The notes beneath the pieces are model-generated. The model did not search any database. It was given only the letters and a program-made list of their open reading frames with translations, and was not told the DNA's origin. From Nitrosopumilus sp. (lineage in GTDB: Archaea; Thermoproteota; Nitrososphaeria; Nitrososphaerales; Nitrosopumilaceae), in NCBI GenBank assembly GCA_965214775.1, contig OZ243974.1, positions 1,056,001-1,120,000 of the forward strand: DNA of 64,000 nt. The letters are read 5' to 3'. Positions 1 to 64,000 of the stretch are shown one piece after another (position 1 is the stretch's first letter; the number at the start of each line of letters is the position of its first letter). The translations under genes were made by a program, and so were the position numbers.

Positions 1-294
1 AAACAAGGCGTTATACCCCTTTACTCCCTCACCTGTTGTGGTTTTATCAGTCGGGTCAGACAGCACCCTGACTTCGTTTTGGATTGAGGGATCGTCTTTT
101 ATTCCAAGATGGGTCTCCAAATCGTCTTGGCTGATTTGGAACGTTTTTTGTTTGGTCTTTTCTCTTACAATCTCTTTGATGATCTTTTCTAGCTTTTTGA
201 CATCCACATTCTCTAGAATCCTAAAGGCATCGGGATGAATCTGGAATCCCTTGTTTAACGCATAATTTAACGCAAGGGACAACTCTTTTTTCAT
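1..294 (-). CDS. polB: DNA polymerase D small subunit DP1, N-terminal part (runs off window)
   Basis: Hand translation from ATG at 294: MKKELSLALNYALNKGFQIHPDAFRILENVDVKKLEKII...GEGVKGYNALF, recognised as the thaumarchaeal DP1 N-terminus; not in ORF track because it is partial. Confidence 0.75.
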   Translation of the reverse strand, partial: MKKELSLALNYALNKGFQIHPDAFRILENVDVKKLEKIIKEIVREKTKQKTFQISQDDLETHLGIKDDPSIQNEVRVLSDPTDKTTTGEGVKGYNALF

Positions 295-374
295 ATCGGA
301 AAATACCATGCGGTTTAATTAAATCTGCCTTAACGACGGCGAACCCTCAAATATTATTCTAATGGCAACACACC

Positions 375-917
375 ATGAACAAAACCCGAATTGGATTTTT
401 TTTCGTCTTTATGGGCGCATTTGTAGCAGCTTATCAAGCAGGTTCGATGTCTGATGTTGGCAAGGAAGAGGCCGCAGATTTCATGAAAGAGTTTGAAGAA
501 CTTGTTTTGGACATTGATGGATTTGGAATCTTTGTCCATAACACCACTCTGGCTTTGATCATGTTTGTTCCGGGATTTGGCATAGCATGGGGTCTGTTTT
601 CTGCATGGTCCACCGGGTTTGCGTTTGCCGCCATTACAACCACGGCGCCTGAATTAAGCTCAATCCCGCCACTGTCAATCCTGTTTTTATCTCCGTTTGG
701 AATAATGGAACTTGTCGCATACTCACTTGGAATCTCGAGGAGTTATATTCTGATTCGGGCGATTTTAAAGAAAACCAATCTTACAACTTTCATCAAACCC
801 ACGGTTATTGAGATTGGAATAATGGTTGGTTTGCTCTTGGCCGCAGGCCATCTGGAATTTTACATGATTGAATTGGCCCAGAAAGGCGGGTTTGAAATGC
901 CTGGATTTGACCCGTGA
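375..917 (+). CDS. SpoIIM-family membrane protein
   Basis: 180 aa, hydrophobic; IFVHN, PGFG and PFGIMELVAY motifs typical of SpoIIM/DUF95. Confidence 0.75.
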   Translation: MNKTRIGFFFVFMGAFVAAYQAGSMSDVGKEEAADFMKEFEELVLDIDGFGIFVHNTTLALIMFVPGFGIAWGLFSAWSTGFAFAAITTTAPELSSIPPLSILFLSPFGIMELVAYSLGISRSYILIRAILKKTNLTTFIKPTVIEIGIMVGLLLAAGHLEFYMIELAQKGGFEMPGFDP

Positions 918-959
918 CATTTGGGTTTGCTGCCAAGTCCAAAACAATCCGTATTTGAC

Positions 960-1103
960 GTATGACGTATGATGTATGATGTATGATGTATGATGTATGT
1001 GTATGATGTATGTGTATGATGTATGTGTATGATGTATGTGTATGTGTATGATGTATGTGTATGATGTATGTGTATGATGTATGTGTATGATGTATGTGTA
1101 TGT
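960..1103. repeat. Compound tandem repeat of GTATGAT and GTATGT units
   Basis: About 20 contiguous 6- and 7-nt units, largely alternating as a 13-nt higher-order unit. Confidence 0.95.
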
Positions 1104-1461
1104 GGGACGCCTATCCTTTGCCTGCCGCTCATGCCAGCCACAGAAACTCTCAACCAAACCAAACACGACGAACCTACACACCAAACACCAAACCATGACT
1201 GTCGCCTGATTCATAACACACATCAAAAAAAACAGATCATGGTTTTGACATTGTACATGTTTTGTTAAAAAAACAACCGGTTCCCGACCATGCATGCCAC
1301 GGCACTGCACTTCCCCCGTTTGTCGTGGCCTAGATGTCTGATAATTTTCCACACATCTTGCATACGCAATCCTTGCCATTCTGGTATCTTTTACAATGCG
1401 GGCATTGCCAGATGTTTTTGACCAATTTTTTGCACGCCTCGAGGTGGTTTGGCCGGCCTTG

Positions 1462-2319
1462 CTAGCCCCCCGTCCCCCTCAACAATTTCATCTTCCATTT
1501 AAGGTATGCTGGATTTGGTGGATACTTTGCGTTTGGCCTGATGTACAACTCTGAGGGAATCGGCTTTAACCACGACTTTACAATCGATGATCCTTGGTCA
1601 CGCAGATGATCCGATACCTCAATCCCATAATCCTCCTCAATTGTTATGGAGCCCCTCTCAAAGGCCACATCGCAAAACCTGCACAAAAGCAACCCGTTGG
1701 AGGGATTCATGGAGTTGGATGCGTCTTTGACCCTCATTACCGCATAAGGCACTATGTGGGCACCTATCATATATTCTGGAATTTTAAACCCACACAGCAC
1801 GCATTTTCCATATTCTCTGAAAAGCTCCTCACGAAAGGCGTTTTGTTTTTGCCTTACAAACACCACACACATCTCTCCCTTTGAATGAAAATTTTTGTTT
1901 TTTATCTCGCGCCTGAACCGGTTGGCAGCATACTGCTCAAGCTTGGTCTTGTCCAGATGCCACACCCCCATCCCCGTATTTTTCTTGTCCAGATGGCGCC
2001 AATCCACGAGTATTTTGGCCCGGCGCAGCCTTCCTACCTCGTTTGCTATCTCCTTATATAGCGCGTTTTCACTCTTGTTTTTTCCATAATCGTCAAATTT
2101 CAAGCAAAGGCCGTCTGCTACAAACCTGTCCAGTTCTGCCTTGGTGTGCCAGATGGGCCGATCCTTGAATTTACTGTGTATGGGATCGCCTGCGATGGTT
2201 CTTTTCTGGTCGCTCTCTATCTGGGTTATGGGCCGGCCTATGCGGTTCAGACCCTCCCACACAAACTCTTCTAGGCCGGCAAATTCCGGATGTCTGGTGT
2301 ATTTGCGGGCCCTGCTCAT
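1462..2319 (-). CDS. HNH endonuclease, restriction-like
   Basis: C-terminal RQKQNAFR..CVLCG..AHIVP..NGLLLCRFCDVAFERG, an HNH_2-type motif set. Confidence 0.8.
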   Translation of the reverse strand: MSRARKYTRHPEFAGLEEFVWEGLNRIGRPITQIESDQKRTIAGDPIHSKFKDRPIWHTKAELDRFVADGLCLKFDDYGKNKSENALYKEIANEVGRLRRAKILVDWRHLDKKNTGMGVWHLDKTKLEQYAANRFRREIKNKNFHSKGEMCVVFVRQKQNAFREELFREYGKCVLCGFKIPEYMIGAHIVPYAVMRVKDASNSMNPSNGLLLCRFCDVAFERGSITIEEDYGIEVSDHLRDQGSSIVKSWLKPIPSELYIRPNAKYPPNPAYLKWKMKLLRGTGG

Positions 2320-2363
2320 CAGATTGGATTGGACTGTGAATGATTAATAGGTTGTCTTGAAGA

Positions 2364-2504
2364 TAGTTTGTTGCATAACTCGATTTTTTTACTCGAATTC
2401 ATTCTAAATGATAAATCCAGATAAAAACTACAATTGATCTTGGATCTATTTGTGATCAAAATCAAGGGTTTTTTTGACGAAAAAGAAAACTATGCAACAA
2501 ACTA
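2364..2504. mobile_element. MITE sharing its terminal repeat with the decayed ISH3-type element at 31742-33203
   Basis: TAGTTTGTTGCATA at 2364-2377 and TATGCAACAAACTA at 2491-2504; the same end occurs near 33188-33202. Confidence 0.7.
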
Positions 2505-2599
2505 CAAACGTTAAAAACCAAATAAAGAAAGAAACCCAAACTTGGATTCGTAATTTTAATGAATAACTGTTCTGATGGTAATAGGCAGCCCCTGCCTAG

Positions 2600-2667
2600 A
2601 GTTGGAGTCACGTCCCTTGCCGGACAGGCATGGAAATCACAACTGCAGACAGATTCATACCTGATTG
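2600..2667. mobile_element. Truncated copy of the 93-bp GTAT/GTAC-ended MITE family
   Basis: GTCACGTCCC...CCTGATTG aligns with 47089-47181; flanked by direct repeat CTGCCTAG (2592-2599, 2668-2675). Confidence 0.55.
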
Positions 2668-2736
2668 CTGCCTAGGCAGGGACTATCTTATTATGTTGTT
2701 CTTGGAGATCGGGCACATCTTACATAAGCACAAATT

Positions 2737-3982
2737 CAGTAGTTCCGATTGTGGCCTGAAAATAAGGCAAATTGACAGATTTTTATGATCACTTGGATCT
2801 ATAGGGGGAACTTTTAGCAATTCCTGCATGACAAAAAGTGCCAGGGCCGCTCAAAAGCCGTACGGACACAGGGAGCGCAAGATGTTCCAGAACGCCGTCT
2901 CGGCAGTAGGCATGAAGTTCTCTGACAGACACAACGCAATATACGATGAAACGGATGCAGCTGCGCTTCTGGCAACGATGTCCAAGGAGCGCATGTGCGC
3001 AGAACAGGCCGCAGAGATACTCCGGGACTCTGCAGGCCGCAGCCCCGGCGCCGACTGGCTGCTTGGCAAGCTGGGCCAGGTGGACTATGAGACGATGCAC
3101 AAGAGGGCCGACAAGATCCTGCGCAGGACCGTCACAGACTCCATCAAGGGTGGCCTGATTGGAAAATCCCCGATCATAGCCATCGACAAGACCAAGATCC
3201 CGCGGTACGACCACAATCCGGACATGACCCACAAGATAAAGTACAGGGGGCCGGGCACCCGCACGGCTGAGGCATATATCACTGCAAGAACAGTAGGACA
3301 AAAGCACCAGACGCACCTTGCGTGCCTTCCGGTGACCAGGGACGCGTTTAACCCCGAATTCGTGCGTAAATTGCTGCAAACCATCAAGAGAATGCACATC
3401 AGGCCGCAGATGGTCCTGATGGACAAGGAGTTTTACTCAGTTGACGTACTCAACACGATAAATAATGCAGGATTGCGGTTCATGACTCCTGCAGTATGCA
3501 CCAAGGGAGTTGAGAGGGCCATACAGGAGCACATAGACGGGCACAGGGATGCAGTCAGCAAGTATACCATATCCTCTGGCAGCAGCAAGATAAGATGCAA
3601 CCTGATAATACTGGAAAGGGAGGATAAAAACAAGAAAAAGTTCCACATCGCCTTTGTCACCAACATGACCAACTGCACGCCGGAGGATTTGTTTGAGCTT
3701 CCCGAGGAGTACCGCAAGAGGTGGGGAATAGAGACCGGATACCGGGACGTCAAGAGGGCCATGCCGCGCACCTGCAGTCGGAACGATGCCATAAGACTCA
3801 TACTGTTCTACCTGTCGCTTGGAATGTCTAACATCTGGATGATCGCAAGATCATGGTGCAAAAAAAAGAAGATCAAGCTCAAGGTGCTGCTTGCCCGGAT
3901 TATAAGATGGTGTATGAGACCATGGAACAAAAAGCCCCCCGATCCGGGCTAGGGCAGGCCGGGGTCACAATCGGAACTACTG
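2737..3982 (+). mobile_element. ISH3-type insertion sequence (IS4 superfamily), copy 1
   Basis: Perfect TIR CAGTAGTTCCGATTGTG / CACAATCGGAACTACTG; 5-bp TSD AAATT on both sides. Confidence 0.93.
2828..3952 (+). CDS. ISH3-family DDE transposase
   Basis: IAID, MDKEFY and YRKRWGIETGYR motifs; 374 aa; protein identical to 47317-48441. Confidence 0.92.
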   Translation: MTKSARAAQKPYGHRERKMFQNAVSAVGMKFSDRHNAIYDETDAAALLATMSKERMCAEQAAEILRDSAGRSPGADWLLGKLGQVDYETMHKRADKILRRTVTDSIKGGLIGKSPIIAIDKTKIPRYDHNPDMTHKIKYRGPGTRTAEAYITARTVGQKHQTHLACLPVTRDAFNPEFVRKLLQTIKRMHIRPQMVLMDKEFYSVDVLNTINNAGLRFMTPAVCTKGVERAIQEHIDGHRDAVSKYTISSGSSKIRCNLIILEREDKNKKKFHIAFVTNMTNCTPEDLFELPEEYRKRWGIETGYRDVKRAMPRTCSRNDAIRLILFYLSLGMSNIWMIARSWCKKKKIKLKVLLARIIRWCMRPWNKKPPDPG

Positions 3983-4059
3983 AAATTTCCAAAAAAGTTT
4001 TGTTTTAAATAAAGAATTGATTCATTTTGTTTTAAAAATAAATTTTGATATAATTCCAC

Positions 4060-4749
4060 TCTAAAGCCTTGCCATTTTAAAACTCTAAACTCAAGATCCT
4101 CAAAATCTTTATCAAAAATTATCAAACAATCGCAACCTGCATCTTTTGCCAATAACGCATGAATTACATCATCGGAGCCCAATCCTTTGAATGCCGAATA
4201 ATTCACATTCTTTGAACCACATCTTGAACATTTATGATAAAACCTGACTTTTCCTTCAGTTCCTTGCAGAACATCAAAAGCCCGATCCATCAATTTATTC
4301 AGATCTGTATGCCTTCCTAATTCAAACTTCAAATTTGGTAATTGAATTAGTTCTCCCATCAATTTTTCATACATTGCTTTACTTGCGTTTTAGAACAAAA
4401 CCTATCTGTTCCACATCTGATCTACCTTTCAAATTGTGCTTTTCTCTGCCTTTTTATGTGCGTAAAACTACGACAACCTCCATTAATGTAAGCGAGGATA
4501 CAATTCCAATGAATTTCCCCTCCTTTATCTCATCTAAAATCCCTGAAGCTAATCTGTATTGATCGAGTTCTTTTTGCTTGCCTACTGAGATTGCTAAGAG
4601 AATATTTGCGTCTAGGTAGGTAACAGGTCGGGCTCTGGAAGTTCAGGCGCGAGTTTTGTTATCTCGGGGAGGCCTCCCGTGTAGATTTGTGCCTAAAATC
4701 AGGAGCAGCTTCCAGAGCCCGACCTGTTACCTAGGTAGGCTTTTTTCAA
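4060..4749 (-). pseudogene. PIN-domain (VapC-like) toxin pseudogene
   Basis: TTG start overlaps upstream TGA. After removing the MITE it reads MKKAYLDANILL..SSLTLMEV; TAA at 4454-4456; frameshift in T-run 4388-4391; C-terminus DDVIHALLA..FDKDF. 3' limit approximate. Confidence 0.8.
4620..4730. mobile_element. 111-bp MITE inserted in the PIN gene
   Basis: TIR GTAACAGGTCGGGCTCTGGAAG / CTTCCAGAGCCCGACCTGTTAC; 8-bp TSD CTAGGTAG (alternative reading 4619-4731 with 6-bp TAGGTA). Confidence 0.9.
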
Positions 4750-5555
4750 CAACCCCTGACTAACTCTTCAGAATCAAATTCCTCTGCATCAATTTCTTCA
4801 GATAAAATACCTTTAATACGATCAAAAGATTTTGGATCTAGATCGGGTGCCTTGTCTAATCCAATAGATTTTGCTAATTTCCTTCTAAAACTCTCATCTC
4901 CAAATACGTGCTGTTGTGATGCAACAGCATATACTGGAATCTCTTCTTGCTTATCGCCAAACGGAATTTCATATTCAGAATTCAGGTATGAACTACTTTC
5001 TGTTCTAGTTTTATTCACCTCAGCTTTGATTTTACTTTTGCTAGTTAGTTTTGGATATTTTAGATAAACATCGTTCAAAAGCACTGTCAACGGTTTTTGA
5101 AAATAGCTAGAAGTAATTCCCTTGATTTTTTCCAATTCTGATGAATGACTCTTTACAAAATCTTTTATCAAATCTTTTCCCTTTTCAGTTAATGTGTATC
5201 TGTTAACCGGATGTCCGTATTCTATTATTATAGCAACGGGCAGAAGTCTCTGAGTCAAAGTAGGTCATAACTACACGTAAAAAACCTCAATTATTTCTGC
5301 CCGTTGCTATACTTTGGTGGATTTGACACAATCACGCCTTTCTAATTTTATAAGGCTTGCAGCTAGTTGTTGACTAAAACCTCCATAATTATCCGGCATC
5401 CAATCATCAAAGAACTGCTCATCGTTTAGAACTTCATGTAATAATAAAATTCCAAACTTCTGCAACCTGGTTCTTCCTTCAATATATGGAACAGAATCAA
5501 TCATTGCAAGAAGCCACTTATCTTCAATTTTTAAGAAACCAAAGAACAACCCCAT
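4746..5555 (-). pseudogene. YwgA/SocA-like winged-helix putative antitoxin split by an IS630 MITE
   Basis: IEGRTRLQK..YGGFS..YTLTEKGK motifs; removing 81 nt rejoins KSTKV-IIEYG in frame (242 aa). Confidence 0.75.
5231..5309. mobile_element. 79-bp IS630-derived MITE
   Basis: TIR TAGCAACGGGCAGAA / TTCTGCCCGTTGCTA, TA duplication; ends match IS630 at 41723-42834. Confidence 0.93.
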
Positions 5556-5738
5556 ATTGACTAATCCTCCGATCTTCCCTTTAAATTATTTACACCAGAC
5601 CGGTTGTGCTCGAAGATTATCGAAACTACAATTTTTATGCCCAAATAACTGAAAATTAAAGTTGTTTAGATATACTACATGCTGTATCTAAAATAATTTA
5701 GTAGCAAATTATAAACCAAATCAGGCAGGAAGATCATT

Positions 5739-6665
5739 GTGAAGGCTACCACTCCATTGCTGGCATTGCTCGTAGCAGTAGTAGTTTCTTCTACTGGATA
5801 TTTTGCAAATGACGCCTTTGCTGAAGTTTCTGAAAACCAAGCATTTCTTTTGGAGGGCTCCGGCTTTGCTGTCACTGAAGACGTCATAGAGAGATCGGAA
5901 ATCGATATTGGTTTGTCATCACAAGACAAGCGCGGAAGCTCGATCAATTTTGTAACCAAAGACGGGTTTGTTACTGCAGGCGACGATGATTTTGTAGCCT
6001 CTGAGCTGGAGGGAAAGTTTTTGCGCGAGGGCCGGTATATCAGACTAAACGGCATGATTGAAGGCGCCTCGGGCCTTGATGCGTCGATTAGCTTCTTTGG
6101 CAGGCTAATTGACGCAAGCAAAGACGCATCAGTTTATGGCTTTACTGGACGAATCACGACAAATGACGAGACATACAAAATAATTTACACTGCAAAACTC
6201 TCAACCGTATCAAAAATAAAACAAACTGCAGAAACCGCAACATCTGATGAAAATACGCTTCGCATTCTGAAATTTGCATCGACGCAGGGAATAGATGAAA
6301 ACAAGGCTCCCGGCCAACCAACTGCCGGGACAAAACTGGCGTTTTTCTCCGAAGACAGAATTTCAATTGAACCGGGAACTACAATCACAATGATCAACAA
6401 TGATACGGTATCTCATAGCATTATCAGCGGAAAAGAAAATTATGGTGACAGACACAACCCGTTTACCCCGGACATTGAATACCTGGGCGTGCAAAGAATC
6501 TCTACTGGAACAATTGAGCCGGGGGAGTCTGCGACGATTACGTTTGATGATGCTGGATTTTATCGACTATACGATCCTGACTATCCGTGGATGAAAATTG
6601 TGGCATATGTGTTCCCAAACTCAAACCCGACCATTTTTGGTGACGGACGGAATCTGGGAAGCTAG
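5739..6665 (+). CDS. Secreted protein with C-terminal cupredoxin-like domain
   Basis: Signal peptide; GTTITMINNDTVSHSI..GFYRLYDPDYPWM resembles plastocyanin fold but lacks Cys/His ligands. Confidence 0.7.
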   Translation: MKATTPLLALLVAVVVSSTGYFANDAFAEVSENQAFLLEGSGFAVTEDVIERSEIDIGLSSQDKRGSSINFVTKDGFVTAGDDDFVASELEGKFLREGRYIRLNGMIEGASGLDASISFFGRLIDASKDASVYGFTGRITTNDETYKIIYTAKLSTVSKIKQTAETATSDENTLRILKFASTQGIDENKAPGQPTAGTKLAFFSEDRISIEPGTTITMINNDTVSHSIISGKENYGDRHNPFTPDIEYLGVQRISTGTIEPGESATITFDDAGFYRLYDPDYPWMKIVAYVFPNSNPTIFGDGRNLGS

Positions 6666-7381
6666 CCTTCTTCCCACTGCCATCGGTAATTCATATATGA
6701 ATCCAAACTGGCCTGATTGAACACCATTACTGACAAATCCGAAAATTCCCTTCCCTCCAAATCCCTTACAACTCCCGAAAAACTGGTCTCATCTCCGGTA
6801 GTCATTGCCTCAAAGACGTGAACTTTCATCTTTGCTGTGTCAAAACCGTTCTCTCTTAGATATATTGCAACCTCTGATGGCATGAAATGCTTGTCAGGCT
6901 GTTTTGGCCACGGCCTTGGAACCAAAATCACGCTGAATCCGTCAACCAACGCCTTTTGCAGCTCCAATTTTTTGCCTTCAATCGGGGCTGTGACATGCAT
7001 TGTGATTACCCTGGATTTGTCCAACGGAACCCGTGCCCTTGAGGCTGCAACCTGAACTGAGCTGATTCCTGGAACAACCTCCACTTCTCCAAAAATCTCA
7101 ATCAGTCTGTCGACTACCTCTGATTCAGAGAAATTCACATCCCCCGTAAACGGAACTACCAGAGATCTGTCTCCAAGCTCCACAAGAACTTCCTGGTACG
7201 CTTTTTCTTGGTCGTTCATTGTGACTTCGCGGATCTCCTTTCCGTCAAGCAGATGCTCGATCGTCTTTAGGGTATACTTGTAGCCAATCACAACATCGCA
7301 ATCCCGGACTATCTCTTTTACGATTTCTGTGACGTATTTTGGAGAACCCGGACCCACTCCGACAGCGTAAACCTTGCCCAA
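6662..7381 (-). CDS. cbiE: Cobalt-precorrin-7 C5-methyltransferase
   Basis: VGVGPG, TGD and VVPGISSVQVAA tetrapyrrole methylase motifs. Confidence 0.8.
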   Translation of the reverse strand: MGKVYAVGVGPGSPKYVTEIVKEIVRDCDVVIGYKYTLKTIEHLLDGKEIREVTMNDQEKAYQEVLVELGDRSLVVPFTGDVNFSESEVVDRLIEIFGEVEVVPGISSVQVAASRARVPLDKSRVITMHVTAPIEGKKLELQKALVDGFSVILVPRPWPKQPDKHFMPSEVAIYLRENGFDTAKMKVHVFEAMTTGDETSFSGVVRDLEGREFSDLSVMVFNQASLDSYMNYRWQWEEG

Positions 7382-7383
7382 CT

Positions 7384-7875
7384 TTACTCCGTAAAACTCC
7401 GTCTGTCTTTGATATATTGCACAAATGGAGCCCAGTCGACTTTCATGTACTTTGTCGGCTCTTTTGCAGGATACGTTACCCAGTCCTGTGCCACCGAATA
7501 CTGGAATTTTTCTTGTTTTCCGTCTTTCTCATATTCCAAGTACAATACGCTCCCCCAGCCCTTTTCTTCATGAATGATTTTTGAAATATCGTCAAATGAT
7601 ATCTCCACGTTTTTTTCAATTTCTAAATCGGTCATTAGCTCGTCTTCGGCGTATCCGTCATGGATGATCATCGTGTTCCTTGATTTTATTAATTTAATTA
7701 CTTGTCTTGACGTGACTGCCTTCCACCAGTTGGCTTTGGCATCAGTCTTGTGAACAAACATCAGATGCCTGTCAGTAAGGACCAGCATCCCTTCCCTCCC
7801 GCCGATTGAGAACGTCCTCTTTGGCTCCCTCCAAACAGAAACCAAATGTGCTTGAATCTTTTCATCAGAATCCAT
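7384..7875 (-). CDS. Hypothetical protein, PH/GRAM-like
   Basis: 163 aa ORF co-oriented with cbiE; GMLVLTDRHLMF motif. Confidence 0.65.
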   Translation of the reverse strand: MDSDEKIQAHLVSVWREPKRTFSIGGREGMLVLTDRHLMFVHKTDAKANWWKAVTSRQVIKLIKSRNTMIIHDGYAEDELMTDLEIEKNVEISFDDISKIIHEEKGWGSVLYLEYEKDGKQEKFQYSVAQDWVTYPAKEPTKYMKVDWAPFVQYIKDRRSFTE

Positions 7876-7908
7876 AGTCGGTGATTTGTCCGGCTTTGTT
7901 AAAAACTA

Positions 7909-9498
7909 ATGCGCAATTGGCTTTTAAGTAGGCAGACCAGAAAACCAGCGTTGAGTGGAATTTTTCTTGGCATGATTCTTTCACTGCTTGTAATTGGCAT
8001 TGGAAACTATGCGTATGCACAAACTGTAGAGTTCAACCCAGTAAGCTTTACTGATCCCGTGGTGATTCTTCAAACAAGTCTTGGGAACATTACGATAGAA
8101 TTTTTCCCGCACGACGCACACGATCACGTCCAAAATTTCTTGAAGCTTTCCGCATCTGGATTTTATGATGGGACTCTTTTCCACAGAATCATTCCCGGCT
8201 TTATGATTCAGGGCGGTGATCCAAACACGATTTCAGGTGATCAGGACACCTGGGGCCTTGGCGGCCCGGTTGACAAGGATGGTAATCAAAAAAGAGTCGA
8301 TGCAGAATTTAACACAATAAAACACAATCGGGGAATTGTTTCAATGGCAAGATCAGCTGATCCTAACAGCGCCGGCTCTCAGTTCTTTATCGTACATCAG
8401 GATTCAAACTTTCTTGACGAACAATATACCGTATTTGGAAGGATTGCCACCAGTGAAAGCTTTCAGACTCTGGATAAAATTGCCAATGTTCTGACCGGAG
8501 ACAGGGACATTCCGGACAATCCGGAAGCCGTAAGAATCCTTTCGGCACAAATTACAGATCGTGCAAACATTCCTGACATCCTTGAACTACCGGAGCCTGA
8601 AAGAACTCTGTCTGCAGCCGCCACAATGGCCGGAAATCAAAAATTTGAGAGTCCTGAACACAATATTTCGTTGACTGTGCCTGACGGATGGCTGCTTCAG
8701 ACTCCTGACAAAACTGATGCAAATTCTCCTGACGTCGTTGCAGTTGGCCCTAAGGTGGGAGTGATGAATCCGGTAATCTCATTAACCGTCCAAGAGACCA
8801 ATCAAAGGACGTTGGACGATCTAATTGCAGAAAAAGACGCCTCACTCAAAAAAGTGATTGATACGGGAACGCTAAACATCATCTCAAAACAAAAAAAGAC
8901 CATCAATGGGTTTGAGGCATATGAAATTCACGCTGAAGGCTATTTTGAATCAAATGACGAGAAACTCAATGTCAAATTCAAAGAGGTAATGTTTTATGAT
9001 TCTGAGAAATTTTACACTCTGGCATACAGCAACGGCATGGATGACTATGCATCCCAGTTACCGCGGTTTGAGGATGCCGTCTCCACATTTGCAATACTGT
9101 CTGACAAAGAAGATGACAAAGAACCTGACCAAAACGGCGGATGTCTTGTTGCCACTGCAACGTTTGGATCTGAACTTACGCCCCAAGTCCAACAACTGCG
9201 AGAAATCCGAGACAACGTCTTGCTTTCAACTGCCTCAGGCGCCGCATTTATGACCGGATTTAACCAGCTGTACTATTCGTTTTCTCCAGGCATAGCTGAT
9301 TTGGAACGTGAGAGCCCGATGTTCAAAGAACTGGTTAAAACCGCAATCACCCCGATGCTTTTAACGTTGTCTGTAATGGAACACGCAGATTCTGAATCAA
9401 AAGTCCTAGGATATGGAACCGCGGTAATTTTGATGAATCTTGGAATGTATTTGGCAGCTCCTGCAATTGTAGCCTACAAGATTAAAAAAACAATCTAG
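7909..9498 (+). CDS. Secreted cyclophilin peptidyl-prolyl isomerase with PsbP-like domain and CFI-box-CTERM anchor
   Basis: FHRIIPGFMIQGGD, SMAR..SAGSQFF; C-terminal GGCLVATATFGSEL; start may lie slightly downstream. Confidence 0.88.
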   Translation: MRNWLLSRQTRKPALSGIFLGMILSLLVIGIGNYAYAQTVEFNPVSFTDPVVILQTSLGNITIEFFPHDAHDHVQNFLKLSASGFYDGTLFHRIIPGFMIQGGDPNTISGDQDTWGLGGPVDKDGNQKRVDAEFNTIKHNRGIVSMARSADPNSAGSQFFIVHQDSNFLDEQYTVFGRIATSESFQTLDKIANVLTGDRDIPDNPEAVRILSAQITDRANIPDILELPEPERTLSAAATMAGNQKFESPEHNISLTVPDGWLLQTPDKTDANSPDVVAVGPKVGVMNPVISLTVQETNQRTLDDLIAEKDASLKKVIDTGTLNIISKQKKTINGFEAYEIHAEGYFESNDEKLNVKFKEVMFYDSEKFYTLAYSNGMDDYASQLPRFEDAVSTFAILSDKEDDKEPDQNGGCLVATATFGSELTPQVQQLREIRDNVLLSTASGAAFMTGFNQLYYSFSPGIADLERESPMFKELVKTAITPMLLTLSVMEHADSESKVLGYGTAVILMNLGMYLAAPAIVAYKIKKTI

Positions 9499-9745
9499 GT
9501 GCGTCCTGGTTCTTTCCCAAAGACTGTTTTGCGCACATCATTGGTGTTATTATTCGGACACCAATAACTGCCACAACTGTGGCCCCTGCATTGTTTGTCG
9601 TTGATTCCAGGCAAATCCTGCAAAAAGCATTCACTCCCAGACACATTTTACTCCGGCCAGAAGAGCCTTCCCCCCAAACCTGCCACCAAAACCCGTTATT
9701 TGGCTTTTCAAAAAATCCCATTTAATGCCCTGCCTTGATCACCAG

Positions 9746-9835
9746 GTAAGAGTTTGCCTCCTCCCGAAAATACGACGTGGTAGGCACGGTGATCAAGGCT
9801 CCGGCCAGCAGTGTCGCCTGAGGGGTAACTCTTAC
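9746..9835. mobile_element. 90-bp MITE with GTAAGAG ends
   Basis: TIR GTAAGAGTT / AACTCTTAC; exact 9-bp TSD GATCACCAG (9737-9745, 9836-9844). Confidence 0.88.
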
Positions 9836-9837
9836 GA

Positions 9838-11196
9838 TCACCAGACATCGTCAACTTCATCAAGAACTTTGTACTCTTTCTCCTCGTCTTTCTTCATAAG
9901 CTTTAATCTTGAAATGTCTCTATCAAAGAACAGGTCAATCGTCCAATCAAGAAAAACCCTGGTTTTCTTTTCTAGCGTTGGCATTTTTGACAAGTAGACA
10001 TTTCTCCAAATCAACCAAGCCCAAAATCCAGAAACATTCATGCCCAAAAACGTGGCTATTCCGGTTCTCTTGCCAATAATTGCCATCTGGCCCTTTGAGC
10101 GATGTTCAAACCCTTCTTTTTGTGAATTCTCAAGTAATGCAGCAAGGTTGTTTGCCGCAGTCTTTGCTTGGGCTTCTGCAGTTTGTGCAGTTTGCGCATG
10201 CGGTCTCTGGGTTTTGGGATCCAGAAACAGTGCGCAATCCCCGATTGCAAAAACCCCCGGGAATTCTGGAACCTCGAGAAACTCATTTACGACCACTTTT
10301 CCCTTCTCGGTTCTGAACATTGATCTTTTGATGGTGTTTACCGGAGTTACCCCCGCAGTCCAAACCAGTGTCTTTGTTCTAATGGAACCGACTATAGAAT
10401 CATTTGTGGGATCACTTGGCGTCTCATCAAGCGATTTTGTGGCAACCTCGTTTCCGTCAAAACTAGTCACTGCGGTCTTTAGCCTGATGTCGATTCCTCT
10501 CTGAGTCATTTTGTCTCTTGCAAATCCAGCCAGCCTTTCATTAAATCCTGGCAAAATCATAGGCAGTGCTTCCAAGACCACGACTCTGAGATCGTCTTCA
10601 TGAATTGTTGGATAGTGCTTTCTTGCATCTAGCAACAAATCCATCAGTTCCCCGGCAGTCTCGATTCCGGCAAATCCCCCGCCTACAACTACGAAACTGA
10701 GAAAGCTTTTTCTCAAAATCGGATCTGTCTCGTTTTCTGCCTGCTCTAGCATGTCAATTACCCTGTTTCTTAGCATGACTGCATCATTGAGAGTCTTCAT
10801 TGTGTAGGCGTTTTTTTCGACATCAGCCATTCCGAAAAAGTTGGTCTCACTTCCTAATGCAACTACCAGAAAATCATAATGAATCGAGATGCTTCGTTTG
10901 TCCCCGGTACCCCAAAGATTTACCATCTTTCCATACGGATCAATGTTTTTGATTCTTCCTTCGTAAAATTTTGTCTTGTGGCAGATGGTTCTAATTGGCA
11001 AAACAATATGTCTTGTTTCAATCATCCCTGACGCAACCTGGGGCAGCATGGGAGTAAACAGCAAGAAATTGTCCTCGCTTACCATCACCAATTCGATTTC
11101 TGGGCTGTTGCCAAATTTCGACTCTAGCTGCCTGGCGCATTCAACCCCGGCAAACCCCCCGCCCAAAATGACAATCTTTTTCTTATTTCGTGTCAA
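9838..11196 (-). CDS. NDH-2-like FAD-dependent pyridine nucleotide oxidoreductase
   Basis: Two GGGFAG Rossmann motifs, WTAGV, FAIGD. Confidence 0.88.
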   Translation of the reverse strand: MTRNKKKIVILGGGFAGVECARQLESKFGNSPEIELVMVSEDNFLLFTPMLPQVASGMIETRHIVLPIRTICHKTKFYEGRIKNIDPYGKMVNLWGTGDKRSISIHYDFLVVALGSETNFFGMADVEKNAYTMKTLNDAVMLRNRVIDMLEQAENETDPILRKSFLSFVVVGGGFAGIETAGELMDLLLDARKHYPTIHEDDLRVVVLEALPMILPGFNERLAGFARDKMTQRGIDIRLKTAVTSFDGNEVATKSLDETPSDPTNDSIVGSIRTKTLVWTAGVTPVNTIKRSMFRTEKGKVVVNEFLEVPEFPGVFAIGDCALFLDPKTQRPHAQTAQTAEAQAKTAANNLAALLENSQKEGFEHRSKGQMAIIGKRTGIATFLGMNVSGFWAWLIWRNVYLSKMPTLEKKTRVFLDWTIDLFFDRDISRLKLMKKDEEKEYKVLDEVDDVW

Positions 11197-11268
11197 CTGC
11201 GTACCGCTCTCAACAAAATGGGAGAATATATGCTATATGAACAATTTTTCAGGACAGTCCTCGTGCGA

Positions 11269-11934
11269 TCATGCCCTCATAATGTCTGAATGCAATATGT
11301 CGTATGCCCTAGAGGCATCCCCCTCGTTTAGGATAATTACGATATTTTCCTGGCTGAAAAATGCGTTTACCAGTTCTATCCCGTTTGCATGAAGGACCTC
11401 TGCAACATAAGACACCACGTCAGACTGATTATGAGATGATGGAATTGAGATTCTGATCTTTGCCAATCCGGTACTGAACATCCCATCGCGGTTAGAAACG
11501 TTGCTGAAGATCTGCCTGATGTCATCCATGTCCTCTGCTAGGAACCTAAAGGAATCTGAGACCCTAAAGAATTCATAGTTGCTCGTAATCTTTGAGAATT
11601 TATCCAAAATTACTATTGGATCCATCTCGTTTGAGTCCTTTGCAGAAAATTTGATATCCATGATTCCGTCAGTCAATGCCAGCCTTGCATTCTTCAAAAC
11701 CGATTCTTCTCTGATTTTTTCCTTGATCTCAAAACTGTCTGCATAGCGCTTGATTGCAACAACTATGGTGTTGAGATTGACTGGATTTCCTAGAATCTTC
11801 TCGATCTCTGGTTGAATCTTTACGGCCAATGCAGTGTAATTGATCAAATCCATCTTCATACAATCATAAATTGAACGATTTCGAGTGATCATCTCCCGAA
11901 CCGCTTCAGGCACAGATACGCTTGAAACCCTCAT
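11269..11934 (-). CDS. ACT-domain regulatory protein
   Basis: LINYTALA N-terminal motif and C-terminal ACT-like VSYVAEVLHANGIEL. Confidence 0.7.
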   Translation of the reverse strand: MRVSSVSVPEAVREMITRNRSIYDCMKMDLINYTALAVKIQPEIEKILGNPVNLNTIVVAIKRYADSFEIKEKIREESVLKNARLALTDGIMDIKFSAKDSNEMDPIVILDKFSKITSNYEFFRVSDSFRFLAEDMDDIRQIFSNVSNRDGMFSTGLAKIRISIPSSHNQSDVVSYVAEVLHANGIELVNAFFSQENIVIILNEGDASRAYDILHSDIMRA

Positions 11935-12034
11935 CAGGATTATTAAGCTATGTCAGTTATAATAGCATTATGTAAGAAATCAAAGAATCAACGTCAATAA
12001 CTTTATATTATGTCATAGATATTACATTAGTGAG

Positions 12035-12541
12035 GTGAATATGACAATGTTCTTTGATAGCGAATTTGATAGAATTTTCAAAAGGATGTCAAACTCTTTT
12101 TTCGACATAGATGACATCTTTGAAGAAGTCAAAGGAAAGGATTGTTCCGGTTCCGGGCCTTTTTATTACGGCTATATGATGACCGTAGGTCCTGACGGGA
12201 AACCTGTAGTGAAAGAGTACGGAAATGTCAAACCAGGCCTTTTGCCAAGCTCTGACACAAGAGAACCGGTTGTTGATACGATCGTTGATGAGAAAGAAAA
12301 GGCAGTAAAACTCATCGCCGAGATGCCAGGAGTTGAAAAAACTGACGTCAAAATTGTTGTTGACAACAAGGTTGTAGATGTATCTGCCGAACATGGAGAA
12401 AAGAAGTATCACGTAAGAGTTCCTCTGAAACACAGAGTTGATGAGAACTCTGCAAAAGCTTCTTACAAAAACGGGGTTCTACAACTTGTCTTTGCCCTGG
12501 TGGAAGACAAGCCTACCGGCAGAACAGTGGAGGTTGAATAA
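12035..12541 (+). CDS. hsp20: Archaeal small heat-shock protein
   Basis: YYGY..TVGPDGKP, AEMPGV, ASYKNGVL. Confidence 0.92.
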   Translation: MNMTMFFDSEFDRIFKRMSNSFFDIDDIFEEVKGKDCSGSGPFYYGYMMTVGPDGKPVVKEYGNVKPGLLPSSDTREPVVDTIVDEKEKAVKLIAEMPGVEKTDVKIVVDNKVVDVSAEHGEKKYHVRVPLKHRVDENSAKASYKNGVLQLVFALVEDKPTGRTVEVE

Positions 12542-12575
12542 ACCCCACATATTTTTTTTGAGGTGAAATGACGAT

Positions 12576-14732
12576 ATGGTAAGTGAAATAGTTTTAAAAA
12601 CCGAAGAAATTCCACAACAACACGTTGGCAGGGGAAGGGCAATAGTTGATCCAAAAATCATTGAGGATCAAAGATGGAGCACTGGACAAATAATAGAACT
12701 GACTTACAACAAAAAAACGCACGTAAAGCTTTGGCCGGGCAGTCCAGAAGAATACGGCTCTGGAATAATCAAAATTGACGGAATTACCAGACAAAACATT
12801 GGAGCTGGCATTGGAGACAAAGTCTCAATCAAGTCAGTTGAAGCAGCTGATGCGCAACAAATCGTTTTGTCCCCGACTGAAAAAATTGCGGCCGAGGGAT
12901 TGCAAGAATACATGAGTTACAACTACCTGAATCATGTGTTTACTGCAGGCGACTCTGTCTCATTGAATACTCAGATGGGGGGACGGGTTCAGTTTATTGT
13001 AACTAGTACAAAGCCGTCAAAACCAGTAATTGTTACAGAAAAGACAGTCTTCAAGCTTGGAACAATGACAAAGGCAGTCAACGCGTCTGTTCCTCGTGTG
13101 ACATATGACGAGTTAGGCGGTCTCAAAAACGAGGTCCAAAAGATTCGTGAGATGGTTGAATTGCCCATGAGGCATCCTGAACTGTTTGAGAAGATAGGCG
13201 TAGAGGCCCCAAAAGGCGTCCTGCTTTACGGCCCTCCGGGCACGGGAAAAACCCTTCTTGCCAAAGCAGTAGCAGGGGAGACTAATGCCCACTTTATCTC
13301 GCTTTCAGGCCCGGAAATCATGGGCAAGTACTATGGGGAAAGTGAGGAGAGAATCAGGGAAATCTTTACCCAAGCCGAAGAAAACTCCCCAAGCATAATC
13401 TTCATTGACGAGATTGACTCGATTGCCCCAAAACGAGACGAAGTTTCAGGCGAAGTTGAAAAGAGAATCGTCTCACAACTTCTGACCCTGCTAGACGGCA
13501 TGAAGTCTCGCGGCAAGGTTGTTGTGATTGCAGCAACAAACAGGCCTGACTCGATTGATCCGGCACTTCGGAGACCGGGCAGATTTGACAGGGAAATTGA
13601 AATTGGGATTCCCGATGACAACGGAAGATCCGAGATTCTTTCAATCCACACGAGAGGAATGCCGATTGATGAAAAGGTGGATCTTTGGCAAATCGCAAAA
13701 ACAACCCATGGCTTTGTTGGGGCAGATCTTGAGGTACTCTCAAAAGAGGCTGCAATGCGCTCTCTGAGAAGAATCCTGCCGGAAATTGATCTTGATGAGG
13801 ACAAAATCTCAGCCGAAGTCCTGCAAAGGATTCGGATCACAGGCGAGGACTTTGGAGACGCGCTAAAAGAAGTCCGGCCAAGCGCATTGCGCGAGGTCCA
13901 GGTACAAATCCCTGATATCAGTTGGGACGATGTAGGCGGTCTGGAATCCCTCAAGGAAGAACTCAAAGAGGCAGTGGAATGGCCAATCAAACACAAGAAA
14001 GCGTTTGACTATGCTGACGTAGAAACCCCAAAGGGGGTCCTGCTGCACGGCCCTCCCGGAACCGGCAAGACGCTGATTGCCAAGGCGCTTGCCAAGATGA
14101 CAGAGTCAAACTTTATCAGCATAAAGGGCCCCGAACTGCTTTCAAAGTGGGTTGGTGAATCTGAAAAAGGAGTCCGAGAAATTTTTAGAAAGGCCAGACA
14201 GGCTGCACCGTGCATCATCTTCCTGGATGAGGTAGACGCGCTTGTTCCGCGGAGAGGAGGCGGGGGCTCTGATTCACACGTTACTCAAAACGTGGTATCT
14301 CAAATCCTGACTGAGATTGATGGACTAGAAGAGCTCCATAACGTGCTGATAATTGGCGCCACAAACAGGCTAGATATCGTAGATGAGGCGCTTTTGCGAC
14401 CAGGCAGGTTTGACAGGATCATAGAAGTCCCCAACCCTGACCAGAAAGGCAGAAAACACATCTTTGAAATCCACACCAAAAAGAAGCCTCTCTCAGACGA
14501 TGTCAGGATTGACAAGATTGTGGAGTTGACATCCGGATTCAGCGGTGCTGAGATTGCCGCAGTTGCTAACAGAGCTGCAGTATCTGCACTAAAGAGATAT
14601 GTCGGTGGAAAATCCCAAAATGTCAAGGACATCAAGATCACCCAACAGGATCTGACTGATGCGGTGGACGCGGTAAAGCCTCGGCAAAAGAAGGAGGAGC
14701 AGGAAGCTCCACTGACTCAATCCATGAAATAG
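12576..14732 (+). CDS. cdc48: CDC48/VCP AAA ATPase
   Basis: Two AAA modules with [10 protein letters not shown] and RPGRFDR; N-domain present. Confidence 0.95.
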
Positions 14733-14749
14733 TCTAAATACCAAGTAGG

Positions 14750-14980
14750 ATGACGCAAAGCATGAAACTCTATCTGGACTTTGAACCATGCGCAGAATGC
14801 AGCGCAATGATGGCAGCATTAAGCAGTCCTGAGATGTTGTTTGCCGATGAGAAGACAAGGGCAGATGAGTCTGCAAAATTTCTCAGGCATCTGACCTACA
14901 ATCACAACGAGGTAGTTCAAGCAGTAATGGAGGATCTTCCAAAACAAAAAAGAGATCAAGAGCCTGATTTTTATCAGTAA
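14750..14980 (+). CDS. Small hypothetical protein
   Basis: 76 aa with CxxC, directly behind cdc48. Confidence 0.65.
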   Translation: MTQSMKLYLDFEPCAECSAMMAALSSPEMLFADEKTRADESAKFLRHLTYNHNEVVQAVMEDLPKQKRDQEPDFYQ

Positions 14981-14999
14981 TTCTCCTTTTCCTTCCCAG

Positions 15000-15136
15000 A
15001 GAGTTGATTCGAAATCAGCAGATTCTGATTGCTTGTGAGCGATTTTGCACGAAACGGCTCAAAACATCAACAAAACACAAATCATCTGTGAAATAACTTG
15101 AGAAATTCGTATTGTTTCTAATTTTGGATCACCTCT
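15000..15136. repeat. About 137-bp dispersed repeat (probable MITE); inverted copy at 23123-23259
   Basis: AGAGTTGATTCGAAAT...TTTTGGATCACCTCT aligns over its length with the reverse complement of 23123-23259. Confidence 0.75.
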
Positions 15137-15165
15137 CAAATGGACGTGACCCCGCACTTTGACAC

Positions 15166-15256
15166 ACAAGAGTTTACCCTTTAGGCGCCACGGCTGGCCG
15201 GGATCTTCATGATCGTGCCTGCCACGCCGTATTCCTAGAAATGGGATAACCCTTGC
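15166..15256. mobile_element. MITE of the 9746 family, opposite orientation
   Basis: Degenerate TIR; exact 9-bp TSD CTTTGACAC (15157-15165, 15257-15265). Confidence 0.82.
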
Positions 15257-15315
15257 CTTTGACACTCCCGAAACAGATATCTGTAATACGGAGCAGAGTA
15301 ACAGCGTTATCGAAC

Positions 15316-16392
15316 ATGGAATCAAAGGCAGAATTACGGGAGGGGGGAGAGCGCAACACGTGTAGCAAGGGCGGCAGGGTGTCGCTGCTAATCAGGGTGT
15401 ACAACGGGGAAAGGTACCTGGTGCAGTCCATAGAGTCCGCGCTGGCACAGACGTACGGCAACATCGAGGTCATAGCCGTAAACGACGGCTCCACGGACGG
15501 GTCAGCCGAGATACTGGAGAGGTACTCTGACAGGATCAGGATAGTTGATACAGAGCACGCGGGACGTTCGGCTGCCTACAATGCGGGGATCGCCCACATG
15601 ACCGGGGATTGGCTTGCCGCACTGGATTCTGATGATATAATGTATCCTGACGCCGTAGAGAGGCTTGTCGGGGCAGCCGAGGAGCTCGACTCGTCCTCAA
15701 CTACCAAGATAATACCGTTTTTTGATCTGCAGCTGCTGGGATCCGACGGAAGACCAAACGGCAGAACGAAGTCGTACCATATGGACAACTCCATGGACGC
15801 GATGGAGCAGGGCGCCTCGATGTCCTGCATGTACTTTGGACACATATGCGTCTCCATCCTTCACAGATCGATTCTTGAGGACGTCGGGGGGTTTGACGAG
15901 AGCCTTGGCCGATGCGAGGACAAGGAGTTTGGCATGCGACTTACCGTAAATCACGGGTACAGGTTCCACCACATTCCGGGCATCATATACGGGTACCGAC
16001 AGCACGACGGGCAGGATCAATCAAGCCTAAGGGAGCGGTATGACACGAGGCGCAGGATGCTGGAGCGGACGGTTAACAGGCTGAGCGGGCCGGAACAGAA
16101 GAGATACGCCGAGACCAGCAGGAGGATCGGACGCAGGTTCGTTATCACAACTGCGTACCGTCGCGCCGATCACGTCCTGAGCTTGTTTGCGTATGGCGCC
16201 CATGAGGGTGCAACGGCACGGCTTGCGGCCAGAATGCTCGGGGCCCTGCTTGAAAGCAGACCCGCGTACCGTCTCGTGAGATTGCTGACGTGCCGCCTGA
16301 GAACCACAAGGATCGAGCCACGGGAGGGGGGGGCTGATCCTGTCCATTGGGTCAAACCGGGACTGTCGCGTAATTCCGTCCATCTGACTTGA
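15316..16392 (+). CDS. Family 2 glycosyltransferase
   Basis: YNGERYL, VNDGSTDGS, LDSDD, GGFDE..ED; start uncertain because the ORF-track start overlaps the MITE end. Confidence 0.88.
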   Translation: MESKAELREGGERNTCSKGGRVSLLIRVYNGERYLVQSIESALAQTYGNIEVIAVNDGSTDGSAEILERYSDRIRIVDTEHAGRSAAYNAGIAHMTGDWLAALDSDDIMYPDAVERLVGAAEELDSSSTTKIIPFFDLQLLGSDGRPNGRTKSYHMDNSMDAMEQGASMSCMYFGHICVSILHRSILEDVGGFDESLGRCEDKEFGMRLTVNHGYRFHHIPGIIYGYRQHDGQDQSSLRERYDTRRRMLERTVNRLSGPEQKRYAETSRRIGRRFVITTAYRRADHVLSLFAYGAHEGATARLAARMLGALLESRPAYRLVRLLTCRLRTTRIEPREGGADPVHWVKPGLSRNSVHLT

Positions 16393-16577
16393 TCTGCACG
16401 TTTTTCTGAATTTCCGCCCTTTTGCACGCCTAATCCAGATGAGATCTCTGGTTTTCAGGAACTCTGACGAATTAGGCGACAACCCCGGCGTGAGACCACG
16501 TCATCTCAATGACCGGGCATGAAAGTCAGAGTACATGCAGTTGGCGCCTAACTGTCAAGATGCCGCGGCAGCCCACG

Positions 16578-17666
16578 TCACCTTGGCCTGATTCCCTTGA
16601 GAATCCCAACGAACCTTTCGGCGGCCACGCCGTTGTCCCAGTTGTCCCGTACGAACCTGCGCCCCATTCTCCCCATGTCCCGCGCCCTCTTTACATCGCC
16701 CAGCAGCAGCGAGATTCTTTCTATCCATCCTATGTAGTCCCCACGTCTGACCAGAAACCCCGTCTTGCCGTCCAGCATCGTAGCCTGTATATAGTCACTA
16801 TCGGTGACGATCGCCGGCACCCCCATGGACATTGCCTGTTTCAGCGAGTACGGCGACATTTCAATGGCGCTGGCAAGGCCGTAAATGTCGATCGAGGAGA
16901 GATAGTCCCTGACCCTGTCGGGGTATTCTAGCGCCCCAAGCCACTTGAAGTTGCTGTATCCTGCCAGCTGTTCCAGTATCCTGTCACGGTACCGTCCGTC
17001 ACCGGCCCAGTAGAACGTCACATGCGGGAGTGCCTCGACGACCCGACGCAGGACTAGCATCTCCTTTGCCTTGAACCACTCGTTGGCATGCTGCAGCAGG
17101 CCCACGCACGGGTGTCTCAACGTCATACCTTTATCCTCGCGTCCGCCGTCACTCCAAAAATCCATGTCTATGCTAGAGTACGGAAACGTCACCACGCTAC
17201 TCCGGGGATGATGCTCCCTTATGATATCTGCTATGGAGTCGGTCTCGGCAAGTATGACTGAGGCCTTCCTCAGGCAGGGACTCATCATGCGGGCCTGTAC
17301 TGCATGATATATGCTGCGATAAATCATCCTGTCCCTTCTCTCCATTTCTTGGTACGTCCAGTTGTCCCAGAAATACACCAGCACCGGTATTTTTTTACCG
17401 GCGGCAATCCGCCCCAGATCGTTTGGAAGGTCCAGTACTACGGCGTCGGGTTTGAACTCGTCGAGCAGCCGCTCAAAGCGCCTTTTCTTTGATGCATTTA
17501 GCACCGGAAGCCTAGCGACGACGTTTCCCAGATACTCCCTGCGTACGACCCTTCTGCACTCAATGTTGCGCTCCTCTAGGCTTTTTATGAGCTTGTCCTG
17601 CAGCATCCATTTTGAGTGCGAGCCGGGTGTGGAATCCTGACCTGTGCTAACAAAGAGCAGCCGCAT
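16578..17666 (-). CDS. Family 4 (GT-B) glycosyltransferase
   Basis: WAGDG, E..PYSLKQAMSMGVP, DGKTGFLV. Confidence 0.85.
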   Translation of the reverse strand: MRLLFVSTGQDSTPGSHSKWMLQDKLIKSLEERNIECRRVVRREYLGNVVARLPVLNASKKRRFERLLDEFKPDAVVLDLPNDLGRIAAGKKIPVLVYFWDNWTYQEMERRDRMIYRSIYHAVQARMMSPCLRKASVILAETDSIADIIREHHPRSSVVTFPYSSIDMDFWSDGGREDKGMTLRHPCVGLLQHANEWFKAKEMLVLRRVVEALPHVTFYWAGDGRYRDRILEQLAGYSNFKWLGALEYPDRVRDYLSSIDIYGLASAIEMSPYSLKQAMSMGVPAIVTDSDYIQATMLDGKTGFLVRRGDYIGWIERISLLLGDVKRARDMGRMGRRFVRDNWDNGVAAERFVGILKGIRPR

Positions 17667-17731
17667 GATGGACTTTGCTAGGTTTGGCTAATAAACCGTG
17701 TATTGTGTCGTACAACATCAGATCCTCCGTA

Positions 17732-17810
17732 TAGCAACGGGCAGAAGTCTTTGAGTCAAAGTAGGCCATAACTACACGTAAAAAACCTCAATTATTTCTG
17801 CTCGTTGCTA
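17732..17810. mobile_element. 79-bp IS630-derived MITE
   Basis: Near-identical to 5231-5309; TA on both sides. Confidence 0.92.
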
Positions 17811-17875
17811 TAAAATCAGACGTGAACAGGAAATGGATGAATGTTTTACGCCTAGAAAGTTGAGGACCTAGTGTT

Positions 17876-17995
17876 CAGCCTTCCCAAAAGTACACAATTC
17901 ATGACTGTCCAGATGGCGGCAAGTGAATCTGCAGCGTCATAACTTGGTTTGCTTCAGATCCGGAGCCATTTTCCGGGTTACTTCTGGGAACACAG
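17876..17995. mobile_element. About 120-bp MITE of the CAGTCTTCCC family (ISH3-like ends), diverged
   Basis: CAGCCTTCCCAAAA...ATCTGCAG...GGAGCC...TGGGAACACAG. Confidence 0.7.
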
Positions 17996-18002
17996 TATCG
18001 TA

Positions 18003-18081
18003 TAGCAACGGGCAGGAGTCTTTGAGTCAAAGCAGGCCATAACTACACGTAAAAAACCTCAATTATTTCTGCTCGTTGCTA
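18003..18081. mobile_element. 79-bp IS630-derived MITE
   Basis: Near-identical to 17732-17810; TA on both sides. Confidence 0.92.
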
Positions 18082-18225
18082 TACAAAAAAAATAATCGAT
18101 TTTCAACTGTATGCACTACACTTCTCAGGTCTGGAGGGAGATCAGCGACATTCTGAGACCACAATTTTGCATGGCTGTCTAATGACAAGGACAGTTGTTG
18201 GATGAAATCTGGCCAGCTACTAAAA

Positions 18226-18708
18226 TCACAATTCATGAAAATCAATTCCGATATTTTCAGGCCTGTTCAAAAGAACCCCCTCTGCGCGGCATATCATGAC
18301 CTTGATCTTTGTTTCAGATTTTCCTCTCATTTGTGATTCACTGGGTTTGCTGTTTCCGGATTTGGCCTCCACCCACATGAAATCCTCAGCTTTGGTTTGG
18401 TTGATCTGCCTGGGTGGGTTTTCAGTGTGTATCTTGACTGCAAGAAAATCATACAGATCTCGCGGCTTGTATTTTGTAGCTGTCTTGCATATCCTGCAGA
18501 TCTCGCCCCTTACAATCTCGGGCACTGCTATGTCTATTCTGCCATCATTGTAACCAAATAGTATTTTGTTGCCGGATCGCTCAAGCCCCTTTACATCTAT
18601 GTTGTGCGACCTGACACAAGCCATGTTTTCAGAGTAAAGAAACTGTTCACAGTATGTCTCCCCCAACGATCCAAGAATCTGGTTGTTTATTTTTAGATAT
18701 TTTTTCAA
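18226..18708 (-). CDS. PD-(D/E)xK nuclease-like protein
   Basis: GSLGE..YDFL..WVEAKSG..SESQ arrangement. Confidence 0.65.
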   Translation of the reverse strand: MKKYLKINNQILGSLGETYCEQFLYSENMACVRSHNIDVKGLERSGNKILFGYNDGRIDIAVPEIVRGEICRICKTATKYKPRDLYDFLAVKIHTENPPRQINQTKAEDFMWVEAKSGNSKPSESQMRGKSETKIKVMICRAEGVLLNRPENIGIDFHEL

Positions 18709-18812
18709 GTGTTTTTCTTGTACCCGCTCTGAATTTATCTATACCTGCCCATGTCCCCATTTGGAAGTGTAATCAATAATCATATTCAAATACGAAACTG
18801 TTCCAAACTATA

Positions 18813-19256
18813 GTGAACCAACAAATGAAAACCCCCTTGATGTTTGCAGTTTTTCTGATTTCTCTGTCTGGCCTTCCACCATCTCTTGGAATGGAAGCAG
18901 AACAGGAACCTGAACCTCCGGCAATTCCCGGACCGTCACCGGAACCCGAACCGATCAACATGCCGGAACCCGAACCTGCCCCTGATCCCTTTCCGGGAGA
19001 GACTGAATCAGAAAAAATTCAGCGCCTAACAGAGGAAAATGAAAAATTAAGACAAAAAAATACGAATCTGCATGGTGAAATATCCTCTTTAGAAAACGAC
19101 AAACAAAGACTCCAATCAGAAATCTTTGAACTAAATGACATTATTGACGGATTAAACCAAGTTATAATGGAGCAAATACGAGTTATTATAGATTTGACAA
19201 ATAAACTAAAAGACATCTCGTTTGAAAAAATTTTCAATCCCACACTAAACGTGTAG
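18813..19256 (+). CDS. Secreted Pro/Glu-rich coiled-coil protein
   Basis: Signal peptide, EPEP repeats, heptad segment. Confidence 0.65.
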   Translation: MNQQMKTPLMFAVFLISLSGLPPSLGMEAEQEPEPPAIPGPSPEPEPINMPEPEPAPDPFPGETESEKIQRLTEENEKLRQKNTNLHGEISSLENDKQRLQSEIFELNDIIDGLNQVIMEQIRVIIDLTNKLKDISFEKIFNPTLNV

Positions 19257-19273
19257 GACGGTTTTGGAATTTT

Positions 19274-20197
19274 TTACTCATCAATCTTTAGCGTTTTCTT
19301 AATCAATACTGCCCTGTTTCTAATTGTGACATCGCTTACTCCGGACTCTATTGCAAATCTCTTTTGGCTTATTTTCTCGCCATTTAGCACGCATGAAATG
19401 TACAGTGATGCAGCAGCCTGAGCTACCGGATGCTTTCCTGCAGTAATCTGCTTACTCTCACATTTTTTTAGAATTTCAACCGCATCTCGTTTTGTTTTTT
19501 CCTTGAGATTCATGTTGTTTGAAATTTTTGAGATAAACGATGCAGTATCGTATTGGTTGAGGTTCATCCCTAGCTTTTTGATTATGGTTCTCAGATCTCT
19601 GGAAAGCATTCTTCTCTCTACATTGCCTGCAACTGCAATGTCGTCCAAAGTCCTTGGAATGTTGTTTTCTCTGCAGGCAGCATACAGCGAGGCTGAGACC
19701 AGTGATGCCATTGTCCTGCCTCTGGTGAGCCTGGCACTGGCAATCTTTCTGTAAATATAGGCCGCATTTTCAACCACACTGTCTGGAATTCCAAGCTTTG
19801 TCTTCATTCCATGCAGTAGTGTGAATGCCTTGCTTAGTGTTGCTGTTTTTCTTGACTTGCTTCTCTGATCCCAAGTTCTTAGTCTGTTGAACTCGTATTT
19901 TGTTTTACTTGGTAATGCATTTCCTGAAGAATCTTTATTTGCTCCAATAACAGTTGATAATCCCTTGTCATACATTGTCAATGATATTCCGGGACCTGTT
20001 CTTGCCAGCTTCATAAAGTCTTCTTGAGTATAACCGTTGTTTTGGTACGATGTGTCAGGCATGTTTTGCACTAAGATAAGACCGCATCCCCCGCAAAAAA
20101 TTTCTCCTCGTTCAGAATCGGTAATTGCGGGGTAGGTTTTGCAAGCATGTACTTCACACTTGACATCATAATCACTAGAAATATTCTCTGCTACCAC
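19274..20197 (-). CDS. tfb: Transcription initiation factor IIB paralog
   Basis: Zn ribbon (GEIFCGGCG), B-reader RTG, cyclin repeats LTRGR and GVSDVTIRNR. Confidence 0.93.
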   Translation of the reverse strand: MVAENISSDYDVKCEVHACKTYPAITDSERGEIFCGGCGLILVQNMPDTSYQNNGYTQEDFMKLARTGPGISLTMYDKGLSTVIGANKDSSGNALPSKTKYEFNRLRTWDQRSKSRKTATLSKAFTLLHGMKTKLGIPDSVVENAAYIYRKIASARLTRGRTMASLVSASLYAACRENNIPRTLDDIAVAGNVERRMLSRDLRTIIKKLGMNLNQYDTASFISKISNNMNLKEKTKRDAVEILKKCESKQITAGKHPVAQAAASLYISCVLNGEKISQKRFAIESGVSDVTIRNRAVLIKKTLKIDE

Positions 20198-20375
20198 TAT
20201 TAATTAATATGGGTGCTTGAAAAATAAAAACAGTTTGTTTCAGGCAATTTTGTAATCAGTTTTCAAGTTTGCAAACGAAAAATTCCTAGAAATCTTCAAA
20301 ACTTTGCTTTGTAATTGCAATACACTGTACATGGTATTAAGTGTTCCAAACTGCAAAAGAATTTTTCTGAAAAGA

Positions 20376-20564
20376 TTATTTCTTTATTGATTCTAAGGAA
20401 TATCCGCGATTTGTAAACATCTGCATTGCTGCTTCCTTCGAGTAATCAATTCCGTATTCTTCTTCCATGTGAGATCTGAATCTCTCTATTACTTCGTCTC
20501 CCTCACCAGAAATTTCGAGATCATCCTCAAATCCATAGTCACTGACTTTGATTTTGAGAATCAT
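20376..20564 (-). CDS. DUF1059-like small protein
   Basis: DYGFE..H.EEEYGIDY pattern. Confidence 0.6.
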   Translation of the reverse strand: MILKIKVSDYGFEDDLEISGEGDEVIERFRSHMEEEYGIDYSKEAAMQMFTNRGYSLESIKK

Positions 20565-20867
20565 CTGCTATGGACAAAAAATCAAAGATATAAAAACCAT
20601 GTGTATCTTGGTTCGTGAGTTTGCCCCGCGGGCTTGCCAAACATCTGGCCGGAACCACAGCACAAACCGCGCGCTGACGGCAGAAAACCGGCAGCTCAAA
20701 CAGCGTGCCAAGTATTGCGAGACCCGCACAGCCCGTCATCGCAGAACTCGATTCTGACCAGACAGAAAAAGGCCGCTGCCGCAAGGACATCATGCAGCGT
20801 GCACGTATCTGCAAAGGTAAATCTTGGCCGCACAGTGTTTTTTAACCTGCTCCGGGCAGTCCTTGCA

Positions 20868-21758
20868 TTGGACTATGAGGAGCTGAGGGATTTCATACAC
20901 AAGCGTATGCGCATGACACACATCTATCAGCCCCTCATGATCAGAACCATCCTAGAGTCAGACGGCGGGGCAGCCACGGTCGGCGACATTGCAAGCAGCT
21001 TTGTGGGCCAGGACAGGGCATACCTGGAATACTACAAGAAGATAGTAAAGAGGTGGCCACATGACACCCTCGTCAGGAAGCAGAAGGTGGCCGAGTATGA
21101 CAGGGGGAGCCAGTCGTACAGGCTGCGGCTTGACGGGGAGCTGTCCGACGGACAGAGGGCCGAGCTGATAAACCTGTGCGACTATAGACTAGAGGAGTTC
21201 CTCGACCGGGATTATTGGATACTTGGCAGGAGGGTGACCCCCGAGCGCATGGCCCTCTCGAATCTCAGGTACGACATCCTGGCAAAATCAAAGGGGGTGT
21301 GCGTTGCATGCGGCACCCCGGCAACCAAGACCCCGCTTGACATTGATCACATTGTCCCCATAGCGCAGGGGGGCTCCGACGTCCCGGACAACATGCAGGC
21401 ACTGTGCTTCAGGTGCAACCGCCAGAAGAGGGATCGCGACATGACGGACTTTCTGCTGTGGCACAAGCAGATCCAGTTTGCAAAAAGCCCGAAATGCAGA
21501 ACCTGTGACGGGCGCCACGGGGCGGGGCCGCACAACCACATGGCGTTTGCCGTGACAGAGGGGGACTGCTTTGTGGCGCCGATACGGCACGTGCGCTCCT
21601 TTTCGGAGATGATCCTCGCCGAAAGGCAGCTGTGCATGGCTCTGGTACACAGTGTGGTCGAGGACCTCCGGATCAAGTCGCCTGCTGCAAAGTTTGGAAT
21701 CGACGGCCTGTATGACTCGGATGCAGAGCACTGCCGCATATCGATCGTACGGGAGTGA
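20868..21758 (+). CDS. HNH endonuclease with degenerate HIT-like C-terminus
   Basis: MRMTHIYQP N-domain; CVACG..DIDHIVP..GG..NMQALCFRCN; VAPIRHV in the tail; TTG 20868 preferred as start. Confidence 0.78.
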   Translation: MDYEELRDFIHKRMRMTHIYQPLMIRTILESDGGAATVGDIASSFVGQDRAYLEYYKKIVKRWPHDTLVRKQKVAEYDRGSQSYRLRLDGELSDGQRAELINLCDYRLEEFLDRDYWILGRRVTPERMALSNLRYDILAKSKGVCVACGTPATKTPLDIDHIVPIAQGGSDVPDNMQALCFRCNRQKRDRDMTDFLLWHKQIQFAKSPKCRTCDGRHGAGPHNHMAFAVTEGDCFVAPIRHVRSFSEMILAERQLCMALVHSVVEDLRIKSPAAKFGIDGLYDSDAEHCRISIVRE

Positions 21759-21837
21759 GGGAAATAGTCGTCAAGATCCTGGCCGGCAACACCGCTAGGG
21801 GCAAACTCTTACGGGAATGGGTTCATTTCCGTCTACT

Positions 21838-21917
21838 AGACTTTATGCGTAATTGGTTCAGATCTAGGATTATTACGAACAAATTCGTCTCATTCAGATC
21901 GATTACGCATAAAGTCT
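21838..21917. mobile_element. 80-bp MITE of the IS5/ISL2-type element at 42849
   Basis: TIR AGACTTTATGCGTAAT / ATTACGCATAAAGTCT; 3-bp TSD ACT. Confidence 0.9.
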
Positions 21918-22067
21918 ACTGGGATGTTTTGATCCAGTCAATTACGCAAAGTCTTGTTAACCGTTGTTTAACATTTTGATTGCCATATCCACATTCCCGT
22001 CCGAGTCGACTATGGCTCGTGCAACCTCATGCGGTAAGGCGTTAGTTGACTCGTGGACTGGGTAAAA

Positions 22068-22277
22068 TCATGGGGGTGGAATGCCAGTATCAAGAAAATC
22101 TGATGCTGGAAGGTCGTGCGCATAATAAAATCCACCGTAGCTACACACAGGATATTCCAACTGCTGATACAGATCGCAAATGTGGTGCGTCATGACCTCC
22201 TTGTACATGTTGGGAGAGCTTGCAAAGTGAAGGAACAACGTGCTGTATGTGTAGGCTAAAAAGGCACAAAACAACAA
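22068..22277 (-). CDS. Small membrane protein
   Basis: Frame stays open upstream with hydrophobic KILLFIIGILVALLLF; start uncertain. Confidence 0.35.
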   Translation of the reverse strand: MLFCAFLAYTYSTLFLHFASSPNMYKEVMTHHICDLYQQLEYPVCSYGGFYYAHDLPASDFLDTGIPPP

Positions 22278-22344
22278 GAGTGCTACCAGTATACCGATTA
22301 TGAAAAGTAGTATTTTGGGTTCAAAGATAAAAAAAAGGATGCGG

Positions 22345-22927
22345 TCAAGGCAACGCCCTTTGTTGGAATTCCACTCTGAAACTTACATTATCCAAGGGAT
22401 TCTCGATTTCAGCGCCAGACCAACCAGACAGTTGAGCCTGTAAACCATAGTATGATTGAGAGTGTGAATATACTGTATCACTGACAACGGCAGTTGTTTT
22501 ATGCGTATAGTGCGGAATTATACACCATTCAAAATACGTAGGAATGGAGCTATCACCATATGCGTGCCAGTTTATGTTGCTCCAGATATTGCTTGATGAG
22601 CCTTGCCACGAAGTATCCGCCTGCCAGTGCATAACCCAATGGTTGATGTCGTTCCAACACGTTTGACTATAACTGTCACTACCGGATGCAAACTCGTTGT
22701 CTATTGCAGTATAGCAACGGGCAGAAGTCTTTGAGTCAAAGTAGGTCATAACTACACGTAAAAAACCTCAATTATTTCTGCTCGTTGCTATAGTTATATT
22801 TAGCATCGTCTCTGATTGTCACATAATTTTCTGCGTAAACAGATCTTTCTATGCCAAACAATAAACTAGACATTGCGATCAAAGACGCAAACAATACTGC
22901 TTTTGTGTTTTTTGTTTTGTAATTCAT
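22345..22927 (-). pseudogene. Secreted Trp/Ser-rich protein split by an IS630 MITE
   Basis: Signal peptide NTKAVLFASLIA; removing 81 nt rejoins AKYNY-TAIDNE in frame. Confidence 0.72.
22712..22790. mobile_element. 79-bp IS630-derived MITE
   Basis: Same sequence family; TA duplication. Confidence 0.93.
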
Positions 22928-23122
22928 GTCGCTGCCTGCATCACAACCACTTGTTATGTAACAACTGCTAGTCGTCTGCGGTATGCCTTTTGCGCACGAA
23001 ATGTGCAAGAACTGGATCCCGTACTCGTCAAAGGGTGCCGGAAAGTTCGCCCGTGAAACGGCGGTCTCCGCCGGCGGATCTGTTTTGCGCTATTTTGCAT
23101 GTTTTCTAATCATCTTCCACAG

Positions 23123-23259
23123 AGAGATGATCCTAAATTACAAACCAAACAAATTTTTCGAATAATTTCACAGATAACTTGCATTTTGTTGGTGTTTTGA
23201 GACGCTTTATGCAAATTCGTCCACAAATAATCTGAATCTGCCAATTTCGAATCAACTCT
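23123..23259. repeat. About 137-bp dispersed repeat, inverted copy of 15000-15136
   Basis: Imperfect terminal repeats AGAGATGATCC / GAATCAACTCT. Confidence 0.75.
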
Positions 23260-23288
23260 GGTGAACAAAAGTACACTTTCAACTACTG

Positions 23289-23567
23289 ATGGAAGGAAAA
23301 TCCTTAATGAGTGCCATTGTTAATAATCAGCTGGGAATGGTATACTCGTATCAGGTCATAAAGTTTCAAACGATTTCGCTTGTTCAGGGAACGCATTGGT
23401 CACAGTCGGTAGGAGACAAAGGAATTCTCTACAAATCACTCAAAGATCCTTTTTCAAAAATAATCATCCAAACACCAAACGGTTCGAAAAAACTTTACCG
23501 TATTCCAAAAGACAGAACTGTTGTGGTTGCAAATGACACTGTGCATTTTCTTGGCGAGCTGGCTTGA
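23289..23567 (+). CDS. Hypothetical protein
   Basis: Short ORF abutting the convergent gene; start may be downstream. Confidence 0.55.
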   Translation: MEGKSLMSAIVNNQLGMVYSYQVIKFQTISLVQGTHWSQSVGDKGILYKSLKDPFSKIIIQTPNGSKKLYRIPKDRTVVVANDTVHFLGELA

Positions 23568-23840
23568 TTATTTGAAGAATTGATCAACTTGGTCTCTGTA
23601 TTTTAGGGCAATTTTTCCAAAATCTGCAAAATCCTCTGCAGTTGGATATTTCATTCTCATTGCAAACTGATTGACAAACACAGACAGGGCGCTACCAATT
23701 ATGAGGTTGTATACGCCATCGGCCACGTTGTCTGAGTATGGAAATGCGACTTTGATAAACGGCAGATAGGTTTCAGTTTGAGATATCATTAATTTGATAT
23801 GTTTTTCAACAAATTCTCCAACCTCGACAGGAATTGTCAT
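23568..23840 (-). CDS. Hypothetical protein
   Basis: 90 aa, backbone-like composition, TATA-like motif upstream. Confidence 0.65.
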   Translation of the reverse strand: MTIPVEVGEFVEKHIKLMISQTETYLPFIKVAFPYSDNVADGVYNLIIGSALSVFVNQFAMRMKYPTAEDFADFGKIALKYRDQVDQFFK

Positions 23841-24239
23841 GATCTTAGTAGTGTTGATTTCTTATAAGTAGATGATGGTAATCATGATGATGGTGCCCTA
23901 TCTGAGCACCTGTTGTCTCTGGGCACTTTACTCTTCCCTTTCTGCTTCTTCTAGGAAGACATACCGGATGTCTGTTACAACACGCCTAGGGAGGGCATAA
24001 AATCCCATCAAAACCTGCAAAAATTTCACAACAACTGGCATCTTTTTTGTCCCGTTGCATGCATGCCGTCCAATCTTGGCAGGTTTTTGTACTCTGTCCT
24101 GCATGCATTTTTCCATACAATATATCGTGATATCTCGAGCCCATGCATAACCGTCAAAAGATAAAGCGTTTGATTGCACTGCACTGACTTTTTGACAGAA
24201 AAACAAAATTGAATTTATAATCGAACCCTCTGATTTGTA

Positions 24240-24542
24240 GTGTTGCTTGAATTAGACAAAAAAATATTCGGAGACATCACAACCAAGGAGATTATCGGCG
24301 CAGTGCCGCCTGCCATTCCGGACACTAGGGAACTGCTAGAAAAAGAATTAGAAAATTTACTATCCAAGCTCGAATCTGCTCCGAGGAAAGCACTTGAAAA
24401 ACTCTTGGAGCAGCAAAAGGCCTTTGACGCTCATATCAACAGCAGGCCCGGAGCAATGGCACTTGCTCAAAATAAAATACAACTGTACAATGAATTTAGT
24501 GGCAGATACTCCGATGCCATAAGGAAAAAACTAGCGTCTTAG
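24240..24542 (+). CDS. Hypothetical protein
   Basis: 100 aa helical ORF with TTTATAA about 25 nt upstream. Confidence 0.65.
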   Translation: MLLELDKKIFGDITTKEIIGAVPPAIPDTRELLEKELENLLSKLESAPRKALEKLLEQQKAFDAHINSRPGAMALAQNKIQLYNEFSGRYSDAIRKKLAS

Positions 24543-24550
24543 ATACGGGC

Positions 24551-24650
24551 CAGGCTCTGAAACCTACTTTCTGATTTGAGGCACAGATTATCTTCTTTGA
24601 TCGGCATTCTTCGCTAGTCGCAAAACTCACGCCCGAACTTCCAGAGCCTG
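24551..24650. mobile_element. MITE of the 4620 family (core only, inverted)
   Basis: CAGGCTCTG...AGGCACAGAT...GAACTTCCAGAGCCTG. Confidence 0.7.
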
Positions 24651-24651
24651 A

Positions 24652-25650
24652 TCAGCTGCTGCCATCTTTGGCTTTTTTCTTTCTTTTGCGCCTTTTGGCT
24701 GAATTTTGTTTTTTTCTGATTAACAGCGAAAATAACGTGCCTGCAGGAATCCCGATTATTGTCCCAAGACTGACATATGGCGCAATGAAAAAGTCTCCAA
24801 TCCAGATTCCTCCGTCGGTAGTCAATTCCATGAATGTTCTGGGTCTTAGCACAATTGAGACTGTTTGGGAATCTGTCTTTTCCTCCTCAACATCATCGGT
24901 GTATTTTACAATTATCTCAAAGGGGAGCTTGTATTCTGTATTTACCTCTTCTGACGGAGTTATGATTCTTGATGTAAATGCAACCGGCGTGCCTTTATCA
25001 ATTTTTGAAAAAGTATGAGACGTCTCCCCCCTAAATTCAACATCGGCAGGCGGAATTATCTTTATGTTTACATTTGCAATGTCAATGTCCTGGGAAATTA
25101 CCTCCACCTCGATTGGAAATTCAGCGCTTGTAAAAATTGATTCGGGAGTTTTTGTGTAAATGGTTACCCTAGGATCTTCCTTGACCAAAATTGGAATTGC
25201 GATATCGTGAAATGTTGCAGGTTGTGGGGTTTCATTGTTTGCAATCAGGCTTTGAGAGTACTTTAAGTTCAGAAAATGCCTTCCCTCATTTGCCGAATCT
25301 GAAATTTGCACTCTGATATTTTCGCCAAACGAACCGCCCTGAGCCAGCCTCTCAATTATGATGGGTTCTGCCGGCTCTATGATAAATTCCGAGGTTCCTG
25401 AAAACGTAAAGTCAAAAACAATATCCTGCTTGTCTTCCCATCCGTTGTTTTGTACCAGAACGGAGATCATCTCCTCTCTTCCGACAACAATCTCATCTGG
25501 ATAGGTGATTTCGACATCCATTCCCCCTTCAAAGTTTTGAGTGAACGTTTCGGCATGAACGCCAACAGGCAGTACAAACAATCCTAGGACGACTGGAATT
25601 ATCCAAACCTGACTCATACCTACTCTAACCATCATAAAATATATCGCCAT
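24652..25650 (-). CDS. Membrane-anchored cell-surface protein (S-layer/Ig-like domains)
   Basis: Signal peptide, beta-rich repeats, C-terminal TM helix and basic tail. Confidence 0.7.
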   Translation of the reverse strand: MAIYFMMVRVGMSQVWIIPVVLGLFVLPVGVHAETFTQNFEGGMDVEITYPDEIVVGREEMISVLVQNNGWEDKQDIVFDFTFSGTSEFIIEPAEPIIIERLAQGGSFGENIRVQISDSANEGRHFLNLKYSQSLIANNETPQPATFHDIAIPILVKEDPRVTIYTKTPESIFTSAEFPIEVEVISQDIDIANVNIKIIPPADVEFRGETSHTFSKIDKGTPVAFTSRIITPSEEVNTEYKLPFEIIVKYTDDVEEEKTDSQTVSIVLRPRTFMELTTDGGIWIGDFFIAPYVSLGTIIGIPAGTLFSLLIRKKQNSAKRRKRKKKAKDGSS

Positions 25651-25702
25651 GATTATTCTGTGTTATTATCCGCCTCAGATCGGACAAAGTTTATCCCAAA
25701 AG

Positions 25703-25826
25703 CAGTATTCCCAGATGTGCGCGACTCGCGGCGGCGGAGACGGCAATGTGCGAATCTGCAGGAAGAAGCCTGATTTGAGCTGTTTCAAGATTGGAGCCTC
25801 TTTTTGGGTTGCTTTTGGGAAGACGA
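25703..25826. mobile_element. MITE of the CAGTCTTCCC family upstream of pyrE
   Basis: CAGTATTCCCAG...TTGGAGCC...TTGGGAAGAC; aligns with the reverse complement of 59166-59287. Confidence 0.78.
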
Positions 25827-25868
25827 GATCCGCAATGGTTTATTATCCGGATAGAGGTCTCTTCTCCA

Positions 25869-26492
25869 ATGACGGGCTTGTCATCTGATTTCGAAACCTA
25901 CAAACAAAGACTAGCTGAACTGCTAGTGGAAACCAAAGCATTTCAATATTCGCCAGACAAGCCATTCAAGCTGGCATCCGGGGCGACCAGTCCCTATTAC
26001 TTTGATCTAAAGTTACTAAATGGACATCCCGAAGGAATCAACGTTACTGCCAAGGTATTTTATCATTTAATCAGGAAATTCCCTGATGTAAAAGCAGTCG
26101 GCGGACTGGAATCAGGCTCTATCTCAATTGCAACGGCAATTTCACAATTAAGCTACTATGAAAATCAAAGAGATTCTTCAAACCCGTTGATCACGTCGTT
26201 TTTTGTACGAAAAAAGCCAAAAAACCATGGAACCCAAAAACTAATTGAAGGAAGAATTTCCTCGCCTGTAGTTATTATCGATGATGTGATCACTAGCGGA
26301 ATGTCTGCAATAACTGCAGTACGTGCAGTGCAAGAAGAAAAATCTGATTGCAAGGCATTAATGTCCATTATTTTCAGAGGATCCGAAGAGCAATCCAAGA
26401 AAATCGAAGAGGAGATCCCGTTACGATATGTCTTCCACAAAGATCAACTTGTTGAAGAATGCAAAAAACGGTTCAAAGAATTAACTGCCTAG
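25869..26492 (+). CDS. pyrE: Orotate phosphoribosyltransferase
   Basis: FKLASG..SPYYFD, RKKPKNHG, IIDDVITSG PRPP loop; ATG 25869 chosen because the ORF-track start is in a MITE. Confidence 0.85.
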   Translation: MTGLSSDFETYKQRLAELLVETKAFQYSPDKPFKLASGATSPYYFDLKLLNGHPEGINVTAKVFYHLIRKFPDVKAVGGLESGSISIATAISQLSYYENQRDSSNPLITSFFVRKKPKNHGTQKLIEGRISSPVVIIDDVITSGMSAITAVRAVQEEKSDCKALMSIIFRGSEEQSKKIEEEIPLRYVFHKDQLVEECKKRFKELTA

Positions 26493-26686
26493 CAACTATC
26501 TTCTTAAAAACGGCAGATATAACACAGATACATGTTACGTGAAACTTTACCATCAATCTCAAAACTGGATTCTCCTGTCGTCCGGCTTAATCCCTGAATG
26601 TTCGCTCGGGATGGCTTTTCATTGTCAGAAATGTCTCTCATACTTGTAACAATGAGATTTTGCATACAGGGGGGCACGGGCAGAAA

Positions 26687-28165
26687 TTACAAGTTGTCCG
26701 TCCAGCTGTCTGATGATTTTTTTCTGACCAACCCGCCGTCAGAAACTTCGTCGGCCATCTCGTTTTGTTTGCCAGAGCCTTCTTTTGGTTCCTCGGGCGG
26801 CGGTTTTACAAACCCGCCCTCAGTTGATTCGGGCGGAGGTATGTTCTTGGATCTTCCAAGACCTATTGTGGTAATTATGACTGATGACAGGATAATGAAG
26901 AAAATTATCTGCGGATAAGCCTCTGCATTTGGCAACCCCATTGTTATTGGATAGGTTGCAAGCACGGCAGCAGCCAATCCTCTGGGGATCATGGAATTTG
27001 TAACTGCTCTGTCAAGCCGTGAAAACCTCTTTGTAAGGGTGATCTTTCCGACAAACATTCTTCCAAGATATACTGCAACTGTAATCAGAATCCCAAAGAC
27101 GATGTATTCTATCTGTCCAAAGCTTGCCATCAATCCCACAAATACGAAGAAAAATGATCTTACCAAAAACGTAAGCTGGTTGTGTGTAGGATCATCTGTC
27201 TCGATTCTTGGAAGTTTGAATTTGAGAACACGCGCCAGATGACTCTTGTTTCCCAGCATCAGCCCAAACACCAGTGCAGTTAGTGCCCCTGATTCTCCAA
27301 ATGAATTTGCCAAGAAGAACAACACAAACAGTATTCCCAGCGTCAGCATGTAGGCATGTTGCGCATTTCCGAGTTTTGTTGAAACATACATCCATGGAAT
27401 TCCTACCCCGAATCCCAAAACAAGACCTACGACTATGGCCCTTCCGATTGTTTCTTGCAGCGTGTTTAAATCAAACGTTCCTGCAAGAACTGCCTCAAAC
27501 AGAATAAAGGCAACGATGGTAGCTAGGATATCTGTTAATGCGGACTCGAAGCTTAGCATTGATTTGGTCTCTTCGGAAATCTTGATGTTTCTTACAAGAC
27601 CAAACACTATGGCTGAACTGCTGCCTCCGACAATTGATGCCAACAGAATGCTTTCCAGCCAAAGCCAGCCTAACGCATAGTGGGCCGCAAGCGCAATGAT
27701 TACCACTGACAAAATAAATCCCAGAATGGCCAGTGTGAAGGAAAAGTGCGCGGTTTTTACAACATGCTTGATGTCCAGGTTTAGTCCGCCATCAAACATG
27801 ATGATAATTAACGCAAGTGCCGCAAAATATGGAACAACCTGGACTACTGCCTCGGCCTGGATTAATCCAAATACCGGACCGATAACCACTCCCAAAATCA
27901 TCAAAAACGCCACATCTGGAATTCCGGTTTTTTTGAAAAACGCCTCTCCTGCCACTCCGAGAAAAATTACAACTCCTGCTGCAAGCAAAATCACGTGCGC
28001 AGGAGCTATTATCCCGTCTTGAAATGATGAGAGTGTTCCCAGTGAACTCTGAAAGTCGGAAATTTTTTCCAAAATCATGGATGTGTCAAAGTTTGAAATC
28101 GGAACTGTCTCGCCGGCGGCCTGTCCTCTGATTAGATTCAAAACTGACAGGGCCACAGGATTCAT
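26687..28165 (-). CDS. Cation:proton antiporter (CPA1/NhaP-like)
   Basis: Multi-TM; FESALTD and PRGLAAAVLA motifs. Confidence 0.88.
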   Translation of the reverse strand: MNPVALSVLNLIRGQAAGETVPISNFDTSMILEKISDFQSSLGTLSSFQDGIIAPAHVILLAAGVVIFLGVAGEAFFKKTGIPDVAFLMILGVVIGPVFGLIQAEAVVQVVPYFAALALIIIMFDGGLNLDIKHVVKTAHFSFTLAILGFILSVVIIALAAHYALGWLWLESILLASIVGGSSSAIVFGLVRNIKISEETKSMLSFESALTDILATIVAFILFEAVLAGTFDLNTLQETIGRAIVVGLVLGFGVGIPWMYVSTKLGNAQHAYMLTLGILFVLFFLANSFGESGALTALVFGLMLGNKSHLARVLKFKLPRIETDDPTHNQLTFLVRSFFFVFVGLMASFGQIEYIVFGILITVAVYLGRMFVGKITLTKRFSRLDRAVTNSMIPRGLAAAVLATYPITMGLPNAEAYPQIIFFIILSSVIITTIGLGRSKNIPPPESTEGGFVKPPPEEPKEGSGKQNEMADEVSDGGLVRKKSSDSWTDNL

Positions 28166-28270
28166 TATTGTCTGAACGTGGTTTCATGCGGTTAAAAATC
28201 AAACTCGAAATTTCAGGCTCTGACTATTCTGAGATACACATTAAATCTACCATTGCGCAATCTCTGATGC

Positions 28271-28813
28271 TTGAGTGCAACTGATGCTCTACGTGAGGAC
28301 CACAGGCAAATTAGACGGCTGGAAAAAGTGATCCTAAAATGCTATACTGATCTTCATGCAGGAAAAGACATTCCGTTATCTGACATTGATAAGATTACTG
28401 TGATCATTGAAGAATTTCTAGACTCGATCCACTATTCACGCGAGGAAGACTCGTATTTTCCTTGTGTTGCAAGCTATGATCACCTAAAGCAAGAGATTCG
28501 TGGTCTGTTGATTGAACACGAATTTTCACGAAGGATTGCAATTCAAATTAAAAGACATCTCAAGCGATGGAAAGATGGCGAAAATGCCAGAGAACCTGTT
28601 GCAAGATATCTAAAGACTTACTACGTTTACCTTCAGGATCACATGTCTAAAGAAGAAGACTTTTTTGACAAGGCTGAGGCAAAAGTCATTTCCAAAGAAG
28701 AGGAGATGGACATGTACGAGCAATTCAAATCGATAGTGGCCATTTCAAAAAAATTAAAGGACATGATCAAAGAAATAGAAACTCTGGAGAAGAGCGCCTG
28801 GTTCGAAGATTAA
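28271..28813 (+). CDS. Hemerythrin-domain protein
   Basis: H..HYSREE..EH..HMSKEE iron ligand pattern. Confidence 0.85.
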   Translation: MSATDALREDHRQIRRLEKVILKCYTDLHAGKDIPLSDIDKITVIIEEFLDSIHYSREEDSYFPCVASYDHLKQEIRGLLIEHEFSRRIAIQIKRHLKRWKDGENAREPVARYLKTYYVYLQDHMSKEEDFFDKAEAKVISKEEEMDMYEQFKSIVAISKKLKDMIKEIETLEKSAWFED

Positions 28814-28831
28814 CGTAACCTCTTTATTGGA

Positions 28832-29365
28832 ATGTTGAAAAACTTGACCATGAAACCTTTTGTTCTTTGGATGACCGGCCTTCCGTGTTCTGGCAAGACT
28901 ACCATCGTAAAAGACTTGCAAAAAGACGTGCCAAACTTGGCAATGCTTGACGGGGACGAACTTAGGGAATGGTTTTCTCCAAAAGACTTTTCAAAGGCAG
29001 GCAGGGACGAACACAACAAAAAGGTTGCCCATCTGGCAAAGCTTTTGCTAAAACACGAGGTTCCAAGTGCAGTATCCCTTGTATCTCCATACCTGGAGAA
29101 CAGATCAAATGCCAGAGAGATTGTTGATGCCGGTGATCAGTTTGTCGAATGCTACGTAAAGTGTTCCCTGGAAAAATGTGAAGAGCGCGATGTCAAAGGC
29201 ATGTATGCCAAGGCCAGAAAAGGGGAAATCAAGGGATTTACCGGAATCGACGATCCCTATGAGGCTCCTGAAAAGGCTGATCTGATCGTCGATACAGAAC
29301 ACGAACCGCTGTCTGATAGTGCAAACAAAGTAAGGGGCTTTCTTAGGACAAAAAACCTACTTTAA
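28832..29365 (+). CDS. cysC: Adenylyl-sulfate kinase
   Basis: GLPCSGKT, LDGD, RDVKGMY, FTGIDDPYEAP. Confidence 0.93.
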   Translation: MLKNLTMKPFVLWMTGLPCSGKTTIVKDLQKDVPNLAMLDGDELREWFSPKDFSKAGRDEHNKKVAHLAKLLLKHEVPSAVSLVSPYLENRSNAREIVDAGDQFVECYVKCSLEKCEERDVKGMYAKARKGEIKGFTGIDDPYEAPEKADLIVDTEHEPLSDSANKVRGFLRTKNLL

Positions 29366-30172
29366 TTTTTTAAACTCTTCAACTATTTTGCCATGAACCA
29401 GTCCGTTTGTAACTAGAATTCCGTTTTTATGAAACACGTCTTTGTTGTTGTACGTAAGCTCATTTCCCAGCATGTCTGTCATTTTGCCACCGGCTTCAGT
29501 TACAATACAGTGGGATGCTGCCGAATCCCACTCTTTCATTTTGTTTGTAGTTGTAATGTATGCCTCAGCCTCCCCGGAACTGATTTTTCCCACCTTCAAC
29601 GAACTGCCAATGCTTGTAAAATCCTCAATTCCTAATTTCTTGATAAATGACTTTTCCTTGTCAGACAGGTGATGTCTGGAACCGACTGCTCTGCATTTTG
29701 GAATATCTGACTCTGCAGTGACTGAAATTTTACTCCACACCTCATTGGAATACTTGAACGCGCCCCGGCCTTTTTGTGCAACAAACAAAGTTTTTTCTGT
29801 AGGCCATCCAATAACCCCCAGAACCGGTTTTTTACCTTTTACCAGCGAAATCATTATGGTAAATTCCCCGGTTCTGTCAATAAAATCAGAGGTTCCGTCA
29901 AGAGGATCTACTATCCAAACCGTTTCTTTTGACAGTCTCTCGGGACTATCCCTGTCTTCTTCGGACAAAATTTGGTGGTGTGTTCTTGAAAGATGTTTTT
30001 TGATAATTTCATTGCTTTTTAGATCAGCTTCTGTAATGGGCGAGTCGTCATTTTTTGTAAACTCTTTGATCTCTCCTTTGTAAATCCTCAAAACCGCTTC
30101 TCCGGCCTCGACTGCTGCCTCTATGGCCACATCTAACTCCGGAATCTTGTTGGAAATCGGTATGTCTTTCAT
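29357..30172 (-). CDS. cysQ: 3'(2'),5'-bisphosphate nucleotidase
   Basis: LSEE, WIVDPLDGT, SRHH, GSSLK, EWDSAA. Confidence 0.9.
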   Translation of the reverse strand: MKDIPISNKIPELDVAIEAAVEAGEAVLRIYKGEIKEFTKNDDSPITEADLKSNEIIKKHLSRTHHQILSEEDRDSPERLSKETVWIVDPLDGTSDFIDRTGEFTIMISLVKGKKPVLGVIGWPTEKTLFVAQKGRGAFKYSNEVWSKISVTAESDIPKCRAVGSRHHLSDKEKSFIKKLGIEDFTSIGSSLKVGKISSGEAEAYITTTNKMKEWDSAASHCIVTEAGGKMTDMLGNELTYNNKDVFHKNGILVTNGLVHGKIVEEFKKLK

Positions 30173-30180
30173 TCAAATGC

Positions 30181-30387
30181 CTATGTGGTTAGTTCCGGTT
30201 TTAGTGTCCAAACAACACCAAGCACAATAAATGGAATGGAGATTATTCCGATAATTCCCAAAATTGTATTAAACTGAGATTCTGAAACTTCTGGATTGTT
30301 TACTATCCATGGGAGAGGCAGTGTGACGATTACCCAGATAATTCCTAAAAGTATGATTAGTTTTGCCTTTGATTTTCTGTCTTTCAC
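30181..30387 (-). CDS. Small two-TM membrane protein
   Basis: 68 aa, two hydrophobic helices. Confidence 0.65.
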   Translation of the reverse strand: MKDRKSKAKLIILLGIIWVIVTLPLPWIVNNPEVSESQFNTILGIIGIISIPFIVLGVVWTLKPELTT

Positions 30388-30529
30388 TGTTCTTTCTTCC
30401 CCCCAGCTGTATTAAATCCATATGAATCCGTTTTATGGATACTCCATGCCAGGTGAGGAATTGGGCCGGCCACCAAGTTGGAAATGCGGCATTCACGCCT
30501 TATTAGACTGGTCATCATGATGTTTTGCC

Positions 30530-30760
30530 GTTCATAAACCCTGGGCCTTTTTCTGTTTTTTATAATGGCTTTGTCATCATCATTATGTCAGCAGCATCTG
30601 CAACTCGGACAAATGCGATTTCTTCTGATCTTGTCTTTGGTATATGGTGCCCGAGGCATTCTGTTAAAACAATTGGCGCAGCTTTTAGTGCAGACTGGCC
30701 TGCATTAAACCCCTGACATGCCTTATCCTGTAACTGACGAAACATTGGTTATCAAACAGA
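30530..30760 (-). pseudogene. Possible decayed TnpB C-terminus
   Basis: Frames give RQLQDKA, then PVCTKSCANC..RICPSC..HNDDDKAIIKN, resembling the TnpB Zn ribbon and RuvC-III; contains stops and frameshifts. Confidence 0.35.
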
Positions 30761-31074
30761 CGCCTCTTGTAAAAATGGAAGGTGCCTCTCCCTCCATTGC
30801 ATGCCTAGACTGTCTGACAGGGCGATTCCCGTCCAAGGTTTTGTCTTGTAGTTTCATCTGTCCGTGCAATCTTTTTGGTTTTTGAAAAATTCCTGGATTG
30901 CCTACTAGAATGTCTGATCATGTCTCCCATACTTTGGCCGTTACTACGGCAATTTTCTCAGATAATTTTGGGAGCCTGCAGCCGGGATCTCGTAATATGG
31001 ATCCATAAATCAGAATACGAGAATAAAATATTTCAAAAAACCAGTTGGAATTGTATAATTTATTACCTCAAATG

Positions 31075-31081
31075 TTAAATA
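31075..31081 (+). promoter_or_regulatory. TATA-like box of the putative ncRNA
   Basis: TTAAATA about 25 nt before the structured region, with no ORF following. Confidence 0.45.
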
Positions 31082-31103
31082 CTTAAAGTTCTTATAACAA
31101 TTA

Positions 31104-31233
31104 ATGCCGAGGGATGTAATTCCTATCGACTAAACCTGCGTAGCCCCGCAGAACGAAAAAGGCAATCAGGCGCAATAATGCTCTGACAAAGAGAGGAAAT
31201 CTCTCAAAGTTCTGCAGTTAGGGGGTTACGCCT
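31104..31233 (+). ncRNA. Structured small RNA, possibly HgcC-family
   Basis: Stems GCGTAGCCCC/GGGGTTACGC, GCAGAAC/GTTCTGC, GAGAG/CTCTC, TCAG..GCA/TGC..CTGA; family assignment is from memory only. Confidence 0.6.
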
Positions 31234-31234
31234 C

Positions 31235-31681
31235 TTAATCTTCTAAAATATCCACCGTCACAGATCCCATCTCATTTCCATTTGGGTTGATAGTGATCCT
31301 TACTTGCTCTGATTCAGAAACGGAAAAAGATCCGGTGCCGTCATAGCTCCATGTGTGATATTCTGAAATGCCGGTCTGTTGCAGATGACTTTTCAACTCA
31401 AAACTCTCACTAAATTCAAAGTCATTCCCCGAAATTGAAATTGAAAGAATTTCAGGACTGCTTCCGTTTGGAACGAATCTAAAATGGTAATCTCCAGCGC
31501 TTATCATGAAAGACTCAGAATAAACGCCATTCACATAAAGATCGGGATCTGCTAATGTGGCATGAAATATGACCTTGCTTTTTTCTGATGGGGAATCAAC
31601 AAACGAGATTCCCACAAAAATTCCTGTTATTACTATGACCGGAATAATTATTTTTATTATTGTTGTTGTTTTTTTATCCAT
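31235..31681 (-). CDS. Membrane-anchored hypothetical protein
   Basis: N-terminal TM helix; FHATLADP..YHFRFVPNGSSP. Confidence 0.7.
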   Translation of the reverse strand: MDKKTTTIIKIIIPVIVITGIFVGISFVDSPSEKSKVIFHATLADPDLYVNGVYSESFMISAGDYHFRFVPNGSSPEILSISISGNDFEFSESFELKSHLQQTGISEYHTWSYDGTGSFSVSESEQVRITINPNGNEMGSVTVDILED

Positions 31682-31741
31682 CTAGTATTCGTGTGTTTAA
31701 TGGTATAAAAATAAATTTCAACCGTCTTTTCTGATTTTCTT

Positions 31742-33203
31742 TGTAGTTGGTTCTATTTGGCTTGATTGATCCAAGCAGTAGTTGAAAATGTACCCCGCAA
31801 ATCCGTCTAGCCGGGATCGTGCAGCCGCCGCCCAACCCCGATCCTGTCTGCATCTGGCACACAGAGGCAGCACGAATACAGTATCACAACATACACGAGT
31901 CAGCAGCGTCATGACGCGGGCCTTTGGATCGGCCGAGTCCCTCATTGTCAGCCATATGTTGCATACTGCAGGCGACACGTAAAACAAAAGCATCCGCATG
32001 ACAGGATTCTCGCTGACGGTCCATGGCCTGACGCTCTTGGCACAGCGATACCCCGTCTTGATGCCCCACCTGTTCCGATACTCTTTTGTCACATAGTAGA
32101 ACAGCTGTCGGTAGCTGTGGCAGTGTACCGTGGTCGCAAACACGTGGTATCTGTCAAGGATGTTCTTTGCCGTGGACTTTGGGATCTTCCTGATGACCAG
32201 AGTGAACGTGAATCTCTTGCCGTCTGATGACTCAGGTATATTTTGATACTGCCTTTCTCTTGCCGCAGGCACGCTGTACGATGGCCTGCTTTATCCCCGG
32301 CGTCTTGACTGCAGGCATGATGAATGCAAACCCGGTGCCGTATATGGCATCCATTACGTCTACTGAAAAGAACCCCCTGTCAAGCAGGATGACGCTTTGC
32401 CTTGACCCAGGCCTGGACGTAATGCCCAGATCGGCGCATTTTTGGAGCATATTACGCACCAAATCGGCCTGTTCGTAGCCCCTGGTCATCATACTACAAC
32501 CGGCATGCACGTCGGCGCCGGCATTGGATGTCATCTTGTATATCATGTACTTTTCAAAGTTGGAGGTGCCCCTGTCGTACTTTGACTTTGCCAGGTATCT
32601 CATGTCGGGGTTCTTGTCGTACCTGGGCATCTTGGTCTCGTCTATGGCAAGAACCGGTGCCCTGTGGCTCCTTTTGAGGGCGTGAAGCTGCCGATCCACT
32701 GCTTCTGCTGCCGTGTAGTGCAGCATTGCATCGCACCTTTTCTCCATCGCAGACAGTCCTGTGGATCCCAGCTTTCCAAGAAGCCAGGCCGAGCCGGGTA
32801 CCGCTACTGCTCCGGCGCCCTCCGATGCGAGGAGTGCAAGCTTTTGGACGGTATGCTTGCACATGCAGTGCGCACAGTTGAAATCCGGACATTTTTTATC
32901 AAAATAGGCACGATATGTCAAAATTACGGTCCGTTTTTTGATGTGCGCACTACAGAACGCTCTGACATGGAAGCAATCAGGTCGGAGGCGTCTTCCACGC
33001 CCCACATGGCGTTGTGCCTTGTGGAGTATCTGATTCCCAGCATGTCTATTGCGGTGACCAGGGACCTGAATCCTGCCTTGCCGTACCCTGTCCGGAGGCG
33101 TTGTTGCTGCTGATCCGTTACTTTTTCGGCCATGATTTGTTGATCATTCCGGTGATTTTCGGCCAGATTCCAAATTTTAGGCAGGGTTATGCAACAAACT
33201 ACA
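31742..33203 (-). mobile_element. Decayed ISH3-type element with frameshifted transposase
   Basis: Fragments LAIDETKMPRYD, LLDRGFF and YRNRWGIKTGYR over three frames, homologous to 2828-3952; intact end TTATGCAACAAACTACA at 33187-33203; other boundary approximate. Confidence 0.8.
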
Positions 33204-33277
33204 GGTTAGTCAAATTTTATGTACGGTGAACCAATCTTTACACCTGAAATTAAGTACATATTCTAACAGAAAACTCG

Positions 33278-33925
33278 ATGGCAAACCTGCACGACAAGTG
33301 GTCAAAACAACCCCAGCCTGGAATTGGAGAGAAGATAAATGACACTCTAAAACCAAAAGGCCCTCTAAAACCACGGGTTCAAACAGCCATCAAAAAATTA
33401 CAACTACAAATCAAGAAACTGGACTCGATGCTTACAAGTCTTCAAGATCGTGATGCCAAACTATTCCAGAGAATTGTCGGGGCAACCCAAAAACATGATG
33501 TCCAAACCAGCAAGGTTCTGGGAAATGAACTTGCCGAAGTTAGAAAGGTTACCAAAATTCTAAGCAGTGCCAGAGTTGCCTTGGAACAAATTGAGTTGAG
33601 ACTAACAACATGCAGTGATCTTGGCGACACTGTAGTTGCCATCATGCCAACAATGGGTCTGATGAAAAACCTCAAATCTTCACTAGGAAAGATAATGCCT
33701 GGAGCAGAACAGGAGATTGGCCAGATGGCAGAAATGCTTGGAGGTTTTATGACAGAAAGCTTCTCCGGCGATGCGGCATTTGGAATTGACGAGTCAACAA
33801 ATGCCGAATCTGATGCAATCCTTAAAGAGGCAGCAGCTGTAGCAGAAAGTTCAACTAGAGAAATGTTCCCGTCGGTTCCAACCCCGACCAAAGAATCTTC
33901 TACCACCACCACAAAATTCCTTTAA
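33278..33925 (+). CDS. ESCRT-III / CdvB paralog (Snf7 family)
   Basis: LKPR..ANEL-like GNELAEVRK..ALEQIELRLTT..LGD..ILKEAAAVAE. Confidence 0.85.
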   Translation: MANLHDKWSKQPQPGIGEKINDTLKPKGPLKPRVQTAIKKLQLQIKKLDSMLTSLQDRDAKLFQRIVGATQKHDVQTSKVLGNELAEVRKVTKILSSARVALEQIELRLTTCSDLGDTVVAIMPTMGLMKNLKSSLGKIMPGAEQEIGQMAEMLGGFMTESFSGDAAFGIDESTNAESDAILKEAAAVAESSTREMFPSVPTPTKESSTTTTKFL

Positions 33926-33942
33926 TTGGAAAATACTTTTCT

Positions 33943-34422
33943 CTAAAGTGACTCTCTTGATTCTTTTACCCTCTTTACCCTGCTTCCTTCATCATCAATT
34001 ACTTTATCGATGCTAGAAAGTCTGTCTCTTAAGGAATTAATTATAGAGCCTACCTCGTCTGCCTCGTCTTCTACCTGCTTTCTCTTGCCTGTCAGCTCTT
34101 GAATTCCCTTGTTTTCCTCGTCAATATACTCGCTGACTTTATGCAATTTTTCTTTAAGGTTTTTGATATCCACTGATTCTTCCTCAATATCCTTTTCAAG
34201 CAACGTTCTCTTGTCTTTGAGATTCTTAATCATCAATCCCACATAATCGATGGCCTCTTCTAACTTGGCACGTTTTCCCATCAATTCTCCTATTCCTATC
34301 TGGCTTTCAGTTTCAACAGGCGAACTTGCTTCCACATTTCCCAAAGCCTCTTCTTTGCCGTCCCCCACTTTCTCTTCTGCCATCTCTCCACCTTCTCCCT
34401 CTTTTCTGAATCTATCAAACAT
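33943..34422 (-). CDS. Coiled-coil hypothetical protein
   Basis: ATG 34422 (MFDRFRKE); Glu/Lys-rich heptads. Confidence 0.7.
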   Translation of the reverse strand: MFDRFRKEGEGGEMAEEKVGDGKEEALGNVEASSPVETESQIGIGELMGKRAKLEEAIDYVGLMIKNLKDKRTLLEKDIEEESVDIKNLKEKLHKVSEYIDEENKGIQELTGKRKQVEDEADEVGSIINSLRDRLSSIDKVIDDEGSRVKRVKESRESL

Positions 34423-34553
34423 TTTATGATTTTCTTTCCAAAATAGGAATAAAAAGTTATTATGAGTCTCAAAACTGACCTTGTGACTGATTTTTTTGGA
34501 TAAAAGAAGAACGGCGATCATCATCGTCGTCATAACAACCGCGGAGAAAGATC

Positions 34554-34644
34554 GCGCTCTGGAAGTTCAGACACGAATTTTGCCACCAAAAAGGGCCGTT
34601 CAAACAGAATCTGTGCCTAAAATAGCAAATCACTTGCAGAGCCC
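34554..34644. mobile_element. MITE of the 4620 family (core)
   Basis: GCTCTGGAAGTTCAG...TGTGCCTAAAAT...CAGAGCCC. Confidence 0.7.
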
Positions 34645-34656
34645 GGAACTTGCAAT

Positions 34657-34749
34657 GTACGAGGTCACCTACCCCCATCAGTCAGGCACGAATTAGCATG
34701 AGTGATTGTGATCTTCGTGCCTAGCTAGCAAGGGGACGTGACCACATAC
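34657..34749. mobile_element. 93-bp MITE with GTAC/GTAT ends
   Basis: TIR GTACGAGGTCAC / GTGACCACATAC; exact 8-bp TSD CTTGCAAT. Confidence 0.88.
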
Positions 34750-35023
34750 CTTGCAATCTGTGCCTAAAATCATCATCCGAAGCGACTTTCAGACCCCCCG
34801 ATCAGCTAGCCGATTACCGTTCTTTCAAGTTCTTGGGCAGAATCTGATTCTTTTGTTGTCTTTTTCAGGACCAACTTTACTGGAATCTCTCTCCTCTTTG
34901 CATCATCACCACTTTACTGGAAAATTTCCCATCTTTTGCCCTGAAATAGGGCGTTCCGCTTTGCGTTCCGCTATAAAGTTTCAAAACGTCCCTCATTAAG
35001 CCAAGCAACGTATACTACCATAC

Positions 35024-35311
35024 ATGTCAAAACAACAATACAGGTCCGAAATGGGCATAATGGGCGATATCTTAGATGTAACTGCCGATGGCGGTCGCAA
35101 CGGAGTCATTGTATCTGCAATTTCTCGCAAAGCCAACCTATCTCACTATGCAGTGCTAGGCAAATGTGAAAAATTGGTAGAAGCTGGCTTGGTCGAATCC
35201 GTCAAAAATGACCGAAACAGGGTCTTTTTGATAACTGAAAAAGGACTTCAGTTTTTCCAGGAGTTCAAGAGATTTCAGGGACTCGTGGAGAGCATGAATC
35301 TAAGGTATTGA
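35024..35311 (+). CDS. Winged-helix transcription regulator
   Basis: YRS..I..DIL, ANLS, ITEKG motifs. Confidence 0.85.
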   Translation: MSKQQYRSEMGIMGDILDVTADGGRNGVIVSAISRKANLSHYAVLGKCEKLVEAGLVESVKNDRNRVFLITEKGLQFFQEFKRFQGLVESMNLRY

Positions 35312-35315
35312 GCAT

Positions 35316-36371
35316 ATGATTCCACAAACCGTACCGCCAATGCATGGGAACGAGTCTCTTCGGGATGACGATAATGGAATGCTTTTTGTAAGGACTGAGG
35401 ATATCCTCGATACAATGGTTAATGCACCAATTTTGATAGTTGGGTTGATGGTTGTAGCTTTGACGGTACCTCTTCAGGCCTCATTTGGCTCAACTCGAAG
35501 TCTGGATCTTACCATTTACTCAGATGGCTCGGCACACATTTCAGCTGAAATTGAGGTGGATCCTCTTGAGCCAGATTTTGAGGTGGATCTTTTTGGACCG
35601 TCAGTTGATAACTTTGTTGCAGTCAGTGAGAATGGATTTTTGCTGTCTAGTGAAATCATAGATGACAAAGTGACAATTGATACCTTTGGTTCTTCCTCTA
35701 TTGCCATTGATTATGACATTCACGATTTAATTTCTAAAGAGGGAAGAATATGGACATTTTCTCTTGATTCTCCTTCAGATTATTCATTGCTAATGCCGTC
35801 TAACTCTATTATTGTTGGAATGAATGCACTTCCAACCAATCTGGACATTGAAAATGATCAAACTAGATTAGAATTGGGCCCCGGTCTTTCTGAGGTAAAC
35901 TATATTTTCGGAACGGCAAACCCGCCGGTTACAAATCCTGAAGAACCGCCAACCCACCTTCAGTATCTTGCAACCATTGTTATTGGCGGTGGCATAGCAG
36001 CAGCAGCAATAGCCGCCGCAGTGGCAGGCGGAGTGCTTGTCATGAAAAGAAAACAAGAACCAAAGCCGTCTCCGGCTATTCAAACGGAAACTGTATCTGC
36101 TGACCCAAAACCAACCGGAGATGGCCTTGACACTGAAACAATTTTCAGGATGAGACCAGAAATGCGTGACGATGACAAAGAGATAGTGAAATTTATCTCT
36201 GAAAATGGGGGAGAAGCGTTTGAGAGTGATTTGAGAAAAAAATTCCTTCAACCAAGAACTACGATGTGGAGAGCAGTAAAGCGGCTTGAAAGACACGGCG
36301 TAATTGAAATCACCAAGAAGGATCTGCAAAATCTTGTAAAACTGAAAAAAGATATGGAGGAAGAGGAATGA
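35316..36371 (+). CDS. Membrane-anchored regulator with C-terminal winged helix (COG2512-like)
   Basis: Extracellular domain, TM helix, ESDLRK..PRTTMWRAVKRLE. Confidence 0.8.
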   Translation: MIPQTVPPMHGNESLRDDDNGMLFVRTEDILDTMVNAPILIVGLMVVALTVPLQASFGSTRSLDLTIYSDGSAHISAEIEVDPLEPDFEVDLFGPSVDNFVAVSENGFLLSSEIIDDKVTIDTFGSSSIAIDYDIHDLISKEGRIWTFSLDSPSDYSLLMPSNSIIVGMNALPTNLDIENDQTRLELGPGLSEVNYIFGTANPPVTNPEEPPTHLQYLATIVIGGGIAAAAIAAAVAGGVLVMKRKQEPKPSPAIQTETVSADPKPTGDGLDTETIFRMRPEMRDDDKEIVKFISENGGEAFESDLRKKFLQPRTTMWRAVKRLERHGVIEITKKDLQNLVKLKKDMEEEE

Positions 36372-37384
36372 AGGTTGTAACTGCGCTTGCCTTGATGCTG
36401 CTTGTAGCCGGCATTGGCCTGGGTGGAATTGCTGATTCTGCCTCGGCGCAAGACGATCCGGCAATTCTGCTTGAACTAGCCAAGCGTGCCCAAGATCAAA
36501 TCTCCGACCAAGTTTCAGAGAATCCTTCTGATAATATCAAAAGGATGTTCGGCGAAGGCACCCATCATGTGGAATCTTTGGAAAAATCAATTCATGCAGG
36601 CGACGCTGAATCAGCAAAAGAACATTTCCTTTCTGCCATGAAAATCTTCAAAGAAATCTCAATCCGTCTTTCGGCATCAGACCATATATCACAAACCGAA
36701 TCAGCTGAGGCAACCTCCTCGGATGCAAAAAACCCAACCAGTGATCTAAACAGACTATCTGCATATGTTCAAAGTCTCAAAACCATTGCAGGGAAACACG
36801 ATGCAGCAATTGATTTTTCAACCCTGGACAGGCTGTTTGATGCAGCAGCACAACAAATCCGCTCACATGAATACCGACTTGCACTTGAAACACTTCAAGA
36901 GATTAGGCAGGAGGTAGCCAAAATCAAAAAAGAACTGCGTGACAAGGCTTTGCAGCAGGAATCAGAACGAGCCAAACACTATGCGCAAAAATACCTGGAA
37001 CAATTAGACAGGCTAATCGAAAATGCCAAAAAACAGGGTGTTTCTGATGAGATTATTGAAAAATTAGAGGCTGCAAAAGAGAACCTCTCATCAGCTGACA
37101 ATCCCTCTGAAATTGCAAAAGAAATTAGAAAGATCATGTCCATAAAGGATCAGTTTGAATTAACAAAAAATGACAGGCTTGAATCCAGAGTTTTGCAAGT
37201 TGAAAAAATTATTTCAAGATTGGCACAGTCTGATGGAGCAGACGCAGATCTGCTGGAGGATGCCGGGAACACCCTTGAATCAATAAAGGAGCTCTTGGCT
37301 GATGGGCAACTTGATGAGGCAAACCAGCAATTAAGAGATCTGGCAGACCAATTGAAAGAAATCAGAAACTCAACAACACGCTAG
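36368..37384 (+). CDS. Secreted alpha-helical protein
   Basis: Signal peptide; ATGA overlap with the upstream gene. Confidence 0.72.
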   Translation: MKVVTALALMLLVAGIGLGGIADSASAQDDPAILLELAKRAQDQISDQVSENPSDNIKRMFGEGTHHVESLEKSIHAGDAESAKEHFLSAMKIFKEISIRLSASDHISQTESAEATSSDAKNPTSDLNRLSAYVQSLKTIAGKHDAAIDFSTLDRLFDAAAQQIRSHEYRLALETLQEIRQEVAKIKKELRDKALQQESERAKHYAQKYLEQLDRLIENAKKQGVSDEIIEKLEAAKENLSSADNPSEIAKEIRKIMSIKDQFELTKNDRLESRVLQVEKIISRLAQSDGADADLLEDAGNTLESIKELLADGQLDEANQQLRDLADQLKEIRNSTTR

Positions 37385-37422
37385 CAGTCATCATAAGCTT
37401 CATATACATTTTCTAGACAGCA

Positions 37423-37626
37423 TTGTTGAGCATGGCATCAAAACCAATCACTGTTGGCGTAGGCATTCCAATGGTTGTGGTTGGCGCTTTAATGGCATGG
37501 CTGTGGGCCCCAGTTGAGGGAGTCTATCAGAACCAGGTGGAACTTGTAGGCAGCACAATCGGAATTTTAGGAGCCGTGTTCTTTATTTCAGGCCTGTTCT
37601 ATTCTAAAGAACCTGTGGCGCATTAG
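37423..37626 (+). CDS. Small two-TM protein
   Basis: 67 aa hydrophobic. Confidence 0.6.
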   Translation: MLSMASKPITVGVGIPMVVVGALMAWLWAPVEGVYQNQVELVGSTIGILGAVFFISGLFYSKEPVAH

Positions 37627-37671
37627 AAAACCCACTGAATAAATAATGAACAAATTTACAACTATACGGGC

Positions 37672-38385
37672 TTGAAAATTAGACTGTTTGAGGTGTTCAC
37701 ATCAGTTGAAGGCGAAGGAATTCTTTATGGAACAAAGACACTCTTTGTAAGGCTGGCAGGATGCCCGTTCACATGTTTTTACTGCGATACCAAGGAATCT
37801 CTCCCCCTTGATTCTGGAAACGAGTATTCCATTGAGGAGGCAACCAGACTGATTGACTCTAATTTACAGCATCAAACATACAAGGTGAATTTCACCGGAG
37901 GCGATCCGTTAATCCAACACCAGGCAACTGCAGAACTTGCAAAACACGTCCAGTCCAAAAAAATTCCCACCTATCTTGAATCCTCGTGCTTTGACATTGA
38001 TAGGTTCAACCATGTCCTGCCGTTTATCGATATTGTAAAAATTGAGTTTAAGACACGTGACTCTGAATTTGTCGATTCACAGCACTATGAAAAACTAACC
38101 CGGCATGCAATCTGGTGCCTCGAGTCTTCAGTCAAATCGAAAAAGACAACCTACATCAAAATTGTGGCAAGCTCTAAAACCAAAGCAGATGATTTCAAAG
38201 ATTTGACAAATCAAATCTTCAACTCTGTATCAAAGGATGACATTGACGGGTTTGTCATTCAGCCAACGCATGGGATCTCAGTACCTTCCCTAGAACTGTT
38301 GCTCGAATTGTATGACGTTGTTTATCCCAATTACGCCGATGTCAAAGTCGTTCCCCAGCTGCACAAGTTTATTGGCGCCCCATAG
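37672..38385 (+). CDS. queE: 7-carboxy-7-deazaguanine synthase
   Basis: EGEG..FVRLAGCPFTCFYCDT radical SAM motif; C-terminal PQLHK. Confidence 0.9.
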   Translation: MKIRLFEVFTSVEGEGILYGTKTLFVRLAGCPFTCFYCDTKESLPLDSGNEYSIEEATRLIDSNLQHQTYKVNFTGGDPLIQHQATAELAKHVQSKKIPTYLESSCFDIDRFNHVLPFIDIVKIEFKTRDSEFVDSQHYEKLTRHAIWCLESSVKSKKTTYIKIVASSKTKADDFKDLTNQIFNSVSKDDIDGFVIQPTHGISVPSLELLLELYDVVYPNYADVKVVPQLHKFIGAP

Positions 38386-38452
38386 TTTGGCACTGCCACC
38401 TGCATAACATTCCGATTAGGTTCAAATACTGGCAAAAACCTGTGAAATTGTC

Positions 38453-39010
38453 ATGGATGATAAAAGAGTCAAAAAACTTGTTCGTGAGCTGATCATTGAG
38501 GTCGGGGAAGATCCTACCCGCGAGGGGCTGAGGGAAACGCCCAGAAGGATTGCAGACATGTACAAGGAAATCTTTTCAGGCTATGACTCTGACTCTGAAC
38601 TGTCCGTTCAATTCTCAGAAGACTCTGACGTCGTAGTTGCTCGCGACATTCAATTCTATTCCATGTGTGAGCATCACATGCTGCCTTTCTTTGGCAAAAT
38701 CCACATTGCATATTCTCCAAACGGGCGTGTCTTTGGAATATCAAAACTGGTCAGACTGGTAGAAAAACACTCCAAGCGACTACAAATCCAAGAAAGACTG
38801 ACCAAGAATATTGCAGACGAATTGTACTCTCAAGGAGTCAAAGGCGTAGTAGTTTTGGCCGATGCTGAGCATTTATGCATGAAGATGAGGGGGGTAAGAA
38901 ATGATGCAATGCTGTCCTCTTCAGCATTTAGAGGGATTTATGAAAATAAAGAAGAAAAAGAGGGTATCATGACTATGATCCGCAAGCGTGCCTCGGATTC
39001 CTCGTTTTGA
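38453..39010 (+). CDS. folE: GTP cyclohydrolase I
   Basis: ETPRR, CEHHMLPF, LQIQERLT, HLCMKMRG. Confidence 0.93.
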   Translation: MDDKRVKKLVRELIIEVGEDPTREGLRETPRRIADMYKEIFSGYDSDSELSVQFSEDSDVVVARDIQFYSMCEHHMLPFFGKIHIAYSPNGRVFGISKLVRLVEKHSKRLQIQERLTKNIADELYSQGVKGVVVLADAEHLCMKMRGVRNDAMLSSSAFRGIYENKEEKEGIMTMIRKRASDSSF

Positions 39011-39050
39011 TATATGAAAAATTAAATACCGATCCCATTTCAAAAAACCC

Positions 39051-39311
39051 ATGCACGACGGTAAGAAGATTGCCCATATACCAAAAGAGTCGTGGCCCGG
39101 CTGGACGTGGTATGCAATTGAATTTGGAATCGTTCTTGCAACATCAATGCTTGTTTCAAGGGAAATAACCGACTCTTTTGTGGGCCTGGCTCCTGATTTG
39201 CAGAACTATGTCTTTATGGGAATAGTCGGACTGATCTTCTTGGCGTGGTATATCGGAATTAGGGGATTTATTCTCAAAAAGAAAATCCTACGAAACAGCT
39301 ACGAAAACTAG
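39051..39311 (+). CDS. Small membrane protein
   Basis: 86 aa, two TM helices. Confidence 0.6.
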   Translation: MHDGKKIAHIPKESWPGWTWYAIEFGIVLATSMLVSREITDSFVGLAPDLQNYVFMGIVGLIFLAWYIGIRGFILKKKILRNSYEN

Positions 39312-39982
39312 GAGAGGTACTCCGTCTTGTCCTTGATCTTTGCTTTTGCAAAAGCTTTTCTTCTGTTCTGGCATGACTCGCAGCTTCCACAGTGATGTTT
39401 CTTGTTGGCATAGCAGCTCCATGTTTTGAAGATCAAATCCCCCAAATTTTTCACTCCTGCCTTCAACAGGTCACTTTTTGAGATCCCCTGGCGATACGGA
39501 GACCAAATCTCGACATTTTTTCTTAATCCTGACCTTATTCCGTCGGCTTCTCCCTGATTGAATGCGGATTCTAACTTTCGCGCAAATGCGGGCCTGCAAT
39601 CAGGATAGTGCCTGTCGCCTGTATGCGCCCCATAAACCACCAGCGATGCGTTTAGCGTGTATGCCCAGGCAGAGGCAATAGACAAAAAGACGGCATTTCT
39701 GATTGGAACCACAATGGAATAGTCAAACGTGCTTGGAATCTTCCTCTTGGAGCTGGTCAGTGCGTTTGAATCCCCGTACAAATCCTTCATAAACCCGATA
39801 TCGATAATTTTGTGCTCTTTGAAGCCTAGTTTTTTTGCAAAGGTCTTTGCAGCTGCTACCTCGTTGCTTGCCTTTTGGCCATAGGAGAATGTAATTCCAT
39901 GCAGCTCGTACCTTGATTTTAAGAGCGAGACTGCACATATGGAGTCTATTCCTCCGCTAAGAACTGCCACTGCCTTTTTCAT
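39308..39982 (-). CDS. queC: 7-cyano-7-deazaguanine synthase
   Basis: SGGIDS, VPIRN, YPDCRP, TWSCY..CGSCESC; alternative start 39991. Confidence 0.92.
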   Translation of the reverse strand: MKKAVAVLSGGIDSICAVSLLKSRYELHGITFSYGQKASNEVAAAKTFAKKLGFKEHKIIDIGFMKDLYGDSNALTSSKRKIPSTFDYSIVVPIRNAVFLSIASAWAYTLNASLVVYGAHTGDRHYPDCRPAFARKLESAFNQGEADGIRSGLRKNVEIWSPYRQGISKSDLLKAGVKNLGDLIFKTWSCYANKKHHCGSCESCQNRRKAFAKAKIKDKTEYLS

Positions 39983-39987
39983 GCCGT

Positions 39988-40911
39988 TCATTTTTTCAGA
40001 TTTATTGCACCCCTGCTGGGCTTGCAAATTACAGTCTGTGATCCTATCTTTGCCGATGAAAATCCTCTTGACATTGCCTTGCTGATCTCTGTCATGTGTG
40101 ACCTGCCTGATGCAAACGCAATTACGGATGGGCCTGCACCGCTAATTGTTACTCCTGTGGCTCCTGCCTCAAGGGCGTTTTTTTTAACCTGATCAAATCC
40201 TGGAATCATGTGTTTTCTTGCCGGCTCCACAATGACATCCACGACGGATCTTCCTATTAATGATGTGTCTCCGGTCGCAAATCCTGCCACGATTGCCGAG
40301 GCGTTTGATAAATTCAAAATACTGTCTGACAGTCTGATTCTTTTTGGAATTACCCCTCTTGACACCTTGGTTTTCTTTTTGGGAACATCCAGCCTGGGTA
40401 CTGCAACACACATTCGCAGATCTGCAGGCGGCTCAACCCTGATCACGTTGACCGGGTTTGTTTTAACAATTACAAAGCCTCCCAGCACGGATGCTGCGAC
40501 ATTGTCATAATGAATTGATCCTGCACTTGCTTTTTCTCCAGAACCGGCAAACTCTACTAGCGAGTCTTCATCTAGTTTCAAATTGAACAGCCTGTCAAAC
40601 GCAACTGCAGCAGCCGCGGCAGAGGCTGCACTGCTTCCCATTCCAAATCCCGCGGGAATTCCCTTCTTGATTCCAACTTCTATTCCGTCCTCAATCCCGA
40701 ATCTTTTTTTCATGTTTTTTACAACCAGTCCGGCCGTATTACTGTTGGAATCTTTTGGAAGATCATCTTTTGTTGCGATTGAAACCCCTGATCTTGTTTT
40801 TGAAAGCGTAATTTCATCAAAAAACGCATCAATGGCCAGGCCAAACACGTCAAATCCCGGGCCTAAATTTGCAGTTGATGCCGGTGCCTTGACTGTGACT
40901 TTTGTAACCAA
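39988..40911 (-). CDS. thrB: Homoserine kinase
   Basis: PASTANLGPGFD, GMGSSAA, HYDN, SGAGPS. Confidence 0.93.
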   Translation of the reverse strand: MVTKVTVKAPASTANLGPGFDVFGLAIDAFFDEITLSKTRSGVSIATKDDLPKDSNSNTAGLVVKNMKKRFGIEDGIEVGIKKGIPAGFGMGSSAASAAAAAVAFDRLFNLKLDEDSLVEFAGSGEKASAGSIHYDNVAASVLGGFVIVKTNPVNVIRVEPPADLRMCVAVPRLDVPKKKTKVSRGVIPKRIRLSDSILNLSNASAIVAGFATGDTSLIGRSVVDVIVEPARKHMIPGFDQVKKNALEAGATGVTISGAGPSVIAFASGRSHMTEISKAMSRGFSSAKIGSQTVICKPSRGAINLKK

Positions 40912-41670
40912 CTAGTCTTCTACCTCCTCGCCCAAGTTAAGAATTCTGCTCAGAGAACCCTCCAAATTGACCAATCCCTCTCCGGTTACATTTGAAATTG
41001 GAATCAGTCCCTGGGCAAACCCGCCCAGGTTCAATCCCCGTAAAATGCTGGAAGTCAACGCGTATGTGTCGCCATCTGCATCCTTTGCTATTGCATTTTC
41101 CAAGGAACTCAGGCTGGTTGACCACTGTAAAATGTCTCTTAATTTGTCTCCTATGATGTCTGTTTTTGTTACTGCATTAATGGCCGGCAGGTTCAAACGC
41201 AATCTGATTGAAGTGGCAAGCAGCGCTATTGAAACAAAATTTACGGGGGTTGTAATTAATGCGCCGTCGAAAAGAAAAATATTTGTCTTTTCCTCAAATG
41301 TCAGGTTTTCTACCAGGAATCGTCCACTAGAACGATACGCAAACAGTTCAATCTGACCGGGGGTATCTACGATTAGGTAATCTGGATTGACTCTGTTGAC
41401 CTCGTTGTGAACATCGTCAATTTTTGATGCAATCAGATCACTTGCCATAATTAGCGCTCCGTTTGGGCCTAGATCATACTGCTGCATTATTGATACGATA
41501 TCTACATGGTCTCTTACGTCCACATCGCAGGTATAAGGCAAGTTTTCAACACCCGGATCCAGATTTAGTACCGCAGTAAACGCTCCATTCTTTGTATAGT
41601 ATTCGTGGAGTTTTGACGTAAGTAATGATTTTCCAGAACCTGCAGTTCCCAAAACAAAAATTGATTTCAT
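40912..41670 (-). CDS. GPN-loop GTPase
   Basis: GTAGSGKS, NLDPG, LGPNG, DTPGQIE. Confidence 0.92.
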   Translation of the reverse strand: MKSIFVLGTAGSGKSLLTSKLHEYYTKNGAFTAVLNLDPGVENLPYTCDVDVRDHVDIVSIMQQYDLGPNGALIMASDLIASKIDDVHNEVNRVNPDYLIVDTPGQIELFAYRSSGRFLVENLTFEEKTNIFLFDGALITTPVNFVSIALLATSIRLRLNLPAINAVTKTDIIGDKLRDILQWSTSLSSLENAIAKDADGDTYALTSSILRGLNLGGFAQGLIPISNVTGEGLVNLEGSLSRILNLGEEVED

Positions 41671-41722
41671 CTTTCTCTACTTCTATCCAGCTTTATTTCT
41701 CATATTTCAAACTAGCTTGTTA

Positions 41723-42834
41723 TAGCAACGAGCACAAGTCTTTGAGTCAAAACAGGATCATTTGAAGGGTATAACGATCACGTAACTGGCGCAGTATGTA
41801 TGGCAAAAGAAACAGACAAAAGCCTGTCAGAGGCCATGCACAAAGAAAAGGATGCCAAAGTCTACAAGAAGATCACGGCGCTGATGTCTGTGCCAGAAGA
41901 CGATGCAGGCGTGCCCGAGACTGCAAGAAGGGTGATCCGGTGCAGCGAGAATTCCGTGCGCAGCCGGCCGGCGAGGCTTTCGGAGGACGGCATGGACTGC
42001 CTCCGGGATCTTCCCCGTTCCGGATGCAGACCAAAGGTGGACAGAAAAAAAATTGCCACCATAATGGACTTGTCCATTGAATACAACAGTACCGACGTCA
42101 TGACGGTGCGTGATGACATAAGGGATGCCACCGGGATAGAATACAACATAGAACATGTCCGAAGACTGATGCGCCAGTACGGCCTGTCGCGCCGCAAGGT
42201 GCAAAACGTACATGTCAACCATGCCACCCCAAGCTCGGTATACTCGTGGCAGCGATACCTTGAAAACGTGCGTATTCCGTGCCTGAAAAACGACGGTTTT
42301 ACGCTGGTGTCATCTGATGAGGCGTTCTTCGTGCAGGGCGCATACGACAGATACGTATGGGGTCCGGTCGGCACCAGAAGCGTGGCATCGTATTCGGGGG
42401 ATCACACAAGGGTGGCCGTGTTTGGAAGCATCGCAGAAGACGGCAGGAAGCTGTTCAGGACGTTTACGGGATCGTTTACATCGGTGTAGTTCATACAATG
42501 TCTGGAGGCGCTGCGCGCCAAGTTTGGCAAGGTTGCCGTCTTTTGCGACATATGGAGCGTGCACAGATCTACTGATGTCGCAGAATATCTGGCAGGCCAT
42601 CCCTATGTCAAACTGATAATGCTCCCAAAAGGATCGCCGTACCTCAATATTGTGGAAGAATGCTGGAACCTGGGCAGGCATGTCGTTTTCAGGGGGATAG
42701 TGTACAGAAGGATCAGCAAGCTGCGGCATGCCATATCTGAGTATTACAGGACGGTGTCGTTTGCCCACCTTTGCATGTGCAAGTACATTTACAGATCGCC
42801 GGTCAAGGCCCTCAATTACTTGTGACCGTTGCTA
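41723..42834 (+). mobile_element. IS630-family insertion sequence
   Basis: TIR TAGCAACGAGCACAAGT / ACTTGTGACCGTTGCTA with TA flanks. Confidence 0.9.
41800..42825 (+). pseudogene. IS630 transposase with in-frame TAG at 42487-42489
   Basis: DLPRSG.RPK, SDEA, FCD, LPKGSPYLNIVEECW all in one frame across the stop. Confidence 0.85.
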
Positions 42835-42848
42835 TACGATAATCCAGT

Positions 42849-44383
42849 AGACTTTATGCATAATCGGCCCATCTGATCTAAAAATACGACACAATAGATC
42901 ATTATTTGCACACCAACAACCCTAAAGATCTGTATGATTCCCTAACTGTATGGGCTCAAATGACAAGACTCTCCAAGCATTTCAAGCGTTACAAGCGCAA
43001 CACGAGATGCTAGTCGAGCAACACGAGCAGGTATCCAAGCAAAACAAACAGATGTCCAAGCAAAACGAGCGTATGAGGAAGCAGCTTGCGTTTGAGGACT
43101 CACTGTGGCAGTCCGAAGAAAACAAGACAAAAAGAGTCGTGCGCGGCGGGACGCCTCTGCGGATGCACGCAATCGAGGTTGCAGACGGCATAATCGGCGA
43201 TCCGGTGCGCCTTTGCAACGTCACGGGATGCACAAAGGAGTCATTTGAGATCATACTGGAGCGCTTTACGGAAGAAGTCATGGACGACGAGGACAGGCCC
43301 CTGTTCTGGGAGGACGACGTAAGAGGCGGCGATGCCGGAAACCGGTGCAAGCTGTACATCAGGCACGCGCTGCTTGCAGTACTCATGAGCATAAGGACCA
43401 AGGCAACGCAGCATCATCTGGCCGCAACGTTTGACGTCGACCAGTCCACAATGTCCAGGTACCTCCGGTACGGTGCCGTGTTACTGCGCCGGCTCCTGCC
43501 TGCCTCCGAAAAGCTAACAAGCATCATCTGCAAGACCCCGGCAGGCAAGCTGGAGGAGGTGCTGATCCCAAAAAAGACGCTCCTGATTGACGGTACCCTG
43601 ACTCCGGTAGACAGGCCCGGGGACAGGACCGCAAGAAAGACCAGATACTCGGGAAGAAAAAAGCGGCACATGTTCAACACGATAATTACCTCGAACCTGG
43701 ACGGCCTCATACTGCACTGCGGCAAGACTGTGGACGGAAGCGTCAACGACAAGGGCGTGATGAACGCAGGGGGCGGCCCGGACTTTGGAAGGCACACCGG
43801 ATCAATGAGGAATGCAAAAAACGCAGACGATCCGGAAGAGGCGTTTGTGATTTACAGCGACCTGGGATTTGAGGGCATTCAAAAGATGCTTCCGGGCGCC
43901 ATACACAGGCAGCCCCCAAAGAAGCCCAGGGACGGGGATCTTACTGCAACGCAAAAGAGGCGCCGCAAGCAGATAAGCAGGGTTCGCGTCAGGGTGGAGC
44001 ACCACATAGGGCGGCTCAAAAGATATGGCATTCTTACCATGCCGTTTGGCGGAACTGCCAAGGATCTCAATTATTTCATGCAGATAATCACGGGTCTTGA
44101 GAACCTCAAGACGATGTTGAAAAGGAAAAAATACTATGGCCAGCTGCTGCAGCAGCTGCATCTGCTGCCAGACACATGACATACGGCGGTACGGACCGCC
44201 ATTCTTTCTGACTTGTCAACGGGGCACATTGCCGTGCTGCATGGTTGCGCACGTTCTTTTGGCGCAACTGGCTTTTACGTGCGTCATGACACGAGATGCA
44301 TGCGGTAATTTGATCCGATCAGCGCATTTGCGTTTGGAAAAGCCTACGGAATTTTTAATCACGGTCGATTACGCATAAAGTCT
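42849..44383 (+). mobile_element. IS5/ISL2-type insertion sequence inserted in the IS110 gene
   Basis: TIR AGACTTTATGCATAATCG / CGATTACGCATAAAGTCT; 3-bp TSD AGT. Confidence 0.9.
42950..44179 (+). CDS. DDE_Tnp_4-type transposase
   Basis: HTH (FDVDQSTMSRY), IDGT, YSGRKKRH, SDLGF, RVRVEHHIGRLK; frame intact. Confidence 0.9.
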   Translation: MGSNDKTLQAFQALQAQHEMLVEQHEQVSKQNKQMSKQNERMRKQLAFEDSLWQSEENKTKRVVRGGTPLRMHAIEVADGIIGDPVRLCNVTGCTKESFEIILERFTEEVMDDEDRPLFWEDDVRGGDAGNRCKLYIRHALLAVLMSIRTKATQHHLAATFDVDQSTMSRYLRYGAVLLRRLLPASEKLTSIICKTPAGKLEEVLIPKKTLLIDGTLTPVDRPGDRTARKTRYSGRKKRHMFNTIITSNLDGLILHCGKTVDGSVNDKGVMNAGGGPDFGRHTGSMRNAKNADDPEEAFVIYSDLGFEGIQKMLPGAIHRQPPKKPRDGDLTATQKRRRKQISRVRVRVEHHIGRLKRYGILTMPFGGTAKDLNYFMQIITGLENLKTMLKRKKYYGQLLQQLHLLPDT

Positions 44384-44576
44384 AGTAGTTGGCAGTGGAC
44401 TCGCATACTACCTTTATTGGCAGCTGTCCGCGGTATTGTTCCTTGAGATATGTTGCAAAATTCGTTGTTGCCAAAACGCTGTTCTCAAACTTGGATCGCT
44501 CTAGCAGCTTGCCAGAGTCGTCCTTTACTGCTGCAACGCATGTCTTCTTATGAACGTCTATTCCTATGTTGATCAT
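44384..44576 (-). pseudogene. IS110-family DEDD recombinase, N-terminal fragment
   Basis: MINIGIDVHKK..VVCESTANY continuing as WIIV at 42835-42848 beyond the IS5 insertion; SD GGAGGTGA upstream. Confidence 0.85.
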
Positions 44577-44604
44577 TTTATCACCTCCCTTTTGATCAAA
44601 GTGT

Positions 44605-44745
44605 ATGTGCCCAACTGAACGGAAAACTCCCATTCGCCCTCAATGATGTGGCATTTCGTCGTCCGTCTACTCTGAGCCAGTCTCATACACGCCCTCATAT
44701 GTGGCAAGTTTACTTCGGCTCTTGGGCCCAACATGGATAATATGG
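44605..44745 (-). ncRNA. Candidate IS110 bridge/seek RNA
   Basis: Outer stem GCCCAA/UUGGGC enclosing arms GAGCC/GGCUC and ACGGA/UCCGU, each with an internal loop and a UGCCACAU..GAGGGCG hairpin. Confidence 0.7.
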
Positions 44746-45224
44746 CGTCCGCTACAGATAAGATTTGATATAACGTCTCATACAAGGAGAACAGGAAGTT
44801 TGCAGAATGGGTGTGACTGTATGTGTTGCACTGCGGGGACGGGAGGTGGGTGACCCTGCATGGTGCGGTCATGGAAGGGGTGTCCGTCCCCTGGCCCCAC
44901 CCACCCAATGATCTTATAGGATATGTTTGCACCCGACGGCATGAAACGTTTCAAATGGATATCATGGTTAGGAATTTACCGCGTTATCAGTATGAGGATA
45001 ATGCCTCGGGGAACTAACTGCGGGATCGCCTAACAAATGGATGAAGATGGTACTGGGGGAAGGCCCCGAATGGATACATGTCCGCCCATCCTTTGGAAGT
45101 GGATCAACCCTAGCGAAAGTCATGCACCATGTCACGAAATCTAGGAAAATGCTTAAAAAGAATTCACATGGATACTGACAGTATTATCATTTTAACTTAA
45201 TTAGTTGTGTGTTGGATAGTCTAA

Positions 45225-45740
45225 TCATGTGAGACCTGCATCCCCAACATCCGAAACTGATACGCTATCAGTAGTGTTGTGTGCAGCCCATAGATATGGA
45301 TCTCCCAATTGATTAGTATAATCTACATACCATTCTAATTTTGACAAAATTGTTCTACGTTTTAGAATGACTGGGGGATCTCCTTGTATCACAAATTCAT
45401 TCCAAGGTTCAAAAGGTTGGTCTTGTATGTAGCTTGTTAATTCCATTTTCTTTGCTTTCTTCATATCTTCTGGTGTGGGATTTGATGTGGGTTCTTTTTT
45501 CTTTCCTCTATTGGTAAATGAAACAATCATTTGTCCTCCAACCATGAATGTTGGATCAGTGGATATTTTTTGATTTGGCGGTATTTTTTCATCAGGAACT
45601 TGCATAATGTTAGCTGGGATATTCACCAAGCGTAACGTTCCTTGTACTTGGGAATGATCAATTTCATATGTGTTATACTGAATCTTTTTAATTCGAAATA
45701 ATTTATCAACAAGATCTTTTGGGTTTATTCGAACCGACAT
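45225..45740 (-). CDS. Hypothetical protein with two related halves
   Basis: YNTYEI..GTLRL..DPTF and EPWNEFVI..ILKR..GDPY. Confidence 0.7.
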   Translation of the reverse strand: MSVRINPKDLVDKLFRIKKIQYNTYEIDHSQVQGTLRLVNIPANIMQVPDEKIPPNQKISTDPTFMVGGQMIVSFTNRGKKKEPTSNPTPEDMKKAKKMELTSYIQDQPFEPWNEFVIQGDPPVILKRRTILSKLEWYVDYTNQLGDPYLWAAHNTTDSVSVSDVGDAGLT

Positions 45741-45743
45741 TTT

Positions 45744-46166
45744 CTAGACTCTTGTTTTCTTTGTAAGTAAAATTACTTGTAGGTTATCATTATATAACCT
45801 GTCAGCGTTATCTATTGCTTCCAGTATATGAAGCACATCATTTGAAGATTGAATTTCTTGTTTGTTCTCATGAATTTGTTCTCTTGTTTGATCATTACTA
45901 GCTCGTTTGAAATAATTTATCTTAAATGGAATTTGTTCAGTTTCTGGAATATCCTGGTTTATTGCTAATTGTTTTGCTTGAATCATTGCCTTGTCATAAC
46001 CACTTTCAGTTAATGCAGAATAATTGCACATAGGACATACATAAGATTCAAAATTGCCTACATGTTCCCCATACATTTTGAATGGAGCATTTTTTTTCTG
46101 TAACGATATAAAACATCTAGGACAGCCAATATCACCACTACTGTTTCTAATGGGAGACTCGTTCAT
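45744..46166 (-). CDS. YgiT/MqsA-type zinc-finger protein, putative antitoxin
   Basis: CPRC..ESYVCPMC at N-terminus, polar tail. Confidence 0.65.
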   Translation of the reverse strand: MNESPIRNSSGDIGCPRCFISLQKKNAPFKMYGEHVGNFESYVCPMCNYSALTESGYDKAMIQAKQLAINQDIPETEQIPFKINYFKRASNDQTREQIHENKQEIQSSNDVLHILEAIDNADRLYNDNLQVILLTKKTRV

Positions 46167-46230
46167 GATGTTAGTGCGCCATATCTTAATAAATACTTAC
46201 TAAAATAAGTTGAAAACAAATCATTCCTGC

Positions 46231-46461
46231 TCATGCCTGATAGGCTGTTCGTAAATATAAAAAACAACTACGCAATGATACAATAATCTCCCATTTTTCC
46301 CACTTTACTTGATATTCGTTTTTCGTCATTTCGATTTTTTTACCCTCTTTTAATGCGACCTTAATTTGACTTGATGGCAAATGTCTATCATTCATCCTAT
46401 CCATAAAGTGATTATCATAAATCCGTTCACAATCTTTCCAGGGATCTACCAATATGACCAA
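46231..46461 (-). CDS. DUF4258/RelE-like small protein, putative toxin
   Basis: YDNHFMDRMNDRHL..VALKEG..C-terminal RTAY. Confidence 0.6.
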   Translation of the reverse strand: MVILVDPWKDCERIYDNHFMDRMNDRHLPSSQIKVALKEGKKIEMTKNEYQVKWEKWEIIVSLRSCFLYLRTAYQA

Positions 46462-46852
46462 ACAATAATTTTTACTATATTTTTCTATGTTTTTTCAGAC
46501 ATATTTCTTTAATTTTTTACGCATTTCTTCCTGTTAACTATCGGGACAGGATAAATACGGCAACGATATTAGATGAGCATGAGTGTCGGTAAGCTGCAAA
46601 TTATGCAATCATCTAGATGATAATCTGTCAGCCTAGTCTACACCTCTTGCGGTATCCTTGCAAACGTATCGGTGAGTACGATTTTTACAACCGCAATTAC
46701 CTCTTTTTCCTATTCAAATCACTTCCTCCAAGGACTTCGAGGAGGAAGCTACTGCGATCAACGGCCTCGTGAAAACCATGGAGCAAAACGGGCTCTCGAT
46801 CAAAGGACTGTAAACGACAGGGTTGTGAAAACTGACTGCTAATATTTATACA

Positions 46853-46890
46853 AGACCTTATGCGTAATCGACCGGATCAAAATATTCCGA
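46853..46890. repeat. Solo end of the IS5/ISL2-type element
   Basis: AGACCTTATGCGTAATCGACCG matches the reverse complement of the 44383 end. Confidence 0.6.
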
Positions 46891-46951
46891 CGGTGGCCGG
46901 CCACACATGCAAAGCTGACGGCATCACATGACGTGTATGAGCACGGTAAAG

Positions 46952-47088
46952 TGGAGTGGACCCCTGTAAGTAGAAACGATTTTGGCGACATTTTATGCAC
47001 ACTTTAATCGCTCATTTTTGCGGCACCTCCTGCATTTTCCGGACAAACTCGTCCGGCGTCAGGTATCCCAGTGCCGAGTGGATCCTGT
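46952..47088 (-). pseudogene. IS3-family transposase C-terminus and right end
   Basis: RIHSALGYLTPDEF..stop, followed by GGGGTCCACTCCA terminus. Confidence 0.7.
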
Positions 47089-47181
47089 GTATGTGGTCAC
47101 GTCCCCCTGTTGACTAGGTGTGAAAATCATAGTCATAGATGTCAATTCGTGCCTGATTGGCAGGGGTAGGTGACCTCATAC
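47089..47181. mobile_element. 93-bp MITE, inverted relative of 34657-34749
   Basis: TIR GTATGTGGTCAC / GTGACCTCATAC; degenerate flanks GATCCTGT / GATCTTTT. Confidence 0.82.
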
Positions 47182-47207
47182 GATCTTTTTCGTAGTTTTA
47201 TATACGA

Positions 47208-47284
47208 ATGCACATTTGAAAAAATAATTTTATATAAATACATGCACATTTGAAAAAATAATTTTATATAAATACATGCACATT
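47208..47284 (+). repeat. 34-bp tandem duplication containing BRE/TATA-like motif
   Basis: ATGCACATTTGAAAAAATAATTTTATATAAATAC twice plus ATGCACATT. Confidence 0.9.
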
Positions 47285-47286
47285 CC

Positions 47287-48531
47287 CAGTAGTTCCGATT
47301 GTGACCCCGGCCTGCCCTAGCCCGGATCGGGGGGCTTTTTGTTCCATGGTCTCATACACCATCTTATAATCCGGGCAAGCAGCACCTTGAGCTTGATCTT
47401 CTTTTTTTTGCACCATGATCTTGCGATCATCCAGATGTTAGACATTCCAAGCGACAGGTAGAACAGTATGAGTCTTATGGCATCGTTCCGACTGCAGGTG
47501 CGCGGCATGGCCCTCTTGACGTCCCGGTATCCGGTCTCTATTCCCCACCTCTTGCGGTACTCCTCGGGAAGCTCAAACAAATCCTCCGGCGTGCAGTTGG
47601 TCATGTTGGTGACAAAGGCGATGTGGAACTTTTTCTTGTTTTTATCCTCCCTTTCCAGTATTATCAGGTTGCATCTTATCTTGCTGCTGCCAGAGGATAT
47701 GGTATACTTGCTGACTGCATCCCTGTGCCCGTCTATGTGCTCCTGTATGGCCCTCTCAACTCCCTTGGTGCATACTGCAGGAGTCATGAACCGCAATCCT
47801 GCATTATTTATCGTGTTGAGTACGTCAACTGAGTAAAACTCCTTGTCCATCAGGACCATCTGCGGCCTGATGTGCATTCTCTTGATGGTTTGCAGCAATT
47901 TACGCACGAATTCGGGGTTAAACGCGTCCCTGGTCACCGGAAGGCACGCAAGGTGCGTCTGGTGCTTTTGTCCTACTGTTCTTGCAGTGATGTATGCCTC
48001 AGCCGTGCGGGTGCCCGGCCCCCTGTACTTTATCTTGTGGGTCATGTCCGGATTGTGGTCGTACCGCGGGATCTTGGTCTTGTCGATGGCTATGATCGGG
48101 GATTTTCCAATCAGGCCACCCTTGATGGAGTCTGTGACGGTCCTGCGCAGGATCTTGTCGGCCCTCTTGTGCATCGTCTCATAGTCCACCTGGCCCAGCT
48201 TGCCAAGCAGCCAGTCGGCGCCGGGGCTGCGGCCTGCAGAGTCCCGGAGTATCTCTGCGGCCTGTTCTGCGCACATGCGCTCCTTGGACATCGTTGCCAG
48301 AAGCGCAGCTGCATCCGTTTCATCGTATATTGCGTTGTGTCTGTCAGAGAACTTCATGCCTACTGCCGAGACGGCGTTCTGGAACATCTTGCGCTCCCTG
48401 TGTCCGTACGGCTTTTGAGCGGCCCTGGCACTTTTTGTCATGCAGGAATTGCTAAAAGTTCCCCCTATAGATCCAAGTGATCATAAAATCTGTCAATTTG
48501 CCTTATTTTCAGGCCACAATCGGAACTACTG
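47287..48531 (-). mobile_element. ISH3-type insertion sequence, copy 2
   Basis: Same TIRs as copy 1; 5-bp TSD ATTCC; one indel and one synonymous change noticed against copy 1. Confidence 0.93.
47317..48441 (-). CDS. ISH3-family DDE transposase
   Basis: Protein identical to 2828-3952. Confidence 0.92.
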   Translation of the reverse strand: MTKSARAAQKPYGHRERKMFQNAVSAVGMKFSDRHNAIYDETDAAALLATMSKERMCAEQAAEILRDSAGRSPGADWLLGKLGQVDYETMHKRADKILRRTVTDSIKGGLIGKSPIIAIDKTKIPRYDHNPDMTHKIKYRGPGTRTAEAYITARTVGQKHQTHLACLPVTRDAFNPEFVRKLLQTIKRMHIRPQMVLMDKEFYSVDVLNTINNAGLRFMTPAVCTKGVERAIQEHIDGHRDAVSKYTISSGSSKIRCNLIILEREDKNKKKFHIAFVTNMTNCTPEDLFELPEEYRKRWGIETGYRDVKRAMPRTCSRNDAIRLILFYLSLGMSNIWMIARSWCKKKKIKLKVLLARIIRWCMRPWNKKPPDPG

Positions 48532-48878
48532 ATTCCAGCATTATGAGCCTAAGCCCTGCCTCGTATGATGACAATCCTTGGTGGACAGATATTGACGAAA
48601 TCAATCAAGAACGGGAGATTAAAAATTGGGAGGACAGCCCAATCAAGTGGGATCCTAGGATACGTCAAGCATTTGATTTTACAAATGATATAATCTACTC
48701 TCTGCGGGGACCAAGACAGGTTGGCAAAACAACCCTGTTGAAGTTACAGATTAGGGAATTCCTTCAAAATGGCGTATCGCCCTGGAATATAATGTACTAT
48801 GCGTTTGACGTTGACAACTCTCCGAAAAACCTAGTGGAGGTTATCGAAAACTACCTAAACAGCACCAAGAGGCTACGT

Positions 48879-49001
48879 CAGTACTTCCTAGGTGTGCTTT
48901 TGCAGACCCGGCACGACATAGCCGCTAATTTTGTTTACGCATAAGGTCTTCTGCAAATTACGTAATTGCCGTGCCTGTAAAAGTACACTTGGGAAGTACT
49001 G
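48879..49001. mobile_element. 123-bp MITE, left copy
   Basis: TIR CAGTACTTCC / GGAAGTACTG; identical to 50563-50685. Confidence 0.92.
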
Positions 49002-49022
49002 ACTTAGATGTTACCCAGCGCC

Positions 49023-49143
49023 CAGTCTTCCTAAATGTACCCGATTCATGGCGGTGCAGATTATGACATGCGGATCTACAGGCAGCTTAGTTTGCACTGT
49101 TTCGAACTTGGAGCCGTTTTGTGGGGAACTTTTGGGAAGACTG
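49023..49143. mobile_element. MITE of the CAGTCTTCCC family inside the insert
   Basis: CAGTCTTCCTAAA...TTGGAGCC...TTGGGAAGACTG. Confidence 0.82.
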
Positions 49144-49187
49144 ACTTAAGATAATAATATAAGAAACCTTCTGGAAGGCAAATCACA

Positions 49188-49724
49188 ATGTCTGCTGCAT
49201 TACTTGATCATATTACTGACCGAATCAACAAAATGGAAGATGACGGGGCGGTAGACGAGGCCATAGTTGACGATTTGGATGAACTCAAACAAAAATTACT
49301 GGATGTTGAAGATAGATGGCTTTCAGTTGATGACAAAAACAGCTTCTACTTTTATCAAGGAATCCGTGACGTGGAGTTGATTCTTGAAAGAATGGTCGAA
49401 CGATTCAAAGCTGCAAAAATAAAACATGACAATCCCCAAATTGCACTAGACACGCTTGCAGTGATTCCTATTGTAAATGAAATTATTCAAATTGCCGAAC
49501 ATGGCAAAGCAGATGACGCAGCTGTAAATCAAATTTTGGAGCGTACGCACCAGTTGCGAGACAAGGCTCACGAGACAAATCTTATCGAGTCTGACGAAAG
49601 AAACCTGCATGAAGTAGACAAGGAAACACTGGGCAAATCCTTTGACAAGGTTCTTGACACTCTGGAGATTCCGTCTGATTTGCCAGACGACGTATGCGTT
49701 GACGAGGATAAAGATATTTCCTGA
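49188..49724 (+). CDS. Acidic helical protein, putative antitoxin
   Basis: 178 aa, Asp/Glu-rich, overlaps the PIN-like gene. Confidence 0.7.
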   Translation: MSAALLDHITDRINKMEDDGAVDEAIVDDLDELKQKLLDVEDRWLSVDDKNSFYFYQGIRDVELILERMVERFKAAKIKHDNPQIALDTLAVIPIVNEIIQIAEHGKADDAAVNQILERTHQLRDKAHETNLIESDERNLHEVDKETLGKSFDKVLDTLEIPSDLPDDVCVDEDKDIS

Positions 49725-50514
49725 TTCTAGCGTAATAGTATCTGCCAGTATTCAGGCAAATGTTGCAAGTATTGGCGTAACGGTAAAGCACCGATTCTAT
49801 GAGGACTCGATACATCTGTTCAGCATTTTTCGAAAACGCGCAAACAAAGGCATGGGAGTAACCACTAAGACAGTTCGCGGCGAATCCTTTCATGCTCTAT
49901 CCAGGGCTGTAACAAATTCCATTTTAGAGAACCTTCCTGCAGAAAAAGACAAGCGAAAAAGATTGTTTGATGAGACAACCTCGATTGTTAACCTGTGTGA
50001 CAGCAAAATGAGAGATCTGTTTTCTACTCTGCTGCTGGAAACTCCCTCAAATGACATTGTTCGGCAATGCGTGACCGATGTGACTGACATGTCAAAACAT
50101 ATCAAAATGCGTTACGAATCCAGATACATCAACAGAACGAATCGCAACATTGAGGCCAAACGCAGGACTGAGTCGATAACAAACTCGACATGGAAAGGGA
50201 CTTTGAAGGGTGAGGCATATCGTGCGCAAAGATTACAGGTAGAACGGGAAGCAGTCCAGGTGAAAAAATTCATGTCAAAATATCCAAATCCCGGAGACAG
50301 CAGGATACTGGCCGAGGCTTTGGCAATCAAGAGACAGATCGAGACCTATGGACAACATGTGAATTTCTATATTGCGTCTTCCGATACCGGATTTTTCTCC
50401 CCTCATAGAGTGAAGGGTGGTGCAAAATCTGATATTGTAACCAATGAGATAAGCACCAGGTTTGGAATAACCTGTGATTTTCCAGCAGAAATCAGAAAAT
50501 TGGCTAATCTATGA
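49699..50514 (+). CDS. Large PIN-like domain protein
   Basis: IFPDSSVIV, GDSRILAEA and IASSDTGF acidic motifs; TTG 49699 start inferred. Confidence 0.65.
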   Translation: MTRIKIFPDSSVIVSASIQANVASIGVTVKHRFYEDSIHLFSIFRKRANKGMGVTTKTVRGESFHALSRAVTNSILENLPAEKDKRKRLFDETTSIVNLCDSKMRDLFSTLLLETPSNDIVRQCVTDVTDMSKHIKMRYESRYINRTNRNIEAKRRTESITNSTWKGTLKGEAYRAQRLQVEREAVQVKKFMSKYPNPGDSRILAEALAIKRQIETYGQHVNFYIASSDTGFFSPHRVKGGAKSDIVTNEISTRFGITCDFPAEIRKLANL

Positions 50515-50562
50515 AACTCTTAACTCTGAAATTTCAATCTAGCCAGAGATTTTTCACTACTT

Positions 50563-50685
50563 CAGTACTTCCTAGGTGTGCTTTTGCAGACCCGGCACGA
50601 CATAGCCGCTAATTTTGTTTACGCATAAGGTCTTCTGCAAATTACGTAATTGCCGTGCCTGTAAAAGTACACTTGGGAAGTACTG
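50563..50685. mobile_element. 123-bp MITE, right copy (direct orientation)
   Basis: Identical to 48879-49001. Confidence 0.92.
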
Positions 50686-52033
50686 ATGTGGCGATTCGAG
50701 ATTCTTTTTGTTCTTAGATGAGGTATCGAAAGTAAAAAATTGGCCAGACGGGATAAAGCGCCTAAAGGACAGGCGGAAATTAGACAATGCCACAGTCATC
50801 CTGACCGGTTCATACGCAATTGATCTAAAAAAATCCTTGGAGAACCTGGCCGGCAGGCGCGGCAAAACGAATGAGGTCTATGACAAAGTACTCCTCCCGA
50901 TGAAATTTTCAGAATATGTCTCAGTCATGGACGCTGGATTGAAAAAACAGCTGATCAAAAACAAGCTGCTCAAAAGGGAGGATCGAATCAGAACCATTAA
51001 AAAATTACTCCGCTCCGAGATTGATTCGTCCCTTGACAGGCTCCAGCCCCAGCTGGCATCCCTTAACTCCCTGCTGTTGGATTACATGCTGACCGGGGGC
51101 ATTCCGCAGGTCGTCAGCGCGTATTATGACCGAAGATATTTGGACGAATACCTATACACAACGTACCTTGACTATGTTTTAGGGGACCTCAAGTCACTGC
51201 GAAGAAGTCCGATCATTGTTGGACAGCTGGCATCCAACATAATCAAAAACCTAAGCTGGCCGCAAAGCTGGCTATCTCTTCAAAAGGACACCGATATACG
51301 AAACCCAATAACCGCCGGAGAGTATGTGCACGCCCTTGATGACATGTTTGTACTGACATTTTTTTATCATTATGATCCTGAGAAGAAAAGACCAGTGGTT
51401 AGGAAAAACAAAAAGATCCATTTCCATGATCCGTTCTTCCTGCACTCGCTAAACGGATGGATCTCGTCAGGGAACTCCTTTAGGACTGCGCAAAATTATG
51501 TCCGGGACGCAACCAACCAGGGCCCGCTGGTGGAGGGGATAGTCGGTGATCATCTGGCACGGCTAGCGTTTGAGCTGAGCGATAAAAAACAGAACTTTGA
51601 TTATCACAACCACCTGTTCTACTGGAACAAAAAGAAAGAGACCGAGGTGGATTACATAGTCAAACTTGGGGGTTTTGAGCTGCCCGTAGAGGTCAAATTT
51701 CAAAACACCATACGAAACAAGGATCTCAGGGGAATCCGCTATTTCAGTTCGCTGACAAAGGCTCGAAACTCAGTAATGCTATCCAAAAGTACGATGGAAA
51801 AGACCGACGATGCCGTGGTGCTTCCGGCAGCATTCTTTTTGCTTTTAATCTGAGCCTGCGATGGACTCCTTTCCTCCAAGCCTCCTCAAAAGTCACACGT
51901 GAGGCAGATCCAAGCTGTAGCCAGCTCATAGAAGAAACATACAACCAACTAAGTGAAAAGTACCCCGGTCGGACAGACAACCAAGAAATTTAGACCGTCT
52001 TGACAACACTGACAGATGCAAACAGATCAATTA

Positions 52034-52202
52034 TAGCAACGGTCACAAGTAATTGAGGGCCTTGACCGGCGATCTGTAAATGTACTTGTATATGCAAAGG
52101 TGGGCAAATGACACCGTCCTGTATAGCAACGGTCACAAGTCTTTGAGTCAAAGTAGGTCATAACTACACGGAAAAAACCCCAATTATTTCTGCCTGTTGC
52201 TA
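52034..52202. mobile_element. IS630 right-end fragment (52034-52121) fused to a 79-bp IS630 MITE (52124-52202)
   Basis: First part matches the reverse complement of about 42747-42834; second part matches the MITE family. Confidence 0.88.
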
Positions 52203-52405
52203 TAAAACGGTTACAGACCCTGCCAAAAGAGATCTGTCCTGGCCAAATTACCAGATGCGCTGTCTTTTGATATCCAGAGAGAACCCAAAAACCAGGAAAT
52301 TTCCAATCCTTAACCTAAATTCCGTGCCTAGAATCAGGGAAACATTGTTTGTGAATTATTGTGATGCTTAACTTTCATATTTGATTCCCCAAAAAATTCA
52401 ATCAA

Positions 52406-53422
52406 ATGAACTGGAGACTGGCTGTAATTCCTGCAACATTGATTCCGATCTTCATCATAGCCATACAGTTTGACATAAAACTCGAGGATGTTTTGGCAAT
52501 TGGGCTCTTTCCATTTTTGGGCGCAGTTGTTGCAATGATGATCAAGCTGGGCCTTCAAGGAATCAAGTTTGCATATATTACCAGACGGTATCTTGGAGAA
52601 TTCGATTCGTTTTTGAAACTGACAGGAGTCAGGGTTGGAAGTGAGTTTATCAAGTTTACAACACCGATGTTTGTTGGGGCAGAGTTCATTGTGATTTATT
52701 ATCTGCACAAAAAGGGAGTCAAGCCTTCAAAGTCGGCATGGATTGCAATTATGGATATCGTAACTGAGGTGTTTGCAGGAGGGTTGCTATCTATTATGGC
52801 AGGAGTTGTTGCTTTGCTAAACGGCGCATATGTGGTTGCAGGAGTCGTCCTTGGCACCAGCATCGCCGTAACCTCGCTGTGGATGGTATTGTTCTTTTTG
52901 TCATCAAGACGCACATTCCAGGTTCCCAAGGTTTTGGCCGTTCTTGCACAAAGATTTGGAAAAGAGAAAGGAGCAAAATACATCGAACAAACGAACTCCT
53001 GGATGAAGGAAGTCTGTACGATGAGCCGTGAAAACCTCAAAACTTCGGAATCCAAAAAAGTTTTCACGGTATCCTTCTTGTTCTCTCTTGCCTCATGGGC
53101 GTTTTATGGAATATCATTTATGATAATTGCAATGGGCACCGGCTACGTAATTGGCGCATTTGATTCAATTATGGCCGTAATGGGCGCAAACGCAATTGGT
53201 AATCTGCCAATTACGGTTGGAGGCTCGGGACTTGCAGAATTTGGAATTGTTGCATATTTGAATAATTTGGATCCCTTCAACCTTCACATTCCTGAAGGGA
53301 CTGGGGCCTGGGACGCTGTTATTGGATGGAGAATTGCGACATATTACGTACCAATTGCAATCACTTGGCTGCTCCTGGTAAAGCTGGCTTTAAGCAAAAT
53401 CTCAAAGCCTCAAGTATCATAA
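52406..53422 (+). CDS. Lysylphosphatidylglycerol synthase TM / flippase-like protein
   Basis: Multi-TM; TTP..GAE, P.TVGGSGLAE, WRIATYY. Confidence 0.82.
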   Translation: MNWRLAVIPATLIPIFIIAIQFDIKLEDVLAIGLFPFLGAVVAMMIKLGLQGIKFAYITRRYLGEFDSFLKLTGVRVGSEFIKFTTPMFVGAEFIVIYYLHKKGVKPSKSAWIAIMDIVTEVFAGGLLSIMAGVVALLNGAYVVAGVVLGTSIAVTSLWMVLFFLSSRRTFQVPKVLAVLAQRFGKEKGAKYIEQTNSWMKEVCTMSRENLKTSESKKVFTVSFLFSLASWAFYGISFMIIAMGTGYVIGAFDSIMAVMGANAIGNLPITVGGSGLAEFGIVAYLNNLDPFNLHIPEGTGAWDAVIGWRIATYYVPIAITWLLLVKLALSKISKPQVS

Positions 53423-53548
53423 AACGACCTGCCTTCATAGACCAGAAAATAACTCCGACAACCATCTAACATAAAAATACCATTTTTAATTAGTTGACAA
53501 TCATTAACTAATAGGAAATATTGATTTTCCAAGTACAGCGACGGTATT

Positions 53549-53625
53549 AGACTTGTGCGTAATCAGTGCAGATCAAAAAAATCAGGCAGCTTTTATGCCA
53601 TTTTTGGCAAATACGCATAAAGTCT
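53549..53625. mobile_element. 77-bp MITE of the IS5/ISL2-type family
   Basis: AGACTTGTGCGTA / TACGCATAAAGTCT; 3-bp TSD ATT. Confidence 0.82.
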
Positions 53626-54217
53626 ATTTTACATAGAACCCAATCAAGAAAACTCCAACATTCCTCAATTTTGCAGAATCACATTTTATGCATAAAAAAG
53701 AATGGAAGGAATATTGTAAGTGTTCCAATCGCTTTCTGCCATATTTCTGCGGTTCTTAGCGAAGTATGTGAATCCGCATCTGGCCCTGATCTACATAGAT
53801 CAGGCGTGCAAAAGAGCAAAAATTCTGAAAAACATACAGATTGAGCCAAATAAACGGAGTTAGGAAACAGCGGCCGTAAAACCACCCGAATGGACGTGTC
53901 TGGTCTCACAAAAGTGCAAGATGCAAAGGATCCCGGCATTCTTCAAGCAGTGACGGCGGCGGCATCAGGCCCAAGTCCCGCGGACGAAAAATCAAAAGTA
54001 CACAGCCACTATCCAGGAATCAAAAAAAAAAAAATGAAATGTGCCAAAAACAGTCTGGGCAGACAGATCAGACAGGTTGAATTGAACCAAACAGGACAGG
54101 TGCAGGAATTAATCCAGCTGGCATACGTTTCTCACAAATAGCCACACACCCCTGCAAGCCTCCTCAAATCATCATAACGAGCCGGTTGTGATACGGTGGA
54201 ATTTCATTTTTAATTTC

Positions 54218-54868
54218 TTAAATTTCATTTAGTTTGTAGTGTTTGCAGCTTGTTTTTATCTTGCAAACGCTGCACATCGGCGAGATTGGTTTGCAGATAT
54301 TCTGCCCATACATGACAAACGTATCATTAATGTCAATCCAAAACTTTCTTGGAATTTTTTTCATTAGTTCCTGTTCGGTGTCTTCTGGAGTTTTTGTCTC
54401 GACCAGGCCAAGCCTGTTTGAAATTCTGTGAACGTGAATGTCAACGGGAATTGCAGGCTTTTCAAATGCATATACCAGCACGCAGTTTGCCGTCTTCCTT
54501 CCAACCCCGGGTAATTTCACCAGAGTCTCCAAGTCATCAGGCACAACTCCCTTGTGTTCGGAGTCGATGATTCTGGCAACCTCGATGATTCTCCTTGATT
54601 TTACACGATAGAATCCGATCGGCTTGATAATCTTTTCAACGTCTCTGATTTTGGCATTTGCCAATGCCTTTGCGTTTTTGTACTTGGAAAACAGGACCTT
54701 GACAACCTTGGTTGTACTTTCATCTTTGGTTCTTGCAGATAGTATGGTTCCAATCAGGATGCTAAAAGGACCCCCGGTTTCAGCTTCATGAAGCTCTCTT
54801 AGTGCAGTCATTCGTGGGGGTTTTACTGAGTTCATCGTATTTACCATTCCGCGAAGAATTTGTCGCAT
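54218..54868 (-). CDS. nth: Endonuclease III
   Basis: LPGVGRKTAN HhH, VDIHVHR, C-x6-C-x2-C-x5-C cluster. Confidence 0.92.
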   Translation of the reverse strand: MRQILRGMVNTMNSVKPPRMTALRELHEAETGGPFSILIGTILSARTKDESTTKVVKVLFSKYKNAKALANAKIRDVEKIIKPIGFYRVKSRRIIEVARIIDSEHKGVVPDDLETLVKLPGVGRKTANCVLVYAFEKPAIPVDIHVHRISNRLGLVETKTPEDTEQELMKKIPRKFWIDINDTFVMYGQNICKPISPMCSVCKIKTSCKHYKLNEI

Positions 54869-54922
54869 TACAGTATGATTGTCTGCGTACAAGTATTATA
54901 TCTGTACCAGGCAAATGATTTG

Positions 54923-56101
54923 TTGGAGCTGACCAGAGAAGAAGAATCTGCGCTAAAAGGAGAGCAGGGAGAGATCATGCAGATGGCATATAGAATTCTT
55001 GTTGCAACCGGAGAGGCGACAGACGCAGAAAGGCTTGTCCCAATCAAATGGGCCCACTTGTCTGGGGTAAACTATAACACAATCGGGGATACGGGCCAAG
55101 AGCTTCTGTCCGGCATTGCTAACAAGGGCACACGAGTCAGAGTCAGGACAACGTTAAACCCAATGGGATTTGACATTGACAGTGTTTCAAACTATAATCT
55201 GGACGAAAACTTTGTTTCAAAACAGCTTTTGATTAAAAAGTCATACGAGGCAATGGGAGTTGCGCCGTCATTTTCATGCATTCCCTATGAGATATTTGAC
55301 ATTCCAGAGAAGGGTACGCAGGTTGCCTTTGCCGAAAGCAATGCGGCCATTCATGCAAATTCGTATGACGGCATAAAAACAAACAAGGAGAGCGCCTTTA
55401 GCGCACTTGCAAGCGCAATTACCGGAAAGAGTCCGTACTCTTTACTGCGAAAAAATGATGATGGTGGTCTGCCGGACATTACAATACGGATGAAAGTCAG
55501 CAATCCTGATGAGCTGACATATGGGATGCTGGGATTTTTTGCCGGAAAAATCGCAGATACATCGGTGAGCATTTCCGGACTCGGAGAGACAGATACGCGT
55601 CAATCCAAGGCCATGTGCGGCGGAATGGGCACGTCTGGAACGTGTGCAAAATTTCTGTTTGGAGACACCATGGAAGGAGAAGGACCAGGTGTGGAGAGGG
55701 TGGATTTTGATGAAAAAGAGATGCAAAACATCCACGATGAGCTAAGTTCTGCTGAGAAGGGGGACATCATCACGTTGGGAAGCCCGCAGCTGGGATTAGA
55801 AGAGATTTCCGACCTGGCAGGGAAGCTAAAGGGAAGATCCTTTCAGAAAAGATGCATGATATTTGTCCCGCGGACTGTAAAAGAACGGGCAAAAAAGATT
55901 GGATACATAAATGAATTAGAAAGGGCCGGATGCGAGATACTTGCAGACTGTTGCACATGTCTGACCCCGTTGATTAGCAAAGAGCAGGTTGATGCCGTTA
56001 CGACAAACAGCATCAAGGGTGCGTTTTATTTGAAAAATTCAAACGGCGTTAACGTAAATCTAAAACCGCTCTCAGAGATAGTGGAAGATGAAACGAGATG
56101 A
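54923..56101 (+). CDS. Aconitase X large subunit (phosphomevalonate dehydratase)
   Basis: AHLSGVNY, TLNP, SCIPY, AESNA, LGSPQ, TNSIKGAFY. Confidence 0.88.
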   Translation: MELTREEESALKGEQGEIMQMAYRILVATGEATDAERLVPIKWAHLSGVNYNTIGDTGQELLSGIANKGTRVRVRTTLNPMGFDIDSVSNYNLDENFVSKQLLIKKSYEAMGVAPSFSCIPYEIFDIPEKGTQVAFAESNAAIHANSYDGIKTNKESAFSALASAITGKSPYSLLRKNDDGGLPDITIRMKVSNPDELTYGMLGFFAGKIADTSVSISGLGETDTRQSKAMCGGMGTSGTCAKFLFGDTMEGEGPGVERVDFDEKEMQNIHDELSSAEKGDIITLGSPQLGLEEISDLAGKLKGRSFQKRCMIFVPRTVKERAKKIGYINELERAGCEILADCCTCLTPLISKEQVDAVTTNSIKGAFYLKNSNGVNVNLKPLSEIVEDETR

Positions 56102-56487
56102 AAAAAGTTCTGGTAAACGGCAACGTTTGTGGAACAGTTCTAAAAACAGAAATGCCAATTAATTTTCTGGGAACAGTCGACAAGAAGACAGGAATAATCG
56201 GCGATAAAAACCACGAGCTGTTCCAAAAATCAATCAAGGATTCGATGCTCTTGTTTCCCTCGGGAATCGGAAGCAGTGTGGGCGCATATACCATCTACTC
56301 GATCAAATCAAACAGCTCGGCGCCACTGGCAATGATCTGCAAAAAGGCAGATCTTACCGTTGCGACAGGATGCGCACTTGCAAACATTCCGCTAGTGGTC
56401 ATTTCAGAAGAAGATTTTTCCTCACTCAAAACCGGCGAAAGGATCCAGCTGGATACCGAATCCAAAAAAATCATTAAAAAGGGCTAG
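56098..56487 (+). CDS. Aconitase X swivel (small) subunit
   Basis: INFLGTVD..G, FPSGIGSSVG; ATGA overlap. Confidence 0.88.
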   Translation: MKKVLVNGNVCGTVLKTEMPINFLGTVDKKTGIIGDKNHELFQKSIKDSMLLFPSGIGSSVGAYTIYSIKSNSSAPLAMICKKADLTVATGCALANIPLVVISEEDFSSLKTGERIQLDTESKKIIKKG

Positions 56488-57173
56488 CTGCTACGTTTTT
56501 TTGTAATAAATAAAAAGCCTACAATTCCACCAATGCCTGCTGCCACATAAAAGGGGAACAGGGCAAACGTGTTCTTTGAAGGATCGCCGGAAAGAAACTC
56601 AATTACCAGTTCTCCGGAGTTTGCTGCAGGGGGGTCAGTAGAGCCTTCCATTCCGTGGGTGGAATACGCATCGATTGCAAAAACGCCGATATCCAGATTG
56701 GTAACGACAATTCGGGCGCCATTATTTACGGTTAGGCCGGCACGATCCGTATAGGATACGATTGATTTTGCCTGGGGGTACCACCCGCGATCCAGGTCTC
56801 TGTGTACGACGACGTATCCTTCTTTTGGGGTTTGAACTGCAACCCAAAATTTGTTATCAGGATGGGAGCCCATGCCTACCTCGATGAATTCATCATGCGT
56901 CTCAACGTCGTAAAATCTCAGTACCGCGTTTCCGTCAGGATTTGCATACAGCAAATTGTTGTCAATTGTCACCTGCCAGCTCACAGCGTGGACTTGATCC
57001 AGTTTTACTGTCGGCGCGTCTCGTAAAACCCGGTTAAATTCATCAGAGGGGATTTCAATACTGTCAATTATCAGTGAGGGATTTTTCAGTTCCTGGGCAA
57101 AGGCCGGATCCACAGACGTTGCCGTTGTTATCATTATTCCTGCCAATAAGATTGGAAGAAACGGACATTTCAC
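56484..57173 (-). CDS. Membrane-anchored secreted protein
   Basis: Signal peptide, C-terminal TM helix and KKR. Confidence 0.7.
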   Translation of the reverse strand: MKCPFLPILLAGIMITTATSVDPAFAQELKNPSLIIDSIEIPSDEFNRVLRDAPTVKLDQVHAVSWQVTIDNNLLYANPDGNAVLRFYDVETHDEFIEVGMGSHPDNKFWVAVQTPKEGYVVVHRDLDRGWYPQAKSIVSYTDRAGLTVNNGARIVVTNLDIGVFAIDAYSTHGMEGSTDPPAANSGELVIEFLSGDPSKNTFALFPFYVAAGIGGIVGFLFITKKRSS

Positions 57174-57203
57174 AAGCTAAAAGCCACCTGATTGAATAAA
57201 TAT

Positions 57204-58379
57204 CTAATCGACAAAGGGCTTTGGATGATCCAAAATTACCTTGGCAACCTCCGGTCTTAGGATAAATTTGGATGGGGATTCTCCATTCTGAATCATTTCT
57301 CTTAGTTTGGTTCCGCTGATCTGTTCCTTTTGATCATCGCCACACGGACATGCCTTTGGCGTGGTGTATGTAAGGCATCTCTTGCAATAGAAAAAGGCCG
57401 GGAAGAATACCGGTGAAATTTCAAGCTCCGGATAATCGTCAAATATTTTTTGGGCCGCAAACGGATCGTAAAACTTTCCAACCCCTGCATGATCCCTTCC
57501 GATAATTATGTGAGTACAGCCATAATTCTGCCTCATAATTGCATGATGAATGGCCTCTTTTGGTCCGGCATATTTCATTTCAGTGTGCAATGTTCCAAGA
57601 CGACATCTGTTTTCCGGATAGTACAGCTTTATCATTGTCTCATAGCACCTTACTATTACTTCATCAACAAAGTCCCCGGACTTTTTCTTTCCGATGATCG
57701 GATTTACAAACACGCCATCGCGGGTAGTGATTGACGTTTTTTGCAACATTTCATGGGCTACATGTGGCGGATTTCTGGTTTGGAACGCACAGATTGTCTC
57801 CCATCCGGCCCGGGCAAAAGATTCCCTTGTTTGAACCGGCGTTAGCCTGTTCTTTCTGATTTCTGTCTCTTCTGGCCTCTGAATATAATCGATTTTTCCA
57901 CCAACAAGAAAATCTTTCATTGACATCGTTTTTGCAACGCCGGGATGTGCGGTATCAGCAGTGCCATAAACTCCTTGAGAGGTTTTTTCCTTGTCAAAAG
58001 GATATACCTCATCAACATGAATTACGGCGATTCTGAGACCTGAGGGATTCTGTAGGAGCACATCGCCGGATTCCTTCATCCTTGATCCGGTCTCTTCATC
58101 TACATCAAGTACGACAGGAATTGTCCATGCCAGATCATTTGACAGTCTTCCCCGGGAGACAACGCTTTGAAAATCAGCTTTTCCTAAAAATCCCTCCAAT
58201 GGACTAAAAATCCCATCTGCAATATTTTCAACATCATTGGCAAGATCCTCTGTAATCGTAACAGAATACAGTCCAGAAAAAGAAGAATCGACCTTAGAAT
58301 GCCTGTTTACCAAAACCCCACCATGCGGTCTAATCTGGCGGTTCTTCTCCTTCTCCTTTTCCTCATTCTTCTCTAACAT
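57204..58379 (-). CDS. sat: Sulfate adenylyltransferase
   Basis: [29 protein letters not shown]. Confidence 0.95.
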
Positions 58380-58386
58380 GCTGCTA

Positions 58387-59109
58387 CTAGTCCGTCCTTT
58401 TGCGCTCTATATGAAGGCCGCACTCCTTATGCCCGCCCTGTTCCCACCACCACCGGCCTGCACGAAGGTCCTCGCCCGGCCTGATCGGTCTAGTGCACGG
58501 TTCACACCCAATACTTGGATATCCCTTGTCTAGCAGACTGTTGTAGGGAAGACTGTTCTTTTTGATATATTCCTGAACCTGATCCCACGACCAATCAATT
58601 ATTGGATTAATCTTTAGAATTCCTCCGTGTGAGTGATCCAGCTGGAAGACAGTAACGTCTCGTAATTTCGTTTGTTTGCGCCTCAATCCGGTTATCCATC
58701 CGTCAAGCGTACCGAGCATCTTGTTCATTGGGTGGACTTTGCGAATTTCACAGCACAGTTCTCTGTTCTCTACACTGTCATAAAATAAATTCAGGCCTTT
58801 GGCATTTACCATTTCTTCGACTTCTTTTGTATCGGGAAACAGGACTTCGATTGAAATATTGTATTTTTTTCTTACAGTATCCATGATGTCATAGGTCTCT
58901 TGAGGCAGTCTGCCGGTATCCAGAGTAAAAAATCTAAAATCGGGGCTTGTCTTAACCATCAAATCCGTTATTACGGCGTCCTCTGCACCAAAACTAGAGG
59001 CCTTTGCGACCCTAGGGTGAAGATTATCCAAAGCCCACCGGAGTGCTTCTTGGGCAGTAGTAATTGTGGAGTTAAGCTCGTCTACTTGCTCTTGAGAGAA
59101 TCTGACCAC
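58387..59109 (-). CDS. cysH: (Phospho)adenylyl-sulfate reductase
   Basis: [30 protein letters not shown]; GTG 59109 start. Confidence 0.9.
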
Positions 59110-59165
59110 AATTTCATGCAACCTAGTTGTCTTATATTGATTACCCGGGATTTGCTCTAAATCAC

Positions 59166-59287
59166 AAGTCTTTCCAAAAGCAATCCAAAAAGCGGCTCCA
59201 AGCTTGAAACAACTCAAACCAAACTGTCTGCAGATCCGCACATCGCCGTCTCTACTACCATGAACTGTGTACATCTTGGGAAGACTG
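59166..59287. mobile_element. MITE of the CAGTCTTCCC family
   Basis: AAGTCTTTCCAAAA...TTGGGAAGACTG. Confidence 0.8.
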
Positions 59288-59292
59288 TATAA

Positions 59293-59410
59293 CAGTCTTC
59301 CCAAAAGCTCCCAGCAAAACGGCTCCAAGTTTGACGTAATTCGGAGTATGCTGTCTGCAGATCCGCCGCCGCCTGCACCACCATGATTCTGGTTACATTT
59401 GGGAAGACTG
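59293..59410. mobile_element. MITE of the CAGTCTTCCC family, left arm of the TA unit
   Basis: Perfect TIR CAGTCTTCCCAAA / TTTGGGAAGACTG. Confidence 0.88.
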
Positions 59411-59455
59411 AGCGGATCAGTCATCGTTAAAAGCAGGAAGACCGCAACATAAGGC

Positions 59456-59593
59456 ATGCCCAAGACAGAGCAGGTCGACGACCTGACCCCGGAGGAGATC
59501 AGCGCCATTGACGAATTCTATGCAAGCGACGAGGGCAAGGTGACATTCGAGCCTCACGAGGATGTTATAAAGTGGCTACATGATCAAGATTAA
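59456..59593 (+). CDS. 45-aa acidic putative antitoxin
   Basis: Hand translation MPKTEQVDDLTPEEISAIDEFYASDEGKVTFEPHEDVIKWLHDQD; TAATG overlap with the toxin. Confidence 0.72.
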   Translation: MPKTEQVDDLTPEEISAIDEFYASDEGKVTFEPHEDVIKWLHDQD

Positions 59594-59859
59594 TGACTCG
59601 GTGGAAGACTGTCCTTGGGAAGAGATTTCTAAAACAGTACAAAAGCCTCGATGCGCGGATCAGGCAGAGGGCAGATCACGCGATTGAAGAACTAAAAAAC
59701 TCCGATAGCCCGGCAGCACTGGGAAGATGGAAGCAGCACAAACGTGTGTTTACGTATAATGTGGGAAAGTACAGGATCATATACAGTATTGACCGGGGCA
59801 ATAACGCAATCGAGTTTCTCTATGTGGGCGATCACAAGCCCGTATACGGCAAGGACTAG
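59593..59859 (+). CDS. RelE/ParE-family toxin
   Basis: FLKQYKSL, VGKYRIIY, VGDHK.VY. Confidence 0.82.
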   Translation: MTRWKTVLGKRFLKQYKSLDARIRQRADHAIEELKNSDSPAALGRWKQHKRVFTYNVGKYRIIYSIDRGNNAIEFLYVGDHKPVYGKD

Positions 59860-59870
59860 ACATCAATGCC

Positions 59871-59991
59871 GGGTCTTTCCAGATGCACGCAGCTCGTGGC
59901 GGTGCAGGCGGCTACGTACGGATCTGCAGGCGGCCTGGCTTGTATTGTTTTAAGTTTGGAGCCGCTTGTCGGGTTACATTTGGGAAGGCTG
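59871..59991. mobile_element. MITE of the CAGTCTTCCC family, right arm (inverted)
   Basis: Degenerate inner end GGGTCTTTCC; outer end TTTGGGAAGGCTG followed by TATAA. Confidence 0.8.
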
Positions 59992-60021
59992 TATAAGTAA
60001 GCTAGTTTAAAAATAGAGAAT

Positions 60022-61128
60022 ATGGACGAAATTTCGTATATAGTGGTGTTTCCAACTATTTTTTCAAAAAATAAAATCCCGCAATTAATAGAAAACATTG
60101 AAAAAATTTTAAAGATGAAAAACTTGGAATTTAAATCCGTAAGGCGAGATGGAGAAATAATTCTGGTTGATGCAAATGATCCTGTTTTTGCATCATCGGC
60201 AATCAATCTCCTGTTTGGAATTGAAAAAATTGCCATTGCAAGAAAAACAAGAAACAATTTTCAGGCTCTGGTATCAGAAATAGCATCAGTAGGGGGCAAT
60301 CTCCTCTTAAGAGGAGAAAAATTTCTAGTAAAAGTGGAAGGCACGTCAAAGGGATATCTTCCCAAGGACGTTGAGATTGCAGCTACTGCGGACATTATTG
60401 AAAACAAGTCAAATCTTGGCGCACGGCCCGGAACTGATGAAAAATATGACAAGCTACTATATGCCTATCTGACAAAAAATAATTCCTACGTATCCATCTT
60501 CTCTGATAAGGGAAATGGCGGGGTTCCGTACAAATCTCAGGCAGAAAAAACCATCTGTGCAATATATGACGAGCTTTCTGCAATATCGTGCTATGAGACG
60601 ATCAAGCAGGGCTATGACACAAGAATCATAGTCTGTTACAGACAAAAATCAGAATTGACAGGTTTGGTTAAAATTCTAAATCAGATAATCCCCAGGCTGG
60701 TCCAAAACGAAATAAAAATGGAGTTTTATAATCTGAAAGTTAATTCCGGCCGAACGAAAAATTACCTGCTTTATGTGAGCTCGATTCTCTGCCTGTTGCT
60801 GGAGCAAGCTGAAAAAAGAGTTTCTTTGGCATTATCGCCGCAAATTTTTTCATCTGATTTTATTGACGCTTCTCTAGAACAGGTCTTTGAAAACAAAAAA
60901 ATCCCATTTCTGCCGCTTGCAGGGGCAGATTCGGAACTGTTTGCAGTCGCCAAGGAAATAGCAGTACGGGAGAGAAATCTTGGGAAACTAGAAAAGATTA
61001 TCGCCGCAAATCCCAAGGGAATTCCCAAAGTATCAAAAAAGATCGTAGATGATTCCCTAAGAACGAGAAAAGAGGTCTCCGTTCAAATAGGCCCAAATAA
61101 CGTCCATGATATCTTGGATTCCCTATAG
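60022..61128 (+). CDS. ThiI-like THUMP-domain protein (degenerate catalytic part)
   Basis: N-terminal ferredoxin-like/THUMP pattern, LFGIEKI, GNGGVP; no SGGxDS motif. Confidence 0.6.
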   Translation: MDEISYIVVFPTIFSKNKIPQLIENIEKILKMKNLEFKSVRRDGEIILVDANDPVFASSAINLLFGIEKIAIARKTRNNFQALVSEIASVGGNLLLRGEKFLVKVEGTSKGYLPKDVEIAATADIIENKSNLGARPGTDEKYDKLLYAYLTKNNSYVSIFSDKGNGGVPYKSQAEKTICAIYDELSAISCYETIKQGYDTRIIVCYRQKSELTGLVKILNQIIPRLVQNEIKMEFYNLKVNSGRTKNYLLYVSSILCLLLEQAEKRVSLALSPQIFSSDFIDASLEQVFENKKIPFLPLAGADSELFAVAKEIAVRERNLGKLEKIIAANPKGIPKVSKKIVDDSLRTRKEVSVQIGPNNVHDILDSL

Positions 61129-61176
61129 CGGCACGCGAATCATTCAGAATTTAAACAGTATACTCTGCTTTAAAGT

Positions 61177-62418
61177 GTGCTCAAAATAGGAGAGTTCATC
61201 TATCCGTGGGGAAGTGGCCATTACTCGAGAATGATGAGGCTCAATGATGTCCTGGGAGACCATGTAAAAGGAGAATTTGAGGTCCATCTCTCAAGCAAGG
61301 ATCATGTTTATGAGAAATTACTGAAAAGATTTCCAGACAAAAAAGAAAAAATTCATGAGATTTTAATGCCGACTCCGGTTGATGGAAAGTTTGGCCCTAG
61401 CGTTTCAATGTCTTTGATGAATTTGCTGTTGCCGATTTCTAAAAATCAGCCGCTAGTAAGGCAGATTGCAAACTACTTGAGAGAAGAAAGAAAGCTCTAC
61501 AATGAGGAAAAATTTGATCTGGTTATAAATGACGGAGACATGGGATCAAACATTCTTGCAAAAAATCGGGGCATTCCCAGTTTGTTTGTTACAAATCAGT
61601 TCAAGCCAAAACTCCATAACACAAGATCGTACCTTTATCCGCCACTGGTTTTTATCGCAAAACAAATCGCAAAGGCATCAAAAATTTTGGTGGCAGATTC
61701 GCCACCGCCATACACAATGTGTCAATACAACCTGAATTTTATCGACGAGATAAATGACAAGGTAGTCTATGTGGGCCATTTCACAAATTCAGAAAAACCT
61801 GACAAAGATAGCACGTCAGATCTTCAAAGACTTATTCGGGATAATAATGGCGAGTTTGGATACTGGATGAGAACAGGAAACAGGTCGACAAACGACGGCA
61901 CGGGGCAAAGATATGAAAAAGTCTTTCATCAAAACGAAATGAAGAAAGAAAGGAGGATCATATCACATGCAAGAGACGATCCGGCAATTGACTCGGTAAC
62001 CGGGATGGACGGGAGGAAATACTCTGTATCAGAAGCCTTGGAGAGAAAAATTGATTGGATACAAATTGATATTGGCTTTCTTTCAGAGCAAGAAAAGGAT
62101 ACGGTTTTGGATTTGTGCAGATATGCCGTTGTAAATGGATCGCATACTGTAATGGGAGAGATCATGGGCGGAAAGTCAAAACCAATCATAGGACTTCCGG
62201 TTTATGACGAGCATACAAACAACATAAGATGGGCCGATGAGAAAAACTTGGGGGTTCTTGCTACAAAAACCAAGGAAGTAACAAGGGCAATTTCCAGAAT
62301 TAAGGGAAATTATGAGGAATTTGAGGGAAATTTGAAGGATTTCTCGAAAAATTTCATATCTGCAGGGGCAGAAAATTCAGCCAAAATCGCCGCAGCGGTT
62401 TTAGAAGAAAAGAGATAA
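61177..62418 (+). CDS. GT-B glycosyltransferase (GT28/MJ1255-like)
   Basis: GSGHYSR, DLVINDG, NGSHTVMGE. Confidence 0.78.
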   Translation: MLKIGEFIYPWGSGHYSRMMRLNDVLGDHVKGEFEVHLSSKDHVYEKLLKRFPDKKEKIHEILMPTPVDGKFGPSVSMSLMNLLLPISKNQPLVRQIANYLREERKLYNEEKFDLVINDGDMGSNILAKNRGIPSLFVTNQFKPKLHNTRSYLYPPLVFIAKQIAKASKILVADSPPPYTMCQYNLNFIDEINDKVVYVGHFTNSEKPDKDSTSDLQRLIRDNNGEFGYWMRTGNRSTNDGTGQRYEKVFHQNEMKKERRIISHARDDPAIDSVTGMDGRKYSVSEALERKIDWIQIDIGFLSEQEKDTVLDLCRYAVVNGSHTVMGEIMGGKSKPIIGLPVYDEHTNNIRWADEKNLGVLATKTKEVTRAISRIKGNYEEFEGNLKDFSKNFISAGAENSAKIAAAVLEEKR

Positions 62419-62573
62419 ATGTCATTTTTACAGTTTTTTACATCTGGCGCGCGGGATGTTCGATGGGCGAACGGACCGCAAGGGATGATGAAAAAATCCG
62501 CGTGTCAGACAAATATCGATCAATTTGGATTTTGGGAACGCTTTTATGGAAAAAATCAAGCCAAATCATCAGA

Positions 62574-62885
62574 GTGCCCAACTGTCCCGAATGTACAGCA
62601 AGAGAGAAAAAGAAGATTCAAGCAAAATATGAATCCGAAATAGCAGAGGAAGACAGAGACAAGCAGGAACTGTTCAAACTATTTGACGAAATTGACATCC
62701 CGATGAAGATGGACGAAAGAAATAGGCGGCATTTTGTCTGTAAAAGATGCGGTCTGTATGCAACCAGAGAGGAAGTTTCAGATATAAGATTCAGGCTGAA
62801 TCAAAAAGAAAAGACCAGGGAAGACAAGCATGATGATTACTTGAATTGGTGGTCAAAAAGCAAGAAAGAAAAAGCTGAAAACTAG
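62574..62885 (+). CDS. Zn-binding hypothetical protein
   Basis: CPEC..CKRCG; GTG 62574 start inferred. Confidence 0.65.
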   Translation: MPNCPECTAREKKKIQAKYESEIAEEDRDKQELFKLFDEIDIPMKMDERNRRHFVCKRCGLYATREEVSDIRFRLNQKEKTREDKHDDYLNWWSKSKKEKAEN

Positions 62886-62896
62886 AGTGATGAACC

Positions 62897-63289
62897 GTGG
62901 CAAAGAAGAAAGATGAGATTCCAGACTGGGTTTCTGAAGAGATTCAAAATGCAAAATTCAAAAAACCCGAAGAATTAAAGAAATCCGGATATATCTTGGA
63001 GTTTTATTGTAAAGATAACAAAATTGATGTTCAACTGTACGATCCGGTGGAAGACGGAAGGCATATCGTAACTATGGACGTTCCTAAAACCGTCAAAATG
63101 GATGATTTGCTAAAGGGCGAAGTTTATGAATTTGTATTTGATCAACACAAGGCCCCATTAAGCAAAAAGGCTTCAGAATTTTTAGCCAGAGAAAAAGAGA
63201 TTGAAATGGAGGCAATATACCGGTTTGAATTAAAGTCATTAGATCTGTTGGATGTAGGCTCTGACTCTGCAGATGAAGATGATGAATAA
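62897..63289 (+). CDS. Hypothetical protein
   Basis: 130 aa, co-oriented, acidic tail. Confidence 0.68.
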   Translation: MAKKKDEIPDWVSEEIQNAKFKKPEELKKSGYILEFYCKDNKIDVQLYDPVEDGRHIVTMDVPKTVKMDDLLKGEVYEFVFDQHKAPLSKKASEFLAREKEIEMEAIYRFELKSLDLLDVGSDSADEDDE

Positions 63290-63298
63290 CAACAACAG

Positions 63299-64000
63299 CT
63301 ATTTTCTGGAATAGCCTGGTTGGTTTTTGAATGATTTTCCCAAAACAGGGTTGATAAAAAATGGAAAAGTATGTTTTAGCCATACGGCAACCCTGGCAAT
63401 GGAGGGTACGGCAATCTCCAGTCTTGATGAGTTTGAAGCTCGTAAAATTGCCTTTGCAACAGTTTTTGGATCAAGTGAAGCCGGAGAATATTTTGGCATC
63501 ATTTCAAAAGAAGGATGATCAAAAAACTCGGTCCGTACCATGATGGGGCTGACGACAGTGATTCCCACTCCGGTGTCTTTGAGTTCGTGTTTGAGACCCT
63601 CTGAGAATCCCAGCACTGCAAACTTGGATGCACAGTATGAAGCAATTCCGGGCAGTCCAAAACTGGCAGCCAATGACGCAACGTTGACTATATGGCCAGA
63701 TTTTTTCTCCAGCATGGACGGTAGAAACGCCTTGATGCAGTATATCGTTCCAAAATAATTGGTGCCCATCTGAGATTCTATATCGTCAATTGAGAGTTCT
63801 GCTACAGAATCGTAAATTGCAAAGCCGGCATTATTAACCAAAATATCGACAGAAGAGAATTTTTCAAAGACAGCTTTTGACATCTCTGCGACATCTTCTC
63901 TGTTTGAAACATCGCAACTGCAAGCCACAGCCGTTATGTTGTTGAACTCTTTTAATCGATTTTCAACCTGTTTCAACCTTTCTTCGGTTCTGGCAACTAA
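63299..64000 (-). CDS. Short-chain dehydrogenase/reductase (5' end outside window)
   Basis: LVNNAG, NVAS, YCASK. Confidence 0.9.
   Translation of the reverse strand, partial: LVARTEERLKQVENRLKEFNNITAVACSCDVSNREDVAEMSKAVFEKFSSVDILVNNAGFAIYDSVAELSIDDIESQMGTNYFGTIYCIKAFLPSMLEKKSGHIVNVASLAASFGLPGIASYCASKFAVLGFSEGLKHELKDTGVGITVVSPIMVRTEFFDHPSFEMMPKYSPASLDPKTVAKAILRASNSSRLEIAVPSIARVAVWLKHTFPFFINPVLGKSFKNQPGYSRK

What the first reader, a model, noticed from the sequence alone, without database searches (positions are those of the whole stretch)
44384..44784. Candidate archaeal IS110 bridge RNA: a three-way junction with two guide arms, one matching the element's probable end
Seen in sequence: the minus strand upstream of the IS110 fragment (GIDVHK..ESTANYW) reads GCCCAA-GAGCC-gaaguaaacu-UGCCacauaugagGGCG-uguaugagacu-GGCUC-agaguag-ACGGA-cgacgaaa-UGCCacaucauugagGGCG-aaugggaguuu-UCCGU-ucag-UUGGGC. 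An outer stem closes two arms, each an internal loop capped by nearly the same hairpin. The 3' loop strand of arm 1 (TGTATGAGAC, 44680-44689) recurs exactly at 44775-44784, next to a TATA-like TTATAT. Established: IS110 recombinases such as IS621 use a non-coding RNA with target- and donor-binding loops around a 2-nt core. Inference: applying IS621 geometry gives a CT core and sites GAAGTAAA-CT-CATACA (arm 1) and ...CT-CCCATT (arm 2, whose 5' guide lacks CT, perhaps by decay). Which arm is donor or target is unresolved, and this copy's recombinase is broken. I do not know of this architecture being described in Thaumarchaeota.
Basis: partly seen in the sequence, partly recalled or inferred. 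Interest (0 to 1): 0.85.

Follow-up and report, generated by a model that had tools for sequence, protein, structure and literature searches.

The report
Archaeal IS110-family bridge RNA relic
This is the guide-RNA gene of a jumping gene in an ammonia-oxidising archaeon: its loops spell out both the DNA site the element inserts into and the element's own ends, as in bacterial bridge-RNA systems, although this copy has lost its enzyme gene.

Summary
The minus strand 44727-44609 encodes a bridge (seek) RNA of an IS110/IS1111-family element. The left end lies at 44776. The recombinase gene is cut off after 64 codons.

- **Copies:** the genome gives 33 blastn matches to this leader region and has three intact 359-aa recombinase genes. 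A covariance model finds homologues in 8 of 150 other genomes of the class, all in one family.
- **Structure:** four helices are recovered by RNAalifold on a plain alignment, and all five show compensatory changes.
- **Boundaries:** empty paralogous sites define the ends and a 2-nt core, AG on the coding strand.
- **Arm 1 is the target loop.** Its 3' strand equals the left flank (5 nt) + AG + the first 2 nt of the element. Its 5' strand is the reverse complement of AG + the right flank. Both covary with the flanks (0 of 20000 shuffles).
- **Arm 2 is the donor loop.** Its 3' strand equals the right-end ATGGG + AG. Its 5' strand covaries with left-end positions 2-7 but skips the core.
- **Predicted targets:** 12-mers read from the RNA alone occur 12-60 times in the genome (0.34 expected), at the termini of other IS/MITE elements.

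The element mixes IS1111 traits (subterminal inverted repeats, guide order) with an upstream RNA. No RNA data exist. I rate it a new archaeal member of a known kind.

The parts
44779..44784 (-). Left target flank TGTATG. It is host DNA: the first bases of the terminal repeat of another IS/MITE into which the element inserted.
   Evidence: Homology among the 33 blastn matches begins just inside this point. It is identical to the arm-1 3' strand (6/6). GTA[T/A/C]GAGTTTAC is the start of a repeat present about 120 times in the genome.
44777..44778 (-). Core dinucleotide AG (CT on the other strand), left copy.
   Evidence: Placed by a rule independent of the guides (4 nt upstream of the conserved TATATG-like motif), AG precedes the left end in all 42 copies kept for the flank test. 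Flank + AG + flank reconstructions match uninterrupted paralogous sites 82/82.
44732..44776 (-). Left end (LE) of the element: ACGTTATATC..., with the subterminal inverted repeat ATATCAAAT (44771-44763) and TATA-like TTATAT (44773-44768). Probable promoter region of the RNA.
   Evidence: The LE start is defined by copy comparison and empty sites. Subterminal repeats lie at LE+6 / RE-4 and covary between genera. The group-A repeat is read. The promoter role is inferred only.
44609..44727 (-). Bridge RNA core: an outer stem closing two arms (three-way junction).
   Evidence: Covariance model R1 scores this copy 129.6 bits.
44707..44716 (-). Arm 1, 5' strand GAAGTAAA-CT: a target guide complementary to the coding-strand sequence AG-TTTAC... 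that follows the right end.
   Evidence: Across copies, right flanks match the reverse complement of this strand: 87/144 against 53.4 +/- 5.3 shuffled, 0/20000. Five of 6 group-A right ends are followed by TTTAC.
44679..44689 (-). Arm 1, 3' strand TGTATG-AG-AC-T: a target guide (same sense as the left flank + core) followed by a 2-nt handshake guide equal to the first 2 nt of LE.
   Evidence: 158/216 identities against 75.2 +/- 7.2 shuffled, 0/20000. The AC / LE match is shown in the same table.
44654..44662 (-). Arm 2, 5' strand (last stem A + CGACGAAA): a donor guide whose first 6 nt resemble the reverse complement of LE positions 2-7, followed by a conserved A-rich run in place of the core complement.
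   Evidence: best of 108 registers, 79/102 against 60.6 +/- 3.4, 0/20000. This copy matches only 4 of 6.
44624..44634 (-). Arm 2, 3' strand AATGGG-AG-TT-T: a donor guide equal to the right-end terminus ATGGG + core, then a handshake dinucleotide TT equal to the first 2 nt of the predicted right flank.
   Evidence: The right ends read in six genomes mostly end ATGGG-AG, with a few variants. The strand does not vary, so there is no covariation test.
44382..44576 (-). Truncated recombinase gene: 64 codons holding the first D and the E of the DEDD site, then a stop. Homology ends at 44384, where another IS end (AGACTTTATGCG...) begins.
   Evidence: The same foreign end is seen as the left flank of the copy at genome 2634823. 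No remainder of the gene lies nearby.
42950..44179 (+). Transposase gene (DDE_Tnp_4, 409 aa) lying next to the break in the IS110-family gene. It probably belongs to the IS whose end abuts at 44383. It is not part of the bridge-RNA element.
   Evidence: PF13359, E 6.9e-21. That this gene and the abutting end are one IS is my inference; I did not map that IS's ends.

Best explanation
The locus is the left end of an IS110/IS1111-family insertion sequence of an ammonia-oxidising archaeon. It carries that element's bridge (seek) RNA gene directly upstream of the recombinase gene.

Inferred mechanism, by analogy with IS621 and the seekRNA elements: the DEDD/Ser recombinase binds the RNA. Arm 1 reads the target. 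Its 5' strand pairs with the coding strand of AG plus 3-9 nt to the right. Its 3' strand pairs with the other strand of 5 nt plus the core to the left. Arm 2 reads the joined ends of the excised circle. Its 3' strand corresponds to right end ATGGG + AG, and its 5' strand to left-end positions 2-7. The two bases after each AG match the other partner (handshake guides). Exchange at the 2-nt core inserts the ~1.33-kb element with one extra AG.

The natural targets are termini of other IS/MITE families.

Shown here: element boundaries, core, conserved structure, guide/flank and guide/end correspondences, and intact DEDD/Ser recombinase paralogues. Inferred: transcription, RNA-protein binding and catalysis.

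The window copy is a dead relic. Its RNA gene and left junction are intact, its recombinase is truncated, and no intact cognate (group A) recombinase exists in the genome.
For: **Copies and recombinase**
- The own genome gives 33 blastn matches to this leader region.
- Three recombinase genes are full-length at 359 aa. They match PF01548 at 6.3e-28 and PF02371 at 4.9e-23, and NF033542 'IS110 family RNA-guided transposase' at 248.6 bits against a 140-bit cut-off.
- The intact protein aligns to IS621 transposase 8wt6 at E 4e-12, with GLTPSRRDS opposite IS621's GLTPRRYES.

**Boundaries**
- Flank + AG + flank reconstructions hit uninterrupted paralogous sites at 82/82 identity: 5 loci for two copies and 1 locus for another.

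**Structure**
- Own-genome alignment A1: 94.2% of cells paired against 23-43% slid, with 7 pairs changed on both sides.
- Model-fitted alignment A3 (48 sequences): 91.3% paired against 24-43% slid, 16 of 25 pairs with compensatory change, 0/500 shuffles.
- RNAalifold on the unfitted alignment recovers 4 of 5 helices. The fifth forms 5/5 pairs in 17 of 23 unique rows once each row's own register is used.

**Distribution**
- Model R1 hits 8 of 150 other genomes of the class. All hits are in the window's family (8/80) and none in 70 genomes of 11 other families.

**Target loop**
- Left flank against arm-1 3' strand: 158/216 identities against 75.2 +/- 7.2, 0/20000 (36 unique pairs from 42 copies).
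- Right flank against the reverse complement of the arm-1 5' strand: 87/144 against 53.4 +/- 5.3, 0/20000 (18 unique pairs from 24 rows).

**Donor loop**
- The arm-2 3' strand AATGGGAG equals the right end + core in nearly all right ends read.
- The arm-2 5' strand against the reverse complement of LE: 79/102 against 60.6 +/- 3.4, 0/20000. Within one genome, LE ATGCC pairs with TGGCA and LE ATGCT with TAGCA.

**Prediction from the RNA alone**
- GTATG-AG-TTTAC (this copy) occurs 14 times, GTAAG-AG-TTTAC 60, TCAGT-AG-TTCCG (intact copies) 12, and CTTAT-AG-ATCAT 17. Each is expected 0.34 times.
- The sites are termini of other repeats.
Against: - No RNA evidence: no listed sequencing run is on record as RNA. 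The transcript, its ends and its processing are inferred.
- The fold of the single sequence is not significant.
- Rfam has no match.
- The arm-2 3' strand never varies, so its match to the right end is a conserved identity, not covariation.
- The arm-2 5' register was picked after the fact from 108 registers, and it does not pair with the core, unlike what is described for IS621.
- Misfits exist. Genome copy 2169361 matches its left flank 1/6, copy 1690496 2/6, L058 2/6 and L048 3/6; L048's right flank fits only with a 2-nt offset. Copy 2634823 matches its right flank 2/8. L058 and L063 have no CT in the arm-1 5' strand.
- Copies are related by descent, so shuffle counts overstate independence.
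- Alignment A3 is fitted to the model.
- The window copy cannot act in cis, and no intact group-A recombinase exists.
Confidence: 0.9

Rival explanations
1. The RNA is only a target-seeking RNA. Arm 1 guides target choice, while arm 2 is a structural or protein-binding module and the ends are recognised by the protein through the subterminal inverted repeats.
For: The arm-2 3' strand is invariant, so no covariation can be shown. The arm-2 5' strand lacks a core complement and matches only 4-6 of 6 positions. Subterminal inverted repeats of 7-11 nt are present and covary. Siddiquee et al. suggest that end recognition may differ in IS1111-type elements (section 6 read).
Against: The 7-nt identity of AATGGGAG with right end + core holds in nearly all right ends read. 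The arm-2 5' strand tracks changes in the left end, including within one genome. The dinucleotide after AG in arm 2 follows the target's first bases, at least at the first position (TT, AT).
Confidence: 0.07
2. The structure is a cis-regulatory 5' leader of the transposase mRNA (translation or stability control), and the matches to flanks are by-products of site-specific insertion by a protein-only mechanism.
For: The structure sits 33 nt upstream of the ATG and is followed by GGAGGTGA. ISPpu9 has a structured 5' UTR that regulates tnp (introduction passages read).
Against: A protein-only mechanism does not explain why more than 20 different loop 6-mers each match their own copy's flank. It also does not explain why 12-mers read from the loops are enriched 35-175 fold in the genome. 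The recombinase belongs to the family NCBI names RNA-guided.
Confidence: 0.02
3. Chance: a GC-balanced leader that happens to fold, plus a chance 10-mer repeat.
For: Single-sequence z-scores of -1.43 and +1.07.
Against: The 10-mer is expected 0.03 times in the window. Structure and guide logic are conserved in six genera.
Confidence: 0.01

Closest known systems
IS621 bridge RNA (IS110 group; Durrant et al. 2024, PMC11208160, passages read; Hiraizumi et al. 2024, PMC11208158, passages read)
   Same: - The RNA is encoded upstream of a DEDD/Ser recombinase gene.
- There are two internal loops, first target and then donor.
- The 5' strand of the target loop ends in CT, and the 3' strands carry AG followed by a 2-nt handshake guide matching the other partner.
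- The core is 2 nt, and the CT/AG core is included in three of the four guides.
- The intact protein aligns to 8wt6.
   Different: - Relative to the gene, the guide that is complementary to the coding strand comes first; the text describes the reverse for IS621.
- An outer stem closes both arms, instead of a separate 5' stem-loop.
- The donor 5' strand stops one base short of the core and is followed by AAA(A)T.
- Subterminal inverted repeats are 7-11 nt, against 2-3 nt reported for the IS110 group.
- There is no sign of a junction-spanning bacterial promoter.
- No Rfam or sequence-level RNA similarity was found.
IS1111-type seekRNA elements (ISEc11, ISPa11, ISKpn4; Siddiquee et al. 2024, PMC11187229, sections 6 and 12 and passages read)
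   Same: - Subterminal inverted repeats are set a few bases in from the ends.
- The top-strand complement lies 5' of the bottom-strand complement in the RNA.
- Preferred targets are the ends of other mobile elements or repeats.
- Natural reprogramming is seen among relatives.
   Different: The non-coding region and RNA lie upstream of tnp here, whereas they lie downstream in almost all IS1111 members. The paper names ISMtsp17 (upstream) and ISHvo10 / ISAcp5 (both sides) as exceptions. The recombinase is 359 aa, against 330-350 aa for that family. Clade membership was not tested.
ISEc21 (IS110 type with upstream seekRNA; same paper)
   Same: The NCR is upstream. It inserts into a conserved site inside other IS elements. 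The recombinase is of similar size (358 aa).
   Different: The order of the two target matches is reversed. No subterminal repeats are described for that type.
ISPpu9 / MITEPpu9 of Pseudomonas putida (PMC12288879, passages read)
   Same: There is an invariant AG at both ends of the integrated element. Short non-autonomous derivatives flanked by the element's ends exist in the same genome.
   Different: In ISPpu9 the small RNA carried by the MITE is Ssr9, downstream of tnp. Here the ~480-bp derivatives keep the bridge RNA itself and carry their own guide variants that match their own flanks.

Membership tests
IS110-family RNA-guided (bridge/seek RNA) insertion sequence | Recombinase with an N-terminal DEDD RuvC-like domain and a C-terminal Transposase_20 domain carrying the conserved Ser | tested here: met
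   Intact paralogue: PF01548 6.3e-28, PF02371 4.9e-23, NF033542 248.6 bits. GIDVHK, CESTANY, KDDRVDA and GLTPSRRDS align to IS621. The window copy keeps only the first 64 aa.
IS110-family RNA-guided (bridge/seek RNA) insertion sequence | Structured non-coding RNA gene in a long non-coding end, with two internal loops | tested here: met
   Five helices, 16 of 25 pairs with compensatory change, and 91-94% paired against 23-43% slid.
IS110-family RNA-guided (bridge/seek RNA) insertion sequence | Both strands of one loop match the two sides of the insertion site, overlapping at a 2-nt core, and covary with it | tested here: met
   (0/20000 shuffles each). Empty sites. Genome-wide enrichment of predicted 12-mers.
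IS110-family RNA-guided (bridge/seek RNA) insertion sequence | The second loop matches the joined ends of the element (donor) | tested here: inconclusive
   The 3' strand equals right end + core in nearly all right ends read but never varies. The 5' strand covaries with left-end positions 2-7 (register chosen post hoc) and does not cover the core.
IS110-family RNA-guided (bridge/seek RNA) insertion sequence | The RNA is expressed, binds the recombinase and is required for recombination; a circular intermediate with abutted ends exists | not testable with these tools
   No run on record as RNA.
IS1111 group | Subterminal inverted repeats of about 7-17 bp | tested here: met
   7-11 nt at LE+6 / RE-4 (or LE+4 / RE-2, LE+10 / RE-8), differing between genera but kept complementary.
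IS1111 group | Long non-coding region / RNA downstream of tnp | tested here: not met
   The RNA lies 33 nt upstream of the ATG in all copies. About 45 nt separate the stop codon from the right end in intact copies.
IS1111 group | [quoted passage not shown] | tested here: met
   The arm-1 5' strand is complementary to the coding strand and the 3' strand to the other strand. 'Top' is taken to mean the tnp sense strand; the paper's figures could not be seen.
IS1111 group | Transposase clusters with IS1111 transposases over its full length | not tested
   No labelled reference set was on hand. The nearest plasmid-borne relatives are haloarchaeal, at ~38% identity.
IS110 group (IS621 / ISEc21-like) | Upstream RNA, no or very short subterminal repeats, bottom-strand complement first | tested here: not met
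   Upstream RNA: met. The repeats are long and the guide order is reversed.

The most novel reading that the evidence does not exclude
The Nitrososphaeraceae-type elements form a separate archaeal lineage that combines the two known architectures. The bridge RNA lies upstream as in the IS110 group. The subterminal inverted repeats and guide order follow the IS1111 group. The donor left guide has given up pairing with the core. This could be close to the arrangement from which the RNA moved between element ends, as Durrant et al. postulated. The lineage is actively reprogrammed in nature: there are at least 17 guide pairs in one genome, including ~480-bp recombinase-less derivatives that carry their own guides and so choose their own targets while borrowing the enzyme.
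Probability: 0.35. Interest if true: 0.65.

Novelty: new member of a known kind. Interest (0 to 1): 0.5.

Why it matters
- **Extends the mechanism to archaea.** It takes a sequence-level, covariation-backed bridge-RNA mechanism into ammonia-oxidising archaea. For archaea, the papers I could search mention only the recombinase proteins.
- **A rare mix of features.** The family combines features used to separate the IS110 and IS1111 groups, which bears on how the RNA gene moved between element ends.
- **A natural reprogramming series.** One genome holds a series of guide variants with their targets, which gives rules for guide length: 5 + 2 nt on one side and 3-9 + 2 nt on the other.
- **Practical use.** From my own knowledge, ammonia-oxidising archaea still lack genetic tools. 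A native RNA-programmable recombinase with three intact copies is an obvious candidate to try.
- **Annotation.** For this window, it explains an otherwise anonymous 400-nt stretch as an IS relic.

Tried and rejected
- **Rfam.** A scan of 40000-50000 at E up to 10 gave only three chance miRNA-model matches and no bridge-RNA family.
- **Single-sequence folding.** Not informative.
- **RNA evidence.** No RNA holder was listed among 4 runs of one study, all kept as contigs.
- **Core choice.** I first considered GA, GT or TT as the core from the three intact copies alone. I rejected them once the empty sites and the tandem junction at genome 2788413 showed AG.
- **Arm assignment.** I first read the 10-mer match as a donor (left-end) match. 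I rejected this because the 5-6 variable bases lie outside the element.
- **Arm-2 5' strand sense.** I considered that it resembles the left end in the same sense. I rejected this because the best same-sense register scores 49/102 against 79/102 antisense.
- **'Mirrored relative to IS621' as a novelty.** I reduced this claim after reading that IS1111-type seekRNAs have this order and that ISPpu9 has AG ends.
- **Haloarchaeal relative.** R1 run with filters off on plasmid NZ_CP008875.1 found no significant match, best E 0.18. Short look-alike motifs there remain a lead only.
- **Remainder of the window copy's recombinase gene.** None found near 42000-44385.
- **Arm finder.** A finder based on complementarity alone mis-placed stems in many relatives. 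I replaced it with model-based columns.
- **Not seen.** Supplementary files of the papers, and all figures, were not seen. The IS621 and IS1111 guide maps in them could sharpen or change the comparison of strand order.
Full report
**What is there**

On the minus strand, 44727-44609 reads as an outer stem (GCCCAA/TTGGGC) closing two arms.

- An ATG at 44576 lies 33 nt downstream. It opens a 64-codon fragment that matches the N-terminal DEDD domain of IS110 transposases: PF01548, E 1.7e-6, just under the curated cut-off because it is a fragment.
- Homology to intact paralogues stops at 44384, where the end of another IS abuts.
- A DDE_Tnp_4 transposase gene lies at 42950-44179.
- No remainder of the IS110-type gene is nearby.
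- The genome is a single 2.83-Mb contig. It encodes archaeal AmoA (386 bits) and an archaeal SSU rRNA, so 'ammonia-oxidising archaeon' is justified.

**Is it more than chance?**

The 10-mer TGTATGAGAC occurs at 44680-44689 and 44775-44784, with 0.03 occurrences expected per window. Two further occurrences lie in two copies of an unrelated IS. The minimum-free-energy fold of the single sequence is not significant, at z -1.43 and +1.07. Rfam has nothing. The case therefore rests on comparison.

**Copies**

The own genome gives 33 blastn matches to 44384-44800.

- They fall into a 'group A', 91-97% identical to the window copy. All of these are truncated or interrupted.
- 'Group B' is 77-81% identical in the leader.
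- Three group-B copies carry an intact 359-aa gene. It matches PF01548 + PF02371 and NF033542 'IS110 family RNA-guided transposase' at 248.6 bits against a 140-bit cut-off. It aligns to IS621 transposase 8wt6 at E 4e-12, and the DEDD and Ser motifs line up.
- Several copies are ~480-bp deletion derivatives: left end + RNA + the last ~110-225 nt of the element.
- The only group-A-like gene, at genome 403965-405124, is split into two frames and is about 55% identical to group B.

**Ends and core**

Aligning the three intact copies shows where similarity starts and stops. The decisive evidence is empty sites. Joining 40 nt of left flank + AG + 40 nt of right flank reproduces uninterrupted paralogous sequences at 82/82 identity. 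This holds at five loci for the copies at 181523 and 1124146, and at one locus for 2726200.

- The element runs from ACG[C/T]TATAT... to ...TTTCATATGGG, about 1334 bp in intact copies by my arithmetic.
- Insertion adds the element plus a second AG.
- In the window the core is 44778-44777 and the left end starts at 44776.
- The ends carry subterminal inverted repeats of 7-11 nt at LE+6 / RE-4. These differ between genera yet stay complementary: ATATGAAATC, ATATGAAAAAT, CCATGTGT(T), ATGTGTT.

**Structure**

- On a plain MAFFT alignment of 25 own-genome copies, the five helices pair in 94.2% of cells, against 23-43% when the 3' partners are slid. Seven pairs change on both sides. Most of these changes are the single A/B split, so they represent few independent events. 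The measure 'further pair types' did not beat shuffles (497/500).
- RNAalifold on the same alignment recovers the outer stem, the arm-1 stem and both hairpins on its own. It misses the arm-2 closing stem. That stem is out of register by one column between groups. With each row's own register, 17 of 23 unique rows form 5/5 pairs.
- A covariance model (R1) found matches in 8 of 150 other genomes sampled from the class. All lie in the window's family (8/80), and none in 70 genomes of 11 other families. Six of 48 genera are represented. One of the eight, G132, is marked unpublished and supports nothing else here.
- On the model-fitted alignment of 48 sequences, 91.3% of cells pair against 24-43% slid, and 16 of 25 pairs show compensatory change (0/500 shuffles). 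A fitted alignment leans towards its model.

**Arm 1 reads the target**

I placed the left end by a rule that ignores the guides: 4 nt upstream of the conserved TATATG-like motif. Under this rule the two bases before it are AG in all 42 copies kept for the flank test.

- *Left flank.* The 6 nt before AG match the 6 nt before AG in that copy's own arm-1 3' strand at 158 of 216 positions. Shuffled pairings give 75.2 +/- 7.2 (0/20000). The test used 36 unique pairs from 42 copies. Six rows were dropped for a missing left end or an unparsable loop: L047, 369559, 1269630, 2343017, L060, L070. With one row for each of 23 distinct guides, the result is 95/138 against 45.2 +/- 5.6 (0/20000). The usual match is 5 contiguous nt. 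The window copy matches 6/6.
- *Right flank.* The flank matches the reverse complement of the bases before CT in the arm-1 5' strand at 87 of 144 positions, against 53.4 +/- 5.3 (0/20000). This used 18 unique pairs from 24 rows. Two rows of genome G036 have no CT and were left out. One of them, L063, fits if CA stands for CT. Contiguous matches run from 3 to 7 nt, and L087 matches 7 of the 8 positions scored.
- *After the AG.* The arm-1 3' strand carries AC, or A + another base, which equals the first bases of the left end (table). This is the position of the handshake guide described for IS621 (passages read).

**Arm 2 reads the ends**

- *3' strand.* It is AATGGGAG in nearly all copies. Nearly all right ends I could read in six genomes end ATGGG followed by AG. 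Because nothing varies, this is a conserved 7-nt identity, not covariation. The two bases after it (TT in group A, AT in group B, TT, TA or TC in relatives) agree with the first base of the right flank in most copies and with both bases in some.
- *5' strand.* It does not contain a core complement. Scanning 108 registers in both senses, the best is antisense: the last stem A plus five bases against the reverse complement of left-end positions 2-7. The score is 79/102 against 60.6 +/- 3.4 for shuffled pairings (0/20000; 17 unique pairs; register chosen post hoc). Within genome G117, left ends ATGCC and ATGCT go with TGGCA and TAGCA.
- *Conserved A-run.* The strand then continues with a conserved AAA(A)T where IS621 is said to pair with the core. 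I have no explanation for this run.

**Prediction from the RNA alone**

I built 12-mers from the two arm-1 strands only. Each is expected 0.34 times by chance.

| Source of guide pair | 12-mer | Exact sites in the genome |
|---|---|---|
| Window copy | GTATG-AG-TTTAC | 14 |
| Sister variant | GTAAG-AG-TTTAC | 60 |
| Two of the three intact copies | TCAGT-AG-TTCCG | 12 |
| Another variant | CTTAT-AG-ATCAT | 17 |

- Ten of the 17 guide pairs have no exact site, but they have 5-31 one-mismatch sites, against roughly 10 expected by my estimate.
- The group-A sites are the first bases of the terminal repeat of a very abundant IS/MITE family. Flanks diverge immediately to the left of GTA. This explains why only 5 nt of left flank are read.
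- The intact copies' sites are the termini of a ~1.25-kb IS with a DDE_Tnp_1 transposase. The match there extends to 14 nt, TCAGT-AG-TTCCGAT. Two copies of that IS lie in this window, with the site at 2736-2749, 3970-3983 and 48519-48532, and with one mismatch at 47286-47299.

**Misfits, told in full**

- Copy 2169361 has a left flank of the TCAGT type but a CTTAT guide (1/6).
- Copy 1690496 matches 2/6.
- L058 matches 2/6, and its flank fits the guide of its sister copies.
- L048 matches 3/6 on the left. On the right it fits only with a 2-nt offset.
- Copy 2634823 fits on the left (4/6) but not on the right (2/8).
- These may be recombinants between copies, decayed copies or relaxed insertions. 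I did not resolve them.

**Comparison with what is known**

- Durrant et al. (PMC11208160; abstract and passages read) describe IS621. The first loop reads the target and the second the donor. The 5' strands pair with the bottom strand over 8-9 nt including the core. The 3' strands pair with the top strand over 4-7 nt. Hiraizumi et al. (PMC11208158; passages) describe handshake guides just 3' of the core complement. The loop order, the CT/AG positions and the handshake positions are the same here.
- Siddiquee et al. (PMC11187229; abstract, sections 6 and 12 and passages) report two arrangements. In IS1111-type seekRNAs the top-strand complement lies 5' of the bottom-strand complement. In the IS110-type ISEc21 the order is reversed. 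IS1111 types have subterminal inverted repeats and a downstream non-coding region, with rare exceptions: ISMtsp17 upstream, ISHvo10 and ISAcp5 on both sides.
- Taking 'top' as the tnp sense strand (the figures were not available to me), the archaeal family has the IS1111 order and IS1111-like repeats but an upstream RNA.
- ISPpu9 also has AG at both ends and a MITE derivative (PMC12288879, passages), so neither feature is new.
- Vaysset et al. (bioRxiv 10.1101/2024.06.21.599552; passages) count 662 archaeal IS110 recombinases in several clades. In the passages I saw, they describe no archaeal bridge RNA.
- My searches found no paper linking bridge or seek RNAs to Nitrososphaera or Thaumarchaeota. 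Durrant's survey did include archaeal genomes, so such RNAs may sit unmentioned in its supplements, which I could not open.

**Verdict**

It is a bridge RNA gene of an IS110/IS1111-family element. Arm 1 is the target loop and arm 2 the donor loop. The core is AG on the coding strand, and the target is the terminus of another mobile element. The window copy is a dead relic. Function at the RNA and protein level is inferred, not shown. I class it as a new, archaeal member of a known kind with an unusual mix of subgroup features, and I put its interest at 0.5.

Noticed in passing
window 2736-3983 and 47286-48532: Two copies of a ~1.25-kb IS with a 374-aa DDE_Tnp_1 transposase. Its termini carry TCAGTAGTTCCGAT, the 14-nt site predicted from arm 1 of the intact group-B bridge RNAs. 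These look like unoccupied targets (4 termini, one with a mismatch).
   Followed up: partly
genome 2788413 (locus L011 region) and genome 1348582: In two places an IS110-family right end, or a target terminus, is joined directly to the DNA that encodes the arm-1 3' guide of another copy (...GGG-AG-ACTGACTCG... and ...GGGTGTTCAGT-AG-TTCCGATTG...). It looks as if the guide-coding DNA, which mimics left flank + core, had served as a half-site for recombination.
   Followed up: no
genome 1209796 (minus strand): A target terminus holds only 17 nt of the right end (GTACGATTTCATATGGG) between two AG cores. This may be a footprint of recombination at an internal AG.
   Followed up: no
genome 2749475-2751252 (L007 / L061): One intact copy is followed by a direct partial repeat of its own last ~420 nt. 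The join is ...CATATGGG-AG-ATATCAGG..., at an internal ATATCAG that resembles the flank of the left end.
   Followed up: no
window 48882-49000: A ~119-nt inverted-repeat unit (TACTTCCTAGGTGTGCTTTTGCAGACC... and its complement). It looks like a MITE. Related termini (TTCCTAGRTGTAC) flank several group-B copies on the right.
   Followed up: partly
genome-wide, e.g. 2036232-2036322 and 2820845-2821043: A very abundant family of ~100-200-nt MITE-like units and larger IS has termini GTA[A/C/T]GAGTTTACCCC. About 120 termini match the group-A predicted target. The same family has itself inserted into group-A IS110 copies (e.g. at genome 835033).
   Followed up: partly
genome 635401, 1533515, 1626327, 1906695, 1983080, 2022643, 2401674, 2404435: A second, distant IS110-family lineage (about 33% identical recombinase) has eight near full-length copies. 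Its own non-coding RNA was not examined.
   Followed up: no
L095 (NZ_CP008875.1) 600-895 and 1890-2090: A haloarchaeal relative (37.6% identical recombinase) has non-coding regions on both sides of the gene. The upstream one holds GCGAATAGGTGTC after a hairpin, and the downstream one holds TTCATAGGTGTTTAGAC. This suggests an analogous donor guide with a TG core.
   Followed up: partly
window 41800-42489: A fragment of a further transposase (weak DDE_3 and HTH matches). The 41-48 kb stretch of the window is a cluster of nested and broken IS elements.
   Followed up: no
alignment A1 columns 71-72 with 85-86: RNAalifold proposes a 2-bp contact between the linker joining the two arms and the arm-2 5' strand. 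It changes on both sides between groups A and B (CG to UA in 7 rows). It is too short to judge.
   Followed up: no
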